Positions 1 to 64,000 of a DNA stretch of 64,000 nt are shown here, piece by piece. Position numbers and translations under genes: made by a program. Origin of the DNA: a bacterium (GTDB taxonomy: Bacteria; Electryoneota; Electryoneia; Electryoneales; Electryoneaceae); NCBI GenBank assembly GCA_963669175.1, contig OY769902.1:1632001-1696000 (forward strand). Direction: 5' to 3'. The notes below the pieces were generated by a model. That model ran no database searches. It saw only the letters and a program-made list of their open reading frames with translations, and was not told where the DNA came from. Position 1 is the first letter of the stretch. Every line of letters begins with the position of its first letter.

Positions 1-73
1 CGCTATAGGTGGAACCACTGTGATTGCTACGTTCAGGGTGAACATCGCCATGCCTTTTCTCCCTGGAAATCAT
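1..73 (-). CDS. 5' part of a hypothetical protein running off the window start (MISREKRHGDVHPERSNHSGSTYS...)
   Basis: ATG at 73 preceded by AGGAG; frame open to position 1; too short to identify. Confidence 0.35.
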   Translation of the reverse strand, partial: MISREKRHGDVHPERSNHSGSTYS

Positions 74-99
74 GTTGAGTCTCCTGAGTTGGTGGTAGG

Positions 100-128
100 T
101 TGACGTACCGTGTAAAAAAGTGTACGAT
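100..128 (+). promoter_or_regulatory. Putative sigma70 promoter (TTGACG-17 nt-TACGAT)
   Basis: Near-consensus hexamers with 17-nt spacing upstream of the CDS at 198. Confidence 0.5.
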
Positions 129-197
129 ATTACAAGTGGGCTGTTCAAATCAGATGGGGGAAATAGTTTTTCTCCATAGAGTCACGAGGATAGAAAG

Positions 198-1037
198 ATG
201 AAGAGATTTGCCTGGGTGCTGCTGATTCTTGTTTTTGCAGCATTCGCAACCGGATGCGACTGGTTCGCCGGTGGTGACGACGAAGATACGGAAGCCCTGA
301 TCCTCCCGTTCAGCACACTTTTTGAAGATTGCCACATTGTTTCCGGGTACTCTGTGGATTCGGGTACTTCCGGATATTACTACGTGTATTTCGATGATCC
401 TTTCGATTATTACACGTTTATCGCCGGTGATATTATCTACCTCATTTCCGGCGATGATGTCTACCCGTTTTATTTCTACGCCACCCTGGTGAATTCGGAT
501 GATGAGACTGTGGTCGGTATCACCGGAATCCCGTACGGTTGGGATGGTGACGAAATCGAAGGCGGCACCATCATCTGGAAGGAACTTGATTCCTGGGCCA
601 TGTATTCCCCGAACCTGAGTGCCAGCTATCCCAGTACCATTTACGATGATATGGACCGGATCGGCTCGGAAAACTGGGGCACGGATGTAGATACGGATAC
701 ACTTGACTTCGTTATCCTGGGCGGCAATGACGACGCCCTGTTTGTCTGGCTGGCCGAACCGCCGGATGCTGACATCTCTGACGACGATGACTTTGACAGG
801 GACTGGGAAACCATTCAATGCGGTCCGGTGCTTTATCTCGACGGGGAGTATGCACTGGAACGCACCTTTGAAGTCGAAGGCGGAATCGACTATACAACCA
901 TCAATTGCGTTGATTTCAGCGCTGATGGCCTCCCGAACCTCGTCAGTTTCCAGTTGCTGGGCGAGGATGCGCCGGTATACGCATACGCTCGTGCCCCGGA
1001 AAACCTGGTCTGGTATTGGGTGGGGCAGATTAACTGA
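198..1037 (+). CDS. Acidic lipoprotein, hypothetical
   Basis: Signal peptide with lipobox FATGC; very D/E-rich; upstream RBS. Confidence 0.8.
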   Translation: MKRFAWVLLILVFAAFATGCDWFAGGDDEDTEALILPFSTLFEDCHIVSGYSVDSGTSGYYYVYFDDPFDYYTFIAGDIIYLISGDDVYPFYFYATLVNSDDETVVGITGIPYGWDGDEIEGGTIIWKELDSWAMYSPNLSASYPSTIYDDMDRIGSENWGTDVDTDTLDFVILGGNDDALFVWLAEPPDADISDDDDFDRDWETIQCGPVLYLDGEYALERTFEVEGGIDYTTINCVDFSADGLPNLVSFQLLGEDAPVYAYARAPENLVWYWVGQIN

Positions 1038-1052
1038 CAGGATGCATTCAAT

Positions 1053-1907
1053 ATGTCCCTCCAGGGATTCATTGATCTGCATTGTCATACGACCGCTTCT
1101 GACGGGAGTCTGACTCCGTCTGAGCTGGTACGTGAAGCAGCTTCTCTGGGCCTGGATGCCATTGCCATCACTGACCATGATACGATTGACGGCATCCCGG
1201 AAGGATTAGAAGCTGCCCGGGAGATGAACATCCAGATCGTTCCGGGTGTGGAAATCTCCGCCCAGGTTGGCCCCTGGACCCCACATTTGCTTGGCTACTT
1301 TATTGATTATCGGTCTACGGTATTGCGTGATTCCCTGGCCTGGATGGTCGACGCCAGGGAAAATCGCAACCCACGTTTACTCGCCCGGCTGAACGAACTT
1401 GGTATTCCGGTGACCATGAAACAGGTCCGTCATCAGGCCGGGAGCGACCTGATCGGACGTCCCCATTTCGCCCGCGCGCTGGTGGAGATCGGAGCGGTAA
1501 CAACGGTACAAGAAGCTTTCGATAGTTACCTCGGATCGAATGGGAAAGCGCATATCCCCAAAGCCCGCATGGATGCGGAACGTGCAATCCGGACCATCCG
1601 GGAAAGTGGTGGAGTCGCAGTTCTGGCACACCCGGTTACGTTGACTCGAGTGGGCGCTGAACTGGAATCTGTACTTGCACAACTGATGGACTACGGGTTG
1701 CAGGGACTCGAGGTCTTTTATTCTGAACACACTTCCGATGAAACAAATATCTACGAAGCGTTAGCAGATAAGTTGGGGTTGGTAAAGACCGGTGGCAGCG
1801 ACTATCACGGTGCAGCAAAGCCCGATATCAAAATCGGGACAGGACTTGGTAAACTCAGGGTCGAAAGTACAATTCTTAGCCGGTTGGAAGCAGCTTCCCG
1901 GAAGTAA
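1053..1907 (+). CDS. PHP-domain metal-dependent phosphoesterase (TrpH/YciV-like)
   Basis: DLHCHTTASDG, AITDHDT, GVEIS, LAHP and GGSDYHG motifs. Confidence 0.92.
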   Translation: MSLQGFIDLHCHTTASDGSLTPSELVREAASLGLDAIAITDHDTIDGIPEGLEAAREMNIQIVPGVEISAQVGPWTPHLLGYFIDYRSTVLRDSLAWMVDARENRNPRLLARLNELGIPVTMKQVRHQAGSDLIGRPHFARALVEIGAVTTVQEAFDSYLGSNGKAHIPKARMDAERAIRTIRESGGVAVLAHPVTLTRVGAELESVLAQLMDYGLQGLEVFYSEHTSDETNIYEALADKLGLVKTGGSDYHGAAKPDIKIGTGLGKLRVESTILSRLEAASRK

Positions 1908-1908
1908 C

Positions 1909-2172
1909 TCAATTCCTGAAGAACATGATCATCATACCTATGATAAACACCATGACGAAAACCTCAGCCCCCAGGCGCAATGTGTCAATTTTCACCAGGG
2001 CGCCCAGTTCTTCCCCCTGCGCGATAGGCGGATTGAAAATGGGGTGGTAACCTGCGGAATCAGCTTCCTTCCCTAACGGATTGTCCCAGACATACAGCCA
2101 GGGGGGGAAGTAGAGGACAACAGCAACCAGGGCCAAGCCGACCCATACGAATATCTTCTGTTGGTTGTTCAT
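1909..2172 (-). CDS. Small membrane protein with two hydrophobic segments
   Basis: 87-aa ORF filling the gap, convergent with the PHP gene. Confidence 0.65.
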   Translation of the reverse strand: MNNQQKIFVWVGLALVAVVLYFPPWLYVWDNPLGKEADSAGYHPIFNPPIAQGEELGALVKIDTLRLGAEVFVMVFIIGMMIMFFRN

Positions 2173-2279
2173 GTGTACCAGCGTTCTGAAGTTTGAATGT
2201 TACTGTTGTTAATATAACTTTTTATTCTATGCGTCTCAACCACTTGCTCACCAAAGAAAACGGGGGGAAACAAAGAAGA

Positions 2280-3392
2280 ATGCGGTATATCATTAACACA
2301 TCGGCTGAATTACAGGATTGGGCTGAACCGGTTGACAGAGCTCCAATGAACTTTCACAACCGTCTGCCTGAATATAAACCGTCAGCATTGCATTCCTTGC
2401 CCGGTCTGGCAGCTACACTCGGAATTAAAGACCTGTATGTGAAAGATGAATCCTATCGCCTGACTTTACCGGCATTTAAAATCCTCGGCGCTTCCTGGGC
2501 GGTGTATCGCTGGTTGCAGGGGAAGCTCAAGTCTGATCTTGAGCCCTGGGTTTCTGTTGCCGATTTACGTGACCGAATCCGTCCCTTCCTCCCGCTCACG
2601 CTGGTGACCGCAACCGACGGAAACCACGGTCGTGGTGTCGCCTGCATGGCCAAATGGCTGGGGCTCAACGCGGAAGTCTATATGCCACGCGGCACAGTGC
2701 CTGCGCGTATTCATGCGATCGAGAGTGAAGGCGCTATCGTTACCATGATTGACGGTTCCTATGATGAGGCGGTAAAACTGGCAGCTTCCCGTGAGGATGA
2801 ACGTTACCTCCTGCTGCAGGACACTGCCTGGCCCGGCTACGAAACCATTCCGGCGTGGATCGTAGAAGGTTACGCCACTCTTCTATGGGAAATCGAGGAC
2901 GCGTTGGCCGGACAGGAACCGCCGGATCTTGTTTTTGTGCCTGTTGGTGTCGGTTCACTGGCCGCGGCCATGGTCCGTCACTATCGGCGACATGGTCTGA
3001 AGCAGCCTCCTCACATTATCAGCGTAGAACCGGTAGGCGCTGCCTGCCTGCTGGAATCAGTAAAGGCCAACGCCAGTGTGACTGTTCCGGAAGGGCTGGG
3101 GACCATTATGGCCGGATTAAACTGCGGAACCCTGTCCACCATTGCCTGGCCCATCCTGAAACGTGGTGTGAATATCGCCTTGGAAATCGAAGATCACTGG
3201 GCAGAAAATGCGATGGAGATGTTTAAGGAGAATGGTATCACCAGTGGAGAAAGTGGCGCCTCCAGTATGGCGGGCCTCCTGGCTCTCCTGCAAGACGAGA
3301 GCACTCAACCGTGTCGAGAATACTTGGGTTTGAACGATGAAACCCGAGTTTTACTTATTTCAACCGAAGGTATGACAAATCCTGAGCGATGA
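2280..3392 (+). CDS. dpaL: Diaminopropionate ammonia-lyase (PLP fold II)
   Basis: VKDESYR..LPAFKILGA, ATDGNHGRG, QDTAWPGY and TIMAGLNCG motifs; ATG 2280 preferred over the track's TTG 2193. Confidence 0.88.
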   Translation: MRYIINTSAELQDWAEPVDRAPMNFHNRLPEYKPSALHSLPGLAATLGIKDLYVKDESYRLTLPAFKILGASWAVYRWLQGKLKSDLEPWVSVADLRDRIRPFLPLTLVTATDGNHGRGVACMAKWLGLNAEVYMPRGTVPARIHAIESEGAIVTMIDGSYDEAVKLAASREDERYLLLQDTAWPGYETIPAWIVEGYATLLWEIEDALAGQEPPDLVFVPVGVGSLAAAMVRHYRRHGLKQPPHIISVEPVGAACLLESVKANASVTVPEGLGTIMAGLNCGTLSTIAWPILKRGVNIALEIEDHWAENAMEMFKENGITSGESGASSMAGLLALLQDESTQPCREYLGLNDETRVLLISTEGMTNPER

Positions 3393-3714
3393 TGTAAAAT
3401 GTTGTTTATTAAATGGTTGTTTAATTATGTCCTGGTCAGTACCATTTCTATTGCCTTCTTCTGTCACAAGAAAGAAGTCGCGCAGTAGCCGTAACGCACA
3501 TTAGCAAAACCTTACTCCGATATTTCTTCTCTACAGTTTCTATTGTCAGAAATTTAAGAGAATCCTTATTATACTTGGGTCTGATCGGGTGAGTGGCATC
3601 ACTTTGTTTCAATTGTATACATTGCAGTGTAGAGATGCAGACTCATCAAAGTGGTTTGGGGGTTCTACGATAGCCTGGTTTACTATAGACCGTCATGGTC
3701 GGAAAGGAGGCGGT

Positions 3715-5772
3715 ATGCACAGGCGCTTAACCGCCCTGCTGTTACTGCTGACACTGGCTGGCGCTGCTTTCTGGATGCAAGCTTGCAGCGATGCGGAAGA
3801 TTTTGTTGCTCCGTCGCACTATGAGGGACTGAACAACATTGATGTCCCCGAGGACTTCGATTATGAAACGACGAAGTCACTGCATATGGATATTACTGTC
3901 CAGAATGTTGACGGCTCACCGGCGCAAAACTGTATTGTCACAGTATTCCATGGCGATCCACAGGACACCCTGATTGAAATTCTCCGCATCGGACGCGGAG
4001 TGACCAATCAGAGCGGAAGGATGCTGCTGGATGTCAACATCCCGACGTACATGACGGAAGTGTATATCACCGCCAATGTTCTTGGTGTGCCGAACCAGGG
4101 ATACTTCACCGCAGAAACAGGCAGCATTACTCATGTATTCGGTCCCAACACCACCATGAGTGTGTCCAGCCATCGTGGCCCGGTCAACAAACCACAATCC
4201 GGACGCAATACCTGGTCGCACGACTGGCAGTACCTTGGTACCTGGGATGATGACGGAGTGCCGGATTACCTGGCGGATTACACGATTACATATTCCCAGG
4301 ATTTCTACGATGGCGTTGGTGATGTTTTTCAGGAATACATCAACCTTACGGGAACGCATCCGGAATACTTCGGCCATGATGTAGAAAATAACCTGAACTT
4401 TACCTGTGACATCGATTCGGTTGTTGTGACTTTCATTCACGATGGCGCTTCATACCAGAACGCGATCGGTTTTTATCCTTACCCTTGGAACCAGCCGCCT
4501 CCGGGAATCACTCAGCTTCAACCCAAGCTGGTGATTTTCCCGAACGCATCGTTTACCGGTCAGGGGGGCAACCTGGCGAATGGCGCAACAGTCGTTCTGC
4601 AACGTGAAGAGTTCAACCAGAACTATTCCATGGGTTTCTTTATCGTTGGCGATGGTTGGACCGACAATCCCGATATGGTTGGCCAGGGTCTCTGGACCAA
4701 CTGGTCGGTAGATCGCTATAATCCACGGGATCTGCGTCATTTTGTCCTGCTGCATGACAGCGCCAACGAGCAGTTCATCGTTGGCATCGAGGACTGGAAA
4801 CGTAACCAGCATCGTTCAGACAGCGATTTTAACGATGTCATCATGGTCGTCAAGCCTTATCCCTTCTGTGTTGATACAACCAACATCCCCAATATCGACC
4901 TTCCGTCACAGGGCGGTCCAGATACGGATGGTGATGGGGTAGAAGACGATTACGATGATTACCCGGATGATCCGGATAAAGCCTTCGACAACCAATACCA
5001 GAGCGTTGTCGCGTTTGAAGACTTGTGGCCTTCATCCGGAAACTATGACATGAACGACCTGGTGATGTTGTGCGAGATCAACCAGATCACCAACGGTGAC
5101 AACCTGGTTGCCTTCATCGAAGCGGACTTCACCATCAAGGCGGTAGGTGCGGATTACGACAACGGTTTCGCGATAGAGATTCCGATTGCGCCGTCCGATA
5201 TCCTGTCCTTTACCGGTAGCGATTGTAACGGAACCGTATTCAACTATTCGGATGGACAACCGGAAGCGGGGCAGGAGTACGCTGTGATCCCCGTGTTCGA
5301 CCGTACCAAAGACCTGATCGAGCCGGAAGGAAACTGGGCGTACATCAATACCGAATATGGCGCTCCGGTACAGGCATCGCCGACCACGCATATCGTGCTT
5401 GAAATTACACCGACGTCGCCGGAAGTACTTGGCGCGCCACCGTATAATCCGTTTATCGTGGTAAACGGGGATCGCACCAAAGAGGTCCACCTCGCAGGGT
5501 ACGAACCTACGACACTGGCAGATCCGAACTGGTTCGGGCAGGATGATGACACCTCCAGCCCGGCAACGGAACGGTATTACAAAGACAGTGATAACCTGCC
5601 CTGGGCGGTAGTAGTACCGACCGACTGGCAACACATGATGGCGGGGGAAGAAATCACTGCCGGCTACCTGTATTTCCGTACCTGGGCAGAATCTGGCGGT
5701 ACGGTCTACATGGATTGGTACGAAGATATTCCCGGGTACCAGGATGATTCGGTACTCTGGGATAGTGAATAG
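3715..5772 (+). CDS. LruC-domain lipoprotein (DUF4114/DUF4842-like) with DxDxDG Ca-binding motif
   Basis: AGGAGG RBS before ATG 3715; lipobox MQAC; AFEDLWP..DMNDLV, YNPFI, EVHL and LPWA motifs; DTDGDGVED. Confidence 0.8.
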   Translation: MHRRLTALLLLLTLAGAAFWMQACSDAEDFVAPSHYEGLNNIDVPEDFDYETTKSLHMDITVQNVDGSPAQNCIVTVFHGDPQDTLIEILRIGRGVTNQSGRMLLDVNIPTYMTEVYITANVLGVPNQGYFTAETGSITHVFGPNTTMSVSSHRGPVNKPQSGRNTWSHDWQYLGTWDDDGVPDYLADYTITYSQDFYDGVGDVFQEYINLTGTHPEYFGHDVENNLNFTCDIDSVVVTFIHDGASYQNAIGFYPYPWNQPPPGITQLQPKLVIFPNASFTGQGGNLANGATVVLQREEFNQNYSMGFFIVGDGWTDNPDMVGQGLWTNWSVDRYNPRDLRHFVLLHDSANEQFIVGIEDWKRNQHRSDSDFNDVIMVVKPYPFCVDTTNIPNIDLPSQGGPDTDGDGVEDDYDDYPDDPDKAFDNQYQSVVAFEDLWPSSGNYDMNDLVMLCEINQITNGDNLVAFIEADFTIKAVGADYDNGFAIEIPIAPSDILSFTGSDCNGTVFNYSDGQPEAGQEYAVIPVFDRTKDLIEPEGNWAYINTEYGAPVQASPTTHIVLEITPTSPEVLGAPPYNPFIVVNGDRTKEVHLAGYEPTTLADPNWFGQDDDTSSPATERYYKDSDNLPWAVVVPTDWQHMMAGEEITAGYLYFRTWAESGGTVYMDWYEDIPGYQDDSVLWDSE

Positions 5773-5803
5773 AGTGGCATGGTTGGGTTGATTCTATGCT
5801 GAC

Positions 5804-5839
5804 AGAACAGGGCTGATGCGAAGGCATCAGCCCTGTTCT
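5804..5839. terminator. 16-bp perfect hairpin between convergent genes
   Basis: AGAACAGGGCTGATGC-GAAG-GCATCAGCCCTGTTCT. Confidence 0.75.
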
Positions 5840-5869
5840 CACTAAAATTTTCTCGAAGCCTATCCGATC

Positions 5870-6517
5870 TTAGGCGCAGGACAGGATTTTGTCTTTGAAA
5901 TAGTTAAAGCTTGGTGATGTATTATGATCAATATTCATACGGGGCGTTATTTCTTTAGCCCACTCAGATTTCTTCATACCAATAGCCTGATACCCCTCAG
6001 ATTTCAGCTTGACTGCGCCTCCCGGATATACTGCATCCGCTAGTTTCTCCCACGTACCGCAAATGCTGTCATTGGTATATGAAGTTAATACTGTATCTTT
6101 TGCCTTTGGATATGCAGCACGTATTGCATTCAAATCGCCAAGAAACCAAGCCTCACCTTCTTCAACTGCAAAGCAGAAACGCGTCTCAGGTTCTGGATTA
6201 CAGGCGCGTAAGATATTATTCAATTCTTCCTTAAATGCTTTCATGCACTTATCGTCCAAATCACATATCACGAAAACAACTGCTTGATAATTACCAGCGC
6301 CTGTGTAAGTTCGTCCGTATCCTTTCAATAGCTTGGGCAGATTTTCCAATAATATTCTATTGGAAGCATTTTCAGTATCACGCATGTCCTTTGGAATTCT
6401 GCCGATGCCTTTATATGAAATTATCTTGTATGTATTCGGCTTGTCAAGTAGTTTCGGAACGAGTATTTCAAGCATTGTTTTGCCAGATTGATCCTCTACT
6501 AGAATTTCAAAATGCAC
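5870..6517 (-). CDS. DUF4276-like TOPRIM-fold protein
   Basis: N-terminal LVEDQS glutamate, DLD (DxD), EEGEAWFLGD, N.SPSF; directly downstream of an ABC ATPase. Confidence 0.75.
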   Translation of the reverse strand: MHFEILVEDQSGKTMLEILVPKLLDKPNTYKIISYKGIGRIPKDMRDTENASNRILLENLPKLLKGYGRTYTGAGNYQAVVFVICDLDDKCMKAFKEELNNILRACNPEPETRFCFAVEEGEAWFLGDLNAIRAAYPKAKDTVLTSYTNDSICGTWEKLADAVYPGGAVKLKSEGYQAIGMKKSEWAKEITPRMNIDHNTSPSFNYFKDKILSCA

Positions 6518-6520
6518 ACA

Positions 6521-7813
6521 TCACCTCGCATCCAGATATTCACTATACCATAAGCCTCCCAAAGGGAGTCCTTCTTCTACCATATTTTTTACAATAGTAT
6601 CGTCACTCGCCCTACGGATCGTAGAGAAACCATCGTTACCTTTATCCAGAATCCATACTTCTTCAGTAGTTAATGCATCAACAAAATAGGGTTGATGTGT
6701 TGTGACAAATATCTGTGAACCTCTTTTTGATCCTGTAGCATGTGCCCTCAGTTCATAAGCTAAACTTTCCAACAATTTATGATATAAGCCGTTTTCTGGT
6801 TCTTCAATACATATGAAAGGCGGTGGAGATGGATCTTCCAGCAAAAGAAGATATGCAAAAACCTTCAAGGTTCCATCTGACATTTGTTGTGCATAAAAAG
6901 GATCATCAAAACCTTTATCATTAAACCTTAGCAATAATCTACCATCTGCTGTTTTATCTGTGTCAATATCTTCGATTCCAGGAATTTTACCTGCTATGCG
7001 TTTCAGTATATTTCTAAATTTCTCTGGCTTTTCACGCTCCATAAATTGAACTACATTACCGAGGTTGTCTCCATGAACGCTTAGATGCCTTTGCGGACCA
7101 GCTAATGGTAAACTACGTGCAGCATCGGGCATAAAATAGCTCAGATACCAGCCTTCGATGAACCTCCTGAATGCAGAGATTCGTGGATGTTGCTTAAGTG
7201 ATCCCAGAGTTGCTATACCAAGCTTTCGTGGATCATCTAACTCTACAATTTCAGTCTCTCTGCTTTCTTCCTTCTCGGTATCCTCAACAGATCTGATGAG
7301 TTCCAGAATGTCAAATTGTTGACTAGTCTCATTTATTTGACGACCTTCCAATTCACCTTTCCACGCAACTCCTTTGCCATCATTCAAGATCAGGAAGGAG
7401 AAGGGCCACCCGTATTTTTGCCTTTTTCGACGTTGTCTTAAACGTTCTCGTTGAACAAAAGGGCGTCCCTTACCGTCCTTGTTTATTGCTAGTTCATAAG
7501 TAATGGGCCGTGCATTTCCTTCCTCCTTATAGTACACTTCAAATTCTATTGCGTCATGCTGGCCTTGAGACCTGATCCTCTCAAAACCACCACGTCCTCG
7601 AGAATCACAGGCTTCTTCTACACCAGATTTAAGACAATCAGCAAGAAATCCAAAAGCATCAAAAAGAGAACTTTTGCCGACACCATTTTTACCAATAACA
7701 GCCGTTAATGGAGTTAGCGGTCTTGCAGCCTGTAAATTCCACAATTTGCCTAGCGTAATGTCGCGTAGCACGCCATAGTTTTTTATTCGGATTCCTTCTA
7801 TTCGTGCCATCAC
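6521..7813 (-). CDS. ABC-type (AAA_21-like) ATPase
   Basis: Walker A GKNGVGKS, signature MSDGT, Walker B IEEPENGL, H-loop TTH; AT-rich compared with flanks. Confidence 0.9.
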   Translation of the reverse strand: MMARIEGIRIKNYGVLRDITLGKLWNLQAARPLTPLTAVIGKNGVGKSSLFDAFGFLADCLKSGVEEACDSRGRGGFERIRSQGQHDAIEFEVYYKEEGNARPITYELAINKDGKGRPFVQRERLRQRRKRQKYGWPFSFLILNDGKGVAWKGELEGRQINETSQQFDILELIRSVEDTEKEESRETEIVELDDPRKLGIATLGSLKQHPRISAFRRFIEGWYLSYFMPDAARSLPLAGPQRHLSVHGDNLGNVVQFMEREKPEKFRNILKRIAGKIPGIEDIDTDKTADGRLLLRFNDKGFDDPFYAQQMSDGTLKVFAYLLLLEDPSPPPFICIEEPENGLYHKLLESLAYELRAHATGSKRGSQIFVTTHQPYFVDALTTEEVWILDKGNDGFSTIRRASDDTIVKNMVEEGLPLGGLWYSEYLDAR

Positions 7814-8113
7814 AACCTCCGTCTAACTACAATATTTTTCAAGTCCTAAAATGAATGAGAATCCCATCCATTTTTTCTTGTTATGACAGTGATGCCGAAA
7901 AAGATTCTACACAATTCCAAGTGATTATGCAATAACATTGTTTCCATAAAATATCTACGGATATAGGTTTCTCATTGCAAAGAATCAGGACGTAACAACC
8001 TCCCAATCCGTTGAACCCGTTGAAATTGAGTTGTACTTTGCGGAACAGTGCGGCCAAAGGTCGTGCATTTACAGGTTCATGACGTTTCATTTTTCCATAC
8101 GTGAGGTACTGCC

Positions 8114-9316
8114 ATGGCAGGCATGAAGATTAAGGCCGCGGAACGGACAGAGGGGATCAAATATGCTGTCCGTGATATCGTAGTCCTGGCCAAGCAGGCT
8201 GAAAAAGCCGGCAAAGAACTGTTGTATTTGAACATTGGTGATCCGAACCAGTTTGATTTTCGGACCCCGGACCATATCGTTCAGGCCACTCACAAGGCTA
8301 TGCAGGACAATTTCTGCGGCTATTCACCGTCTTCCGGTATTCAGGACGCGCGTGATGCGATCGGACGGTATGCCGAGAGCAAAGGCATCAAGAATATCCA
8401 TGATATTTTCGTAACCACCGGTGGAAGCGAAGCCATTGAAATCTGCCTGACCGCACTGGTCAACGAAGGCGATAATGTCCTCACCCCGGCGCCTGGATAC
8501 CCGTTGTATACGGCTGTCCTGAGCAAGCTGCGTGCAGTCGAGAATCCCTATTTCCTCGATGAAAGCAATGGCTGGCAGCCAGATGTGGAAGACATCCGTG
8601 GCAAGATTAACGACAAAACCCGAGCCATTGTCATCATCAACCCGAACAATCCGACCGGCTCCAACACCAGCGAAGAAACCCTGCGTGAATTGCTGAAACT
8701 GGCGAAGGAAAACGATATCGTTGTCTTCGCCGACGAGATCTACGACAAGCAGCTTTTCGACGGGGTGAAACATATCTCCATCGCCTCGCTGGACGCCGAT
8801 GCTCCGGTGATCACCTTTAATGGCCTGTCGAAAAACTACCTCGGCCCGGGCCTGCGTATCGGTTGGGGTGTCATCAGTGGCAATTTACAGCAGCTTGACG
8901 ATTACATCGAAGGCATCAACAAGATCCTGCGCGCTCGTCTCTGTGCCAATCATCCGCTGCAACATGCCATTCAGCCGGCGCTTGAAGGTGATCATTCCCA
9001 TATCCAGGAAATGATTGCGAAGTTGACCAAACGTCGTGATCTGACTGTGGAACGTATGAACGCTATTGACGGCATCAGTTGTGTCAAGCCGGGCGGTGCG
9101 TTTTACGTCTTCCCGCAATTGCACATCGATGGCACGGATGAGGACTGGGTAAAGGGCCTGATCAGTGAAACGGGTGTAGTCGTCGTTCCCGGTAGTGGCT
9201 TCGGACAGGTTCCCGGAACGAAACACTTCCGGATTGTGTACCTGCCGCCGGAAGATATCCTTGAACGCGCCTACACTGCGATTGAAGAATACATGGACAA
9301 GTACCGGAATCGCTAA
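8114..9316 (+). CDS. Class I/II PLP-dependent aminotransferase (AlaA-like)
   Basis: LNIGDP, INPNNPTG, ADEIYD, GLSKNY..PGLRIGW, PGSGFG. Confidence 0.92.
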   Translation: MAGMKIKAAERTEGIKYAVRDIVVLAKQAEKAGKELLYLNIGDPNQFDFRTPDHIVQATHKAMQDNFCGYSPSSGIQDARDAIGRYAESKGIKNIHDIFVTTGGSEAIEICLTALVNEGDNVLTPAPGYPLYTAVLSKLRAVENPYFLDESNGWQPDVEDIRGKINDKTRAIVIINPNNPTGSNTSEETLRELLKLAKENDIVVFADEIYDKQLFDGVKHISIASLDADAPVITFNGLSKNYLGPGLRIGWGVISGNLQQLDDYIEGINKILRARLCANHPLQHAIQPALEGDHSHIQEMIAKLTKRRDLTVERMNAIDGISCVKPGGAFYVFPQLHIDGTDEDWVKGLISETGVVVVPGSGFGQVPGTKHFRIVYLPPEDILERAYTAIEEYMDKYRNR

Positions 9317-9365
9317 ATTTCCTGGTTACGATACCATACTTTATATTTGGAATGACAGGGTGACA

Positions 9366-9496
9366 GCGAAAAATGGGACTGTCACCCTTTCATTTTCGCA
9401 AATATATGATAACAAATTCAGGACTGATGAAAAGGTGACTGTACCAGATTTTTCGCTTGCTCGTTGTTCAGGATTATCAGGAAAATCCGGGACAGT
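9366..9496. repeat. Repeat family E (GGGACTGTCAC/GGTGACTGTAC palindromes); uninterrupted homologue of 31090-32005
   Basis: GCGAAAAATGGGACTGTCACC...AGGTGACTGTACCAGATTTTTCGC...GAAAATCCGGGACAG matches 31090-31128 plus 31906-32000. Confidence 0.7.
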
Positions 9497-9863
9497 TTGC
9501 TCCGGTATCCCTTTGCGTGTCTATTCCCTGTTTAGCTGGCATACTGAGATTGAGTTTCTGAAACCGCCCCGGCAGGGGCAACCTGTATTAGCCCCGGGCA
9601 GCCGCCGTCAGTTTGGCGACTACCCAGGGAGATGAATCCCAACACTTATTACTCCGCTAGGAGTAACCTGAATATTATTATGGATATATAGTTTAATTTC
9701 TTAGGCAACCCGCTGCCGGGGTTGGCAAGGAGAGCTCATCCATCTCCCACCGTGAGCGCCAAACAGACGGCGCTGGACGGTGGGCTAATTCAGGGAACCA
9801 CTGCCGTGGTTCTTATCCTGCCCGTTTCATCAAGTATCACATGTAAAGGTGCCATCCGGGTAG
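9497..9863. repeat. Repeat family D, REP-doublet-like element (copy 1)
   Basis: Reverse complement of 25606-26012; six hairpins in two inverted arms with CGTC(A/T)GTTT loops. Confidence 0.85.
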
Positions 9864-9894
9864 TATTTGTACAATCCCTTTTTCGACCAGAAAA

Positions 9895-9921
9895 AAGGCT
9901 GCCCATTTGATGGACAGCCTT
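9895..9921 (-). terminator. Intrinsic terminator of the aminopeptidase gene
   Basis: AAGGCTGCCCAT-TTG-ATGGACAGCCTT with an A-run on the plus strand (U-tail on minus). Confidence 0.6.
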
Positions 9922-9944
9922 GGAATAACTCGTATACGTATGCT

Positions 9945-11066
9945 TTACTTCCGCAGGTTCTCAGGGTTCAAGCCGACAAATGACGGGTGGACGAACAGGC
10001 CATCCTTACGGATGAGCTCGCCGTCGATCTCGATCTGGCCGCCGCCGTATTCCGGGGTCTGGATGCAGACCAGGTCCCAGTGGACCGCGCTACGGTTGCC
10101 ATTGTCGGTATCGTCGTAAGCGTTACCCGGGGTGAAGTGGAAGGAGCCGCCGATTTTTTCGTCGAACAGGATCTCGTCCATCGCGAAATTGATTTCCGGG
10201 TTGCATCCCAGGGCGAATTCGCCGACATAACGTGCGCCTTCATCCGTATCGAAGACTTCATTGACACGCTTGGTATCGCTGGCTATGGCTTCCACGATCT
10301 TCCCATTCTCAAAGCGCAGTTTGACGTCTTTGAACGTGAAGCCGTGATAGCTTGACGGCGTGTTATAGCTGATGGTGCCGTTAACCGAATCACGAACCGG
10401 GCAGGAATAGACTTCACCGTCCGGAATATTGCGCTGGCCATCGCACTTCACCGCGCCGATATCCTTGATCGAGAAAGCCAGGTCCGTTCCGGGGCCGGTG
10501 ATATGGACACGGTCCGCTTTACGCAGGAAATCCGCTGCCGGGTCCATCGCGTCGGACATCTTCTTGTAATCCACACCGGCAGTCACCTTGAAATAGTAAT
10601 CTTCAAAGGCTTCGGTTGACATGTTGGACATCTGCGCCATCTGCGGGGTCGGCCAGCGAAGAACAACCCACTTGGTGTTGGGCACACGGATGTTCATATG
10701 AACCGGCTGCATCCATTCGGTGCCATAAAGCTGGTTCTTGTCGCCGGGCACATCGCTCATTTCCTTGGCGTTGTAGTAGCCACGGCAACCGATGTACGCG
10801 TCCATGTTCTTCATGCGATGCATTTCGGCTTCCGCGATCGCATTCAGGCTCTCCCTGGAAGCGCCACGCAGCAGGGTGCGCATCAGACGTTGAAATTTCA
10901 GTTCCAGTACGGGATAACCTTTTGCTTCGTATACGGCTTTGATCAACTGGTCCACGAACTCAATAGGGGTATCGTAACACTCGATCAGAACCTTTTCGCC
11001 CGGCTTCACTTCACAGGAATAGTTGACCAGCAGTTTCGCCAGATCGGCATGACGTGGGTCGTTCAC
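9945..11066 (-). CDS. M29 family aminopeptidase (AmpS/AmpT type)
   Basis: GPGTDL, NIPDGEV, GEFALG, LFDEKIGGSFH, NRSAVHWD; GTG 11066 after GAGGAG. Confidence 0.92.
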   Translation of the reverse strand: MNDPRHADLAKLLVNYSCEVKPGEKVLIECYDTPIEFVDQLIKAVYEAKGYPVLELKFQRLMRTLLRGASRESLNAIAEAEMHRMKNMDAYIGCRGYYNAKEMSDVPGDKNQLYGTEWMQPVHMNIRVPNTKWVVLRWPTPQMAQMSNMSTEAFEDYYFKVTAGVDYKKMSDAMDPAADFLRKADRVHITGPGTDLAFSIKDIGAVKCDGQRNIPDGEVYSCPVRDSVNGTISYNTPSSYHGFTFKDVKLRFENGKIVEAIASDTKRVNEVFDTDEGARYVGEFALGCNPEINFAMDEILFDEKIGGSFHFTPGNAYDDTDNGNRSAVHWDLVCIQTPEYGGGQIEIDGELIRKDGLFVHPSFVGLNPENLRK

Positions 11067-11097
11067 GGTTCTCCTCGCTTGTTGATGAAACAAATAG

Positions 11098-11123
11098 CAA
11101 AGACCCGCTGTTGCGGGTCTTTG
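11098..11123. terminator. Hairpin between the STAS and aminopeptidase genes
   Basis: CAAAGACCCGC-TGTT-GCGGGTCTTTG. Confidence 0.55.
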
Positions 11124-11149
11124 TATATACAAAAAAATGAAAGGTATCG

Positions 11150-11494
11150 CTACTTGTCTTCAAGGTGTTTTTGCGCATCCGCCAACGTCTTGGTGATGGT
11201 GAAGAGATGGTCCAGGCTGGCAACTTTCAGGATTTTCAGCACAGCCTCGGTCGGCTCGGCGAGCACAACCTCGCCCTCCTTGCCAATCGCCTCGCGGCGC
11301 AATTTCAGAAAGGTTCTCAAACCTGAGGATGAAACGAACTCCAGGTCTTTCAGATTGAGAATCAAGTGTTTTGCCTGCGAGGCCGCGTGAGTCATTGCCT
11401 TGTCCATCTCGTCAGCATTTGTCCCGTGAATCCGTCCCTCCAGAGTCACGGTAATGACATCACCCTGCTGTTCGAAGCTAACACGGTTCGGCAT
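11150..11494 (-). CDS. STAS-domain anti-sigma factor antagonist
   Basis: LEGRI, LNLKDLEFVSSSGLR phosphoacceptor motif. Confidence 0.9.
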   Translation of the reverse strand: MPNRVSFEQQGDVITVTLEGRIHGTNADEMDKAMTHAASQAKHLILNLKDLEFVSSSGLRTFLKLRREAIGKEGEVVLAEPTEAVLKILKVASLDHLFTITKTLADAQKHLEDK

Positions 11495-11576
11495 AGTACC
11501 TCCGGTGCCAGTTTAGTACGCCCAGAAAGCCGATCCCAGTTCAGAAATCGAGTACAATCAATATACCATGGAATCC

Positions 11577-13259
11577 CTACTCGTCCAACTTGGAATTCAC
11601 TTTCTCAAGAATCTCTCGTACGCGCTGATCGGCTTCGGCCGTCATCTTCTTTACGCCTTCGCGCATTCTGGCTTTGAATTCTTCATCTTTGATGCCCGGC
11701 AGGTTAATGCGCACGTTTAACGCGGCGCCATGAACCGCCGTATGGGCGCATAACGCTCCCACACCTGCGTCAGAAATGCTGTTCGGGTTGCCACGATCCG
11801 CCACAACATCCAGCAGATCGAATACTGCCAGGGACTTCTCTACCACAGTGTAGGGGATTAATGTCGCGTTCTTGTTTGCCTCGTCCATCGCTCTGGCACG
11901 CGCCTGCTTTTCTTCCTTTGTACCCTTGGGAAGACGCATGGCGTCCATAACGGCGTTGAAGGCGTTGGTGTCGGCATCAATCGCATACAGCAGCTCATCC
12001 TTCAGCTTCTGACCTGCGACGCCAACCTCTTCCATCTCTTCCCAGAGGTAGTAATACTCCGGCTTGCCATAGGTCAGGTTGCTGACCATGGCCGCCAGGG
12101 ACGCTGCCAAGCTTCCGGCCAACGCTGCCACACTACCGCCGCCAGGAGCGGGGGATTCGCTGGCCAGCTCATTGTCAAAACCGGTAATGGTCAGGTCAAC
12201 CAGCTTCGCGCTTTTGTCGTTGGCTGCGATGGTGTATTCAACGATTTTCTTTTCTGGTTCGAATGGCGCTACATCCCGCAGGTTCATGGATTCAATCGCC
12301 ACTCGGATCAGCTCATCGTTGTCCACCGCCGTGCTGCGGTTCTGCTTCTGGAGGAAGTAGCGGCCCGCTTCCAGCATCGGCTGCAACGGAATCAAGCCGA
12401 CAATCTCGCTGCCTGTGACACGAACACCCAATTCTGCGGCCAGATCGCATACCGTGTCAAACACGATATGCGGCGAGGTGACATCCATGTCGGTCAAATT
12501 CATGGTTACCTGGCACTGCTGAATCTGGTCCAGGTACCAGCCACCCGCCTTGCAGTAATCGAACAGGCCGGGAATCATCTTGCGGTTGCCGTTGGGCCAG
12601 TATACGTAGTTGCCATCCTCATCTTCCCAAAGGGTGCCCTTTTCACGGATAGCCTTGGCAAGACGACCAGCAATCTTCGCGTCTTTCGTGTTCAGGTTGA
12701 TATTGTAGGCGATGAGGAATTTACGTGCGCTGATATGAACCGCGCCAAATTTGGGACGGAATTCATGAGGACCGAAATCCGGTTTCCATTCCGGATCCTG
12801 CATTTTCTTAGGCAAGGCTTCATATTCACCCTTGCGAACCACGGCGAGGTTGCGCCATTCTTCTCTGGTAGCGGCGAACTCATAGAGGTATACCGGGACA
12901 TCGAGTTCTTTGCCGACTCGTTCGCCCAAGCGTTTTGCCAGTTCCACACACTCGTCCATGGTCATGTTGGCGACCGGAACGAAGGGGCAGACATCGGTCG
13001 CGCCGGCACGAGGATGCTCACCTTTGTGCTTGCGCATGTCGATCAACCGATGAGACGCTGCAATCAGTTGAAACGCGCCTTCAAGAACCGCTTCCGGATC
13101 ACCGGCCAGGGTAATAACCGTACGGTTGGTATCTGCGCCCGGATCTACGTCCAGTAATTCACATCCATCCACCTGTGCTGCCGCATTGGCACAGGCGTCT
13201 ATAATGGCACGATCTTGTCCTTCGGAAATGTTGGGTACGCACTCGACAATCTTCTTCAT
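11577..13259 (-). CDS. ftcd: Bifunctional glutamate formimidoyltransferase / formimidoyltetrahydrofolate cyclodeaminase
   Basis: VECVPNISEG, HKGEHPRAGATDVCPFVP, GSEIVGL; cyclodeaminase motifs SPAPGGGSVAA and GNPNSISDAGV. Confidence 0.93.
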   Translation of the reverse strand: MKKIVECVPNISEGQDRAIIDACANAAAQVDGCELLDVDPGADTNRTVITLAGDPEAVLEGAFQLIAASHRLIDMRKHKGEHPRAGATDVCPFVPVANMTMDECVELAKRLGERVGKELDVPVYLYEFAATREEWRNLAVVRKGEYEALPKKMQDPEWKPDFGPHEFRPKFGAVHISARKFLIAYNINLNTKDAKIAGRLAKAIREKGTLWEDEDGNYVYWPNGNRKMIPGLFDYCKAGGWYLDQIQQCQVTMNLTDMDVTSPHIVFDTVCDLAAELGVRVTGSEIVGLIPLQPMLEAGRYFLQKQNRSTAVDNDELIRVAIESMNLRDVAPFEPEKKIVEYTIAANDKSAKLVDLTITGFDNELASESPAPGGGSVAALAGSLAASLAAMVSNLTYGKPEYYYLWEEMEEVGVAGQKLKDELLYAIDADTNAFNAVMDAMRLPKGTKEEKQARARAMDEANKNATLIPYTVVEKSLAVFDLLDVVADRGNPNSISDAGVGALCAHTAVHGAALNVRINLPGIKDEEFKARMREGVKKMTAEADQRVREILEKVNSKLDE

Positions 13260-13387
13260 CTCCCCCGGCCTTTCTCTATGGTTGTTCCATGGTATGAACC
13301 ATGCTGTTCAGCAATAATGTATGACAAAAACAATGTTCGAAACGTAGTCTGCAAAATAGGTCTGTGCCTGAAAACGGGCAAGTCACC

Positions 13388-13837
13388 CTACCTGACCTCC
13401 GGTTCGGGAGGTGGCGCTTCGGTTACGGATCGGTAAACAACGGTCGAACCATAGCGGCCTTCTGCGATAAGGTCAAAGGATTGACCATCCACTGCCACCT
13501 CAATCGTATATCGGGCATTCACATTCGAAATGGAAGTCGGACTGCCGCCTTGATCATCAACCATGCCCAGGCGGACAAAATCAAGATCCTGCCATCCGCG
13601 CCGTTGCGCTCCTCCCACTACGCTTGAAGAACGATACCAGCGCTGCGCGGCAGAGATTATACTACGGCAGTCCTGCACGATAGCGTCAATGTTCTCCCGA
13701 TGTCCTTCAGGTTGTAAAAACTGGACATATACTGTAGACACACCCAACACCAGGAATGCCCCCAGAACAATAAGCAGAATACGATCAGACAGTTTTTTGG
13801 GTAATTGTCGCTTCTCGCCTTTTTCCCTGGCGGTCAT
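13388..13837 (-). CDS. Hypothetical protein with one N-terminal TM helix, pilin-like
   Basis: Hydrophobic segment followed by an amphipathic helix (AQRWYR); overlaps the Hpt gene stop. Confidence 0.65.
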   Translation of the reverse strand: MTAREKGEKRQLPKKLSDRILLIVLGAFLVLGVSTVYVQFLQPEGHRENIDAIVQDCRSIISAAQRWYRSSSVVGGAQRRGWQDLDFVRLGMVDDQGGSPTSISNVNARYTIEVAVDGQSFDLIAEGRYGSTVVYRSVTEAPPPEPEVR

Positions 13838-14130
13838 GATTTGCCTCCTGTAAGCGCTTCCTGTGCAATCTGTTTGACCCGTAATACCAATCCCCTGACC
13901 TCGTCAGGCGACAAGGTCTCAATTTCCTTTTCCAGTCTTCGCCCGAGTTCACTGATTTCCGGGAGGCCAAACATACCACCACTACCGGTCAGACGATGCC
14001 CCCATTCCTTTACCAGGGATAGTTCAGGCAGTTCCGGTAGATAAGTTTCGACAGAGTTCAAAATGTCCTGAAGGAACTCAATTTTCAGTTCCAGAATCTC
14101 GTCCACCTGATCCAGTTTGTCATGTTCCAT
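13834..14130 (-). CDS. Hpt (histidine phosphotransfer) domain protein
   Basis: GHRLTGSGGMFGLPEIS motif; ATG 14130 after GAGGG. Confidence 0.8.
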   Translation of the reverse strand: MEHDKLDQVDEILELKIEFLQDILNSVETYLPELPELSLVKEWGHRLTGSGGMFGLPEISELGRRLEKEIETLSPDEVRGLVLRVKQIAQEALTGGKS

Positions 14131-14395
14131 CCACCCTCGCCCCATGTATTTTTGTTGGTGGGACAACAGCAATTCACACAATCTGTAAACTTACAACAAC
14201 AAACTTCCATCCCCAAGCCATATCCCTTCTATCAGGTTGTCCAACTCGTGGAGGAAGACTCCGGTTTACAAACACTCTCGGAGATCGTACTTTCCACTTC
14301 GCTATGTGAGCTCCAAATTAGGAACTCCAAACAGGGTAGCGAGTAGCACAATCGAGCGTGACAGAAGCGCCGTTCGAAGATCATGGAGGTCCAGC

Positions 14396-15430
14396 GTGGA
14401 CGAGAAGCAAGCGTTTGAACTGCTGAAGCAGGTTAAATACCCCGGATTCAGCCGGGATATCGTATCTTTCGGGATTGTAAAAGGGATTCACATTGACGGG
14501 GAAAATGCCACAGTAGACCTGGAGTTTTCCACTTCAAAAGAAGAGATCATTGGTGAAGTAACCGAAAAGGTAGCCAAGATTCTCAGCGACAACGGCATTG
14601 TTGAAGTTGACGTCAATGTCAGCAAGATGGATCCGAAAGCTGAAGAGAAGAAGAAAGAAAAGCCGGACCTGGTACCGGGCGTGAAGCATATCATTGCCGT
14701 GGCTTCGGGCAAGGGTGGTGTAGGCAAGTCCACGATCGCCGCGAACCTGGCCATCGGACTCAGCCGTATCGGCCTGAAGGTCGGGCTGATGGATGCCGAC
14801 ATTTACGGTCCATCCGTGCAGATGCTGCTCGGTCTTAATGATGAGCCGGAACCGGTTGAAGGCGAAAAGAAGATCTACCCGATGGAAGCGTATGGCATCA
14901 AGGCCATGAGCATGGGTGTGCTGATTGACACGGATACCGCGCTTGTCTGGCGTGGCCCGATGGTGTCCAGCGCTGTGGAGCAACTCCTGCGTGATGTCAA
15001 ATGGGGTGAGCTTGACGTGTTGGTTCTGGATATGCCTCCGGGAACCGGCGACATCCAGTTGACCGTAGCCCAGAAGCTGAACCTGTCCGGAGCGGTAATC
15101 GTGACCACCCCGCAGAACCTGGCGCTCCTGGATGCACGCAAAGGCACCTCCATGTTCCAGAAGGTGGAAGTCCCGGTATTGGGGCTCGTGGAGAACATGA
15201 GTTACTTCCTGTGCCCGCACTGCGGTGAACGGACTGACGTATTCTCTACCGGCGGCGCAAAGCAGGAAGCGCTACGCTTGCGTGTACCGTTACTGGGCGA
15301 AGTTCCGCTGGTACCGGAAATCCGTGAAAGCAGCGACTCCGGCAAACCACCGGCAGCCGGTGACGGCGAACTGGCCAACGTCTTCCAGCAAATCGCGGAA
15401 AGAGTCTGGGCGAGTGTGGAAACAAAATAG
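14396..15430 (+). CDS. apbC: Mrp/NBP35 Fe-S cluster carrier ATPase
   Basis: ASGKGGVGKST, DADIYGPS, WRGPM, DMPPGTGD, CPHC; GTG after GGAGG. Confidence 0.93.
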   Translation: MDEKQAFELLKQVKYPGFSRDIVSFGIVKGIHIDGENATVDLEFSTSKEEIIGEVTEKVAKILSDNGIVEVDVNVSKMDPKAEEKKKEKPDLVPGVKHIIAVASGKGGVGKSTIAANLAIGLSRIGLKVGLMDADIYGPSVQMLLGLNDEPEPVEGEKKIYPMEAYGIKAMSMGVLIDTDTALVWRGPMVSSAVEQLLRDVKWGELDVLVLDMPPGTGDIQLTVAQKLNLSGAVIVTTPQNLALLDARKGTSMFQKVEVPVLGLVENMSYFLCPHCGERTDVFSTGGAKQEALRLRVPLLGEVPLVPEIRESSDSGKPPAAGDGELANVFQQIAERVWASVETK

Positions 15431-15499
15431 TCTGAAAGTTCAAAAGTTATAAAGTTGTAGCGAATCGTATTGTATGTAGCGTATTTGTCTTTTTCGGCA

Positions 15500-15740
15500 A
15501 GTATTTACAGGATGTACAGGATATGAAGGATGGTTAGAATGAAATTTACTGAAACTGCATGGTATACGTGATTTTGAAGATAAAACGGGTGAATTCTATT
15601 TATAAGGTATGATGCATGTTTGCGAAGATAGAACGGGTGATATTTTTGATATTGTATGGTATTGATGATTTCGAGGATAATATAGATGATATTTACTGAG
15701 ACTGAATGGTATTGAAGACAAAAAGGAAGAAACTGTACTG
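15500..15740. repeat. Low-complexity purine-rich region with roughly 9-nt periodicity and internal duplications
   Basis: ACAGGATGTACAGGATATGAAGGAT; GAAGATA(A/G)AACGGGTGA twice; ATTTACTGA(A/G)ACTG(C/A)ATGGTAT twice. Confidence 0.5.
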
Positions 15741-15745
15741 AAGTC

Positions 15746-15838
15746 TTAGCCTGCTTCAGCAGGCTCTTCTTAGCACCCGGCTTCAGCCGGGGTGGATAAT
15801 GGAGCAAAGTAGTTGAGCGCGCTTCAGCGTGCTTTCCG
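15746..15838. repeat. Repeat family B, single arm
   Basis: AGCCTGCTTCAGCAGGCT..TTAGCACCCGGCTTCAGCCGGGGTG..AGCGCGCTTCAGCGTGCT; also at 31170, 46722 and 54939. Confidence 0.85.
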
Positions 15839-15992
15839 GCTGTCGATGTGCATTGGCTTCGAGGATGAATCCCGACAGCAAGCAGTCGGGCCAGACAGCT
15901 TGAAACAGTAGTGCCTAAGACGCCGGGTTGGACAAAAGAGGTACAGCAGCAACAAACGATTGCATTACGATAGCAAGAAAGGCAGAACCGAG

Positions 15993-16301
15993 ATGGCAGC
16001 AGTTACCGAAGAACAGATCATGGATGCCCTGCATACCGTGATTGACCCGGAAATTCACATTGATATCGTTGAATTGGGCCTGATTTACAACGTCTCCATC
16101 AACGAAGCCAACGAAGCTCATGTCCTGATGACCGTGACCACGCCGGGATGTCCGCTGGTCAACAAGCTGGCGCAGGATGCGGAGACAGCGGTTATGAATC
16201 TGGAAGGTGTCAAGGACGTCCTGATCGAGGTCACCTTTGAGCCGCCGTGGAATGTGAACATGATGAGTGACTACGCCAAGGAAAAGCTGGGCGTTGGCTG
16301 A
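15993..16301 (+). CDS. sufT: SufT/DUF59 family Fe-S cluster assembly protein
   Basis: VIDPEIHIDIVELGLIY, TVTTPGCP, FEPPW motifs. Confidence 0.85.
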   Translation: MAAVTEEQIMDALHTVIDPEIHIDIVELGLIYNVSINEANEAHVLMTVTTPGCPLVNKLAQDAETAVMNLEGVKDVLIEVTFEPPWNVNMMSDYAKEKLGVG

Positions 16302-16414
16302 TCAGTCATGCGCAACCCATGTTACGGTCGCGCATCCAAAAGTGTAGCGTATCCTGTACCCGGACTTTTGTCCGGGTTTGTTGTAGCAACCATGTTGTCT
16401 ATTCAGAGGTAATC

Positions 16415-16717
16415 ATGTCCGATCCACTGGCTGCCCTGTTGAATCATGATGATGATCCCTACGGCGCGAAGAAAGCACATGCTCTGCTTTCGAAGCTCTA
16501 TGATTCGCACAAGCGTGAGTTCTTTCTCGAATCGGTGGAGAACCTGATGCAGCGTATCGTCACGCTTGAAATGTACCTGGAAGAAGAAAAAGGGATGGAA
16601 ATCTCCGCCGACGAACTGAAAAAATTCCGTGAGGCTCACCTGCCACGAATCCATCAGGAAGTGGAACGTTTCGGGCAGATTCTGTTCGGCTCGGTGGCGC
16701 ATAAAGAGGGCGGATGA
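16415..16717 (+). CDS. Small helical hypothetical protein (possibly DUF2018-like)
   Basis: GAGG RBS; 100-aa charged helical ORF; family resemblance is from recall only. Confidence 0.65.
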   Translation: MSDPLAALLNHDDDPYGAKKAHALLSKLYDSHKREFFLESVENLMQRIVTLEMYLEEEKGMEISADELKKFREAHLPRIHQEVERFGQILFGSVAHKEGG

Positions 16718-16783
16718 TTAAAGTTATAAAGTTTTAAAGTTGAAAAGTTATAAAGTTGGAACGTTCCAAAGCTATTTTTTTAT

Positions 16784-16887
16784 TGGGTTCCCTGCCGGCT
16801 TGAACACTACACACTTGGCCTCGCCGGCTTGTACTCTACGCAATTGGCCCCGCCGGCTTGAAGCACGCCGAAGCGAAGCGAAGGCGG
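16784..16887. repeat. Three degenerate ~30-nt tandem units with GCCGGCTTG core, then a GCCGAAGC..GAAGGCGG hairpin
   Basis: Read directly from the sequence. Confidence 0.5.
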
Positions 16888-17040
16888 CTGCTCGGCGGTG
16901 GTCTATTCTTATTCAAATCAAGAGAAATCAGTCCACTTGTCTGAAATCCCGACTTTGCCTGTCCGCTTCAGATGTGGGATAAAGCTCTGCTTCCATATCA
17001 AGTGCGGCAAAGGTATCACCATCAACACAGGGCGAAATCG

Positions 17041-17436
17041 CTGTCTCATACCCACATCTTCTGAAAGCTGTATCAGTAAAAGAGTTGTGGACATAGCATT
17101 TTTAGAATCCCGGCGGGATTCCCTATTTTAGCATAGTGTACAGGCCGTCTGTTTGGCCTGTACACTATGTCAGGTATTCTAACGAATAATCAACCCTGGA
17201 AGGGTTGCATAATACGCGATTCATATTAGTACGTTCAATAAATACAGGAAATAACGCATTTAATATTCTATACAAACCAATTGGGTGTAAATTATACGTT
17301 ATGCAACCCTTCCAGGGTTGAGATAAGGTTTGATCTTTTTCGTAGGGTAGACGCTAAACAGACAGCGTCAACCCTACGCTAAAATATACCACCCCCTCTG
17401 GGGTGGCAGAAACACGAAGATGTGAGCAAGAGACAG
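17041..17436. mobile_element. MITE family A (IS50/Tn5-like 19-bp ends), copy 1
   Basis: Ends CTGTCTCATACCCACATCT and AGATGTGAGCAAGAGACAG; 10-bp flanking direct repeat GGCGAAATCG. Confidence 0.9.
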
Positions 17437-17690
17437 GGCGAAATCGGGCTACCCATTAGTAGTCTACAGTTTGACAATTCCAAAGTGGTTGCATTTGATT
17501 ATTTTTATCCTGCAAATCCTTCTCCATCCTGTGAATCTTGTGAATTGGGAGATTTCTGACAACTTCGCATTGCCTCCCTTCAACTGCGAAGATCTGATTT
17601 TGTAACTTCTTACTCTTGCTTGGAGAGCGTGAGGTATGTACGTTCCCAGAGGAACGGGGTTACGGCAATGAAAAGCGTTCGCGAGGGGAG

Positions 17691-19763
17691 ATGAAAGTAC
17701 TGTTAACCGGTGGAGGAAGTGGTGGGCATGTGTCGCCCATGCTGGCGGTCGCGGACGCCCTGCGCTCACTGAAGCCTGATCTTCAATTCCTTTACGTTGG
17801 CGTTCCCCAGGGTCTTGAAGCGACTATCCTGCCACGAACCAATATTCCCATTGAATTCGCTCCTTCCATTGGTATGCCCGGTGGGAAACTGTCCCCCGCG
17901 ATGCTACGCTTCCTTTTGACTTTCATGGCCGGTGTGTTCAAAGCCATGCTGATCCTGATGAAGTACAAACCGGATGTGATTGTCGCATCGGGCGGATTCG
18001 CATCTGCGCCATCGGTGTTCGCGGCTGGAGTATGGCGAGCCCTCACTTTCGGAATGTGGAAGCTTCCGGTATACCTGCATGAACAAAACGCGGTTCCGGG
18101 TCGAATGAACCTGGCGGCAGCACGCATTGCCAACAAGATTGGTCTTGCGCATGAAGCCGGGAAACGCTGGTTCCCGGCGGGAAAAGCCGAAACAGTCGGC
18201 TACCCGGTACGCGGTTCGGTGCATGAGGTAACTCGTGAGCAGGCGCGTGAAGAGCTGAACCTGGGTGAAGACGAACGCTATATCGTCGTGTTCGGTGGCA
18301 GCCAGGGCGCACGTACCATCAACCGTTCCGTTGTGGATGCGCTGCCGTTCCTGTCCACACGCAACGACATCCGTATCATCCACGCTTCCGGAACTATCAA
18401 AGGCAGCGAATACGATTCGGCGCGCGATACAGAAGAGCGCTTGAAAGAGCTGGGGCGTGTGCCCGAGTGGTATCAGCGTGTGGATTACCTGCATGATATG
18501 CCGAAACACCTGGCGGCGGCAGACCTGGCGGTGATCCGTGCCGGGGCGGGGGCGTTGCTGGAAGTATGTGCGCTCGGAATTCCTTCTATCGTGATCCCGA
18601 AAGCCAATCTTCCCGGAGACAGCCAGGTAGCCAACGCTCGTCAACTGGCTGCAGTCGGTGCGATTGACCTGGTTTACGAAGAACCCTCCCTGACCGAATC
18701 CGGGCTGATTGAGGAAGTGCCGGGCGAGAAGCTGGCGGAACGAATCCACGCCTTGTTGGACGGCCCCTCACGACGCGGTGAATTGGCTCATTGCGCAAAG
18801 CAGAGTTATGATCCCCAGGCTGCGCTTCGAGTTGCTGTACAGGTTCTCCAATTTGGCGGGGTTGCTGATGTACAGGTCGATGACCTGAAGCCGGTGTTGA
18901 ACGGAAATGGAAAGACCCAGATCACGTATGAAACGCCGACGCAGCTTCGTCGTGGCGTGGAGAAACGGTTGGGCTTCATCTTCGAAAAGGCGTATTCACA
19001 TGGCCGGATTGAAGATGATGAAATAACACGTCTTGAGGATCTTGATTATTTGCGCTATCGTGGGGCGGCGTTGCTGGTGCATGGGGCCTGGCAGGTTCGC
19101 AATGAAGGGATCAAGCTGCTCGGATTGACCCGGCATGAAGATCGTTTGATGTTGTTACTCCATGTTTTGACAGATCGTACCCCAGCGCCCAAACTGCACC
19201 GTTATTTGGGTGGCGACTGGAAATACGTCGGTTTTGAACGCCGGAATGTGCTCTCATCGCTGGCCTTTATTGGTGTGTGGAATACACGGGTTCGTGATGC
19301 GGTGGTTTTGTCGCTGGATGATCCGTATTACGAAGTACGTTCGGCAACCTTGAAGCTGTTGCGTACTCTTCAGCGGGATCGTGTCGGGGTGATGGATCCG
19401 GAAATTCGTCCCATCAAGTTTGACGATGAGATCCCTGCCAAAGTGCGACATCTTTGTCGTGACAACAGCCTTGAAGTACGGGTAGAAGCGTTGCATACCT
19501 TCGGCTGGGTGGGAGCGCCAAACGACGTTCTGGATGTCTGCCTGCCTCTGTTGCAACACCAGAAAGTGCTGGTTCGCGAGGGGGTGCTGAAAGCGTTTCA
19601 CGCCCTGTTGAACCGATATGGCTCCGAACGTGACTGGATTGATCGTCTGCATGGCGAGCTGGATCAGTTCCTGATCACCAGTGTTGCCGTTCATCCGTAT
19701 TTCCCGCTCAAGGAACAATATGCCATGCTCCAGAAACGGCTGCTGCCGGGAGGTGAAGCGTGA
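17691..19763 (+). CDS. murG: MurG-type GT28 glycosyltransferase fused to a C-terminal HEAT-like repeat region
   Basis: GGGSGGH, HEQN, GYPVR, GGSQGA and AADL..RAGA motifs; about 290 extra C-terminal residues with LDD..EVR-type repeats. Confidence 0.82.
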   Translation: MKVLLTGGGSGGHVSPMLAVADALRSLKPDLQFLYVGVPQGLEATILPRTNIPIEFAPSIGMPGGKLSPAMLRFLLTFMAGVFKAMLILMKYKPDVIVASGGFASAPSVFAAGVWRALTFGMWKLPVYLHEQNAVPGRMNLAAARIANKIGLAHEAGKRWFPAGKAETVGYPVRGSVHEVTREQAREELNLGEDERYIVVFGGSQGARTINRSVVDALPFLSTRNDIRIIHASGTIKGSEYDSARDTEERLKELGRVPEWYQRVDYLHDMPKHLAAADLAVIRAGAGALLEVCALGIPSIVIPKANLPGDSQVANARQLAAVGAIDLVYEEPSLTESGLIEEVPGEKLAERIHALLDGPSRRGELAHCAKQSYDPQAALRVAVQVLQFGGVADVQVDDLKPVLNGNGKTQITYETPTQLRRGVEKRLGFIFEKAYSHGRIEDDEITRLEDLDYLRYRGAALLVHGAWQVRNEGIKLLGLTRHEDRLMLLLHVLTDRTPAPKLHRYLGGDWKYVGFERRNVLSSLAFIGVWNTRVRDAVVLSLDDPYYEVRSATLKLLRTLQRDRVGVMDPEIRPIKFDDEIPAKVRHLCRDNSLEVRVEALHTFGWVGAPNDVLDVCLPLLQHQKVLVREGVLKAFHALLNRYGSERDWIDRLHGELDQFLITSVAVHPYFPLKEQYAMLQKRLLPGGEA

Positions 19764-20884
19764 TAGGGTTGATCGCACGCTGGCTGGCCGGGTTTGGTGA
19801 TCCCTGGGACGCCTTCCGAGTACTGGATTATGTATCTGTCCGGGGCATCGGCGCCGCCATCACCACCCTGCTGTTCATGCTGCTGCTGACTCCCCCGATG
19901 ATTCGCAAACTCTTCCTCGCCGGGCAACGGGATACGCAAAGAGACTTTGATCCACAGTTGGCACGTTCCAAGCGTGGCACGCCAACGATGGGCGGCATGA
20001 TTGTGCTGCTTTCCCTGTTTGCCAGCATGTTCCTGTGGATGAATCCCCTGAGTGCGTATACCTGGGTGTTGGGAAGCGCATTGTTGGTGTTCGGGATGCT
20101 GGGGGCGGTGGATGATGTGAACAAGGTGCGTGGCGGTAAGGCGGACGCTGGATTGTCTCGTCCAGCCAAGCTGATTGTTCAGACCGGGTACGGGCTGGCA
20201 TTGGGCATGTTCCTGTACAGTAACGCCACAACCCCATTCCCGGAGCAGATTTCTGATACGATTGGGGTGTTATTCCTCAAACCAAGCATTTACGGTGGCC
20301 TGGATGTTCACCTTGGCTGGTTTTACATCGTATTTGTCGCGTTTGTCGTGGTCGCCATTGCCAACGCGGTGAATTTGATTGACGGTCTGGATGGCCTGGC
20401 TGCAGGAACTACCATTCCTCCGGTGATGGTATTCGGCGTATTTGCGTATATCCTGGGCAACTTCCGCTTGTGCGACTACCTGCTGTACAACAACCTGCCC
20501 GGTGTACACGAGGTGACGGTTTTCGCGGCGGCGCTGATTGGAGCGTTGGTCGGGTTCCTCTGGTATAATGGTTACCCGGCGGAAGTGTTCATGGGCGATA
20601 CCGGCAGCCTGTCGCTCGGCGGGGCGCTGGCGGCGATGGTGGTGCTGACCAAGCAGGAATTCCTGTTCATTATCGCAGGCGGGCTTTTCATCTTCGTCAA
20701 TGTCACCCATGTGATCGGAGATCGTATCGGGATCTCACTGCTGGGCAAACGTATCTTCTATCGTACCCCGATTCACCATTCCTATGAATTCCTTGGCCTT
20801 GCAGAAACGAAGGTCTCGCTACGCTTTGCCATTGTCGCGTTTGTGCTGGCCATGATGGCGCTGGCGACAGTGAAAATCAGGTAA
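19760..20884 (+). CDS. mraY: Phospho-N-acetylmuramoyl-pentapeptide transferase
   Basis: KRGTPTMGG, DD, NAVNLIDGLDG, PAEVFMGDTGS, PIHH; GTGA overlap with murG. Confidence 0.92.
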   Translation: MIGLIARWLAGFGDPWDAFRVLDYVSVRGIGAAITTLLFMLLLTPPMIRKLFLAGQRDTQRDFDPQLARSKRGTPTMGGMIVLLSLFASMFLWMNPLSAYTWVLGSALLVFGMLGAVDDVNKVRGGKADAGLSRPAKLIVQTGYGLALGMFLYSNATTPFPEQISDTIGVLFLKPSIYGGLDVHLGWFYIVFVAFVVVAIANAVNLIDGLDGLAAGTTIPPVMVFGVFAYILGNFRLCDYLLYNNLPGVHEVTVFAAALIGALVGFLWYNGYPAEVFMGDTGSLSLGGALAAMVVLTKQEFLFIIAGGLFIFVNVTHVIGDRIGISLLGKRIFYRTPIHHSYEFLGLAETKVSLRFAIVAFVLAMMALATVKIR

Positions 20885-20988
20885 AAAAGGTATAGAAGGT
20901 AAAGGAAGATTGTAGTTTGAAGACATAGATTGTGCTGACTGCCCCTGCTTGCTTGCAAGCAGGGTTTATATTGATTTTTTGGTTCCAC

Positions 20989-21305
20989 ACAAGAATTTGT
21001 GCAACCGGGCAATGTTGTGGCAGGTCTTGACGCGACGGTCCGTTTTCGGCTTTCGCGATGTTTTCCCGAATACACGATGATACTGAAACCACCTCTCGTC
21101 CTGTTATTGTCGCGTTGTGACCTGCCACCGGTATCTGCACTCTCGCTGTCGTCAGGTCACAACGTGATGCCTGATGATGATCTATCATGCGAAATAGCAG
21201 CTGTGAAGTCGGACAGGTGTCTGAAATTGCGGAGAAGAACAAGAAAAAGGCATCACGTCAAGACCTGACGAAACGTGCTCGTCGGTAATATGCACAAATT
21301 CTTGT
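20989..21305. repeat. Repeat family J (four CAGGTC/GACCTG units) bounded by a perfect 15-bp inverted repeat ACAAGAATTTGTGCA
   Basis: Core 21014-21274 is an inverted homologue of 49333-49591; IR at 20989-21003 and 21291-21305. Confidence 0.72.
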
Positions 21306-21326
21306 AAGCAGCCATTCTGTTGTTAT

Positions 21327-21392
21327 CTCGCCAATTCGTGTGCGTAGGCTTATCCGTATAACGACAACAAGATAGACCAGATCACTTTTCAT
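21327..21392. repeat. Dispersed 66-bp repeat family I, copy 1
   Basis: Near-identical reverse complement of 27035-27100. Confidence 0.75.
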
Positions 21393-21619
21393 CTCCACCA
21401 GGCTGTCCAGCACGCCCCCACTTTGCGCCTCAAACAGCTCGATGAATTCAAGGGATTCCGTGGCATTATCACATCCGGCAAGAATGAGGGAAAGCTAGAT
21501 GGAATATGGTGATTGTAGCGTCCTCGAGTTGGTCTGTACGCCCGGTTTGCGTATCTTACTCACGGAATGCAACGCTGGAGAGTGCGTTATCTAGCCCGGA
21601 TATTTCATGAGTACGTGGT

Positions 21620-21772
21620 ATTCATTCTCACGAAGGTGGGAATCCAGTCATGTTTGATATTCTGACACGCTGGATACCATCGAGGAACGTGGTACATTAG
21701 AAAATTAGTATTAGTACGTAACTTTATGTCTTATAGCTACTTGCCTAGATCCCCACCTTCGTGGGGATGAAT
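21620..21772. repeat. Family C-related REP doublet (TCATTCTCACGAAGGTGGGAATCCAG / CTAGATCCCCACCTTCGTGGGGATGA)
   Basis: Two inverted hairpin units around an AT-rich spacer. Confidence 0.65.
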
Positions 21773-21976
21773 GGTTCGTGGAAAATGAGTTAGATAGTAG
21801 CAGAATGATCACCGGTACGAACTATCTCTTGATAAAATAAGTAGAAGTCCTTTCTAATACATTGATATTATAGGCTATATAATTATCTTCTATGTTACAC
21901 TCGTGAAGTATTCGGGCCACTAGGCGTTACTGGTAATCATTCAAGAAATGTCAGAGTCACCGGGGTTACTTGCAGT

Positions 21977-23230
21977 ATGGCTCAACCTCATCCCGATTCA
22001 CCGCTGCCCCCAGCGAGTTCATTGCCATCCGTGCTGATCGTGGATGACGTGATGAAGAACATTCAACTTCTCTTCTCCATCCTTGCCGATGAGGGTTTCG
22101 ATATCCATTTTGCCACCAACGGGAAAGCTGCGCTGAAGCACCTGGAAGAACGCTCGGTGGATATCATTTTGCTCGATATTATGATGCCTGAGATGGATGG
22201 TTTTACCGTCTGTAAAAAACTGAAAGAGAATGAGCGGACCCGGCATATTCCTGTCATTTTTCTGACAGCAAAGACAGATGCTGAAGATAAAGTGCGAGGT
22301 CTGTCGCTTGGTGCAGTGGATTATATGACAAAACCTTTCCATGGGCCGGAAGTGCTGGCACGTATTCGCAATCAGCTCAAAATCATAGATCAACAGAAAA
22401 CAATACAGGTTTACAATGAGAAGCTGGCGCAGATGCTGGAGGAACGCACCCGTGAACTGATTCGCACGGAACGTCAGGCGGTATTCGGGCAGTTGGTGCA
22501 GGGGATTGTTCACAACCTGAAGAACCCCCTGGCATCCGCAATGATGAGCGCTCAGATGATTACAGACAGTTTTGAAAAAGTGCTCGACCCGGATCTTTCC
22601 CAGGAAGACAAGCTGGCGATGTTCATGAAAATGAAAGATCGTGTGGAAAACGCGGTTGATTTTATCTCATTGTCCCATGAAACCCTGGATAAAATGATCA
22701 GCTCCCTGTTGGTGAAAAGCCGCATGGACAGCACGGAAAAAGAGGTTGTATTTGATCTGAATGAACTGGTGAAGCGTGAGCTGGAATTCCTGCAAGCGGA
22801 TCTTGAATTCAAGCATAACGTGGAAAAGGTTGTAGAGATGACCCCGCTACCCGCTACTATTCAAATGGCGCCGGGGAATATGAGCCAGGTCTTGCAGAAC
22901 CTGATCCGAAACGCTCTTGATGCCATGTATGCAACCAAGGAAGCACGTATTCGCATTGAGACCAGGCGCATTCATGAACATATTCAGCTGAAAATTTCCG
23001 ATAACGGTCCCGGTATCGATCAGGCTATTATTGACCAGATATTCGACCCCTTCTTCACAACCAAACCATTGGCGACCGAGTCATCTGATGATGAAGATAC
23101 CCCACGCGGCACCGGATTGGGACTGTGGATCTGTAAACAGATGATTACTACCGCCGGAGGCAATATCACCGTTCTCAGTGAGCCAGGCCAGGGAACAACC
23201 TTTACCATCACTCTGCCCCTGGCGCGATAG
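21977..23230 (+). CDS. Hybrid response regulator / histidine kinase (REC-HisKA-HATPase)
   Basis: IVDD, LLDIMMPEMDG, HNLKNPL, NLIRNA, DNGPGI, FDPFFTTK, GTGLGL. Confidence 0.93.
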   Translation: MAQPHPDSPLPPASSLPSVLIVDDVMKNIQLLFSILADEGFDIHFATNGKAALKHLEERSVDIILLDIMMPEMDGFTVCKKLKENERTRHIPVIFLTAKTDAEDKVRGLSLGAVDYMTKPFHGPEVLARIRNQLKIIDQQKTIQVYNEKLAQMLEERTRELIRTERQAVFGQLVQGIVHNLKNPLASAMMSAQMITDSFEKVLDPDLSQEDKLAMFMKMKDRVENAVDFISLSHETLDKMISSLLVKSRMDSTEKEVVFDLNELVKRELEFLQADLEFKHNVEKVVEMTPLPATIQMAPGNMSQVLQNLIRNALDAMYATKEARIRIETRRIHEHIQLKISDNGPGIDQAIIDQIFDPFFTTKPLATESSDDEDTPRGTGLGLWICKQMITTAGGNITVLSEPGQGTTFTITLPLAR

Positions 23231-23575
23231 AACAACAAGGTTATGCAACAAAAGGGATTGTTTCTTGTCGCCGTTGTGTGCTGATCAGTCCCGATGCGCT
23301 CAGAGCATAGCGGTGTAAACTGCCTGTTCAAGAATATTCCTGCTGCACAATATGTTTAAAATCAGATACTTGCGGATCGGCCACCCCAGGTTCCCCTAAT
23401 CCCGACTTGCTCATCATCCGCATCACAAGACGACGCCCCACAAATGTTGTCAACATTTCGAGAGTATCATGCTACACTTCCGGCAAATCGGGCCATGCAT
23501 TCCTGTGCAGAACTGCTGGAAACGTACAGAGTCACCCAATCTTTCGTGTAAAACCCCGAGATCCCCGTTCGAGCC

Positions 23576-23971
23576 CTGTCTCTTACCCACATCTTCTGAA
23601 AGCTGTATCAGTAAAAGAGTTGTGGACATAGCATTTTTAGAATCCCGGCGGGATTCCCTATTTTAGCATAGTGTACAGGCCGTCTGTTTGGCCTGTACAC
23701 TATGTCAGGTATTCTAACGAATAATCAACCCTGGAAGGGTTGCATAATACGCGATTCATATTAGTACGTTCAATAAATACAGGGAATAACGCATTTTATA
23801 TTCTATACAAACCAATTGGGTGTAAGTTATACGTTATGCAACCCTTCCAGGGTTGAGATAAGGTTTGATCTTTTTCGTAGGGTAGACGCTAAACAGACAG
23901 CGTCAACCCTACGCTAAAATATACCACCCCCTCTGGGGTGGCAGAAACACGAAGATGTGAGCAAGAGACAG
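23576..23971. mobile_element. MITE family A, copy 2, inserted in a family C hairpin
   Basis: Near-identical to copy 1; flanking 9-bp repeats GTTCGAGCC and GTTCAAGCC (one mismatch). Confidence 0.9.
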
Positions 23972-24032
23972 GTTCAAGCCGGGGATGACACAAGGTCAAG
24001 CCGGGGATGACATAAAGTCGAGCCGGGGATGA
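23972..24032. repeat. Tandem ~22-bp family C units (GTCAAGCCGGGGATGACA)
   Basis: Three units; two more at 24181-24222. Confidence 0.75.
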
Positions 24033-24205
24033 TCTTGACCGCATGGCCCGACTTGCAGGTTTCAAGGATGCCGTTCGAATCATACTGACAACAAATATAA
24101 ATCGTAGTCCTGGGATAATGATAATGAGCAAGTCGGGAATTGCGAAAAGTTGCAATATTATACCAGCATTTGCCTGTCAACTCAGGTCTCGGGGATGACA
24201 TAAGG

Positions 24206-25507
24206 TCAAGCCGGGGATGACATGGAGGCCTCAATCTGATCAATTCTGTCCTGGTAGCTTTTCGCGGCTGCCGGGTTCAGTTCCAGCGCACGTTTTTCCG
24301 ACATGATCGCTTCCTCATGCATGCCCTTTTTCCAGTAGACCATGGACAACGTATCCCAGATGTTGTCATCCTCCGGGGCAAACTCAACCGCTTTACGTGC
24401 CGCGTTGAGTGCGTTGTCCAGGTTCGCGCCCTGCAACGCCCAGAACCAGGAATAGGCATTCAGACCATTCGCGTCTTTCGCATTGATCAGTCCCTGGGCA
24501 TACTCGGGCCCATACGCCTGCATTGCCTTTTCTTCGTCACCGGAGGCGGTGAAAATGGCGGCCAATGCTTCCAGGTCATCCGGTGCGAGCTGATCCTTGA
24601 ACCGTTCAAACAGGATGGTAGCCTGTTTTATCCCGGCAGCCTGGCCCTTCTCTTTGTCCTCGGGATTCAGACTGGCGTAAAATCGGACAACCCACGCGAA
24701 AACGGAATAATTGTCCGGATGTGACTTTTGCAGGTCAGAGAAAATGTCCAGGATGTGCGGACGTTTTTCTTCGTTACGAAGCTGACGGGCCAACAGACTT
24801 CCCACCTCATTAAACATCACACTCTGCGGGAAATCATCAAGGAAAGCGGTCGTCTTGTCCGGCGCATTGTATACTTGGAGCGCACGTGCATATTCATACA
24901 CCGAGACATCTTCACCATTAGGACCAAAGGCTCCTTTTACGGCGCTGGCAGCGTCTTCATCTGCTACGATAGCGTCAACATATACCACCATGCTGTCAAA
25001 CATATACTTGTCCTGAAACCATCCGGCGAGTTGGGCTGCGATTTCAGGATTGGAAGGATCGGCGCTATACGCGCTTTTCATGCTCAGCAGGGTATTTTCA
25101 CCACGGAGCATGCGTTCGAGCTTCGCCTGCACCTTTTCAGGATGGGCGCCGTAACCGACGAAACGATCTACCTCTGCGCCATCAGACTGAACGACGATGA
25201 CCTGGGGAGTGCCACGTACGGCGAATCGCTCGAAAACAGCTTTGCCAGCGTCTGACGTCCTGTCAGTATGAAAGGCGACGAAATTGGACGAAATGAAATC
25301 TTCGAATTCAGGGTTGTTGAAGAACTGCTGATCCAGCAGTTTGCAGGGGGTTCACGTAGGCGAGTAGAAATCGATTACAATATGCTTGCCCTGCGCTTTC
25401 GCCTGTGCCAGGGCCGCTTCAAAATCACCCTGGAACCAGATCGACTGCTGCCTTGAGCAACCGGTCAGGAAAACCAGCAAGGCCATCATGGCCAATGTTC
25501 TCTTCAT
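24206..25507 (-). CDS. Probable selenoprotein: thioredoxin-fold (UxxC) lipoprotein with C-terminal TPR repeats, 433 aa
   Basis: GGAG RBS, ATG 25507, lipobox FLTGC, VIDFYSPT-UGA-TPC (UGA at 25354-25352), RGTP cis-Pro motif; in frame with the track ORF starting 25132; hairpin follows the UGA. Confidence 0.85.
25323..25341 (-). promoter_or_regulatory. Candidate bacterial SECIS element
   Basis: AACUGCUG-GAU-CAGCAGUU stem starts 10 nt after the UGA; G-initiated loop 18 nt from the UGA. Confidence 0.7.
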
Positions 25508-25605
25508 GCACTACTCCAAATGGTTCTATGTTCTCGTAAAGACTTACTCTTGTCGCAGCAACCTTCCCGTGAAGGGAACAAGATAAGGTTTCAGTCCGTA
25601 GAGTG

Positions 25606-26012
25606 CTAACCCGGATATTGCACGACTGGCACTTGCACATATGATCCTTGATGGAAATGCCAGGGCAAGAATCCTCGATGGAAAGGGCAGGAGGAGAACC
25701 ACGGCAGTGGTTCTCGGTATTAGCCCACCGTCCAGCGCCGTCTGTTTGGCGCTCACGGTGGGAAATGAATGCTCTCCTCATGAACAACCCCGGTAGCGGG
25801 TTGCCTAACCATTCATGTTGTATATCTTTATTAATCTTTAGGTTACTCCTACCGGAGTAAATATATGGTGGGAATCATCTCCCCGGGTAGCCGCCAAACA
25901 AACGGCGGCTACCCGGGGCTAATACAGGTTGCCCCTGCCGGGGCGGTTTCCGAAACCCAGCCTCATTTTGCCAGCGAAACGGGAATAGCCACGCAATGGG
26001 ATACCGTAGCAA
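25606..26012. repeat. Repeat family D, copy 2 (inverted relative to copy 1)
   Basis: Reverse-complement homology to 9497-9863. Confidence 0.85.
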
Positions 26013-26108
26013 TTTGTACCCTGAATAATGCTGAATGATTCAGTTGTATTGTGCTGATATGAACTGTGTTAAGATTATTCTCCATGTTTCGTTCATGAAG
26101 TATTCGGG

Positions 26109-26939
26109 CTAGGTGAATAGAGGATTTCCGACACAGTAGTTCAGAAATTCCGTATGCGCCTTATCGCCTCTCAGGATCAAGTCAACTGCCTGGTCCAGTT
26201 TGTCCAGTTCTTCCCTGTCAAGATTGGCGTATTTCTTTTCGGAAAGCTGAAAATCGGTCCAGGGCAAGACTTCATCCTGCATCAGATCATGGATGTCGCA
26301 AAGCAGTGCAGAAAGGACGAACTCCCAGCCGCCTTCCCACCCATCTCCCATGATACCAAAAGCATTGGTGTTCAGCTTGCGCTTCCGGCATTGCAGCCAT
26401 ACCTCAGCGCCTGACATGAATCCTGCTGAAGACACATCCAGAGCATCAATCTGAAATCGTTCCCTGGCCAGCAACGGATTCATCTCCGTGTCAATCCGTG
26501 TCCATTGCTGACTGTTTTCATTCCAGTATTCACAAATAGAATGATCTTCGTGCTGTTCTGGATGCATATACATTTCGAATCCGTGCCGCACTCGTGCCGG
26601 TATCCCGGAGTGCCGAAGCAGTGCGCAGGTGAGAACGGCGTGGTGAGTGCAAATGCCGATAAGACGGTGTTCAGGTGGGCGGAAATGAGATATAGGTCTT
26701 TCATCCATCCGTAACACTATTGGTACAAGTTGTGATACTTCCAGGGTGTTGATTTCACGTTGAAGATCACGATCGGTAAAGGAAGCGACGTATTGCGATA
26801 CCATATCAACGGGAAGCACCAATCCTTTCACTATGGAAAAGATGGCTTCCGGATCGGGTTCAATCATACCGAACCACTCTTTCGTGTCGCCAGGATCGGT
26901 GACAACACTATGGATACTGTAGTACTCTTGAGGTGACAT
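26109..26939 (-). CDS. Transglutaminase-like domain protein
   Basis: GICTHHA, LLRHSGIPARVRHGF, DHSICEYW, WTRID (Cys-His-Asp triad). Confidence 0.85.
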   Translation of the reverse strand: MSPQEYYSIHSVVTDPGDTKEWFGMIEPDPEAIFSIVKGLVLPVDMVSQYVASFTDRDLQREINTLEVSQLVPIVLRMDERPISHFRPPEHRLIGICTHHAVLTCALLRHSGIPARVRHGFEMYMHPEQHEDHSICEYWNENSQQWTRIDTEMNPLLARERFQIDALDVSSAGFMSGAEVWLQCRKRKLNTNAFGIMGDGWEGGWEFVLSALLCDIHDLMQDEVLPWTDFQLSEKKYANLDREELDKLDQAVDLILRGDKAHTEFLNYCVGNPLFT

Positions 26940-27034
26940 GGTAAGATTTCTCCCAGTCTTTTAGGGGCAATTCTCATGAACAATGTAAGAAAATGAGAAA
27001 AGTTCGCTATTCAAGTGCTCCACCTTCGGTGGAC

Positions 27035-27100
27035 ATGAAAAGTGATCTGGTCTAACCTGTTGTCGTTATACGGATACGCCTACCCACACGAAGTAGCGAG
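27035..27100. repeat. Repeat family I, copy 2
   Basis: Inverted match to 21327-21392. Confidence 0.75.
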
Positions 27101-27162
27101 GCGCCAAGATACGAAGAGTCTGGCTCTAAAAACGTAATCAGCCACATCCAATCAGTGAAAAA

Positions 27163-27190
27163 ACGGCTCACTTCATCGGAAGTGAGCCGT
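27163..27190 (-). terminator. Intrinsic terminator of the ankyrin gene
   Basis: ACGGCTCACTTC-ATCG-GAAGTGAGCCGT preceded by an A-run. Confidence 0.7.
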
Positions 27191-27222
27191 CCAAAGTTCA
27201 AACAAAATGAATCGCCACTACC

Positions 27223-29439
27223 CTATTTCCCATCCTGTTTTTCCTGCTGTGTTTCAGGTGCAGGGGCGGCGTCTGCCGGGGGCGCCGGTTTTTCCATTTC
27301 GACAGCGCCGTGTGCGACCAGGTAATCACGCATTTCCGCGGTCTGGGCGCGTGGGATCGGGGATTGCAGGCTGACCATCAGCGGGGTGTTGCCGAGTTGG
27401 TCAACACGGTTGACATCGGCGCCATGTTCCACCAGCAGTTGCACCACATTAAACGAATTCCGCCATGCCGCAAGGTGTAATGCGGTTGCTTTGTAGCTGT
27501 CTTCTACCTCGATATTCAGGCCGCCATCGAGCAGGGCTTCCGCGGCTGGACGGGCGTCGGTCCAGGCGGCGTAATGCAGCGGGCTGGCATGGTTCGAGTT
27601 GAAGACCTCCAGCTTTGCGCCATGTTGGGTCAGCCAGCGAATTGCGCCCGGTTTATTCTCCCAGGCGGCGTAGTGAATGGGACGTTCCATCCGACGGTCC
27701 GCGGCATTCACATTCGCGCCTTTATCTACCAACTGTTCCAGGATTCCCATATCGCCGATCTTGGCGGCAAGGTGGATGGGCGTATCGCCTTCCTTGTCAG
27801 GAACATTGGGATCTGCGCCATGCTCGAGCAGATAGGTTACCTGTTCACGTTTGACCTCGGTGATCGCATGATGCAGCGCGGTCATGCCATCCTTGTCGGC
27901 AGCATTGATATCCGCGCCATGTTCCAGGAAGAAGTTTGTCATCTCAAAGCCCTCGTTCTGCAGGGAGAGGGAGATGACGTTGCGACCGTATTTGTCCTTG
28001 GCTTTGATATCCGCCCCACGTTCCAGCAGCAGCGTCGCGACATCCATCGACTTGTCGCTGGTGGCATAGAGCAGGGGAGTGGCTTCAAACTTGTTCCGCG
28101 CTTCAATCTCCGCGCCCTTGTCCAGCAGGAAAGTGGTCATTTCCAGGTCGTTTTCCATGACCGTCTGATGCAACGGAGTAAACTGGTTCCGGTCCGGGAT
28201 ATTGATGTTTGCGCCCTTCTTGATAAGCAGCTCCGCCATGTCGGTATGCTTGTCCTTGATGGCGATCATCAACGGGGTTTCAGCGGCGTTGTTGTGAGCG
28301 TTCACATTGGCGCCCTTTTTCAACAACAACTTGGCAATATCAATACTGTTGTGGTAGGCGGCAGCATGAAGCGGCGTTTCATCTTTTTCGCTGGTAGAAT
28401 CAATCTTCGCGCCACGCTTAATGAGCAGCTTTGCTACATCCATCGATCCGGTACGAGCGGCGTCGTGCAGCGGAGTCTCACCCTGGTAACCGCTGACGAT
28501 ATTGACATCCACTCCGGCATCGAGCAGCAGTTTGGCGACTTTCTTCGAGTTGGTGCGTGCGGCAAGATGCAGCGGGGTAAAGCCCTGAAAATTCATCTCG
28601 GTCAGGTCCGCGCCGTGCTCGATGAATTCTTTTGCCAGGGAAGCGTCATCCGTTTCACATGCATCGAAGAAAGTCTTGATATTCAGATCAGCGCCTGCTT
28701 CCATCAGCAGTTCACGCATTTCTGTCAGGTCACGATTTTCATCGCTCCGTGCCTTTCGCAAGGGAGTTTCGCCTTCGTTGTCCTGGGCATTGACATTTGC
28801 GCCGTGCGCCAGGAGCAGTTTGGCGGAGTCTATAGCGCCATACCCGGCAGCCAGGTGCAGGGCTGTAGCGCCGTAGTTGGTCACAGCGTTCACATCCGCA
28901 CCGTTGTCCAGCAGAACAGCTACGACATCGGCTTTATCATCTGCGGCGAAATAATGCAGGGGCGTATACCCCAGTTCATCAACTGCATTGATATCCGCGC
29001 CCAGCTTGATCAGGTGTTCGCAGGTGGCCGGGTTTGTGGCCATGTGAATGGGACGTGAGCCGACGCTGTTGATCGCAGTAATATCGGCGCCATATTCAAT
29101 CAGCAGGTCGATAAACTCAGGTGATCCGCCCCAGGCGGCAATGTGGATCGGTTGATTGCCGACAATGCCCTCTTCGGCGTCTACTTTTGCGCCGTTCTCC
29201 AGCAGCAGACGAGCGACTTCCACGGCATTGTGGCGCGCCGCAGTGTGCAATGGCGTATCGTTGATGCCATCCTGTTTTTTCTTAACACTGGCGCCTTCAT
29301 CGATCAGTTTCTGCACAGCTTCGACATCATTGTCTTCAACTGCCTTGAACAGGTCCGGTGTCTCCCCGGCAACCACGCCCCCGGCGAGTACCGCGACAAG
29401 CAGTATCAACAGGCTGTAATGGAATACAGAACGCTGCAC
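27223..29439 (-). CDS. Secreted ankyrin repeat protein (about 20 repeats)
   Basis: Signal peptide; many TPLH.AA...LL..GADVN repeats. Confidence 0.93.
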   Translation of the reverse strand: MQRSVFHYSLLILLVAVLAGGVVAGETPDLFKAVEDNDVEAVQKLIDEGASVKKKQDGINDTPLHTAARHNAVEVARLLLENGAKVDAEEGIVGNQPIHIAAWGGSPEFIDLLIEYGADITAINSVGSRPIHMATNPATCEHLIKLGADINAVDELGYTPLHYFAADDKADVVAVLLDNGADVNAVTNYGATALHLAAGYGAIDSAKLLLAHGANVNAQDNEGETPLRKARSDENRDLTEMRELLMEAGADLNIKTFFDACETDDASLAKEFIEHGADLTEMNFQGFTPLHLAARTNSKKVAKLLLDAGVDVNIVSGYQGETPLHDAARTGSMDVAKLLIKRGAKIDSTSEKDETPLHAAAYHNSIDIAKLLLKKGANVNAHNNAAETPLMIAIKDKHTDMAELLIKKGANINIPDRNQFTPLHQTVMENDLEMTTFLLDKGAEIEARNKFEATPLLYATSDKSMDVATLLLERGADIKAKDKYGRNVISLSLQNEGFEMTNFFLEHGADINAADKDGMTALHHAITEVKREQVTYLLEHGADPNVPDKEGDTPIHLAAKIGDMGILEQLVDKGANVNAADRRMERPIHYAAWENKPGAIRWLTQHGAKLEVFNSNHASPLHYAAWTDARPAAEALLDGGLNIEVEDSYKATALHLAAWRNSFNVVQLLVEHGADVNRVDQLGNTPLMVSLQSPIPRAQTAEMRDYLVAHGAVEMEKPAPPADAAPAPETQQEKQDGK

Positions 29440-29628
29440 CCGGCTATCCTCCCGTCAGATTTGTTGTGTGATGGTAAGTGAGCGTCGAAAATAGTGCCCT
29501 ATCAGCATGGGACATTTCTTTCGAGAGCCACTGTAGTTCTCACCAAAACAAGAGTGTACGGTATACACCCGGTTCCTGACAAGAGGTTCCAGAATGCAAA
29601 CTATATTGGTCAGACTCAGGGAGAATGA

Positions 29629-30975
29629 TCAGGAAAGCTTTACAGCAGCGCCGGTCTGGATGTTGTCGCCATCAATGGAAAGCTCCAGCCTTGCCGAACG
29701 CTCCAGTTTTTGAGCCTGTTTCTGCAACGGTGGAAGGATGGATTTCCAGTGGGGTATATCCTCGCTGAACACATGTGCCAGCGGCAACAGTGGCAATACC
29801 AGGTGCGAGACATCCATCAGGTTCTTCTTCGTAATCTGTTGCAGATCACGCTTTACAGTGCGCCATGAGGTCGAGATTTCGTAGGCTGCGTGGAACCGGT
29901 CGAGCCAACCGGCCTGGGCGCGCTGGAACGGTCCGGTTACGAGGACAACTGCACCCCCTCGCGCTCGATAGCTTCGCTTGCCACTCTCGCTGGCGAGTGA
30001 GGGCAGCGTGACCTCAAAACGGTTGGTAGTATCCACTGCCTGAATCGCTTCAGACAACTGCCGCCAGGGATAAAAACTGTCGAGGTTGCCAGACGGATCT
30101 TCTGCAAGGTCTCCTACCGGACACAGCCGGTGCATATCCAGGGGCAGGTGAACCGCGGGGATATACATTTCGGAAAGTGTGTTCAGCAGATGAAACAGCA
30201 ACGGAGCTGTCACAACGGTATGCGGCGCCGTAAGGCTGACGAAGATGGGGCGTTCATTCAAACGAATACCATTCAATACACCTGCGATTTTCTCTCCCAA
30301 CTCACGCAGCGGATCGAACAAGTCCAGCAAATCACGTATATCGCCAACCCAGGTTGAGGTGCCTTCCAGCTCTTTCCGGTTGCCGTACCCGTACAGCGCT
30401 CCTACCGAGGGAATGCCACACTTTTTGGCGGCATCCACATCGTAATAACGGTCACCGACCATCACCGCCGGACTGCCGAGTGTGGTGATAACTTCCTTCA
30501 GCATGTCCGCTTTGGTGGCGCCTTCCCTGTCCCCGATGCAGGCGGCCATGTCCAGACGATCACGGAGATTCTGGGTATTGATGACATCATCGAGATATTC
30601 ACGATTGCAATTGGATACCAGGCCCAGTTTGTAGCCACGGCGGCGCAGTTCGTCGAGTACGGTAGTCGTGCCCGGGAACATAATGCGATGATTCTGCAGG
30701 TAGCTGCGTTCATGCACTGCAGCAAGTTTATGAAATTCAGGCCATTCGTCCTTGAGATGATCCGGCAACATGGAACGATAAAAATCGTTTACCGGAGCGC
30801 CCAGCCAGGATTTCAGGTCGTCTTCAGTGAAGGACGGAGGATCAAGGTTTCGCTTGCCGAAAAAATCCGCCAATGCTCCACGCAGTGATTCCACGGCCAT
30901 CTTTCCACTACGAACCAGGGTGCCATCCATGTCAAACACGATGGTTCTGACACCGAACAAATCCGGATGTATCAT
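29629..30975 (-). CDS. HAD hydrolase (Gph-like) fused to a degenerate P-loop-kinase-like domain
   Basis: FDMDGTL, LVSN, MVGDR..D; about 220-aa C-terminal extension. Confidence 0.8.
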   Translation of the reverse strand: MIHPDLFGVRTIVFDMDGTLVRSGKMAVESLRGALADFFGKRNLDPPSFTEDDLKSWLGAPVNDFYRSMLPDHLKDEWPEFHKLAAVHERSYLQNHRIMFPGTTTVLDELRRRGYKLGLVSNCNREYLDDVINTQNLRDRLDMAACIGDREGATKADMLKEVITTLGSPAVMVGDRYYDVDAAKKCGIPSVGALYGYGNRKELEGTSTWVGDIRDLLDLFDPLRELGEKIAGVLNGIRLNERPIFVSLTAPHTVVTAPLLFHLLNTLSEMYIPAVHLPLDMHRLCPVGDLAEDPSGNLDSFYPWRQLSEAIQAVDTTNRFEVTLPSLASESGKRSYRARGGAVVLVTGPFQRAQAGWLDRFHAAYEISTSWRTVKRDLQQITKKNLMDVSHLVLPLLPLAHVFSEDIPHWKSILPPLQKQAQKLERSARLELSIDGDNIQTGAAVKLS

Positions 30976-31169
30976 CTCTTCGCCTCGTTTTTTGCCTACG
31001 GCACAATACAGTGACAATGTAAGGATTCCATGAAGGGAGAGAAGGCCTTTCCACATGTCGGCAATGCAACTCGAAGAGTGGATAGGCAAGCGAAAAATGG
31101 GGCTGTTACCTTCTCGTGTCTCAAAACTTATAATCGTTCCCGAAGGTTTTTGCTGATTCGATAGTTATC

Positions 31170-31778
31170 AGCCTGCTTCAGCAGGCTCTTTTCAGCACCC
31201 GGCTTCAGCCGGGGTGTTCGTGGTGTAAAAGAAGTGGTGAGCGCCCTTCAGGGTGCTTTCCGGAATCAGGATTTATACCCGGCAAGTACGCTAAAGCGCG
31301 CTCAAGATGATTATTGGCATCTTTTCACCCCGGCTGAAGCCCTGTCTCTTACCCACATCCTCTGAAAGCTTTATCAGCAAAAGGATTGTGGACATCGCAT
31401 TTTTAGAATCCCGGCGGGATTCCCTATTTTAGCATAGTGTACAGACCGTCTGTTTGGCCTGTACACTATGTCAGGATTTCTAACGAACAATCAACCCTGG
31501 AAGGGTTGCATAATGAGCAGTCAATATTAGTTTATTCAATTATTGCAGGTAATAACTTAATTTATATCCTTTATAAATCAATTGGGTATCAATTATACTT
31601 TATGCAACCCTTTCAGGGTTGATATGAGGTTTGATCTTTTTCGTAGGGTAGGCGCTAAACAGACAGCGCCTACCCTACGCTAAAATATCCCACCCCCACG
31701 GGGTGGCAGAAACACGAAGATGTGAGTAAGAGACAGGGCTGAAGCCGGGTGCTAAGAAGAGCAGGCTAAAGCCTGCTA
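31170..31778. repeat. Family B doublet interrupted by MITE A
   Basis: Removing 31342-31746 restores CACCCCGGCTGAAGCCGGGTGCTAA, as seen intact in the 46722-46926 copy. Confidence 0.85.
31342..31736. mobile_element. MITE family A, copy 3 (diverged spacer)
   Basis: Ends CTGTCTCTTACCCACATCC and AGATGTGAGTAAGAGACAG; 10-bp duplication GGCTGAAGCC. Confidence 0.9.
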
Positions 31779-32136
31779 AAACAACAAAATATGTTTTCAA
31801 AAGAGGGCAATCAGAGAGAATCAAATACTATACAAGACAGTTGTTTTGTGCCTGAAAGTAACTACCGCTAACCTGGAACGGAATAGACTTTCGTGAACGA
31901 CTATAAGGACACTCAAATTATTGTTGATAAATAGGTAACTGTACCAGATTTTTCGCCTGCTTTACATTCGAGATTGGCCGAAAATCTGGGATAGCTACCA
32001 TTTCTGCTATTTGGTGACATTATGAAGGTCTGTATTCATCTGTCTATGCTGCCATAAACATTGTATTCACGTAATGTCGCTTGCAGAAAAGAGTAGCAGT
32101 CCCGATTTTCTCGCGCAATTTTCTTACCCCAAAAAA

Positions 32137-32158
32137 ACGGGCGCTCGAAAGCGCCCGT
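32137..32158 (-). terminator. Intrinsic terminator
   Basis: ACGGGCGCT-CGAA-AGCGCCCGT preceded by an A-run. Confidence 0.7.
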
Positions 32159-32183
32159 GTGAATGCAGGAGTAAAGTTGAAGA

Positions 32184-33308
32184 TCAATACTTCAGTTCCA
32201 ACACTGCCAGACCTTCTTCTACCGATGTGATCAGCACGATGTTGTTATCAACAATACTGACACTGGTCGGTTCACGGATAACATACATATCCATGAATTC
32301 CGGGTTAACCGGGTCAGAGATATCGAAGAACAACACGCCATCATACTGATCCAGCAGCGCCAGGTACTTGCCGCTGATTGCGATGTCAATGGCGTGGTCC
32401 AAACCATCCGTGTCAAAATTCTTCACATACTGCAGATCTATCGGGTTGGAGGCATCAATAATCGCCAAACCTGCCGCGCCATCCGCCACATACAGGTAAT
32501 CACCCGCCTTGGTCAAATGAGTGGCTTCACCGGGAGTATCGGCGATCGACAACCATTCCACATCATTCCTGAACATGTAGGAGATGTTGACAGCGCCTAC
32601 ACCAAGGTCAGCCAAACCTACAGCCAGAGTATCATAACCATTCAGAACAGCAAGTCCCTCAGGGTTACGCGTGTAGTAGCCTGCCTGGGAGATCACACGG
32701 GCTGAATTCCAGAAGCTTGAGAACGAGTCGCCTGCAGCAACGCAATCACGCCAGATATAGTCCATCGAAAGGTTGTCACCCTTATCGGTCAACAGAATGG
32801 CGAAAACCTGAACGGAGTGATTATGGTAATCCAATTGAAGAACAACAGAGTCCATACGAGTTATGACCATCATGTCCAGTACGCCGGACGATCCGAAAGT
32901 ATACCCGGCATAATTCAGGCTGTCTTTCCAGAAGACCTGGGTATTCAAGCTGGTATTAACCGCAATGAAGGGACTTTCTGAGGTTAATCCGACGCGGCGT
33001 ACGCTCGGCTCTTCCTGGTTGATCGTAATCGTATTGATCAAAGACGGGTTGGATGGATTAGAAAAATCGTAAACCAACACATCAGTGAAGTTCTGACTCA
33101 GATACAATTCATCCCCCTGGACAAACGCATCTTCAGCAAATGCCTGTGTCTGGATAACAGTCAGTTTCTCGTAGTGGTTACCGGAATCAACAGGAATAAC
33201 AGGGTCGTTAGGTTCTCCGCATCCTGTAAGCAGGACTGCAAGCAGCAGCGGAATCAAGATCAAGGGAGCAGTTCGAAGTAAGCCGTGCCGTTCCATGGTA
33301 GCCTCCAT
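32184..33308 (-). CDS. LVIVD-repeat beta-propeller lipoprotein
   Basis: Lipobox LLTGC; YLYVADG..GLAIIDASNP and GVLFFDISDP repeats. Confidence 0.8.
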   Translation of the reverse strand: MEATMERHGLLRTAPLILIPLLLAVLLTGCGEPNDPVIPVDSGNHYEKLTVIQTQAFAEDAFVQGDELYLSQNFTDVLVYDFSNPSNPSLINTITINQEEPSVRRVGLTSESPFIAVNTSLNTQVFWKDSLNYAGYTFGSSGVLDMMVITRMDSVVLQLDYHNHSVQVFAILLTDKGDNLSMDYIWRDCVAAGDSFSSFWNSARVISQAGYYTRNPEGLAVLNGYDTLAVGLADLGVGAVNISYMFRNDVEWLSIADTPGEATHLTKAGDYLYVADGAAGLAIIDASNPIDLQYVKNFDTDGLDHAIDIAISGKYLALLDQYDGVLFFDISDPVNPEFMDMYVIREPTSVSIVDNNIVLITSVEEGLAVLELKY

Positions 33309-33324
33309 CAGCTTTTTAGGTATG

Positions 33325-34731
33325 TCAGAAGGTAGTCAGCTTCTGCTTCTGAAGCAAGAACAGGCGCCGAATTGCGCCAACAAGATACAAGCTGCCTGTA
33401 ACAACAAGTATAGCGTCCGAATCGGCATGTTCCAGCGCCAACTCATAGACCTTATCCAGGGCAACAGCCTGCGATTTCCAACCGTGTTGGCGAACGATTG
33501 AAGCGGTGTCTTCCGGCGATAATGCACGTGGCGTGCGCGCCGCTGTTGTGTATGCCATTTCCGGTGTTCTGTCCAGGGCTTTCAGGAAATCCTGTACACG
33601 TTTATCACGATTAAAACCCAGAATGTAATGTACCGGTCTGTCCGGCCAGCAGGCGTTCAACAGTTCACGAAGCACCCCAGCGCCCTGGGGAGTGTGCGCC
33701 CCGTCCAGCAAGACAATCGGATCACGCCGGATAATTTCACCCCGCCCCGGCCACTGGACCAGTTGCAATCCCGCCTGTACCTGTTCGCTTGACAGGGCAT
33801 ATGCCCTATCTGCCGAGAGACGTTCCGCCGCCAACACCGCTGTAGCCGCGTTCTCGGCCTGATGGGCTCCGAGCAGCGGAGTTCGCAAGTCCGTGTAGTT
33901 TCTGTTCGGTGTTGTCAGGTCAAAACGGGTGCCGTTGACATTTACTTCCCGCACCGTCAGTTTCGCCTCATGACCGATACGCCACAATTCGCTCCCGGTC
34001 TGCATCGCTCTTTCCATGATGGGCGTGAGAGCCTCTTCCAGTTGCGGTGCGATCACGGCCGGCTTGCCGGGTTTGATGATATGAGCTTTGTCCGCGGCGA
34101 TTTCACCAACCGTATTACCCAGCACATTCATATGGTCCAGGCCGACCCGTGTAATGACGGATAACACGGGATCAACCACGTTCGTCGCATCGAGGCGTCC
34201 GCCCATACCGACCTCTACCAGGGCGGCATCTACTATCTCAACCTGGAAGGTTTTGAACGCCAGCGCTGTGAGCAGTTCGAAAACGGTACGGAAGCAGGCG
34301 ACCGCCGGACGTTTGTCGATCATGGGCTGAATCATGTGATACAATTCGGCAAAGCGTTCACGTTCCAGGCTTTGTCCGTCAACACGAATCCGTTCACGCA
34401 CCTCAACCAGGTGTGGTGATACGGTTGCGCCGGTATGATACCCGGCATGTTTCAGGATGGCTTCCAGGTGTGCGAGGGTTGCGCCTTTGCCACGTGTTCC
34501 CGTGAAATGAATGACCGGACGGCTCAGGTGCGGACTGCCCATGGTGTCCAGAAACTCGGCATATACACCGAGGTCACGATCTACAGTCGCCTGTGCGTCC
34601 GGCGCCATGCGTTCAAGGTCAAGGCGCTGGTAAAGATGTTCCAGCGCCACACGGTAAGGGCTGCACGATTCTGCACCGGCATCAAAATCGGTGACGTCGA
34701 TACCGTGGGTGTAAGGAGATGTTTCCGCCAT
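33325..34731 (-). CDS. folC: Dihydrofolate/folylpolyglutamate synthase
   Basis: HFTGTRGKGAT, SPHL..RERI, EVGMGGRLDATN, GLDH, WPGR, LDGAH, TGSLYLVG; ATG 34731 lies just downstream of a terminator-like hairpin. Confidence 0.9.
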   Translation of the reverse strand: MAETSPYTHGIDVTDFDAGAESCSPYRVALEHLYQRLDLERMAPDAQATVDRDLGVYAEFLDTMGSPHLSRPVIHFTGTRGKGATLAHLEAILKHAGYHTGATVSPHLVEVRERIRVDGQSLERERFAELYHMIQPMIDKRPAVACFRTVFELLTALAFKTFQVEIVDAALVEVGMGGRLDATNVVDPVLSVITRVGLDHMNVLGNTVGEIAADKAHIIKPGKPAVIAPQLEEALTPIMERAMQTGSELWRIGHEAKLTVREVNVNGTRFDLTTPNRNYTDLRTPLLGAHQAENAATAVLAAERLSADRAYALSSEQVQAGLQLVQWPGRGEIIRRDPIVLLDGAHTPQGAGVLRELLNACWPDRPVHYILGFNRDKRVQDFLKALDRTPEMAYTTAARTPRALSPEDTASIVRQHGWKSQAVALDKVYELALEHADSDAILVVTGSLYLVGAIRRLFLLQKQKLTTF

Positions 34732-34809
34732 CGTTTGCAATCCTGAAAGTAAAAAAAAATCCGCCATCGGCGGATTGAATGTCGTGCTTTGCGTATGTGC
34801 TCGCAAGAC

Positions 34810-35916
34810 CTACATGTACGCTTCCTCGTCCAGTACCGGGCTGACAATATAAATCATCGGTTCCTGGGAGAGATCAATCGTTTTCCCGTCCGGAATTGGT
34901 TCGCCATGCATATCGCGGATAGTCTTAATGACAGGGCGTACCGGGTAAGCCTTGTTGGTCTTGATGACACGGGCCATATTACCATCGTTCAGCTTGACCA
35001 GGCTGTCCACCGGGAAAATGCTGATCACATCGATGAGCGCCTTGATCAGGCGTGCGGAGAAATCCTTGTTGCGACGTTCGATAATGGACTGGATCGCTTT
35101 ATAAGCGATGAAATTATCTTTGTAGTGTCGGTGATGTGTCAGAGCAACAAAGGTATCTGCAATGCCAATGATCTGAGCGTAAATGTGGATATCGTCTTCT
35201 TTCAGGCCCAGCGGGTATCCGTTTCCGTTCCAGCGCTCATGCTCCTGGGAGACGGCTGTCGGAAGATAAGGATGTTCATCTGCGATGACTTCCAGGATTG
35301 CTTTCCCATGGAGAGGATGCTGTTTGATCATCTGGAATTCCATCGGGGTCAGTTCGCCCTTTTTGGTCAGGACTTCCTGCGGAACCCGCAACATGCCGAC
35401 TTCATGCACCAGGGCTGCTACGCCGACTTCAACGACTTTATCGAAAGGCAGGCGCATACCAAATGCGACTTTGATAGAAACAATAGCCACATTTACGGAG
35501 TGTTCGGGCATTTCCTTCTGGCTGCGCCGCGAGGAGAGCCCTTTCATAAACAGGTAATCCCCCTCCTGAAGATTGAGGGCCATTTCTGTGGCGCGTTTCT
35601 CAATCTCATCAAGGTGAAACGGTTCCCCGGCAGCGATTGTGTTCAGGAAATTGTCAACTGCTGTTACTGTAGCGTTAAATGTATCAGCACGTTTAGCCTG
35701 TTCTTCTGCTTTGCGTTTTTCTTCTTCTTCTACCCGGTTTATCTGTGGTGCAGAGCTTACCTGATCACCACCGGGAACTGGCGCTCCCTTTGGTGCGGGG
35801 AATGCGTAACCACCACCACCAAACTGTTCTTTCTTCTCAGGTTCAGAAGGGGTCGATGTCCGTTCAGAACGGACAACGTCACGCGCGGAACGCAATACGT
35901 CGCGCATCCTTACCAT
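34810..35916 (-). CDS. HD-GYP domain protein with degenerate metal ligands
   Basis: HSVNVA, LVHEVG, QEHERWNGNGYPLGL, IADTFVAL. Confidence 0.85.
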   Translation of the reverse strand: MVRMRDVLRSARDVVRSERTSTPSEPEKKEQFGGGGYAFPAPKGAPVPGGDQVSSAPQINRVEEEEKRKAEEQAKRADTFNATVTAVDNFLNTIAAGEPFHLDEIEKRATEMALNLQEGDYLFMKGLSSRRSQKEMPEHSVNVAIVSIKVAFGMRLPFDKVVEVGVAALVHEVGMLRVPQEVLTKKGELTPMEFQMIKQHPLHGKAILEVIADEHPYLPTAVSQEHERWNGNGYPLGLKEDDIHIYAQIIGIADTFVALTHHRHYKDNFIAYKAIQSIIERRNKDFSARLIKALIDVISIFPVDSLVKLNDGNMARVIKTNKAYPVRPVIKTIRDMHGEPIPDGKTIDLSQEPMIYIVSPVLDEEAYM

Positions 35917-36731
35917 TGGTAGTTCCCCCCAGCGGTTTCACTATCGATCACAGAACGTACCAAGTCCTGATCGATTTTCGCTACTCTATTTCCAGCGCCA
36001 ATTGCAAGACAGAGATCACACAAGTTATTGATTCGACGGGGAGTGCCGCCTGTATGGGAAAAAATCTCTGCAACAGCATCTTCCGTAAATACTTCTTCGT
36101 TTAAATTCCCGGCCACTGCCAGCCGATACTCGATATATTTGAACGTCTCGTCAATATCCAGGGGGATAAGATGATATTTCACATCCAGCCTCTGAACCAA
36201 TTGTGGTAACTGGCGCAGTTTGTCGCGGAGTTCAGGCTGTCCCGACAGGATAAGCGTAAGCATGAAACGGTCATTCATCTGGAAATTAAGCAGGAGTCGC
36301 AATTCTTCCAGGGTCATCAAATCATCAATAACCTGCGCTTCATCTACAATCAACAGGGCGTGTTTGTTCCGCTGTAAATCATCAAACAGGTGTTCATTGA
36401 TTTTTCGTAATACTTCGTTCTTCTTCTCAGGAATATCGTTGGTTCCGAGCTGATACAGGATTTCCTGGAGTAATTCGATAGCGGACCAACGCGGATTTGT
36501 CAAAAGGACAACGTCAAATTTATGAGGATCAATTTCGTTAATCACAGTGCGAATCAGAGTCGTTTTTCCACACCCGTATTCACCTGTCAATAGAGCTGCC
36601 CCCTTGAATTCATGCATCGCATACAGAATTCGCATAAGAGCTTCACGATGTTGCTGGGACTGAAAGAAAAAACGCGGATCTGGTGTATTTTCAAAAGGTT
36701 TTTCTTTCAAACCCCAATAATCGAGATACAC
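35910..36731 (-). CDS. ExeA/GspA/MshM-type AAA ATPase (short form)
   Basis: GLKEKPFENTPDPRFF, GEYGCGKT, IVDEAQ, SGQPEL, GGTPRRIN. Confidence 0.9.
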   Translation of the reverse strand: MYLDYWGLKEKPFENTPDPRFFFQSQQHREALMRILYAMHEFKGAALLTGEYGCGKTTLIRTVINEIDPHKFDVVLLTNPRWSAIELLQEILYQLGTNDIPEKKNEVLRKINEHLFDDLQRNKHALLIVDEAQVIDDLMTLEELRLLLNFQMNDRFMLTLILSGQPELRDKLRQLPQLVQRLDVKYHLIPLDIDETFKYIEYRLAVAGNLNEEVFTEDAVAEIFSHTGGTPRRINNLCDLCLAIGAGNRVAKIDQDLVRSVIDSETAGGNYQW

Positions 36732-36983
36732 AACCAACTCCAACTTCTACAGGTTAACGGCGTGTTTCGCCGGTCTGAGTCTCCACAAGCCTCATAAAGA
36801 ATAGGGCAAACCTAGAAGAAATAAAAGGTACGGGTTTAACAACCTGCTTGCAACAGGTAATCATGCACTCATACCGGCTAGAGTCGCTGTTTCTAGGTTA
36901 ATTGGCTTTTTTAGCATTTGAAAGAAAAGCAGTAAAAGTGACGATTTCAATCAATAATATGCTGAAAACTCTGGATTACGAGC

Positions 36984-37274
36984 CTACTCCTGAACCTGAA
37001 CAAGGTAGTCAAGGCCGCTGATACTAAGCACTTCCCGGATATAGGGCATGGGGTTGTGAATAACCAGACGTCCCCGGGATTTTCGAAGCCGCTGATACGT
37101 TGCCAAGATTACGGATAGACCTGCGCTGTTGATATAGTCGACTTCAGACATATCCAGCTCGATGACTCCCGAGTAATCATCCAGGGTTTCTCGAAACGCA
37201 TCGATTGCTTCGTTGTCGAGTCTGCCAGATAAAACGATACGATTCTGTTCGTATTTCTCAATCCGGAACGCCAT
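36984..37274 (-). CDS. STAS-domain anti-sigma factor antagonist
   Basis: LSGRLD, LDMSEVDYINSAGL. Confidence 0.85.
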   Translation of the reverse strand: MAFRIEKYEQNRIVLSGRLDNEAIDAFRETLDDYSGVIELDMSEVDYINSAGLSVILATYQRLRKSRGRLVIHNPMPYIREVLSISGLDYLVQVQE

Positions 37275-37513
37275 GGCTACCTTTGCTTTGTTGCGCTGGC
37301 ATCTTCTCAAGAAAAATAAAAAGTATCTACTTCCAGAGTATGTGACGAATGCACATCCAAAATCAATTCCCCGATAGGGAGTTTTTCGAAATAATACCCA
37401 AGCCGGATTCACTCATATTTCAATATCGACACATTGCTTGCAGAGCTTAAAAATATTAAGCTATACAGTTCCAGTACATTGAGCAAGGATCAAACAACCG
37501 GGAAAGTAGTCGA

Positions 37514-38284
37514 TTGGTTACAATTTTAAAGACTGAAGCCCTGGTGCTTCGTCGCTTCCCCCATGGCGACTCAAGCCTTGTAACTCATATGTTTACAAGG
37601 GAGCAGGGGCGTGTACACTTCCTCGCGAAAGGGGCGCGCTCCGGTGGGAAACGTGCGCCTACACCCCTGATACCAGTCGCGTTGCTCGAGGTTATCTGGA
37701 AACCCTCAACCAAAAGTGAATTACAACTACTTCGAGAAGTATCTCTGCTTGATGGCTTTGGGGCCATTCACCAGGATCTTGACCGTCTCGCCTGGGCTCA
37801 AGCGGCTCTGGAGACACTGGCGCGCACGTTGAACGGTCAGGAGCCTCATGAAGCCTTGTTCACTATGACCGTGGGTTACCTCAAAGCGCTGGCCGCCCCG
37901 GATGCGAACATGGAAAAGCTGTTTTACCGATTCCAGCTTCGTGTTCTGAAGGAGTTGGGCTATGCCATGGACCTGTCCCTGCCGGAGGGACGAGCTTCTC
38001 ACCTGATGTTCCTCGCAGGACATGGCAAGGTTGTTGGAGTGCATCCGCAGGATGTCAGCACGATCAAACGACGCGGCCAGGTGCTCATACGTCCCGGACA
38101 CTGGATGATGCTGCAGGCCCTTGGTGGAGACCAGGGGGACGCCTTCAAACGGTTAAAACTGACCCAGGATGCGAAACGGGAAATCGAGACGGTCATGCAG
38201 GCAGCGTATCAACATGCGTTCGATCATTGGAAACCACTGGAGAGCCTGAAACTGATCAAGGGTAGATCAAACGGAAACGTGTGA
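37514..38284 (+). CDS. recO: DNA repair protein RecO
   Basis: KTEALVLRR..GDSS....FTREQGRV..AKGAR OB-fold; RVLKELGY; lacks the Zn-finger cysteines. Confidence 0.85.
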   Translation: MVTILKTEALVLRRFPHGDSSLVTHMFTREQGRVHFLAKGARSGGKRAPTPLIPVALLEVIWKPSTKSELQLLREVSLLDGFGAIHQDLDRLAWAQAALETLARTLNGQEPHEALFTMTVGYLKALAAPDANMEKLFYRFQLRVLKELGYAMDLSLPEGRASHLMFLAGHGKVVGVHPQDVSTIKRRGQVLIRPGHWMMLQALGGDQGDAFKRLKLTQDAKREIETVMQAAYQHAFDHWKPLESLKLIKGRSNGNV

Positions 38285-38315
38285 GCCAGTTACCGGGGGT
38301 TGGGAGGACAATCGG

Positions 38316-40946
38316 ATGGCATTTCGGCGGACGTTTTGTATAGTAATTCTGGCATTTCTCATCTCCTTCGGGAGTTCCCTTGCCGGTGAGACCGGGAAAC
38401 TGACCGGGACCATCACGGACGCAACAACCGGTCAGAAACTGGCGGGCGCCAGTGTGCTGATTGAGGGAACTACCCTGGGATCAGCTACTGATCTTGACGG
38501 CGATTACACCATTCTGCGAGTCCCGCCTGGACGACACACTATTTCTATCAGTTTTGTCGGGTACCAGACGCTTGTGGTGGATAACGTGCTGGTTGAATCG
38601 GATAAAACGACACGGCTTTCCTTTGCGTTGGAGCAGGCTGCAGTCGAGGCCGAAGAGGTAGTCATCACCTGGACCAAACCACCGGTAGATCTGACTGAAA
38701 CCAATGAACGCACCACAGTTCAGGGTGAAGTGGTGCGTCAGCTTCCCATGCGTCAGCTTGACCAGATAGTAGCGTTGCAGGCAGGCGCGGTTACGGACGC
38801 TTCCGGCGATCTGCATATTCGTGGCGGACGTAGCGGTGAGATCGCGTATTACGTGGACGGCATCCGTGTCGAGGATCCCCTTTCCGGGGATCGTGCTCAA
38901 CAAATCAGCCGCGAAGCATTGCAGGAACTGAGTGTACTGTCCGGTACCTTCAATGCGGAATACGGCGATGCCATGAGCGGTGTTGTTACCATTGTCACGC
39001 GTGAAGGTGGAGAAGAGTACGAAGGCTCGCTGGAGTATGAAACCGGATTCATCAACTCCAGCCCCTACCGTGAAGCGGACTGGGCCAGTGCGGGCAGTGA
39101 TTCACGACGTGATCCGGTTACCGGTGAGTCCGAATACAAAGAGACCAATGTTCTCGACGAACTCGATCCCTGGATTCCGATCAAGGGACGCCTGTCCGCA
39201 TCCTTTGGCGGACCGGTTCCCTTTACCCCGAACATGACGTTCTTTGTTCTGGGTGTCAGTGAGCCGGAAGATCTCTGGGAACCGTTCGGCTACAAATGGG
39301 TCCGCAAAGCGATGGGCAAAACCGCCTGGACCACCGATTTCGGGAAGCTGACTTTCAGTGGCACGGTGCGCAAAGCGGAAAAGAAAAGCTACAGTCATTC
39401 CTGGAAATACGTCCCCGAGCATTACCACACGAAGTTTGACAACAGCGAGCGATTCGGCTTGTCCTTCACACGTTCCCCCAGCGAAAAACTCTACTACACC
39501 ATCAACCTTGGCTATTTCAACAAGGAGAACGACGTCAAGGTGTTCGAGGACTGGGATGATTACCTGGCCAATGTGACCAAACGGAAACAGCCGTTGAAGG
39601 ACTTCACTTTCGCGGGATATTTCTACGAAGATGATGACTGGTCGGACACCTACCGTGAATCTTCCACCCTCACCTATTCCGCATCATCGAAGGTGACCTG
39701 GCAGATGAACCATGTTCACCAATGGGACGCGGGGATGGAAGTACGTCAGCACAACGCGCAAATGGAAGACTGGCGCGACCTGCAAATCGCTACGGATGGC
39801 AGTAAAATCGGCGTTGTGGATCGTTACGATGAAGACGTTATTGATGGCGCTCTGTATGTTCAGGATAAAATTGAGTTGGATTATCTCGTGGTCAACGCCG
39901 GGCTTCGTTTCGATTATGTCGATCCGGAAACAGAGGGCTGGTCGGATATTGAAAATCCCCTGAGCCCGATGGAGGATGCACCGGCTTCCTATCAGTTGAG
40001 CCCACGGCTTGGTCTCGCTCATCCGATCAGCGACCGTCTGACCCTGCATTTCGCCTATGGTCATTTTTTCCAGTACCCGGACTATGTCAACCTGTTCATG
40101 AATTCTTCGGACCTCGACCCGGATACGCTCGCCATCCGAAGCTTTGACGTGGTAGGCAACCGGATGCTGAAACCGCAAAAAACAGTCGCCTATGAAGTCG
40201 GCATGAAAGCTGTGCTCACGCCGGTCTGGGGTTTGTCCATGACTGCGTTTTACAAGGATATCACGGATCTGGTGGGCACCCGGCAAGTGCGTGTCGGGAC
40301 GGCTTACAACTACGCCGCGATGGTGAACATTGACTACGCCAATGTGAAGGGATTTGAATTCGGCATTGTGCGCAACCTGTCCAATTACTGGAGTTTGCAG
40401 GCGAATTATACCTACAGCGTGGCGAAGGGGAATTCCTCGGAACCGATGACCGGGTATTACGACGCCTATTACAACGAAACCGAAGTCCGGCAGGAGTATT
40501 ACATGGACTTCGACCGCCGCCATGTCTTCAACACCATGTTGACCATTTCCACGGGCGAGAACAATTACCCGGAATTTTTCCATACCACTGCACTGCGTGG
40601 GATTCAGGTCGGGATTACGGTGAATGTGGCGTCGGGGTTGCCCTATACCCCGTATTCCGGGGCGGGAGAACAACTGGCCTTGCGCAATTCTGAACGTATG
40701 GACTACACCGCGACGGTGGATTTTCGTTTGAGTAAAACGGTTGTTTTCAAACCGGTGGGCGTGACGTTGTTTACTTCGATCACCAACCTGTTTGACCGTG
40801 TAAATCCGATCTCGGTGAACAGCCGTACCGGGGAACCCTGGGAAACTACGGTGCCCGGCAACGATATCAGCTATGACCAGATCCACAACCCGAGTTATGT
40901 CGGCGATCCACGGATCGTGCGTGTGGGGATGCAGGTGGATTTCTAG
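38316..40946 (+). CDS. TonB-dependent receptor with N-terminal carboxypeptidase-regulatory-like domain
   Basis: GKLTGTITDA, GSATDLDGDY, HIRGGR, GTFNAEYG; C-terminal Phe. Confidence 0.92.
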   Translation: MAFRRTFCIVILAFLISFGSSLAGETGKLTGTITDATTGQKLAGASVLIEGTTLGSATDLDGDYTILRVPPGRHTISISFVGYQTLVVDNVLVESDKTTRLSFALEQAAVEAEEVVITWTKPPVDLTETNERTTVQGEVVRQLPMRQLDQIVALQAGAVTDASGDLHIRGGRSGEIAYYVDGIRVEDPLSGDRAQQISREALQELSVLSGTFNAEYGDAMSGVVTIVTREGGEEYEGSLEYETGFINSSPYREADWASAGSDSRRDPVTGESEYKETNVLDELDPWIPIKGRLSASFGGPVPFTPNMTFFVLGVSEPEDLWEPFGYKWVRKAMGKTAWTTDFGKLTFSGTVRKAEKKSYSHSWKYVPEHYHTKFDNSERFGLSFTRSPSEKLYYTINLGYFNKENDVKVFEDWDDYLANVTKRKQPLKDFTFAGYFYEDDDWSDTYRESSTLTYSASSKVTWQMNHVHQWDAGMEVRQHNAQMEDWRDLQIATDGSKIGVVDRYDEDVIDGALYVQDKIELDYLVVNAGLRFDYVDPETEGWSDIENPLSPMEDAPASYQLSPRLGLAHPISDRLTLHFAYGHFFQYPDYVNLFMNSSDLDPDTLAIRSFDVVGNRMLKPQKTVAYEVGMKAVLTPVWGLSMTAFYKDITDLVGTRQVRVGTAYNYAAMVNIDYANVKGFEFGIVRNLSNYWSLQANYTYSVAKGNSSEPMTGYYDAYYNETEVRQEYYMDFDRRHVFNTMLTISTGENNYPEFFHTTALRGIQVGITVNVASGLPYTPYSGAGEQLALRNSERMDYTATVDFRLSKTVVFKPVGVTLFTSITNLFDRVNPISVNSRTGEPWETTVPGNDISYDQIHNPSYVGDPRIVRVGMQVDF

Positions 40947-41000
40947 ACACATTGAGTGAAAAAAGTAGACAGTGAAAAAAGTGAAAAAAGAGAAAAAACA

Positions 41001-41131
41001 CGCGTGGCCAGATTTGCTTGATGTGAAAGCCGCGTGGCCCGGTGTGCTTGCACCCGGGCAGTGAGGAATCAGAATTCGACGAGTGGCTTGGAAGTGGCTT
41101 GGCCGCGTGGCCCGGTGTGCTTGCACCCGGG
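41001..41131. repeat. Repeat family F (CGCGTGGCCCGGTGTGCTTGCACCCGGG), two perfect and two degenerate units
   Basis: Identical units at 41031 and 41104; related doublet at 49842-49919. Confidence 0.75.
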
Positions 41132-41164
41132 AAAATTGCTTAGCGAGTGATGTGGAAAAGGATG

Positions 41165-41386
41165 AAGAGAAAGGGGACTGTTTCCTTTCCCTTGTGGCAA
41201 AATCTGATTTCATATGAAATGATGTGGGAAAGGTGACTGTCCCCTTTTTCCTGTGAACATGTAAACGCTCAGGGCCGTTACAGAAATTCAACATCTGCGC
41301 ATCGAAAAGGGTACAGCTTCCTTTTCTGAAAGAACAGCGAAAGTGTCCTGATCACAGCGCGGAGAAAAGGATTCCGTCCCCTTTTC
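41165..41386. repeat. Cluster of family E-like palindromes (AAAGGGGACTGT..., AAAGGTGACTGTCCCCTTTT)
   Basis: Four related palindromes. Confidence 0.6.
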
Positions 41387-41458
41387 GTACAAGTTTCTGA
41401 TGAACCGAATGGTCTTTATATCTCACTTAACAGAAAGCCAAACAACACGGAGTGAACC

Positions 41459-44400
41459 GTGAAACGATACAGCCTCACCCTCGCAAGCCTGTTCCTCTTC
41501 GCCACACTGGCGACCGCCGCCTCACCGCTCGGACCCGGACCACACGACATGAAACGGTTCAAAGAGATCGGTCGTGAAGTGCTGGCGCGAGACGAGGAAG
41601 GCATAGGCCTCATGGACAAAGGGCAGGTGCAGAACGTGATCTCCAACATCGGGATCATCAGCCACTTCCTCTACGCCTCCCCCGCGCTGCACTGGCCGCG
41701 CAACGGGGACGACGTGCAACAATACGGCTTCGGTGTGAACCTGATCGTGGCGACGGAAAACGAGGTAATTCACTCCATCTATGACCCTTCTTCCGCATCG
41801 CAGGACTTCCGTTGGACGCCTGTGGATGGCAGCAACGGCTCCCTCTACAATTCAAACCGTACCGAGGACAATACGGCCGCTGATGGTGTCACACCGCTTC
41901 TCGCCAGCAGCGACCGTCGCAGCACATGGCCGGTGATCAACGGTTCCCCATCCTGGCCCGGCCCGTTCCGTGAAAGCCTGTCGTTTCCCGGTGTCTACGA
42001 GACCAACCAGTTCACTTCCGACCGTGATATCTATTGCGAATACACCGACACTCGCGGCGAAGATCTGCGCGTACGTCAGCTCGCCTATTCCTACAGCCGT
42101 CCCTATGCCGAGGACATCGTGTTCGTCCGTTTCTGGCTGCATAACGACGGCAATGAGACCCTGGACAGCGTGTACGTCGGATTCCAGGCGGACCTGAAGC
42201 CGGATTTTTACGCCGATGACCGGATTGGCGCATGGAAGATGACGCCTTATGATTCCAGCGCGACAGAGGACAACTACCCGTCATTCATTTACAAGGTTGA
42301 CCTCAACGGAGTCCCGCAACGGGATGATTCCTCCACCTTCGAGCAGTGGGTCGGTCCGGTGGGGTGGATCGGGCTTGGTTTTGTGCAGACGCCTGAAGAT
42401 GCCGGGGTGAGTTCGTTCCACTATTATCATGATGACAATTCCCCGGTCGATGATGATGTTTTCGCCGCCCTTCTGCGCAACGATGCGTCTGTACCGGAAC
42501 ACCCGGACTGGTATTTTCACGGTTCCGACCCGGCGTTTGACGATATCGCGTTGCAGGAAGATGTCAACATGAACGATCTGCCGGGCTCGGAAATCACCTT
42601 CACCATTGGCTCGGGACCGTTCACATTGGCGCCCGGTGACAGTACAGAGTTTGCGATTGTGCTGGGCCTGGGCGCTGATTCCACCGACTTGCAGGAAAAT
42701 GTCGAGACCGCCTATTTCATGGCGAAGGAGAAAAGCTACCAGGGCAGCGGGCCGCCGGAGACGCCTACCCTGACTGCACGGCCGGGTGACGGATTCGTGG
42801 AACTGTTCTGGAACAACGTGGCCGAGGGCAGTATCGACGCCATTACCGGACGGCAGGATTTTGAGGGCTACCGTCTGTACAAATCCACCGACGCAGGGGA
42901 GACCTGGGGCGATCCGATCGGCAACTGGTGGGGCGAAGCGGTCAACTATGTGCCGATTTATACCTGTGACCTGGTGGATTCGATCACCGGGCTGGACCCG
43001 GCCTACAGCGCGGACTTCCCCTCAGCGCATGCCTGGCTCGGCGATGACAGCGGCATTTTCCACCGTTACGTGGACGACGATGTCACCAACGGCATCGAAG
43101 TCTGGTACAGCCTGACTTCGTATGACAAGGGCACTTACAACCCGTTGTATCCGGACTCGACGCAACCGAGTTATGAGTGCGGACGTGGGATCACGCAATA
43201 CGAATCGAACACCGTCGCCGTAACTCCGGGCACACGAGCCTCCGATCTCAACCTGGAGGGCATCTCGGTTGAACTGCACGAGCTGAACGACCACGCCGCC
43301 GATGGCGAGATCTATGTGAGTATCGTGAACGAGGCCGAGCTGACCGGGCATACTTACCAGGTCACGTTCACCGATACGACGCTCTATGAAATCGAGGACG
43401 GCGATTCCATCGAGGTTCATGCGGCGATGATGAACCTGTTTGATGTGGATCGTCAGAGCTACGACTTCACCGACGGCATCACCGGCGACCTGTTCACCTA
43501 CCGCAATGTACCCCTCGCAGGTGACGCCATGCCGGTGGTGGACGGCTTCCGTGTCTATGTGGAAGACCTGCAGCAGACCGGTGTGCGTAGCATGGGCTGG
43601 ACCGAGGTTGCGGGGGATGAATGCACCTTCGACTGGTGGACGGAAAACCGTCTGCCGGAAAGCCAGCAGAGTTATGCGGAAGTGGTAGAAGGGCTGGATG
43701 ACTGGCGCATCACACGTACCGATACCCCGGTGAAGATCGCGGCGTTTGCGGTGGGATTTGGTGATACGCCGTTTGATTCGTTCGATGTGGCGATCCGTAT
43801 CGAGCATGCGGACTACGAGCAGGGCGGGGCGTGGGAGGATGTGACCGAACACCTCTGGATCTCGGACCTGAAATTTGTCTTCCCGACCAGCGGGTTCGTC
43901 GGGCCGTTGGGCTGGGACTGGGAACCGGGCGGCGACGGCTACAACCCGAGCGAAATGGGCGATATGTGGATGGATATCCTGGTGTTGCGTGACGACGAGG
44001 ACGATTCCACCGGGTCCGAGCTCTGGCTGAAAACCCAAAACGGTCCCGCGACAGCCACCGCGCCGAGCGTGGGCGACCAGTTCACCATCATCACGACCAA
44101 ACCCTTCAACGGCTCCCTGGTCTACGAATTCACCACCCAGGCCGCCACCGGCAGCCGTATCGCCAACCTCTCCGCAATCAAGGCAGTGCCGAACCCGTTT
44201 ATCGTGAAAAGCGGCCTGGAACGCACTACCACCGAATCACGCATGATGTTCACGCATCTGCCCAGCCGTTGCACCATCGATATCTATACCGTGGACGGCC
44301 GTAAAGTCCGCTCTCTCGAGCATGCGTCCGCCGGCACCGAAGGCATCGCCTACTGGGACCTGACCAACGAACATGGGCAGGATGTCGCCTATGGGCTGTA

Positions 44401-44464
44401 TATCTACATCGTAAAAACAAATGATGGACGGACACACCAGGGGAAGGTTATGGTGATAAGGTAG
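41459..44464 (+). CDS. Large secreted protein with Fn3-like region and C-terminal T9SS-like/FlgD sorting domain
   Basis: Signal peptide; DFEGYRLYKS; VPNPF..IYTVDG.KVR..WDLTNEHGQDVAYGLYIY. Confidence 0.85.
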   Translation: MKRYSLTLASLFLFATLATAASPLGPGPHDMKRFKEIGREVLARDEEGIGLMDKGQVQNVISNIGIISHFLYASPALHWPRNGDDVQQYGFGVNLIVATENEVIHSIYDPSSASQDFRWTPVDGSNGSLYNSNRTEDNTAADGVTPLLASSDRRSTWPVINGSPSWPGPFRESLSFPGVYETNQFTSDRDIYCEYTDTRGEDLRVRQLAYSYSRPYAEDIVFVRFWLHNDGNETLDSVYVGFQADLKPDFYADDRIGAWKMTPYDSSATEDNYPSFIYKVDLNGVPQRDDSSTFEQWVGPVGWIGLGFVQTPEDAGVSSFHYYHDDNSPVDDDVFAALLRNDASVPEHPDWYFHGSDPAFDDIALQEDVNMNDLPGSEITFTIGSGPFTLAPGDSTEFAIVLGLGADSTDLQENVETAYFMAKEKSYQGSGPPETPTLTARPGDGFVELFWNNVAEGSIDAITGRQDFEGYRLYKSTDAGETWGDPIGNWWGEAVNYVPIYTCDLVDSITGLDPAYSADFPSAHAWLGDDSGIFHRYVDDDVTNGIEVWYSLTSYDKGTYNPLYPDSTQPSYECGRGITQYESNTVAVTPGTRASDLNLEGISVELHELNDHAADGEIYVSIVNEAELTGHTYQVTFTDTTLYEIEDGDSIEVHAAMMNLFDVDRQSYDFTDGITGDLFTYRNVPLAGDAMPVVDGFRVYVEDLQQTGVRSMGWTEVAGDECTFDWWTENRLPESQQSYAEVVEGLDDWRITRTDTPVKIAAFAVGFGDTPFDSFDVAIRIEHADYEQGGAWEDVTEHLWISDLKFVFPTSGFVGPLGWDWEPGGDGYNPSEMGDMWMDILVLRDDEDDSTGSELWLKTQNGPATATAPSVGDQFTIITTKPFNGSLVYEFTTQAATGSRIANLSAIKAVPNPFIVKSGLERTTTESRMMFTHLPSRCTIDIYTVDGRKVRSLEHASAGTEGIAYWDLTNEHGQDVAYGLYIYIVKTNDGRTHQGKVMVIR

Positions 44465-44480
44465 GCGTCAAGTAGTTCTA

Positions 44481-45020
44481 TCAATCTTTATTGTGATTCA
44501 TAAAATTGTACAACCTATTTATTAACTCGGCAATATAGCCAAGCGTCTCATTGTAATCTGGATTGTATGTGGTAGGGTGAGCGCATTCATTTCTTTTAGC
44601 CAATAAACCATGTAAAGATTTCATTTCGCTCTTTTTTATCATTCGTAGTTCACATAAACATGTTATAAATTGATGTTCGCTAATGTTTTCAATTAACACA
44701 TCTTTACTTTTATATTTTCTCCACTTATCATGCAATTCAAATACATGTTCAAGCTTTTTATCATTAATAGAATTTTCAAGGAAATCAATGAATGCTGTCC
44801 ATGCAGAAACATGTGCCACTCTGAATAAATCGTATTTAATACAATGAATTGATTGAATAAATAGCTCTTCTTGTAATATAGATAACGACTCAATATTTTT
44901 GATAGCTTTTTCTATTGTTGTTATTCTTGTATTATCACTACTCCCTTCGTTATAAGTAGTATTATTTTCTATTTGAAAAGAATTCAGTTTTTTGATTGTG
45001 TTAATTAATCTAGAATTCAT
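44481..45020 (-). CDS. Hypothetical protein with RxxxxH (RNECAH) HEPN-like motif
   Basis: All-helical character, C-terminal KRNECAHP; very AT-rich. Confidence 0.7.
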   Translation of the reverse strand: MNSRLINTIKKLNSFQIENNTTYNEGSSDNTRITTIEKAIKNIESLSILQEELFIQSIHCIKYDLFRVAHVSAWTAFIDFLENSINDKKLEHVFELHDKWRKYKSKDVLIENISEHQFITCLCELRMIKKSEMKSLHGLLAKRNECAHPTTYNPDYNETLGYIAELINRLYNFMNHNKD

Positions 45021-45024
45021 AATA

Positions 45025-45639
45025 TTAATCCGTTAAAAGATATTGTTTCATTGATTTAAATATTTTATCATAAATATCAGATTTGTCTGTGTTTGGTAAA
45101 TTTATTTGGATATTAAAATTGATAGTTAGGTTTTTATCTTTCGATGAGTCTGGTTGATTGCGGCTTGTATTAGTTTTCTTGATCTGTTCAGTAATGTCTT
45201 GGTCGCAGATTTCTTCCTTCTTCTCTATAGCGAAATCCGCTTTGGCACATAATGTTTTGAATGTAGAGGAAATTGCAGATAATCCTTGCGTCCCTCCCTT
45301 GTAGTCACCTGCGTAGAAGGCCGTAATTTCACCATCAGATAGATTTTGTGCATTGGGATATGTCTCAAATAGCTTTTTGTAGGCTTCTCTGATAGAAATG
45401 CCCAATGCTTTTGGGCCGTTATTGGTTCGAAAATCAGACCACAGTTTTGTCGGTGCGCCACCCTGATCAACAAATCCAACGTATTTTAGCACTACTAACA
45501 GACTTCGATCACTTGCTTTATCGTATCCAATTCTTATCAGCCAATCGTCATCAGCATTGTTTGGTATTCCTAAGGATCTGATCTTTTCAAGAAACGTAGA
45601 TAACTTCTTAGGAGTCTTTGTATAAACAGGAACGGACAT
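45025..45639 (-). CDS. DUF5343-like protein
   Basis: DRSLLVVLKYVGFVD..G.PT..W..FR and C-terminal NIQINLP..IYDKIFKS patterns recalled for DUF5343; start could be 45651. Confidence 0.7.
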   Translation of the reverse strand: MSVPVYTKTPKKLSTFLEKIRSLGIPNNADDDWLIRIGYDKASDRSLLVVLKYVGFVDQGGAPTKLWSDFRTNNGPKALGISIREAYKKLFETYPNAQNLSDGEITAFYAGDYKGGTQGLSAISSTFKTLCAKADFAIEKKEEICDQDITEQIKKTNTSRNQPDSSKDKNLTINFNIQINLPNTDKSDIYDKIFKSMKQYLLTD

Positions 45640-45763
45640 AATACATCCCAAAGTGTGTTTAAAACGTAGTTATCCTTTTATCCTACAAAATACATCAGAT
45701 ATCATGTAGGATTACAGCACAAATAGGAAGTTATTAGTAGTATTCAGCAATATGACATAAGGG

Positions 45764-45964
45764 CTATTTCTTGGGAATGAAATTGCTGTCATGACGACCA
45801 ATAGTTTGAGAATTAGCCCCAGTATGAACGCCTTGATTTGGTCCAGAATAAGCAGAAATGCGTGAAAGATCATTAAAGTCCTGCATGCCAATCTTGACGT
45901 CGTTTATACCTTGGTTGATCTTAACTGTTTTACCGTCACCAGCATCAATTTTAAAACCAGACAT
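45764..45964 (-). CDS. Small hypothetical protein (66 aa)
   Basis: Strong GGAGG RBS 6 nt before ATG 45964; co-oriented with the DUF5343-like pair. Confidence 0.55.
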   Translation of the reverse strand: MSGFKIDAGDGKTVKINQGINDVKIGMQDFNDLSRISAYSGPNQGVHTGANSQTIGRHDSNFIPKK

Positions 45965-46409
45965 GGTATACCTCCACATATATGACCCCTTAACCAACCT
46001 TCTGTGAGTAAAAAATACAAGCTGATATTGCGATAATCAAGACAAATAATAAAAAACAAAAAATTTCGAAATAGACAAACGGACTCTAGGAGAATGCTGT
46101 GATTCTTCTATTAAACTACTTTGTTCTTCCTTAATATTCTGGATATTTATGGTGTTTCTTTCTTATGCGAGAAGCTTCCACACAAAGCTGTGAATGCGAA
46201 TAAGGAAAATCCATTTCGCATATGCGACATTACTTTCGAACATTACTATAAAACTTGGAAACACACCGTCAAGACTCTACGAAAACAGTCCACTAAAGGC
46301 GGACTACTTGAACAGTGACTATCTTTCAAATCAAGCTTTTCGGAGAGTATTTAATTTTCAAGAGCGTATTAGGAAGACGTTCTTTTCGTGCCCTTTTTGA
46401 TCATTTCTC

Positions 46410-46660
46410 CCCTCACCAGCATCAGCTTTCGTGTTTCGGTCCAGTGGACGGGGACGGTTGCTGGACGAGATAGACCCCGCTGCTCAGGCAGTTCGCATCG
46501 AAGGTGAAACGCTGTTCTCCGGCGGCAAAGAGTGTGTTGGCAAGTTCGGCGACCTGCTGGCCCAACACGTTGAACACGCGCACGCTCAACTGCGACGCCT
46601 CCGGCAGCGACACGGCCACCGACGTATGCGAGTTGAGCGGTGGGTGGACCGGGAGCTGGC
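46410..46660 (-). pseudogene. Frameshifted remnant of a T9SS-like C-terminal sorting domain
   Basis: VSLPEASQLSVRVFNVLGQQVAEL..LSSGVYLV in one frame and TRKLMLVR in another; no N-terminal part. Confidence 0.75.
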
Positions 46661-46721
46661 TCCCGGGTGAAAATAGAAATCAAGAATTGAATCTATTGCG
46701 AAAAGTCCGTATACCTTCCCA

Positions 46722-46926
46722 TTAGCCTGCTTCAGCAGGCTCTTCTTAGCACCCGGCTTTAGCCGGGGTGAATAGAACGTGTAATAATCAGGAGCGCGCT
46801 TTAGCGTGCTTTCCGGTTGTGGTCCTGGTTGCTGGGAAGCACCCTGAAGGGCGCTCGCGATACTTCTTTGCATCCGACACCCCGGCTGAAGCCGGGTGCT
46901 AAAAAGAGCAGGCTAAAGCCTGCTAA
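46722..46926. repeat. Family B doublet (intact)
   Basis: Two inverted three-hairpin arms. Confidence 0.88.
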
Positions 46927-47067
46927 GATGACACAATCTCAAAGAATTGAGTGAAACTCTTTGAGGTCATTCGTTGGGATCTCCTGTTGGATCTCTCGCA
47001 AGGTAGCTGATTTGAAAACGATTTCCACCGAGGACGTTCCGGATTATGACTACCCAATGATAAAAGA

Positions 47068-47092
47068 AAACCCGGTCAGAAATGACCGGGTT
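47068..47092 (-). terminator. Intrinsic terminator
   Basis: AACCCGGTCA-GAAA-TGACCGGGTT. Confidence 0.7.
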
Positions 47093-47122
47093 ACAATTGA
47101 CAAAACAAAACCTTCAACCACC

Positions 47123-48148
47123 CTACCTCACAAACTGCACCTTCTGTGTCTGGTGCAGGCCCTGGGCGTCGAGACGGATAAAATAGGTTCCGCTGGCCAG
47201 GCCGGACGCGTTGAACAGCGCACGGTTGGTCCCGGCGGGCAGGACACCGTCCACCAGGCGGCTCACCACACGTCCCTGCAGGTCATACACCGTCATGGTA
47301 ACCTGTCCCGGTGCGGTCAGGTTGAACGGTACAAAGGTGCTGGAGTTGAACGGGTTCGGATAAGCCGGCTCAAGGGAAAGTTGTACCGGCTGCGCGGTAC
47401 GGGAATCATCGACCGAAGTCCAGTTATCAATTGCGACAGTACGGTAGAATGTTCCCCCGGTGAAATTGGGATTGGTCGCATAATCCTCAGACTTGGCCTT
47501 GAAGGTTTCTCCACGGTCCGGTGAGTACCACATATAACTGATGTTAGCGATAAGGTTCGGCTCGTCCATGTCGGTCTGGATCTCCTGGACACGCAGGACC
47601 GAGAATGTACCGGCGCTGTCGGTGAGGGTTCCCCAGGCGTCAACCACAAAATGAGATGAGTCCGCGCTGCCATCGTTGTTAATCGTGATATCCCACTCAT
47701 CGCCATAGCTCAACGGCCAGCTCATCAGAGGGCCCGATGTTTCCATGGGATAGAGCATGGTGGTTTGACTGGCGTATACGTATACACTTGCGCCGAGCAG
47801 ATTCACAGCGTCGTTTTCGAACCGGTAGAAGGAAAATACCTGCATGCCGTAGGAAGAATCGCCATAACTGACAGTGTTGGCTGTTGGGAAACTGTCCGCG
47901 CCGGGGATATCTGTCACTTCCGCATAAGTTTTTGTCTCACCGGTATTTCCACTCAGCGAAGAGAAATCCCAGCTCTGGTCTGCGCCGCCCTCGCCTGGAG
48001 TTGCGGTCCACATTCCCACCGAAGTGGAAATCACGACTCCGGGTGATACGGGGAAATCATCCAACTGAAGCGTAATTTGTCCGTACCCGATGCCCACCCA
48101 AAGCATCAGGCAACAAGATGCCACCATAAACCATCGAGCAAACCGCAT
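47123..48148 (-). CDS. Secreted protein with T9SS-like C-terminal domain
   Basis: AAGGAG RBS; signal peptide; AYPNPFNS..VYDLQGR.V..LASGTYF. Confidence 0.85.
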   Translation of the reverse strand: MRFARWFMVASCCLMLWVGIGYGQITLQLDDFPVSPGVVISTSVGMWTATPGEGGADQSWDFSSLSGNTGETKTYAEVTDIPGADSFPTANTVSYGDSSYGMQVFSFYRFENDAVNLLGASVYVYASQTTMLYPMETSGPLMSWPLSYGDEWDITINNDGSADSSHFVVDAWGTLTDSAGTFSVLRVQEIQTDMDEPNLIANISYMWYSPDRGETFKAKSEDYATNPNFTGGTFYRTVAIDNWTSVDDSRTAQPVQLSLEPAYPNPFNSSTFVPFNLTAPGQVTMTVYDLQGRVVSRLVDGVLPAGTNRALFNASGLASGTYFIRLDAQGLHQTQKVQFVR

Positions 48149-48651
48149 GTCTACTCCTTTCTCCTGATCGAGAGGTTGAGCCTGAAAGGCTTCATGTATG
48201 CCACCCATGGCTTTCTGACACATTCAGACAGCCAACGCATACGATTATATCGTTGCTTTCGGTTGTTTCTTGCCGCAATAAAAAAGTGTGTCCGCACACC
48301 GGTCCGGACAGACAAGCAGGGGAACCGTCAATGGTTAGCAGAATCGTGTGCCCCCCGGCGCCAGGCGAAACGCCTCAAGCCCCAGCACGATCATTCCAGA
48401 GGATGAATTAGGGAGGGTTAGTGTTCAGAAAATATGCACTAAAATGCGCTGTTTCAGGGGAATGATGCAATAGCAGTATTATTATTTGTTGTTTCATCGG
48501 TCCCCGGTCAACATTAAATGGAGCCCTGGCTGGTTGTCCAGCGCGAGGCAGTGTGTTACTGAACGTATACTGTTGTTGAAATAGGCTTGTATTTATTGCG
48601 TTGGCAGTGTACACTTTCTGAAACGATTCTATTCGCTTCGGGAGGTCGGCT

Positions 48652-49317
48652 TTGCGTGTACGTGGACAGTGGTGGTTAGTCTGGCTGGTCATCACGTTTG
48701 CATGTATGTTGCAAGGCTGCGGGGATCGCGACACCCTGGAAGGCTGGACCGTTTTCCCCAAATCTTCTGAGCTGGTTTTTTCCTACCACCGCCTGGGTAA
48801 TACCCTGGGTCGCACCTATGGCCGGAAAGACATGCTCGCTGCATTGGAAGACGCAGCGCGGCATGTGCAGAAGAAGTATCCCGGTACACGTATCGCGTAT
48901 CTCGATGTCAGCCAGCCAAAAGGCGGACGTATGCTGCCGCATTTAAGCCACCGGAAAGGCATTGATATCGACCTGGTTTACTTCGGCACAACACCCAAAG
49001 GCGGCCTGTTTCCCACCAAACCCACCCTGTTCGGGATCAGCTATTTCCTCAGGAACTACAATTGCCAGGGAAAGTGCGGTAAGTTGACATTTGACCGTGC
49101 CCGCAATTGGGAGCTTCTTGTCGGGCTCAGGAACAACAAACATCTTCGGGTGGAAAAGATATTTGTTGAGCCGTACATCCGTGACTGGTTGCTGGAGGAA
49201 GGCCGTCGTCAGGGCGCGTCTGACACGATGATGAACTGGGCGAAAAACACACTGCGTTATGCCGGGAAAAACGCCGCGCCGCACAAAGATCATTTCCATA
49301 TCCGGTTTGTTCAGTAA
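48652..49317 (+). CDS. MepA-like (penicillin-insensitive) murein endopeptidase, LAS family; likely lipoprotein
   Basis: PHLSHRKGIDID and HKDHFH Zn motifs; lipobox LQGC. Confidence 0.8.
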   Translation: MRVRGQWWLVWLVITFACMLQGCGDRDTLEGWTVFPKSSELVFSYHRLGNTLGRTYGRKDMLAALEDAARHVQKKYPGTRIAYLDVSQPKGGRMLPHLSHRKGIDIDLVYFGTTPKGGLFPTKPTLFGISYFLRNYNCQGKCGKLTFDRARNWELLVGLRNNKHLRVEKIFVEPYIRDWLLEEGRRQGASDTMMNWAKNTLRYAGKNAAPHKDHFHIRFVQ

Positions 49318-49332
49318 ACAGCGCCAAAGTTG

Positions 49333-49591
49333 GTTCCGACAGGTCTTGGCATGATGCTGGTTTCACTTCTTTGCTACGATTCAGAGCATTACTCTTCAAC
49401 TTTCATGCAATTCCATATGTAGGTATTCTGTTGGCATCATGGTGTGACCTGACGGTAAAAGAGCGCAGAAACAAGTGGCAGGTCATAGCGCGACAACAGC
49501 TTAGACGCGGATGTAGTTTTGGGCCTGCTTTCTAGTCAAAAAAGAAGCTGGTGGTGAAAAGGGAAAATGTCGCGCCAAGACCTGCCACAAC
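49333..49591. repeat. Repeat family J, copy 2
   Basis: Inverted homologue of 21014-21274. Confidence 0.75.
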
Positions 49592-49841
49592 TTGGGATAT
49601 CCGATTTATACAGTAGACAGCCACACCAGGATTGAAATCCTACACAAAAACGTGACAGACCACTGCGGGGCAGTCCCAGTTTTCGTTCCCATATCAAATG
49701 GGTATTATCCAGCCAGATAATCCCGCAGGCACCGAGCATTTCCCCTCGTTTTTTCATACCTTTTCTTCTCACGGGAAAAATTGTTCTTTCAGTTGCTGAC
49801 TTTTTGATTGCACGAATACTTGTTGCGAGCTCGTGATAAGT

Positions 49842-49919
49842 CGTGTGGCCCGGGCGCTGGCGCCCGGAAAGTTGCAACAGTGCGTACACATAAAACCCGG
49901 GTGCAAGCGCCCGGGCCAC
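49842..49919. repeat. Family F doublet
   Basis: GTGGCCCGGGCGCTGGCGCCCGG and CCCGGGTGCAAGCGCCCGGGCCAC. Confidence 0.7.
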
Positions 49920-50034
49920 TCAGCCACGCAAAGCCGGGCTACGCAGCATTCGTAGTGTCTCACGACAACTGCAAGAACCGTAAGTAACCCGATATACAAA
50001 ACGATTCATACCCCACAGGGGAAGGAACACATTC

Positions 50035-52208
50035 ATGGGTGAAGGACATCTGGATCCGCCGGAACTGAACGAACCTGCAGGTGCGTTGTTTGATGAGTTT
50101 GCCGCGCCGACGTTCGAGGAGTGGAAGGCGGAGGTAGAACGATTGCTCAAGGGCAAGCCGTTCGACAAGAGCATGCTGACTCGTACCCACGAGGGCATCA
50201 CGCTTCAGCCGGTCTATCGCCAGGAAGACCTGGAAGGACTCGAGTTTGTCAAAGCGATGCCGGGGCATGCACCGTTTGTACGTGGCACCACACTCTACCA
50301 CCAGGAAAAAGGCGGTTGGTTGGTAGCACAGGAGCATACCTGCTGTACGGCTGAAGAGTACAACGCTATTCTGCGTCGCAGCCTGTCGCGTGGGCAGTCA
50401 GCGGTAATGTTGCCGTTGGATCGTGCCGGACGTCTCGGCCTCGACCCGGATCACGGCGATGTCAATTCGGTTGGTGTCGATGGTGTATCGATCTGCTCCG
50501 TTGAAGACCTGGGAAAAGCGCTGGATTCGATTGATCTGGCGAAAACCCCGGTGTTTATCCAGAGCGGCGCCAGTGGCATGCCCTTCCTTGGGCTGTATGT
50601 CGCGCTGGCGAAGCGTAATGGCTACAATCCTGCGAAATTGCAGGGCGCAATTGCCATGGACCCGTTGGGCGAGCTGGTTCGCCTCGGCAAGTTGAGCCAG
50701 TCGCTGGATTGGGAGTGGATCAGCATGGCGGAAATGACCCGCTGGGCCACGAAGAACGCGCCCGGACTGGGGACATGCTGGATTCACGGTGAAATCTACC
50801 ATGATGGCGGCGCACATGCGGTGCAGGAACTTGCTTTTGCCATGGCTACGGCCATCCAGTACCTGCGTGAGCTGGAACTGAAGGGCATCGCACCGGAAGT
50901 TGCCGCGTCACACATGCGCTTCAGCTTCGGGCTTGGCACCAACTTCTTCATGGAAGTCGCCAAGTTACGCGCCGCACGTTTGCTGTGGAACCGCATCCTC
51001 GAAGCCAGCGGTGTTGAGGACGAGACCAAGCGTAAGCTGTGGATGCATGGCCGTACCAGCCGTTACACCAAGACCTTCTTTGATCCGTACGTGAACATGC
51101 TTCGCGTGACAACAGAAGCGTTCAGCGGCATCACCGGCGGTGTGGACAGTCTGCATGTCGGCCCGTTTGATGAGGGGCTGCGTGAGACCGATTCATTCAG
51201 CCGTCGCATTGCCCGGAATGTCCAGATCGTTCTCCGTGAAGAAGCGCATCTCGAGCAGATCACCGACCCGGCCGGTGGAAGCTGGTACGTTGAAAAACTG
51301 ACGGACCAGGTCGCGCAGATGGCCTGGGAGCTTGTACAGACCATCGAAGAGCAGGGCGGCATGGTCAAGGCGCTGGAAGCCGGTCAACCGCAGGAAATGA
51401 TCGCACGCACTGTAAGCGAACGAGCCAAGTCGCTGGCCCTGCGCAAGGATGTCCAGATCGGCACCAACAAGTACCCGAACCCGGTTGAGATGCCGTTGGA
51501 AGAACGTCAGAAGATGAACGGCACTTACTACGAGAAACGTGTTCGCCAGATGGAGCAGGTGCGCAGCAGTGAATCGCACAAGCATGAGATGATCGTCTTG
51601 CAGAAGCTTGGCGACCTGCTGGACGCTGAGTTGGAAGAAGTGGCTGAAGCGGTGATCGATGCGGCAGCGCACGGCGCGACAGTCGGTGAAATCGTACGCA
51701 CTCGCACCAGCGACGCCACCAACGGTGTCGAAATTGAACCCATCCCGCAGCGCCGCGCTTCGGAAGCGTTTGAAGCGCTTCGCAAAGCGGTCGAAGAACA
51801 GCGAAACGAGGATGGCGGCTGCAAGGTCTTCATGGCGACGCTGGACCGTATCGGGAAATACATGCCACGCTTTGACTTTGCCGCCTCATTCTTCGAGGTC
51901 GGCGGTTTTGATGTGCTTCGCACAGACGGACATGATACCCCGGAAGCCGCAGCCGATGCGGCCATCGCAGCCAAAGCGCAGGCGGTGGTGATCGTCGGGC
52001 TGGATGACGCTTACGCCGAAGGCGCGGCGACAGTAGCCCGCAAGGTCAAGGAAGCCAACGCCGATGCGCAGGTGATCCTGGCCGGGTTGCCCACGGACGA
52101 GAATTTCCGTGATGAGCTGATCGAAGCAGGGGTTGATTCGTTTGTCCATATCAGGTCGAACATCCTCGAAGAGCTGACCGCGCTTGCGGAAACGATGGGG
52201 GTGGAGCT

Positions 52209-52212
<4 letters not shown>
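50035..52212 (+). CDS. mutA: Methylmalonyl-CoA mutase small (beta) subunit
   Basis: [39 protein letters not shown]; lacks the DxHxxG B12 motif. Confidence 0.9.
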
Positions 52213-54380
<2,168 letters not shown>

Positions 54381-54386
54381 TCCTTT

Positions 54387-54761
54387 TGACTCACAGGATA
54401 ATAGGATAAAAGGATATCAAGGATGAACTGATGTAAAGCAGTAAAAAAAGTAAATAATGTAAAGAAGGCAAAGAAGGAAAGAAGGCAATAATGCTTTAGA
54501 AGGCAACAGCATACCATCATGGGTGCAGGATATCGGTTCTGCACCCTTTTTTTTGACTCACAGGATAACAGGATGCAAAGATATCAAGGAAGAACTGATG
54601 TAAAGCAGTAAAAGAAGTAAATAATGTAAAGAAGGCAAAGAAGGAAAGAAGGCAATAAAGCTTTAGAAGGCAACAGCATACCATCATGGGTGCAGGATTC
54701 CGGTTCTGCACCCTTTTTTTTTTGACTCACAGGATAACAGGATGCAAAGATATCAAGGATG
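54387..54761. repeat. Tandem duplication of a ~167-169-bp unit (two full copies plus a partial third); each full copy ends in an intrinsic terminator
   Basis: TGACTCACAGGATAA starts at 54387, 54554 and 54723; GGGTGCAGGA..TTCTGCACCC followed by T-run, twice. Confidence 0.88.
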
Positions 54762-54938
54762 TGGTTTAATTAAGAATAATGTTGTTGTTTTCTGCAGCCT
54801 TTCACTTTAATTGTAGTTATAGTCGTTCCCGAAAGTCTTTACCGTTTCAGGTTGGTGGCAACAGCTTTCTGATACTGAACATCTTTCTTGTGAAAGGTCC
54901 GATTTTTCCCGATTGCACTCTTTCGAAAATTATTTGTA

Positions 54939-55143
54939 TTAGCAGGCTTTAGCCTGCTCCTCTTAGACCCCCGGCTTTAGCCGGGGGAACAAGGACAACA
55001 ACGGATCGAGCGCCCTTCAGGGTGCTTTCCTGATCCTTTTGATTCGATGACGAAAAGCACGCTAAAGCGCGCTCATAGTTTTTGTTACTTCAATCCACCC
55101 GGCTAAAGCCGGGTGCTAAGCGGAGCCTGCTGAAGCAGGCTAA
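54939..55143. repeat. Family B doublet
   Basis: Same hairpins as 46722-46926. Confidence 0.85.
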
Positions 55144-55259
55144 TCGCTTTCGAATCAGCAATAACTTTCGAGTTCCTATGTTAAACGACAGGCGCATCAA
55201 GTCGTGTTGGAACTGCTATCTTAGCAGTATTCCATTTTTCCAACACAAGGAGAAGCGCC

Positions 55260-56321
55260 ATGTCGAAGAACCAAGTTATTGCAGCGGACCGTTCATTGTC
55301 TATAGGTCTGGATGTTGATTCGCAGACTTCTTTCGCCGTTGTGCTCGACACCCAGACTGGTGAAGTGCTCTTTGAGAATCGGATCAAGCATGACTCAGCC
55401 GCTTGGGAACGCTTCTTTGCCCGTTTTCCCAACTGCCGCATGTGGGCGTGTTATGAAGCGGGCCTCACCGGCTTTGGCCTCTGTCGTTACCTGATCGGCC
55501 AAGGTGTTGACTGCCAGATCGCGCCGCCCAGCCAAGTTCCCAAAGGGGCGCAAGCGAAGCAGCAGAAGACCGATCATCTGGATGCCCTTACCTTGGCCCA
55601 CATGTTCTGGACACCACCTCGTACCTGGGTACATGTCCCCACAGAACAGGAAGAGGCGGATCGTCAGTTGTCTCGCACCCGTGACCAGGTGATGAATGAT
55701 CGCGTTCGGGTCAAAAACCGAATCAAGAGTCTGCTATTGTTTCACGGTTTACAGTCACCGTTTCCGCCGCAACGCTATTGGACAAAGGAATACCGGCGCT
55801 GGTTGCGAACGTGTGATTGTCTGGCCGCGACACGGATAGCCATTGATGTTGCTCTCGATGAGCTGGAGGCCATTGAACAGCAACTCAAGGTGATCACCAA
55901 AGCGATCAAGGCGATGAATGCGTCCGCAACGTATCGGGACCGTACCCAGCGCCTGCGCCAGGTGAAGGGAGTGGGCGAGTTGACCGTGAACGCCTTCGTG
56001 ACCGAGATGTATCGTCCCGAACGCTTCGCATCCGGTAAGCAAGTCGGCGCACATCTTGGCTTGACGCCGTGTGAATGGTCAAGCGCCAACACACGCCATA
56101 TGGGACACATTACCCACTGGGGACCGTCCCATCTACGAAAACTATTGGTCGAAGCTGCGTGGCGTTGGGTGCAAAAAGATCCGTATGCAAAGAAGAAATA
56201 CGATGCGATCCATGCCGGGAAAACACGGAAAGTGGCGATCGTCGCCATGGCACGAAAACTAGCCGTGATACTGTGGGCCATGCTGGTCAAAGAACAAGAC
56301 TACAATCCTGCCTGCGTATAA
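55260..56321 (+). CDS. IS110 family transposase/recombinase
   Basis: DEDD: GLDVD, YEAG, KTDHLDA; GVG; GLTPCEWSS catalytic Ser; AIVAMARKLA. Confidence 0.95.
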   Translation: MSKNQVIAADRSLSIGLDVDSQTSFAVVLDTQTGEVLFENRIKHDSAAWERFFARFPNCRMWACYEAGLTGFGLCRYLIGQGVDCQIAPPSQVPKGAQAKQQKTDHLDALTLAHMFWTPPRTWVHVPTEQEEADRQLSRTRDQVMNDRVRVKNRIKSLLLFHGLQSPFPPQRYWTKEYRRWLRTCDCLAATRIAIDVALDELEAIEQQLKVITKAIKAMNASATYRDRTQRLRQVKGVGELTVNAFVTEMYRPERFASGKQVGAHLGLTPCEWSSANTRHMGHITHWGPSHLRKLLVEAAWRWVQKDPYAKKKYDAIHAGKTRKVAIVAMARKLAVILWAMLVKEQDYNPACV

Positions 56322-56525
56322 CCCCAGCACTGCTGGCAGGTAGGTAAAGCATAGATTGTGATTGAATCGTCCGATGCCATTGGGAACACGCGACCCTGGT
56401 AGTTATTCTGTTGCTTGACAACGATTCGAGTTTAGGGCGCCGCTGTTCCGTGCGAACAAAAAACTTGTGCCACGAGCACGAATAGCAGAACGGCACATGG
56501 GACGATACAAAGGCTCTTTACACCC
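56322..56525 (+). ncRNA. Candidate bridge/seek RNA region of the IS110
   Basis: About 200-nt non-coding tail inside the IS; position inferred from IS110/IS1111 biology; structure not computed. Confidence 0.45.
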
Positions 56526-56595
56526 TTGACTGTTTACATAGCGGAACAACTATATCCTTTATATCCTTCTATCCTATTATCCTGTGAGTCATCTG

Positions 56596-58149
56596 TCAGG
56601 ACCTGCGGGCGTACTTGTTGGTCAACACCGCGATCATCAAGCCCAACGACATGAACCCCGCCACCGTCTCACAGAACACCGCGATCACCCCCGCATTACA
56701 CGCCGGATGAGTTGACCTCACGCCCAGGTTGGTGAAGATGTCAAACGAGATAAAGAAGTACTTCCAGAACCCGAGCAGTGTGTCTGGGAGCCTCTGGCCA
56801 GCCAGGTTGGGATCAACCAGGGTTTGCCCCGGTTCCATAACCAGTTGACTCAGGATGGGAATATGACTCAGGCAATCGACATACCAGTCCGGCATGAAGG
56901 TGAAGGGAGCATTCATAAAAATCCATGCGAACAATAAAATAATTCCAAGTCCCCAAAATGCCACCCGGGTCGCAGAATACCCGCAATTGGTAGTCAGGTT
57001 CCAGAACCAGTAGAATAGTGGTTGTTTCTGTTTGAAGGCCCGAAGAAACTGCTGGTCTTTGATGTAGCGGACAAGATCACCAGCTTCGGTTGTGTCGCAT
57101 TTATCAATGTCAACGCCCGTAAAATTTGTAAAAAACCAACGTTCCTGAAGTAATGGCTTCCACCATTCAATCGGAATCACATGAAATCGTTGCTTACGGG
57201 CTTTGAGCCACAATTTGCCTGAGAAATATATTGGGAAAAAATAGGTGGCTTGATCTGTATAAAGCTCTTGAGCAATCATATCACATCTGTGAACAAATGT
57301 TTGCAACCAGTCTATTTTCTTTAATAGTGAATACCACCAATCTCCCCAGCGTGGCACAAACCAGTTTTTTGCAAAAAGCGTGTTTTCTTGTTTTGAAGAG
57401 ATTTCTTCGTTCTCATTTTTCCGAATCTCACCAATTGTAGTAAAACTACAATTGGTGCGGAATAGAATTGCTTCCCACATCTTCGCTCCCTCGAGGTGCG
57501 CTTCCCTCATATCCGCTCCCTCGAGGTGCGCTTCCCTCATCTTCGCTCCTTCGAGGTTCGTCCAACTCATCTTCGCTCCATCGAGGTGCGCCCTGAACAT
57601 CTTCGCTCCCTCGAGGTGCGCCCTGAACATCTTCGCTCCCTCGAGGTGCGCTTCCCTCATATACGCACCCTCGAGGTGCGCCCACCTCATATCCGCTCCC
57701 TCGAGGTGCGCTTCCCCCATATACGCACCCTCGAGGTGCGCCCCACTCATATACGCTCCCTCGAGGTGTGCCCCACTCATAGAAGCTCCCTCGAGGTGCG
57801 CTTCCCTCATATACGCACCCTCGAGGTGCGCAAAGGGTATAGCTATCTTATCCAGCTTTCTTTTAGTCCAATCAATTCCCTTCAGGTCTAAAACGGGTAC
57901 CAAAAAGCTGTTGCGGTTCCAAGGATATTGATTTGTTCCTTTTGAATGGTCCACATCAAATTCATCACGCCACTTTTTCCCATTCAACAAGCAGTTGACC
58001 TTCCACATCCGTTTGGCGGCTTCTTCGTCGGTCTTAGCAGGTTCGTTTCCCTTGAGAATTCTGGCAATTTGGTCAGGCAGGTGTTCTGTATGCGGTTGTG
58101 TCCAGCGGTCTTGCCATTGTTGGATCTGTTTATCGGTTGGGACTGGCAT
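56596..58149 (-). CDS. Pentapeptide repeat protein with C-terminal 2-TM ion-channel-like domain
   Basis: About 12 AHLEGAxMxx decapeptides; TM helix, YFFISFDIFTNLGV, TM helix. Confidence 0.85.
   Translation of the reverse strand: MPVPTDKQIQQWQDRWTQPHTEHLPDQIARILKGNEPAKTDEEAAKRMWKVNCLLNGKKWRDEFDVDHSKGTNQYPWNRNSFLVPVLDLKGIDWTKRKLDKIAIPFAHLEGAYMREAHLEGASMSGAHLEGAYMSGAHLEGAYMGEAHLEGADMRWAHLEGAYMREAHLEGAKMFRAHLEGAKMFRAHLDGAKMSWTNLEGAKMREAHLEGADMREAHLEGAKMWEAILFRTNCSFTTIGEIRKNENEEISSKQENTLFAKNWFVPRWGDWWYSLLKKIDWLQTFVHRCDMIAQELYTDQATYFFPIYFSGKLWLKARKQRFHVIPIEWWKPLLQERWFFTNFTGVDIDKCDTTEAGDLVRYIKDQQFLRAFKQKQPLFYWFWNLTTNCGYSATRVAFWGLGIILLFAWIFMNAPFTFMPDWYVDCLSHIPILSQLVMEPGQTLVDPNLAGQRLPDTLLGFWKYFFISFDIFTNLGVRSTHPACNAGVIAVFCETVAGFMSLGLMIAVLTNKYARRS
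57481..57830. repeat. Coding 30-bp tandem repeat (about 12 units)
   Basis: CGC(T/A)CCCTCGAGGTGCG recurs every 30 nt. Confidence 0.9.
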
Positions 58150-58358
58150 CGGTGATTTCTCCCCACAGTGGTGGTTGATGGGAGAATATGAAGGGAGAGG
58201 GAATACAAGTCAACGCCGTTTGCGCAATTAAGAATTAAAAGTGAAAAATTAAGAATTGAAAAGAGCACTACATGAAGCTATTGTGTGTGTTCTGAGCAGG
58301 AATGTTTTGAATACCTTCAGGAGTTCGTAAACTTAATTCTTTAGTATTATAGTAGAAG

Positions 58359-58398
58359 AAAAACCGGGACGGACCTTCAGTGGTCAGCCCCGGTTTTT
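58359..58398 (-). terminator. Terminator-like hairpin
   Basis: AAAAACCGGG...CCCGGTTTTT. Confidence 0.6.
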
Positions 58399-58454
58399 GT
58401 TCTATCTTTCTATCCTGCAAATTTTAAAGAATCTTGTTCATCTTGTGAATCCAG

Positions 58455-60404
58455 TCATCGCACCAGCATTACCTTCCTAGTCATACAAGTGGTCTGCTGT
58501 AATCCACCATTCGCCGCAAATCGTACCAGATACGTCCCTGAAGCCAGGGGTTGACCGGACGCATTGCAGCCATTCCACACCGCCAGGTGTTCACCGCTGT
58601 GCTGGGTATCGTTGAACAGGGTCTGCACACGCTGGCCCAGGATGTCATACACCTCGAGTGTCACCTTTGCTGCTTTCGGCAACGTATACGCAATGCGGAC
58701 TGTCTGGTTGAACGGGTTCGGCCAGGTGGATGTAATCTTCCACTCGGTAGGGGTGATATGTTCCACCGGGTCGCTGTTGCCCAGTTCCCAGTGGTCAATG
58801 ACAAAATCCTGGGGACCGTTGCTGGACAGGGTTCCCTGGTAGGGATCCAGCGCGGTTACATTCCATTTCCCGCCGAGGGTGTCATGGGGCAGCCCATCCA
58901 CATAGGCAAGATCAATGGAGTATTGAGAACTGGCGACGGTATCGCGAACAACAACCTGGCCATCGAGGAAAGTCATTTCCACGGCATACCGTATCGGGCT
59001 GTTGTCATTATCTGTCGCATCTTCCCAGTCCAGCCAGACATTGTTTCGATCAACAATGGCGCTGTCCAGGGGTGTCAAAAGGGCAAACGGTTGCGGCGCG
59101 GATGTATCGGGCGGCAGGAAGAAGTGAAACGGTGCGTTGGACGCTTCCGTCTCATACAGGCCGTCGGATGATTTCACTCGCCAGGTAATCTCGCCGCCAT
59201 CCCTGGGAATCTCGTCAAACTCGTAGAAATCGAGAATGAGATTGGTTTCATTTGTGCGCGCCCAGCCGTAAATCGGCGAACCATCGAAGGAAACCTCGAT
59301 ATAATACCAAACCGGCATTCCTTCCGGATCAGTTGATGGTCCCCAACTGAACGGGACATGATCACGCGCCACCGTACTGCCGTTTGTGGGAGTCGCCAGG
59401 ATGAAGTCGCCGGGGGGCAACTCATTGGCAGGGAAACCCTCATTGTCAGTCGTGAGAATGAGGCCGCCTTCACCGGAGATGATGCCATGTCCGTCCGCAG
59501 TAGATACCGATGTCAACCGGCTGTTTGCAGGGCAATCCTGCACTGTCCAGCTTTCGCCATAATCACGCGAGAACAGCACAACTCCGCTGTCGCCAACGGC
59601 ATGGATGACTTCTGTATTAAATGTCCATGAGTCGCTGAACACAGCATCGTTCAGGTTCTGGGTAGTTGGAGTGTGGATGTCATCCCAGGTCTGCCCATCA
59701 TCTTCGGTGATCCAGAGCATGCCGTCATCACCCGCGATCACGTCCACGATGCCGAATGTCTGACCGCCGATCGAATTCAGGCGATATTCTGTTTCAAAGA
59801 CCGTCTGCCAGGTTTCGCCGTCATCTTCCGACTTCAGCAAGGCGCCAAGGGTATCCTCGTATATGATGGTCATATATATGGTAAACAGGAAATCCTTCCG
59901 CAGTCCGGTAGGAACAAGGCCTTCATAGTCCGTGTTAATGGCCGAGACAAGCAGGGAGTCCTGCTGATGAGATATTCCCAGTACAGGATTATCATCCTGA
60001 TCATGCCCGGCAGCTATTATCATCCCCATATTGGAGCATGCGGTTGTGAAGGTATACTCGCCATCCACAAACAGGGGAAGAATCCAATCGTCATCCTGGT
60101 ACAGCAGGTATGTGCTCTCGTCACCGAGGATGAAAGAGGGAGCAACTCCATATTCACCAACAATAGCATACAAGTCGGCATCAGTTCCCAGATTAACGAA
60201 TGACCATTCGCCGCCATCATAATAGTCCGGCCCAACCAGGCACAGACCGTTCTGGCCGACTACAAGAGGACCAAAATCGGTTACGCGAGCAGAGTATAGG
60301 TCGGCAGCGATTTCGAGCTGGGCAGATACCCACCCTTCCTGGGCAGAAACCAGGGAAAAGGCGAAGCAGCAAACAAGGCAGGCAAAGCAGATTTTTCGGT
60401 ACAT
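58455..60404 (-). CDS. Secreted YCF48/BNR-like beta-propeller protein with Ig/Fn3-like repeats and T9SS-like/FlgD CTD
   Basis: Signal peptide; SEDDGETW, TEDDGQTW and SRDYGESW Asp-boxes; WPNPFN..VYDILGQRV..LASGTY. Confidence 0.87.
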   Translation of the reverse strand: MYRKICFACLVCCFAFSLVSAQEGWVSAQLEIAADLYSARVTDFGPLVVGQNGLCLVGPDYYDGGEWSFVNLGTDADLYAIVGEYGVAPSFILGDESTYLLYQDDDWILPLFVDGEYTFTTACSNMGMIIAAGHDQDDNPVLGISHQQDSLLVSAINTDYEGLVPTGLRKDFLFTIYMTIIYEDTLGALLKSEDDGETWQTVFETEYRLNSIGGQTFGIVDVIAGDDGMLWITEDDGQTWDDIHTPTTQNLNDAVFSDSWTFNTEVIHAVGDSGVVLFSRDYGESWTVQDCPANSRLTSVSTADGHGIISGEGGLILTTDNEGFPANELPPGDFILATPTNGSTVARDHVPFSWGPSTDPEGMPVWYYIEVSFDGSPIYGWARTNETNLILDFYEFDEIPRDGGEITWRVKSSDGLYETEASNAPFHFFLPPDTSAPQPFALLTPLDSAIVDRNNVWLDWEDATDNDNSPIRYAVEMTFLDGQVVVRDTVASSQYSIDLAYVDGLPHDTLGGKWNVTALDPYQGTLSSNGPQDFVIDHWELGNSDPVEHITPTEWKITSTWPNPFNQTVRIAYTLPKAAKVTLEVYDILGQRVQTLFNDTQHSGEHLAVWNGCNASGQPLASGTYLVRFAANGGLQQTTCMTRKVMLVR

Positions 60405-60529
60405 CGTGATTCCTCCATAGATAAGAAGTCTGTCATACTCTCCCGCCCACAACTAAACTATCAGCAGAATTTTCCAATTGTCAAGTAACCCGAGAGGAAG
60501 CAACCGGTTAAGAGCATGGAGGACAGGGT

Positions 60530-60558
60530 TTGCCGAAGTGAGAAATTAACCCTATATT
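60530..60558 (+). promoter_or_regulatory. Putative sigma70 promoter of the tRNA (TTGCCG-17 nt-TATATT)
   Basis: Spacing and position about 20 nt upstream of the tRNA. Confidence 0.55.
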
Positions 60559-60579
60559 CGGGATTCAAGCACACGCCAC

Positions 60580-60667
60580 GGAGAGGTGGCCGAGTGGTTG
60601 AAGGCGCTCGCCTCGAAAGCGAGTTTGCGATGACCTCGTAACGTGGGTTCGAATCCCACCCTCTCCG
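60580..60667 (+). tRNA. tRNA-Ser (anticodon CGA)
   Basis: GGAGAGG/CCTCTCC acceptor stem, CTCGC-CT-CGA-AA-GCGAG anticodon arm, long variable arm, GGTTCGAATCC; CCA not directly encoded. Confidence 0.95.
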
Positions 60668-60676
60668 CACCATCTC

Positions 60677-60701
60677 AACGCCCCGGATTCCGGGGCGTTG
60701 G
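60677..60701 (+). terminator. Hairpin after the tRNA
   Basis: CAACGCCCCGG-ATT-CCGGGGCGTTG. Confidence 0.65.
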
Positions 60702-60826
60702 TGTTTCTACACGCCCTGCTACACAGCTTTTCGATCCTGGCCGATTACTCACTTCCGGTCCCTCTTCATTGAAATACGGTTTGCGATAGTTTGGTCTTGC
60801 TAACTTGTGGTTTGTACCTTTCCAGT

Positions 60827-62662
60827 ATGAGCGAACATCACTTATACATGATAGCGGCGATTCTGTTGTTCGGGTTGGCAGCGCAATGGATCGCGTGGAA
60901 ATTCAACCTCCCCTCCATCCTGTTGCTGCTCGGTTTCGGGCTGGTTGCGGGACCGTTGACGGGTTGGTTGGACCCGGACAGCCTGTTCGGAGAACTGCTC
61001 TTTCCCTTTGTGACGGTATCCGTAGCGGTGATCCTCTACGAAGGCGGCTTGAGCCTGCGATTCAGTGAAATAAAAACGCATAGTGGAGTTGTGCGGAACC
61101 TGATCACTATTGGCGTATTGGTGCAGTGGGTTCTTGGCACGGTGGCTGCTTACCTGTTGCTTGATATCGGTTTGCAGTTATCGGTGTTGTTGGGAGCGGT
61201 GTTAACCGTGACCGGCCCCACGGTTATCGGGCCATTGCTCCGTTTTGTTCGTCCCAAACGTGATATCGGCTCAATCATCAAATGGGAAGGCATTCTCGAT
61301 GATCCGGTAGGTGCGATGCTGGCAGTCCTTGTGTTTGAGCAGATCCTCGCGGGCAATGTCAGCGGCAATATCCTGGAGATGGCGCTGGGGTTACTGAAAA
61401 CACTTGGAGTAGGTGGCATTGTCGGGGCGATTTCTGCGGCGACTCTCTATTACCTGATGGAGCATGACCTTGTCCCTGATTTCCTGCAGAATCCAATTTC
61501 CCTGGGATTGGTTGTGGGGACGCTTATCGTTGCGAACATGGTGCAGCATGAGGCTGGTTTGCTGGCGGTTACGGTGATGGGCGTCATCATGGCCAACCAG
61601 AAACGTCACCAGGTCCGTCACATTGTCGAGTTCAAAGAAAACCTTCGTCTCCTGCTGATTTCCACACTCTTTATTATCCTTGCCGCTCGTGTCACCATGG
61701 AGGATATACAGGAACTGACCTGGCCGGCGCTCTGGTTTGTGCTGGCGTTGATTTTGGTGATACGCCCGGTGGTGGCGTTTGCATCGACAGTCGGATCGCA
61801 ACTCAACTGGAAGGAACGGTTGTTCATTGGTTGGATGGCGCCGCGAGGTATTGTATCGGCGGCCGTTATTTCCGCATTTGGGCTGGCGTTGGTGAACAAC
61901 GGGATCACCGAGGCGGAGAAGTTGATTTCGCTTACGTTTCTGGTTATTACCGCCACAGTCGTCGTTTATGGATTAACCGCGCGGCCACTGGCGAAGCTGT
62001 TGGGTGTGGGTGCACCTGACCCGCACGGTATCGTGATCGTTGGCGCCCAGGGATGGACACGCAAGATCGCGCTGGCGATACAGGAAGCAGGGGGACGTGT
62101 GCTGGTTGTGGATAACAACGAGCGTCATGTTGAGCTGGCACGTGAAGAGGGATTGGCTGCTACACATATCAATATCCTTGCTGAGAACAAGGTGGAAGAG
62201 CTGGACCTGGATGGGATAGGCATGGCGGCGGCGATGACGACCAATGATGAAGTGAATTCGTTGGCTGCCTTGCACCTGTCGGAATCACTGGGACGGCAGG
62301 CGGTATACCAGCTTCCTCCCGTATCGCATAGAGAAGAAGGACTGAAGCCGAAAGAACGTGTGTCCCGCATGTTACGTGGCCGAATCCTGTTCTGTCCCCA
62401 GGGTAATGGCGATAACCTGGAGCGTCTGATTGACCATGGCGTGGATGTTATCGTCACGCAGGTAGAAGAGAAAACCAACGGGCGTGAGTATGTGAAGAAT
62501 CAACCTGAACTGTTGCCACTTTTTGTTATACGGCCCGGCGCAATCGTAGCGCCTGTCGATTGTGAAAAAGCGACCCCTATTCAGCCTGAGGATAAAATCG
62601 TGTGTCTGTCAGGTGACACTGTTCTGGAATTGAAAAGACAGCCTGTATGTGAGGAAAGTTGA
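60827..62662 (+). CDS. CPA1 (NhaP-type) cation:proton antiporter with TrkA-N/RCK domain
   Basis: ILYEGGL, VTGPTVIGP, WEGILDDPVG, MAPRGIVSAA; Rossmann-like IVGA..VDNN. Confidence 0.9.
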   Translation: MSEHHLYMIAAILLFGLAAQWIAWKFNLPSILLLLGFGLVAGPLTGWLDPDSLFGELLFPFVTVSVAVILYEGGLSLRFSEIKTHSGVVRNLITIGVLVQWVLGTVAAYLLLDIGLQLSVLLGAVLTVTGPTVIGPLLRFVRPKRDIGSIIKWEGILDDPVGAMLAVLVFEQILAGNVSGNILEMALGLLKTLGVGGIVGAISAATLYYLMEHDLVPDFLQNPISLGLVVGTLIVANMVQHEAGLLAVTVMGVIMANQKRHQVRHIVEFKENLRLLLISTLFIILAARVTMEDIQELTWPALWFVLALILVIRPVVAFASTVGSQLNWKERLFIGWMAPRGIVSAAVISAFGLALVNNGITEAEKLISLTFLVITATVVVYGLTARPLAKLLGVGAPDPHGIVIVGAQGWTRKIALAIQEAGGRVLVVDNNERHVELAREEGLAATHINILAENKVEELDLDGIGMAAAMTTNDEVNSLAALHLSESLGRQAVYQLPPVSHREEGLKPKERVSRMLRGRILFCPQGNGDNLERLIDHGVDVIVTQVEEKTNGREYVKNQPELLPLFVIRPGAIVAPVDCEKATPIQPEDKIVCLSGDTVLELKRQPVCEES

Positions 62663-62777
62663 ACGTGACTGAAGTGTATTCAATCATTTTCAGGGACAAC
62701 AAGACAGGGAAAACCCGGGATCGGTCAAAATGACCAACCCCGGGTTTGTGTTGTTAAATCGAATGCAGCTTGACCTC

Positions 62778-63042
62778 GAGATCCCCGTTCGGGGCCGGGG
62801 ATGACATATTTCCTACTTTTACCGAGGATGACATGGATCCCTGCTTTCACCGGGGATGACATGGATCCCTGCTTTCACCGGGGATGACATGGATCCCTGC
62901 TTTCACCGGGGATGACATGGATCCCTGCTTTCACCGGGGATGACATGGATCCCTGCTTTCACCGGGGATGACATGGATCCCGTTTTCACCGGGGATGACA
63001 TATTTCCTACTTTCACCGGGGATGACATGGATCCCGCTTTCG
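62778..63042. repeat. Tandem array of family C hairpin units: 28-bp ATGGATCCCTGCTTTCACCGGGGATGAC, five perfect plus four variant units
   Basis: Perfect units start at 62833, 62861, 62889, 62917 and 62945; no spacers. Confidence 0.92.
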
Positions 63043-63070
63043 ACAGAATGGGACTACTGTCACCATGAGC

Positions 63071-64000
63071 TTACAGCTTGTACACATCAACACCCTTCTT
63101 ATCCCACAGGAACATCCTGTCGCCTGCTGAATTGAAGAAGATGTTGGTGTCTTTCGCGTTGCGTTCTTTGCTCTTCCAGATGACGGAACCATCTTCCAGC
63201 GAAATGTAGGTCATCCATTTCTTGTACTGGTACAACAAGCCGCGTTGGGTGATCACCGGTTTGTACTGGATCTTCTTGGTGTTCCAATCCCACTCTGTTT
63301 CCCAAATAGTGTCCCCGGCGATATTCATCTTGATGACCTTTTTCGGGCCGAGGACCAGGAAATCGTTATCATCCAGCATGCGGATACCCAGTTCCATGGT
63401 TGGAGGAGCGTATTCCTTGGTGACAGAATAATGCGAGTAACCTCCCCAATTGCCCTGGTATACGGATGAAGAGCTTGTAAGGATGTAAGGAACGCCTTCT
63501 TTTGCCGAGATCGGGCCGACCAGCTTCTTCAGCTCCTTGGTCCAGACATAATCCCCGTTTTTAATGTCCAGCATACGGATGGTTTCACCGTCAAGGCCAA
63601 GGATTTTCCCGGCATTACGGAAGTATACTTCCTGCATGACATTGAAGGGAAGCTGCTTCTTCTTGGGTTCTTCCATCCAGATTTGTTGCCCTGTCGCTTC
63701 ATCCAGAATGAAATACCCGATCTCCTTGGTCATGGTATGATTATCATTCGATTCCATCCTTCCTGCGTCATGTGTCGGCCACCAGTCGCCGATCCCGATC
63801 TCACCAAAGATGCGTCCGTTGTCGATACGTGTGGCCGTCATCAAGCCGTACTCGGGGCTTTCCCAGACATTTTTACCGGTTTTCAGGTCGAGCTTGATCA
63901 TACGGTTGTTGGCGTTCTGGTATACGTAATCCCAACCATCGAAAATCGGTTCAGGCGTATACCATTGGAACAGAGACGCTGTGGAAGCGGGAACCGGCTT
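63071..64000 (-). CDS. PQQ-like/BamB-type beta-propeller protein, 5' end outside the window
   Basis: LDLKTGKNVW, LDEATGQQIW, LDIKNGDYVW and SLEDGSVIW repeats; frame open to the window end. Confidence 0.8.
   Translation of the reverse strand, partial: KPVPASTASLFQWYTPEPIFDGWDYVYQNANNRMIKLDLKTGKNVWESPEYGLMTATRIDNGRIFGEIGIGDWWPTHDAGRMESNDNHTMTKEIGYFILDEATGQQIWMEEPKKKQLPFNVMQEVYFRNAGKILGLDGETIRMLDIKNGDYVWTKELKKLVGPISAKEGVPYILTSSSSVYQGNWGGYSHYSVTKEYAPPTMELGIRMLDDNDFLVLGPKKVIKMNIAGDTIWETEWDWNTKKIQYKPVITQRGLLYQYKKWMTYISLEDGSVIWKSKERNAKDTNIFFNSAGDRMFLWDKKGVDVYKL

Follow-up and report, generated by a model that had tools for sequence, protein, structure and literature searches.

We describe a gene on the minus strand that very probably encodes a genuine exported thioredoxin-fold selenoprotein. 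Judging from the sequence, the in-frame TGA at its codon 52 is almost certainly read as selenocysteine (Sec). In all likelihood the locus holds a single gene, cut short by gene callers, whose product is an exported selenoprotein of 433 residues. The identification is solid and the mechanism of the gene is ordinary. A more specific role, that of a reductase with a client-holding TPR (tetratricopeptide) arm, is suggested by analogy and has about an even chance of being correct. Positions refer to the window, i.e., the whole stretch of 64,000 nucleotides that was analysed, in which the gene comprises the following features.

24206 to 25507, minus strand: the full proposed selenoprotein gene, 433 codons plus a terminal TGA stop (24206-24208), translated with TGA as U.
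25514 to 25517, minus strand: GGAG ribosome-binding site, 6 nt 5' of the ATG at 25507-25505, from direct reading of the sequence.
25457 to 25507, minus strand: signal peptide MKRTLAMMALLVFLTGC, ending in L-T-G-C (25468-25457) with Cys17 at 25459-25457, assigned by eye.
25094 to 25444, minus strand: thioredoxin-fold domain, residues ~22-138, DsbH/DsbD-gamma-like according to Pfam, structure comparison and PDB profiles (2kuc, DsbD).
25352 to 25354, minus strand: in-frame TGA, codon 52, predicted Sec and first position of U-T-P-C, in the same column in 20/20 orthologues.
25343 to 25345, minus strand: resolving Cys55 of the UxxC motif, invariant across the 30-row alignment A3.
25323 to 25341, minus strand: bSECIS-like hairpin with an 8-bp stem (25341-25334 / 25330-25323) and a GAU loop (25333-25331).
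25205 to 25207, minus strand: invariant Pro101 of the T-P loop, present in 30/30 rows of alignment A3.
24209 to 25093, minus strand: all-helical TPR-like superhelix, residues ~139-433, according to AlphaFold2, Foldseek, VIA-align and Pfam TPR_8.

The original prediction held that an ATG with an upstream ribosome-binding site opens the frame, that this frame extends 125 codons farther 5' than a start at GTG 25132, and that it is interrupted by a single TGA, placed where a thioredoxin motif has its first redox residue. All of this is confirmed on the minus strand: GGAG (25517-25514) precedes the ATG (25507-25505), and codon 52, in the context VIDFYSPT-TGA-TPC, is the sole internal TGA of the frame. 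ORF calling with table 11 gives a longest ORF of 308 codons from GTG 25132, and the gene as called publicly (P0002, 301 aa) starts at ~25111, later than this GTG. Since both begin 3' of the TGA, gene callers do truncate the gene as had been anticipated; likewise, a word-indexed protein search retrieved truncated forms alone (301, 335 and 354 aa). Two read runs contain DNA of the gene with identical letters, but they stem from one sample that may be the assembly's own source and are thus not independent support. No RNA run is listed among the read runs matching the gene stretch.

The same TGA recurs throughout the family. Among 41 related genomes searched in six frames, five have a full-length orthologue, each with exactly one TGA, and a profile search of 79 genomes of the phylum found the family in six, again with one TGA each, while two more matches were DsbD-like. 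DsbD-like matches in three related genomes that were flagged with one TGA were rejected as selenoproteins because these TGAs are terminal stops. A scan that took one genome for each prokaryotic species yielded 21 loci, 19 of which cover the N-terminus, and all 19 carry a TGA at the column of codon 52. Matches from the 41- and 79-genome searches recur among these 19, which together with the window gene make up 20 distinct genes. Going by the record titles, they come from Zixibacteria, Calditrichaeota, Acidobacteriota, Aminicenantes and 'Eubacteriales', with no phylum given for some. The orthologues share 26-53% identity with the window protein, and the alignment runs end to end and continuously across the TGA in 20/20. 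The redox motif reads U-x-x-C in 18 of the 20 and U-x-x-x-x-C in the remaining two (L063 and L067). A sequencing error, raised at the outset as a possible source of the TGA, is excluded since all 20 distinct orthologues share the TGA column.

Cysteine homologues point to the same catalytic position. When 1.84 billion representative proteins, each standing for a 50%-identity cluster, were searched with a profile, 327 matched at E <= 1e-30, and the best 150 of them were classified. Among these best 150 of 327 clusters, 34 span the column with C..C, so that a Cys aligns to the UGA as foreseen in the original prediction; three have W..C (P0112, P0130, P0134), one S..C and one W..S. Another 47 of the best 150 begin at profile position 57-58, directly past the motif, 42 begin within the thioredoxin domain, and 22 match further downstream only. 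The 89 N-truncated clusters (47+42) have the pattern that an in-frame stop 5' of the called start would leave, and Sec may well be encoded there too. The Cys homologues read continuously through the Sec column. A quick maximum-likelihood tree built from 30 rows places 19 Sec forms and the Cys form P0027 in one clade (SH-aLRT 100) and the remaining eight Cys forms and two Trp forms in the other; as this is a quick tree with a midpoint root, it does not establish the direction of change between Sec and Cys. The uncharacterised Cys proteins P0027, P0127 and P0142 are exported thioredoxin-TPR proteins with a signal peptide and the same end-to-end architecture as the window protein. They also share with it the invariant Pro and the C-terminal TPR signature 'LN.YAW...DTL', but have CxxC where the window protein has UxxC.

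The predicted 8-bp stem with a G-starting loop 18 nt from the UGA is present in the sequence. Its strands, AACUGCUG (25341-25334) and CAGCAGUU (25330-25323), pair with a stem onset 10 nt and a loop onset 18 nt past the codon-52 UGA, and the isolated hairpin has a folding energy of -9.7 kcal/mol. The bSECIS model, as described in section 5 of PMC13188914, comprises a loop of 3-9 nt, a stem of 4-16 bp, a G at loop position 1 or 2, a spacing of 16-37 nt from the UGA and an MFE <= -7.5 kcal/mol. With its 3-nt GAU loop, 8 bp, 18 nt and -9.7 kcal/mol, the hairpin agrees with every constraint published there. The terminal TGA (codon 434) is not followed by such a hairpin. No Rfam match was obtained at the hairpin, where one is not necessarily expected. 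Within the window, 11 of 2460 TGA trinucleotides (both strands, any frame) precede a perfect stem of at least 8 bp in bSECIS geometry. Compared with shuffled sequences, the 71-nt hairpin region has a z of -1.41, and 21 of 200 shuffles fold as well, which is not significant alone. Given these two results, the hairpin by itself is uncommon yet not decisive.

It is the conservation of the hairpin in 20/20 orthologues that places it beyond chance. In each of the 20 genes it lies at the same place and its first loop base is G. The loop counts 3 nt in 18 of the 20 (GAU in nine, GGU in four, GUC in four and GUU in one) and 5 nt in two, and the distance from UGA to loop is 18 nt in 16 genes, 17 nt in two and 24 nt in two. 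Across the hairpin alignment of the 20 genes, 90.6% of the cells are paired. One stem pair is C-G in 13 genes, U-A in six and unpaired in one, the switch passing between synonymous codons for Leu (CUG/UUG) and for Gln (CAG/CAA) on separate branches of the tree; the closing pair is G-C in 16, C-G in two and unpaired in two. When the alignment of 20 genes was shuffled 500 times, 9/500 shuffles reached the covariation score and 3/500 had at least as many double-changed cells, while double changes affected no more pairs, and no more pair types, than in the shuffles. The shuffle control of hairpin covariation is hence only moderately strong. Codon entropy inside the hairpin amounts to 0.85 bits for L57, 0.49 for L58 and 0 for Q60, as compared with 1.26-1.87 bits for nine other conserved Leu columns of the gene and 0.34-1.0 for other two-codon residues. 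Synonymous sites under the hairpin are constrained, which helps the case. Part of the hairpin conservation is nevertheless at the protein level, as the stem encodes the conserved peptide L-L-D/V/G-Q/E-Q.

The genome, a single contig of 5.45 Mb, has the machinery for Sec insertion. The original prediction had asked for selA, selB, selC and selD, and each of these exceeds its curated cut-off in the genome search: selA with 452.6 bits (cut-off 22.8), selB with 347.8 bits (cut-off 242.25), selD with 355.6 bits (cut-off 125) and tRNA-Sec (selC) with 64.7 bits (gathering score 47). The selD gene is itself interrupted by one in-frame TGA, in a U-A-S-K (U-x-x-K) context, and followed by a hairpin of the same design as that of the selenoprotein gene: its stem has 8 bp, and its loop, GGU, lies 20 nt past the UGA.

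The thioredoxin fold and TPR arm claimed for the protein are borne out by Pfam and a high-confidence AlphaFold2 model. Residues 25-128 match Thioredoxin_2 (PF13098; 52.3 bits, cut-off 27) and Thioredoxin_7 (51.6 bits), and residues 383-413 match TPR_8. The model, built from the 30-row alignment, reaches a pLDDT of 94.3 and a pTM of 0.86; it places U52 between a strand (42-47) and a helix (53-63), with further helices in residues 140-430. In VIA-align comparisons, residues 22-138 superpose on DsbH (2ju5; Z 15.7, rmsd 2.3 Å, 115 residues), on a putative disulfide isomerase of Bacteroides (2kuc; Z 14.7) and on the gamma domain of DsbD (1vrs_D; Z 13.1), and both 2kuc and DsbD are PDB profile matches as well. 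The conserved proline of the loop facing the active site of thioredoxins is a cis-Pro, and this loop proline of the fold is present as Pro101. For the TPR arm, the best Foldseek matches are OGT and consensus-TPR superhelices, LbcA being matched too, and residues 139-433 align with the SPY TPRs at Z 14.1 (VIA-align). Of the claim that the product is an exported lipoprotein, export stands, with a signal peptide in all orthologues. Lipid anchoring does not appear to be a family trait, since a Cys directly past G/A/S where the signal peptide ends occurs in ~6/20 orthologues (by eye). In this organism, the lipobox-like ending suggests that the window protein is probably anchored at Cys17.

These elements can be combined into a model. 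The hairpin in the coding sequence, 18 nt 3' of the UGA, would recruit SelB and Sec-tRNA so that Sec is inserted at codon 52, and translation would end at the second TGA, codon 434, which has no such hairpin. The signal peptide would direct the product out of the cytoplasm, with U52-T-P-C55 as the active site of a DsbH/DsbD-gamma-type domain. Going by the nearest structural relatives, the protein may act in the envelope as a thiol-disulfide (selenosulfide) oxidoreductase and would most likely be a reductase or an isomerase. It could be recharged by a membrane electron carrier of the DsbD/CcdA type; a DsbD-like gene is present elsewhere in the same genome. The architecture and the analogy with CnoX/YbbN suggest that the TPR arm would hold a client or partner, and by that analogy we infer client binding. 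When ORFs were clustered across the window and 16 of the 21 scan loci, no neighbour gene was found to be conserved beyond close relatives. As no neighbour is conserved across phyla, the gene context names neither a redox partner nor a client. A response-regulator/kinase family, which is a common one, recurs near the gene in four loci.

If the codon-52 TGA were a true stop, the locus would consist of a 51-codon signal-peptide ORF and a separate gene starting from GTG 25132 or ATG 25111. This is exactly the split form that table-11 calling delivers, and the public calls for the gene and for dozens of its relatives are truncated forms. However, the stop would cut one thioredoxin fold at its active site and leave a short product deprived of signal peptide and redox motif, whereas protein conservation spans the TGA in 20/20 orthologues at 26-53% identity and the Cys homologues are uninterrupted at its position; we consider a true stop very improbable. 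The chance that the TGA marks a pseudogene or an assembly error is practically negligible. A Cys codon (TGC/TGT) is indeed one base away from TGA and the available reads are all from one sample, but the same TGA stands in 20 independently assembled genomes from several phyla (according to record titles), the remainder of each frame is intact under evident protein-level constraint, and the conserved hairpin lies 3' of the TGA in all 20. Decoding of the UGA as another residue, either because TGA is recoded (to Trp or Gly) or because the hairpin stimulates near-cognate read-through (with Trp or Cys), is hardly credible as well, although a W followed by x-x-C occupies the column at the protein level in three of the best 150 of 327 clusters (P0112, P0130, P0134). 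The W-bearing proteins of the quick tree belong to the Cys clade and not to the Sec clade. The column corresponds to the catalytic Cys of CxxC, where redox chemistry would be lost with Trp or Gly, and the genome has a complete Sec system along with a TGA-containing selD. An alternative genetic code was rejected because TGA is an ordinary stop here: it ends 19 of the 41 ORFs of at least 250 codons in the window, in addition to the selenoprotein gene itself.

Another reading accepts the selenoprotein but assigns it a different task: the UxxC would serve in metal or metalloid binding or transformation, or in peroxide scavenging, and the TPR arm as a scaffold or for docking in the envelope. UxxC and CxxC sites do occur in metal-handling selenoproteins of the 2026 catalogue. 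A conserved redox partner gene was not found nearby, and TPR lipoproteins such as LbcA, one of the structural matches, are adaptors rather than holders of redox clients. Against this, the closest structural relatives (DsbH, DsbD-gamma and the Bacteroides disulfide isomerase) are thiol-disulfide oxidoreductases, and the invariant T-P loop of catalytic thioredoxin folds is retained. We regard this alternative as unlikely, and the envelope oxidoreductase remains the preferred reading.

Several known systems resemble the window protein in part. DsbH (2ju5) and the DsbD gamma domain (1vrs, 2fwe) are of the periplasmic reductase type and match its thioredoxin domain in structure and extracytoplasmic location, but carry Cys instead of Sec and have no TPR arm. 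The corresponding NCBIfam models both remain below cut-off (DsbH 22.8 bits against 190; DsbD 40.9 bits against 330). CnoX is cytoplasmic, and the signal peptide of the window protein sets its compartment apart from that of CnoX/YbbN. In these chaperedoxins (3qou, 3qdn; PMC10998233), the TPR domain likewise comes after the thioredoxin domain. CnoX contains a classical Trx domain with Cys or SxxC in place of Sec. The superposition is poor (rmsd 21-22 Å), with 3qou at Foldseek rank 16 (TM 0.19) and 3qdn at Z 12.4. Membership of CnoX/YbbN was rejected on account of this poor superposition and as no YbbN-type model is among the Pfam and NCBIfam matches; the resemblance is an analogy of design, not membership. 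The Trx7/PDZ (seleno)protein NF041199 similarly combines a Thioredoxin_7-type domain with a protein-binding module and has known Sec forms. It differs by CxxU, as listed in the 2026 catalogue, and PDZ versus UxxC and TPR, and membership was rejected because the score of 22.9 bits lies below the cut-off of 300. On the window protein, all NCBIfam models stay below their cut-offs, and the selenoprotein models among them score 51.6 (TsoB, cut-off 805), 22.9 (Trx7/PDZ, cut-off 300) and 16 bits (VPGUxxT, cut-off 275).

The UxxC family 'Thiol:disulfide interchange protein (PF13098)' of the 2026 catalogue, compared by its table description, shares with the window protein a Sec in place of the first Cys of a CxxC-type motif, a thioredoxin fold and a coding-region hairpin; the ~295-residue TPR superhelix and the signal peptide are extra in the window protein. 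None of the 119 prokaryotic selenoprotein families in Table 1 of the 2026 review, the part of it considered here, is described as TPR-bearing. Under the rule followed in that review, a different architecture makes a separate family or subfamily, and the window family would therefore count as new. Full-text literature searches revealed no thioredoxin-TPR selenoprotein; one may be listed in BSepDB, of which the species table was covered. The terms TPR and tetratricopeptide are absent from PMC13188914, PMC13326102 and PMC12013277. By its sequence features, this seems to be an uncatalogued family of a well-known type.

A more far-reaching proposal, which we put forward tentatively and hold to be rather doubtful, is that the gene is the founding member of an uncatalogued, widespread family of extracytoplasmic, Sec-dependent 'chaperedoxin-like' enzymes of anaerobic and largely uncultivated phyla. 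Such enzymes would combine a DsbH-type selenol with a TPR arm and repair or reduce oxidised envelope proteins. Sec is retained in 19 of 20 sampled members of the deep clade, the one with Cys being P0027. If the chaperedoxin-like reading were true, the selenol would be functionally required in the Sec clade and not exchangeable for a thiol.

For annotation, the finding means that public protein sets show this gene, along with no fewer than 89 related clusters at 50% identity, solely as N-truncated fragments that miss the signal peptide and the active site. A family model in which TGA is translated as Sec would mend the truncated calls. It would also add a family that is absent from the NCBIfam selenoprotein models and, in the text covered, from the 119-family list of 2026. 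The natural pair of Sec and Cys forms offers exported thioredoxin-TPR proteins as material for study. Taken as a whole, the value for annotation and envelope redox biology is moderate, and the gene points to envelope redox chemistry that depends on selenium in phyla about which little is known.

The genome to which the window belongs encodes selD (locus L009, ~1531) as a selenoprotein gene too, with the in-frame stop codon in the context CVG-TGA-ASK. Its hairpin, an 8-bp stem closed by a GGU loop, follows the same design as that of the thioredoxin-TPR gene. Two of the orthologues (L063 6157 and L067 6157) have a UxxxxC motif (U-G-S-S/Q-A-C) resulting from a two-residue insertion within the motif, and their hairpin lies 24 nt from the UGA, i.e., 6 nt farther away. 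Four homologues from the profile search carry either Trp (P0112, P0130 and P0134) or Ser (P0100) in the alignment column of the Sec/Cys residue, e.g., SDG-W-GGC. These residues could represent genuine substitutions or a TGA that was called as Trp under another code.

Several features surround the selenoprotein gene:

27223-29439, minus strand: ankyrin-repeat protein gene, two genes upstream of the selenoprotein gene
23958-24035 and 24190-24223: direct-repeat family inside the gene-free stretch of ~1 kb (23231-24205)
23725-23747 and 23834-23856: perfect 23-nt inverted-repeat pair, an example from the same stretch

The ankyrin-repeat protein counts 738 residues, with a hydrophobic leader at the N-terminus and ankyrin repeats nearly throughout. 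A hairpin with a 12-bp stem is located ~20 nt past the end of its gene. The 600-nt spacer separating the transglutaminase-like gene from the selenoprotein gene contains a weak, palindromic match to the Rfam F6 sRNA model (25875-25925), scoring 30.2 and 26.1 bits on the two strands, both below the gathering score of 46; it is probably just a hairpin.

On the 3' side, inverted repeats are numerous in the gene-free stretch. The direct-repeat family comprises four 34-nt copies with a 22-nt period that include GCCGGGGATGACA. One copy overlaps the final codons and the stop codon of the selenoprotein gene, and the C-terminal ...MSSPA of the selenoprotein may therefore be repeat-derived.
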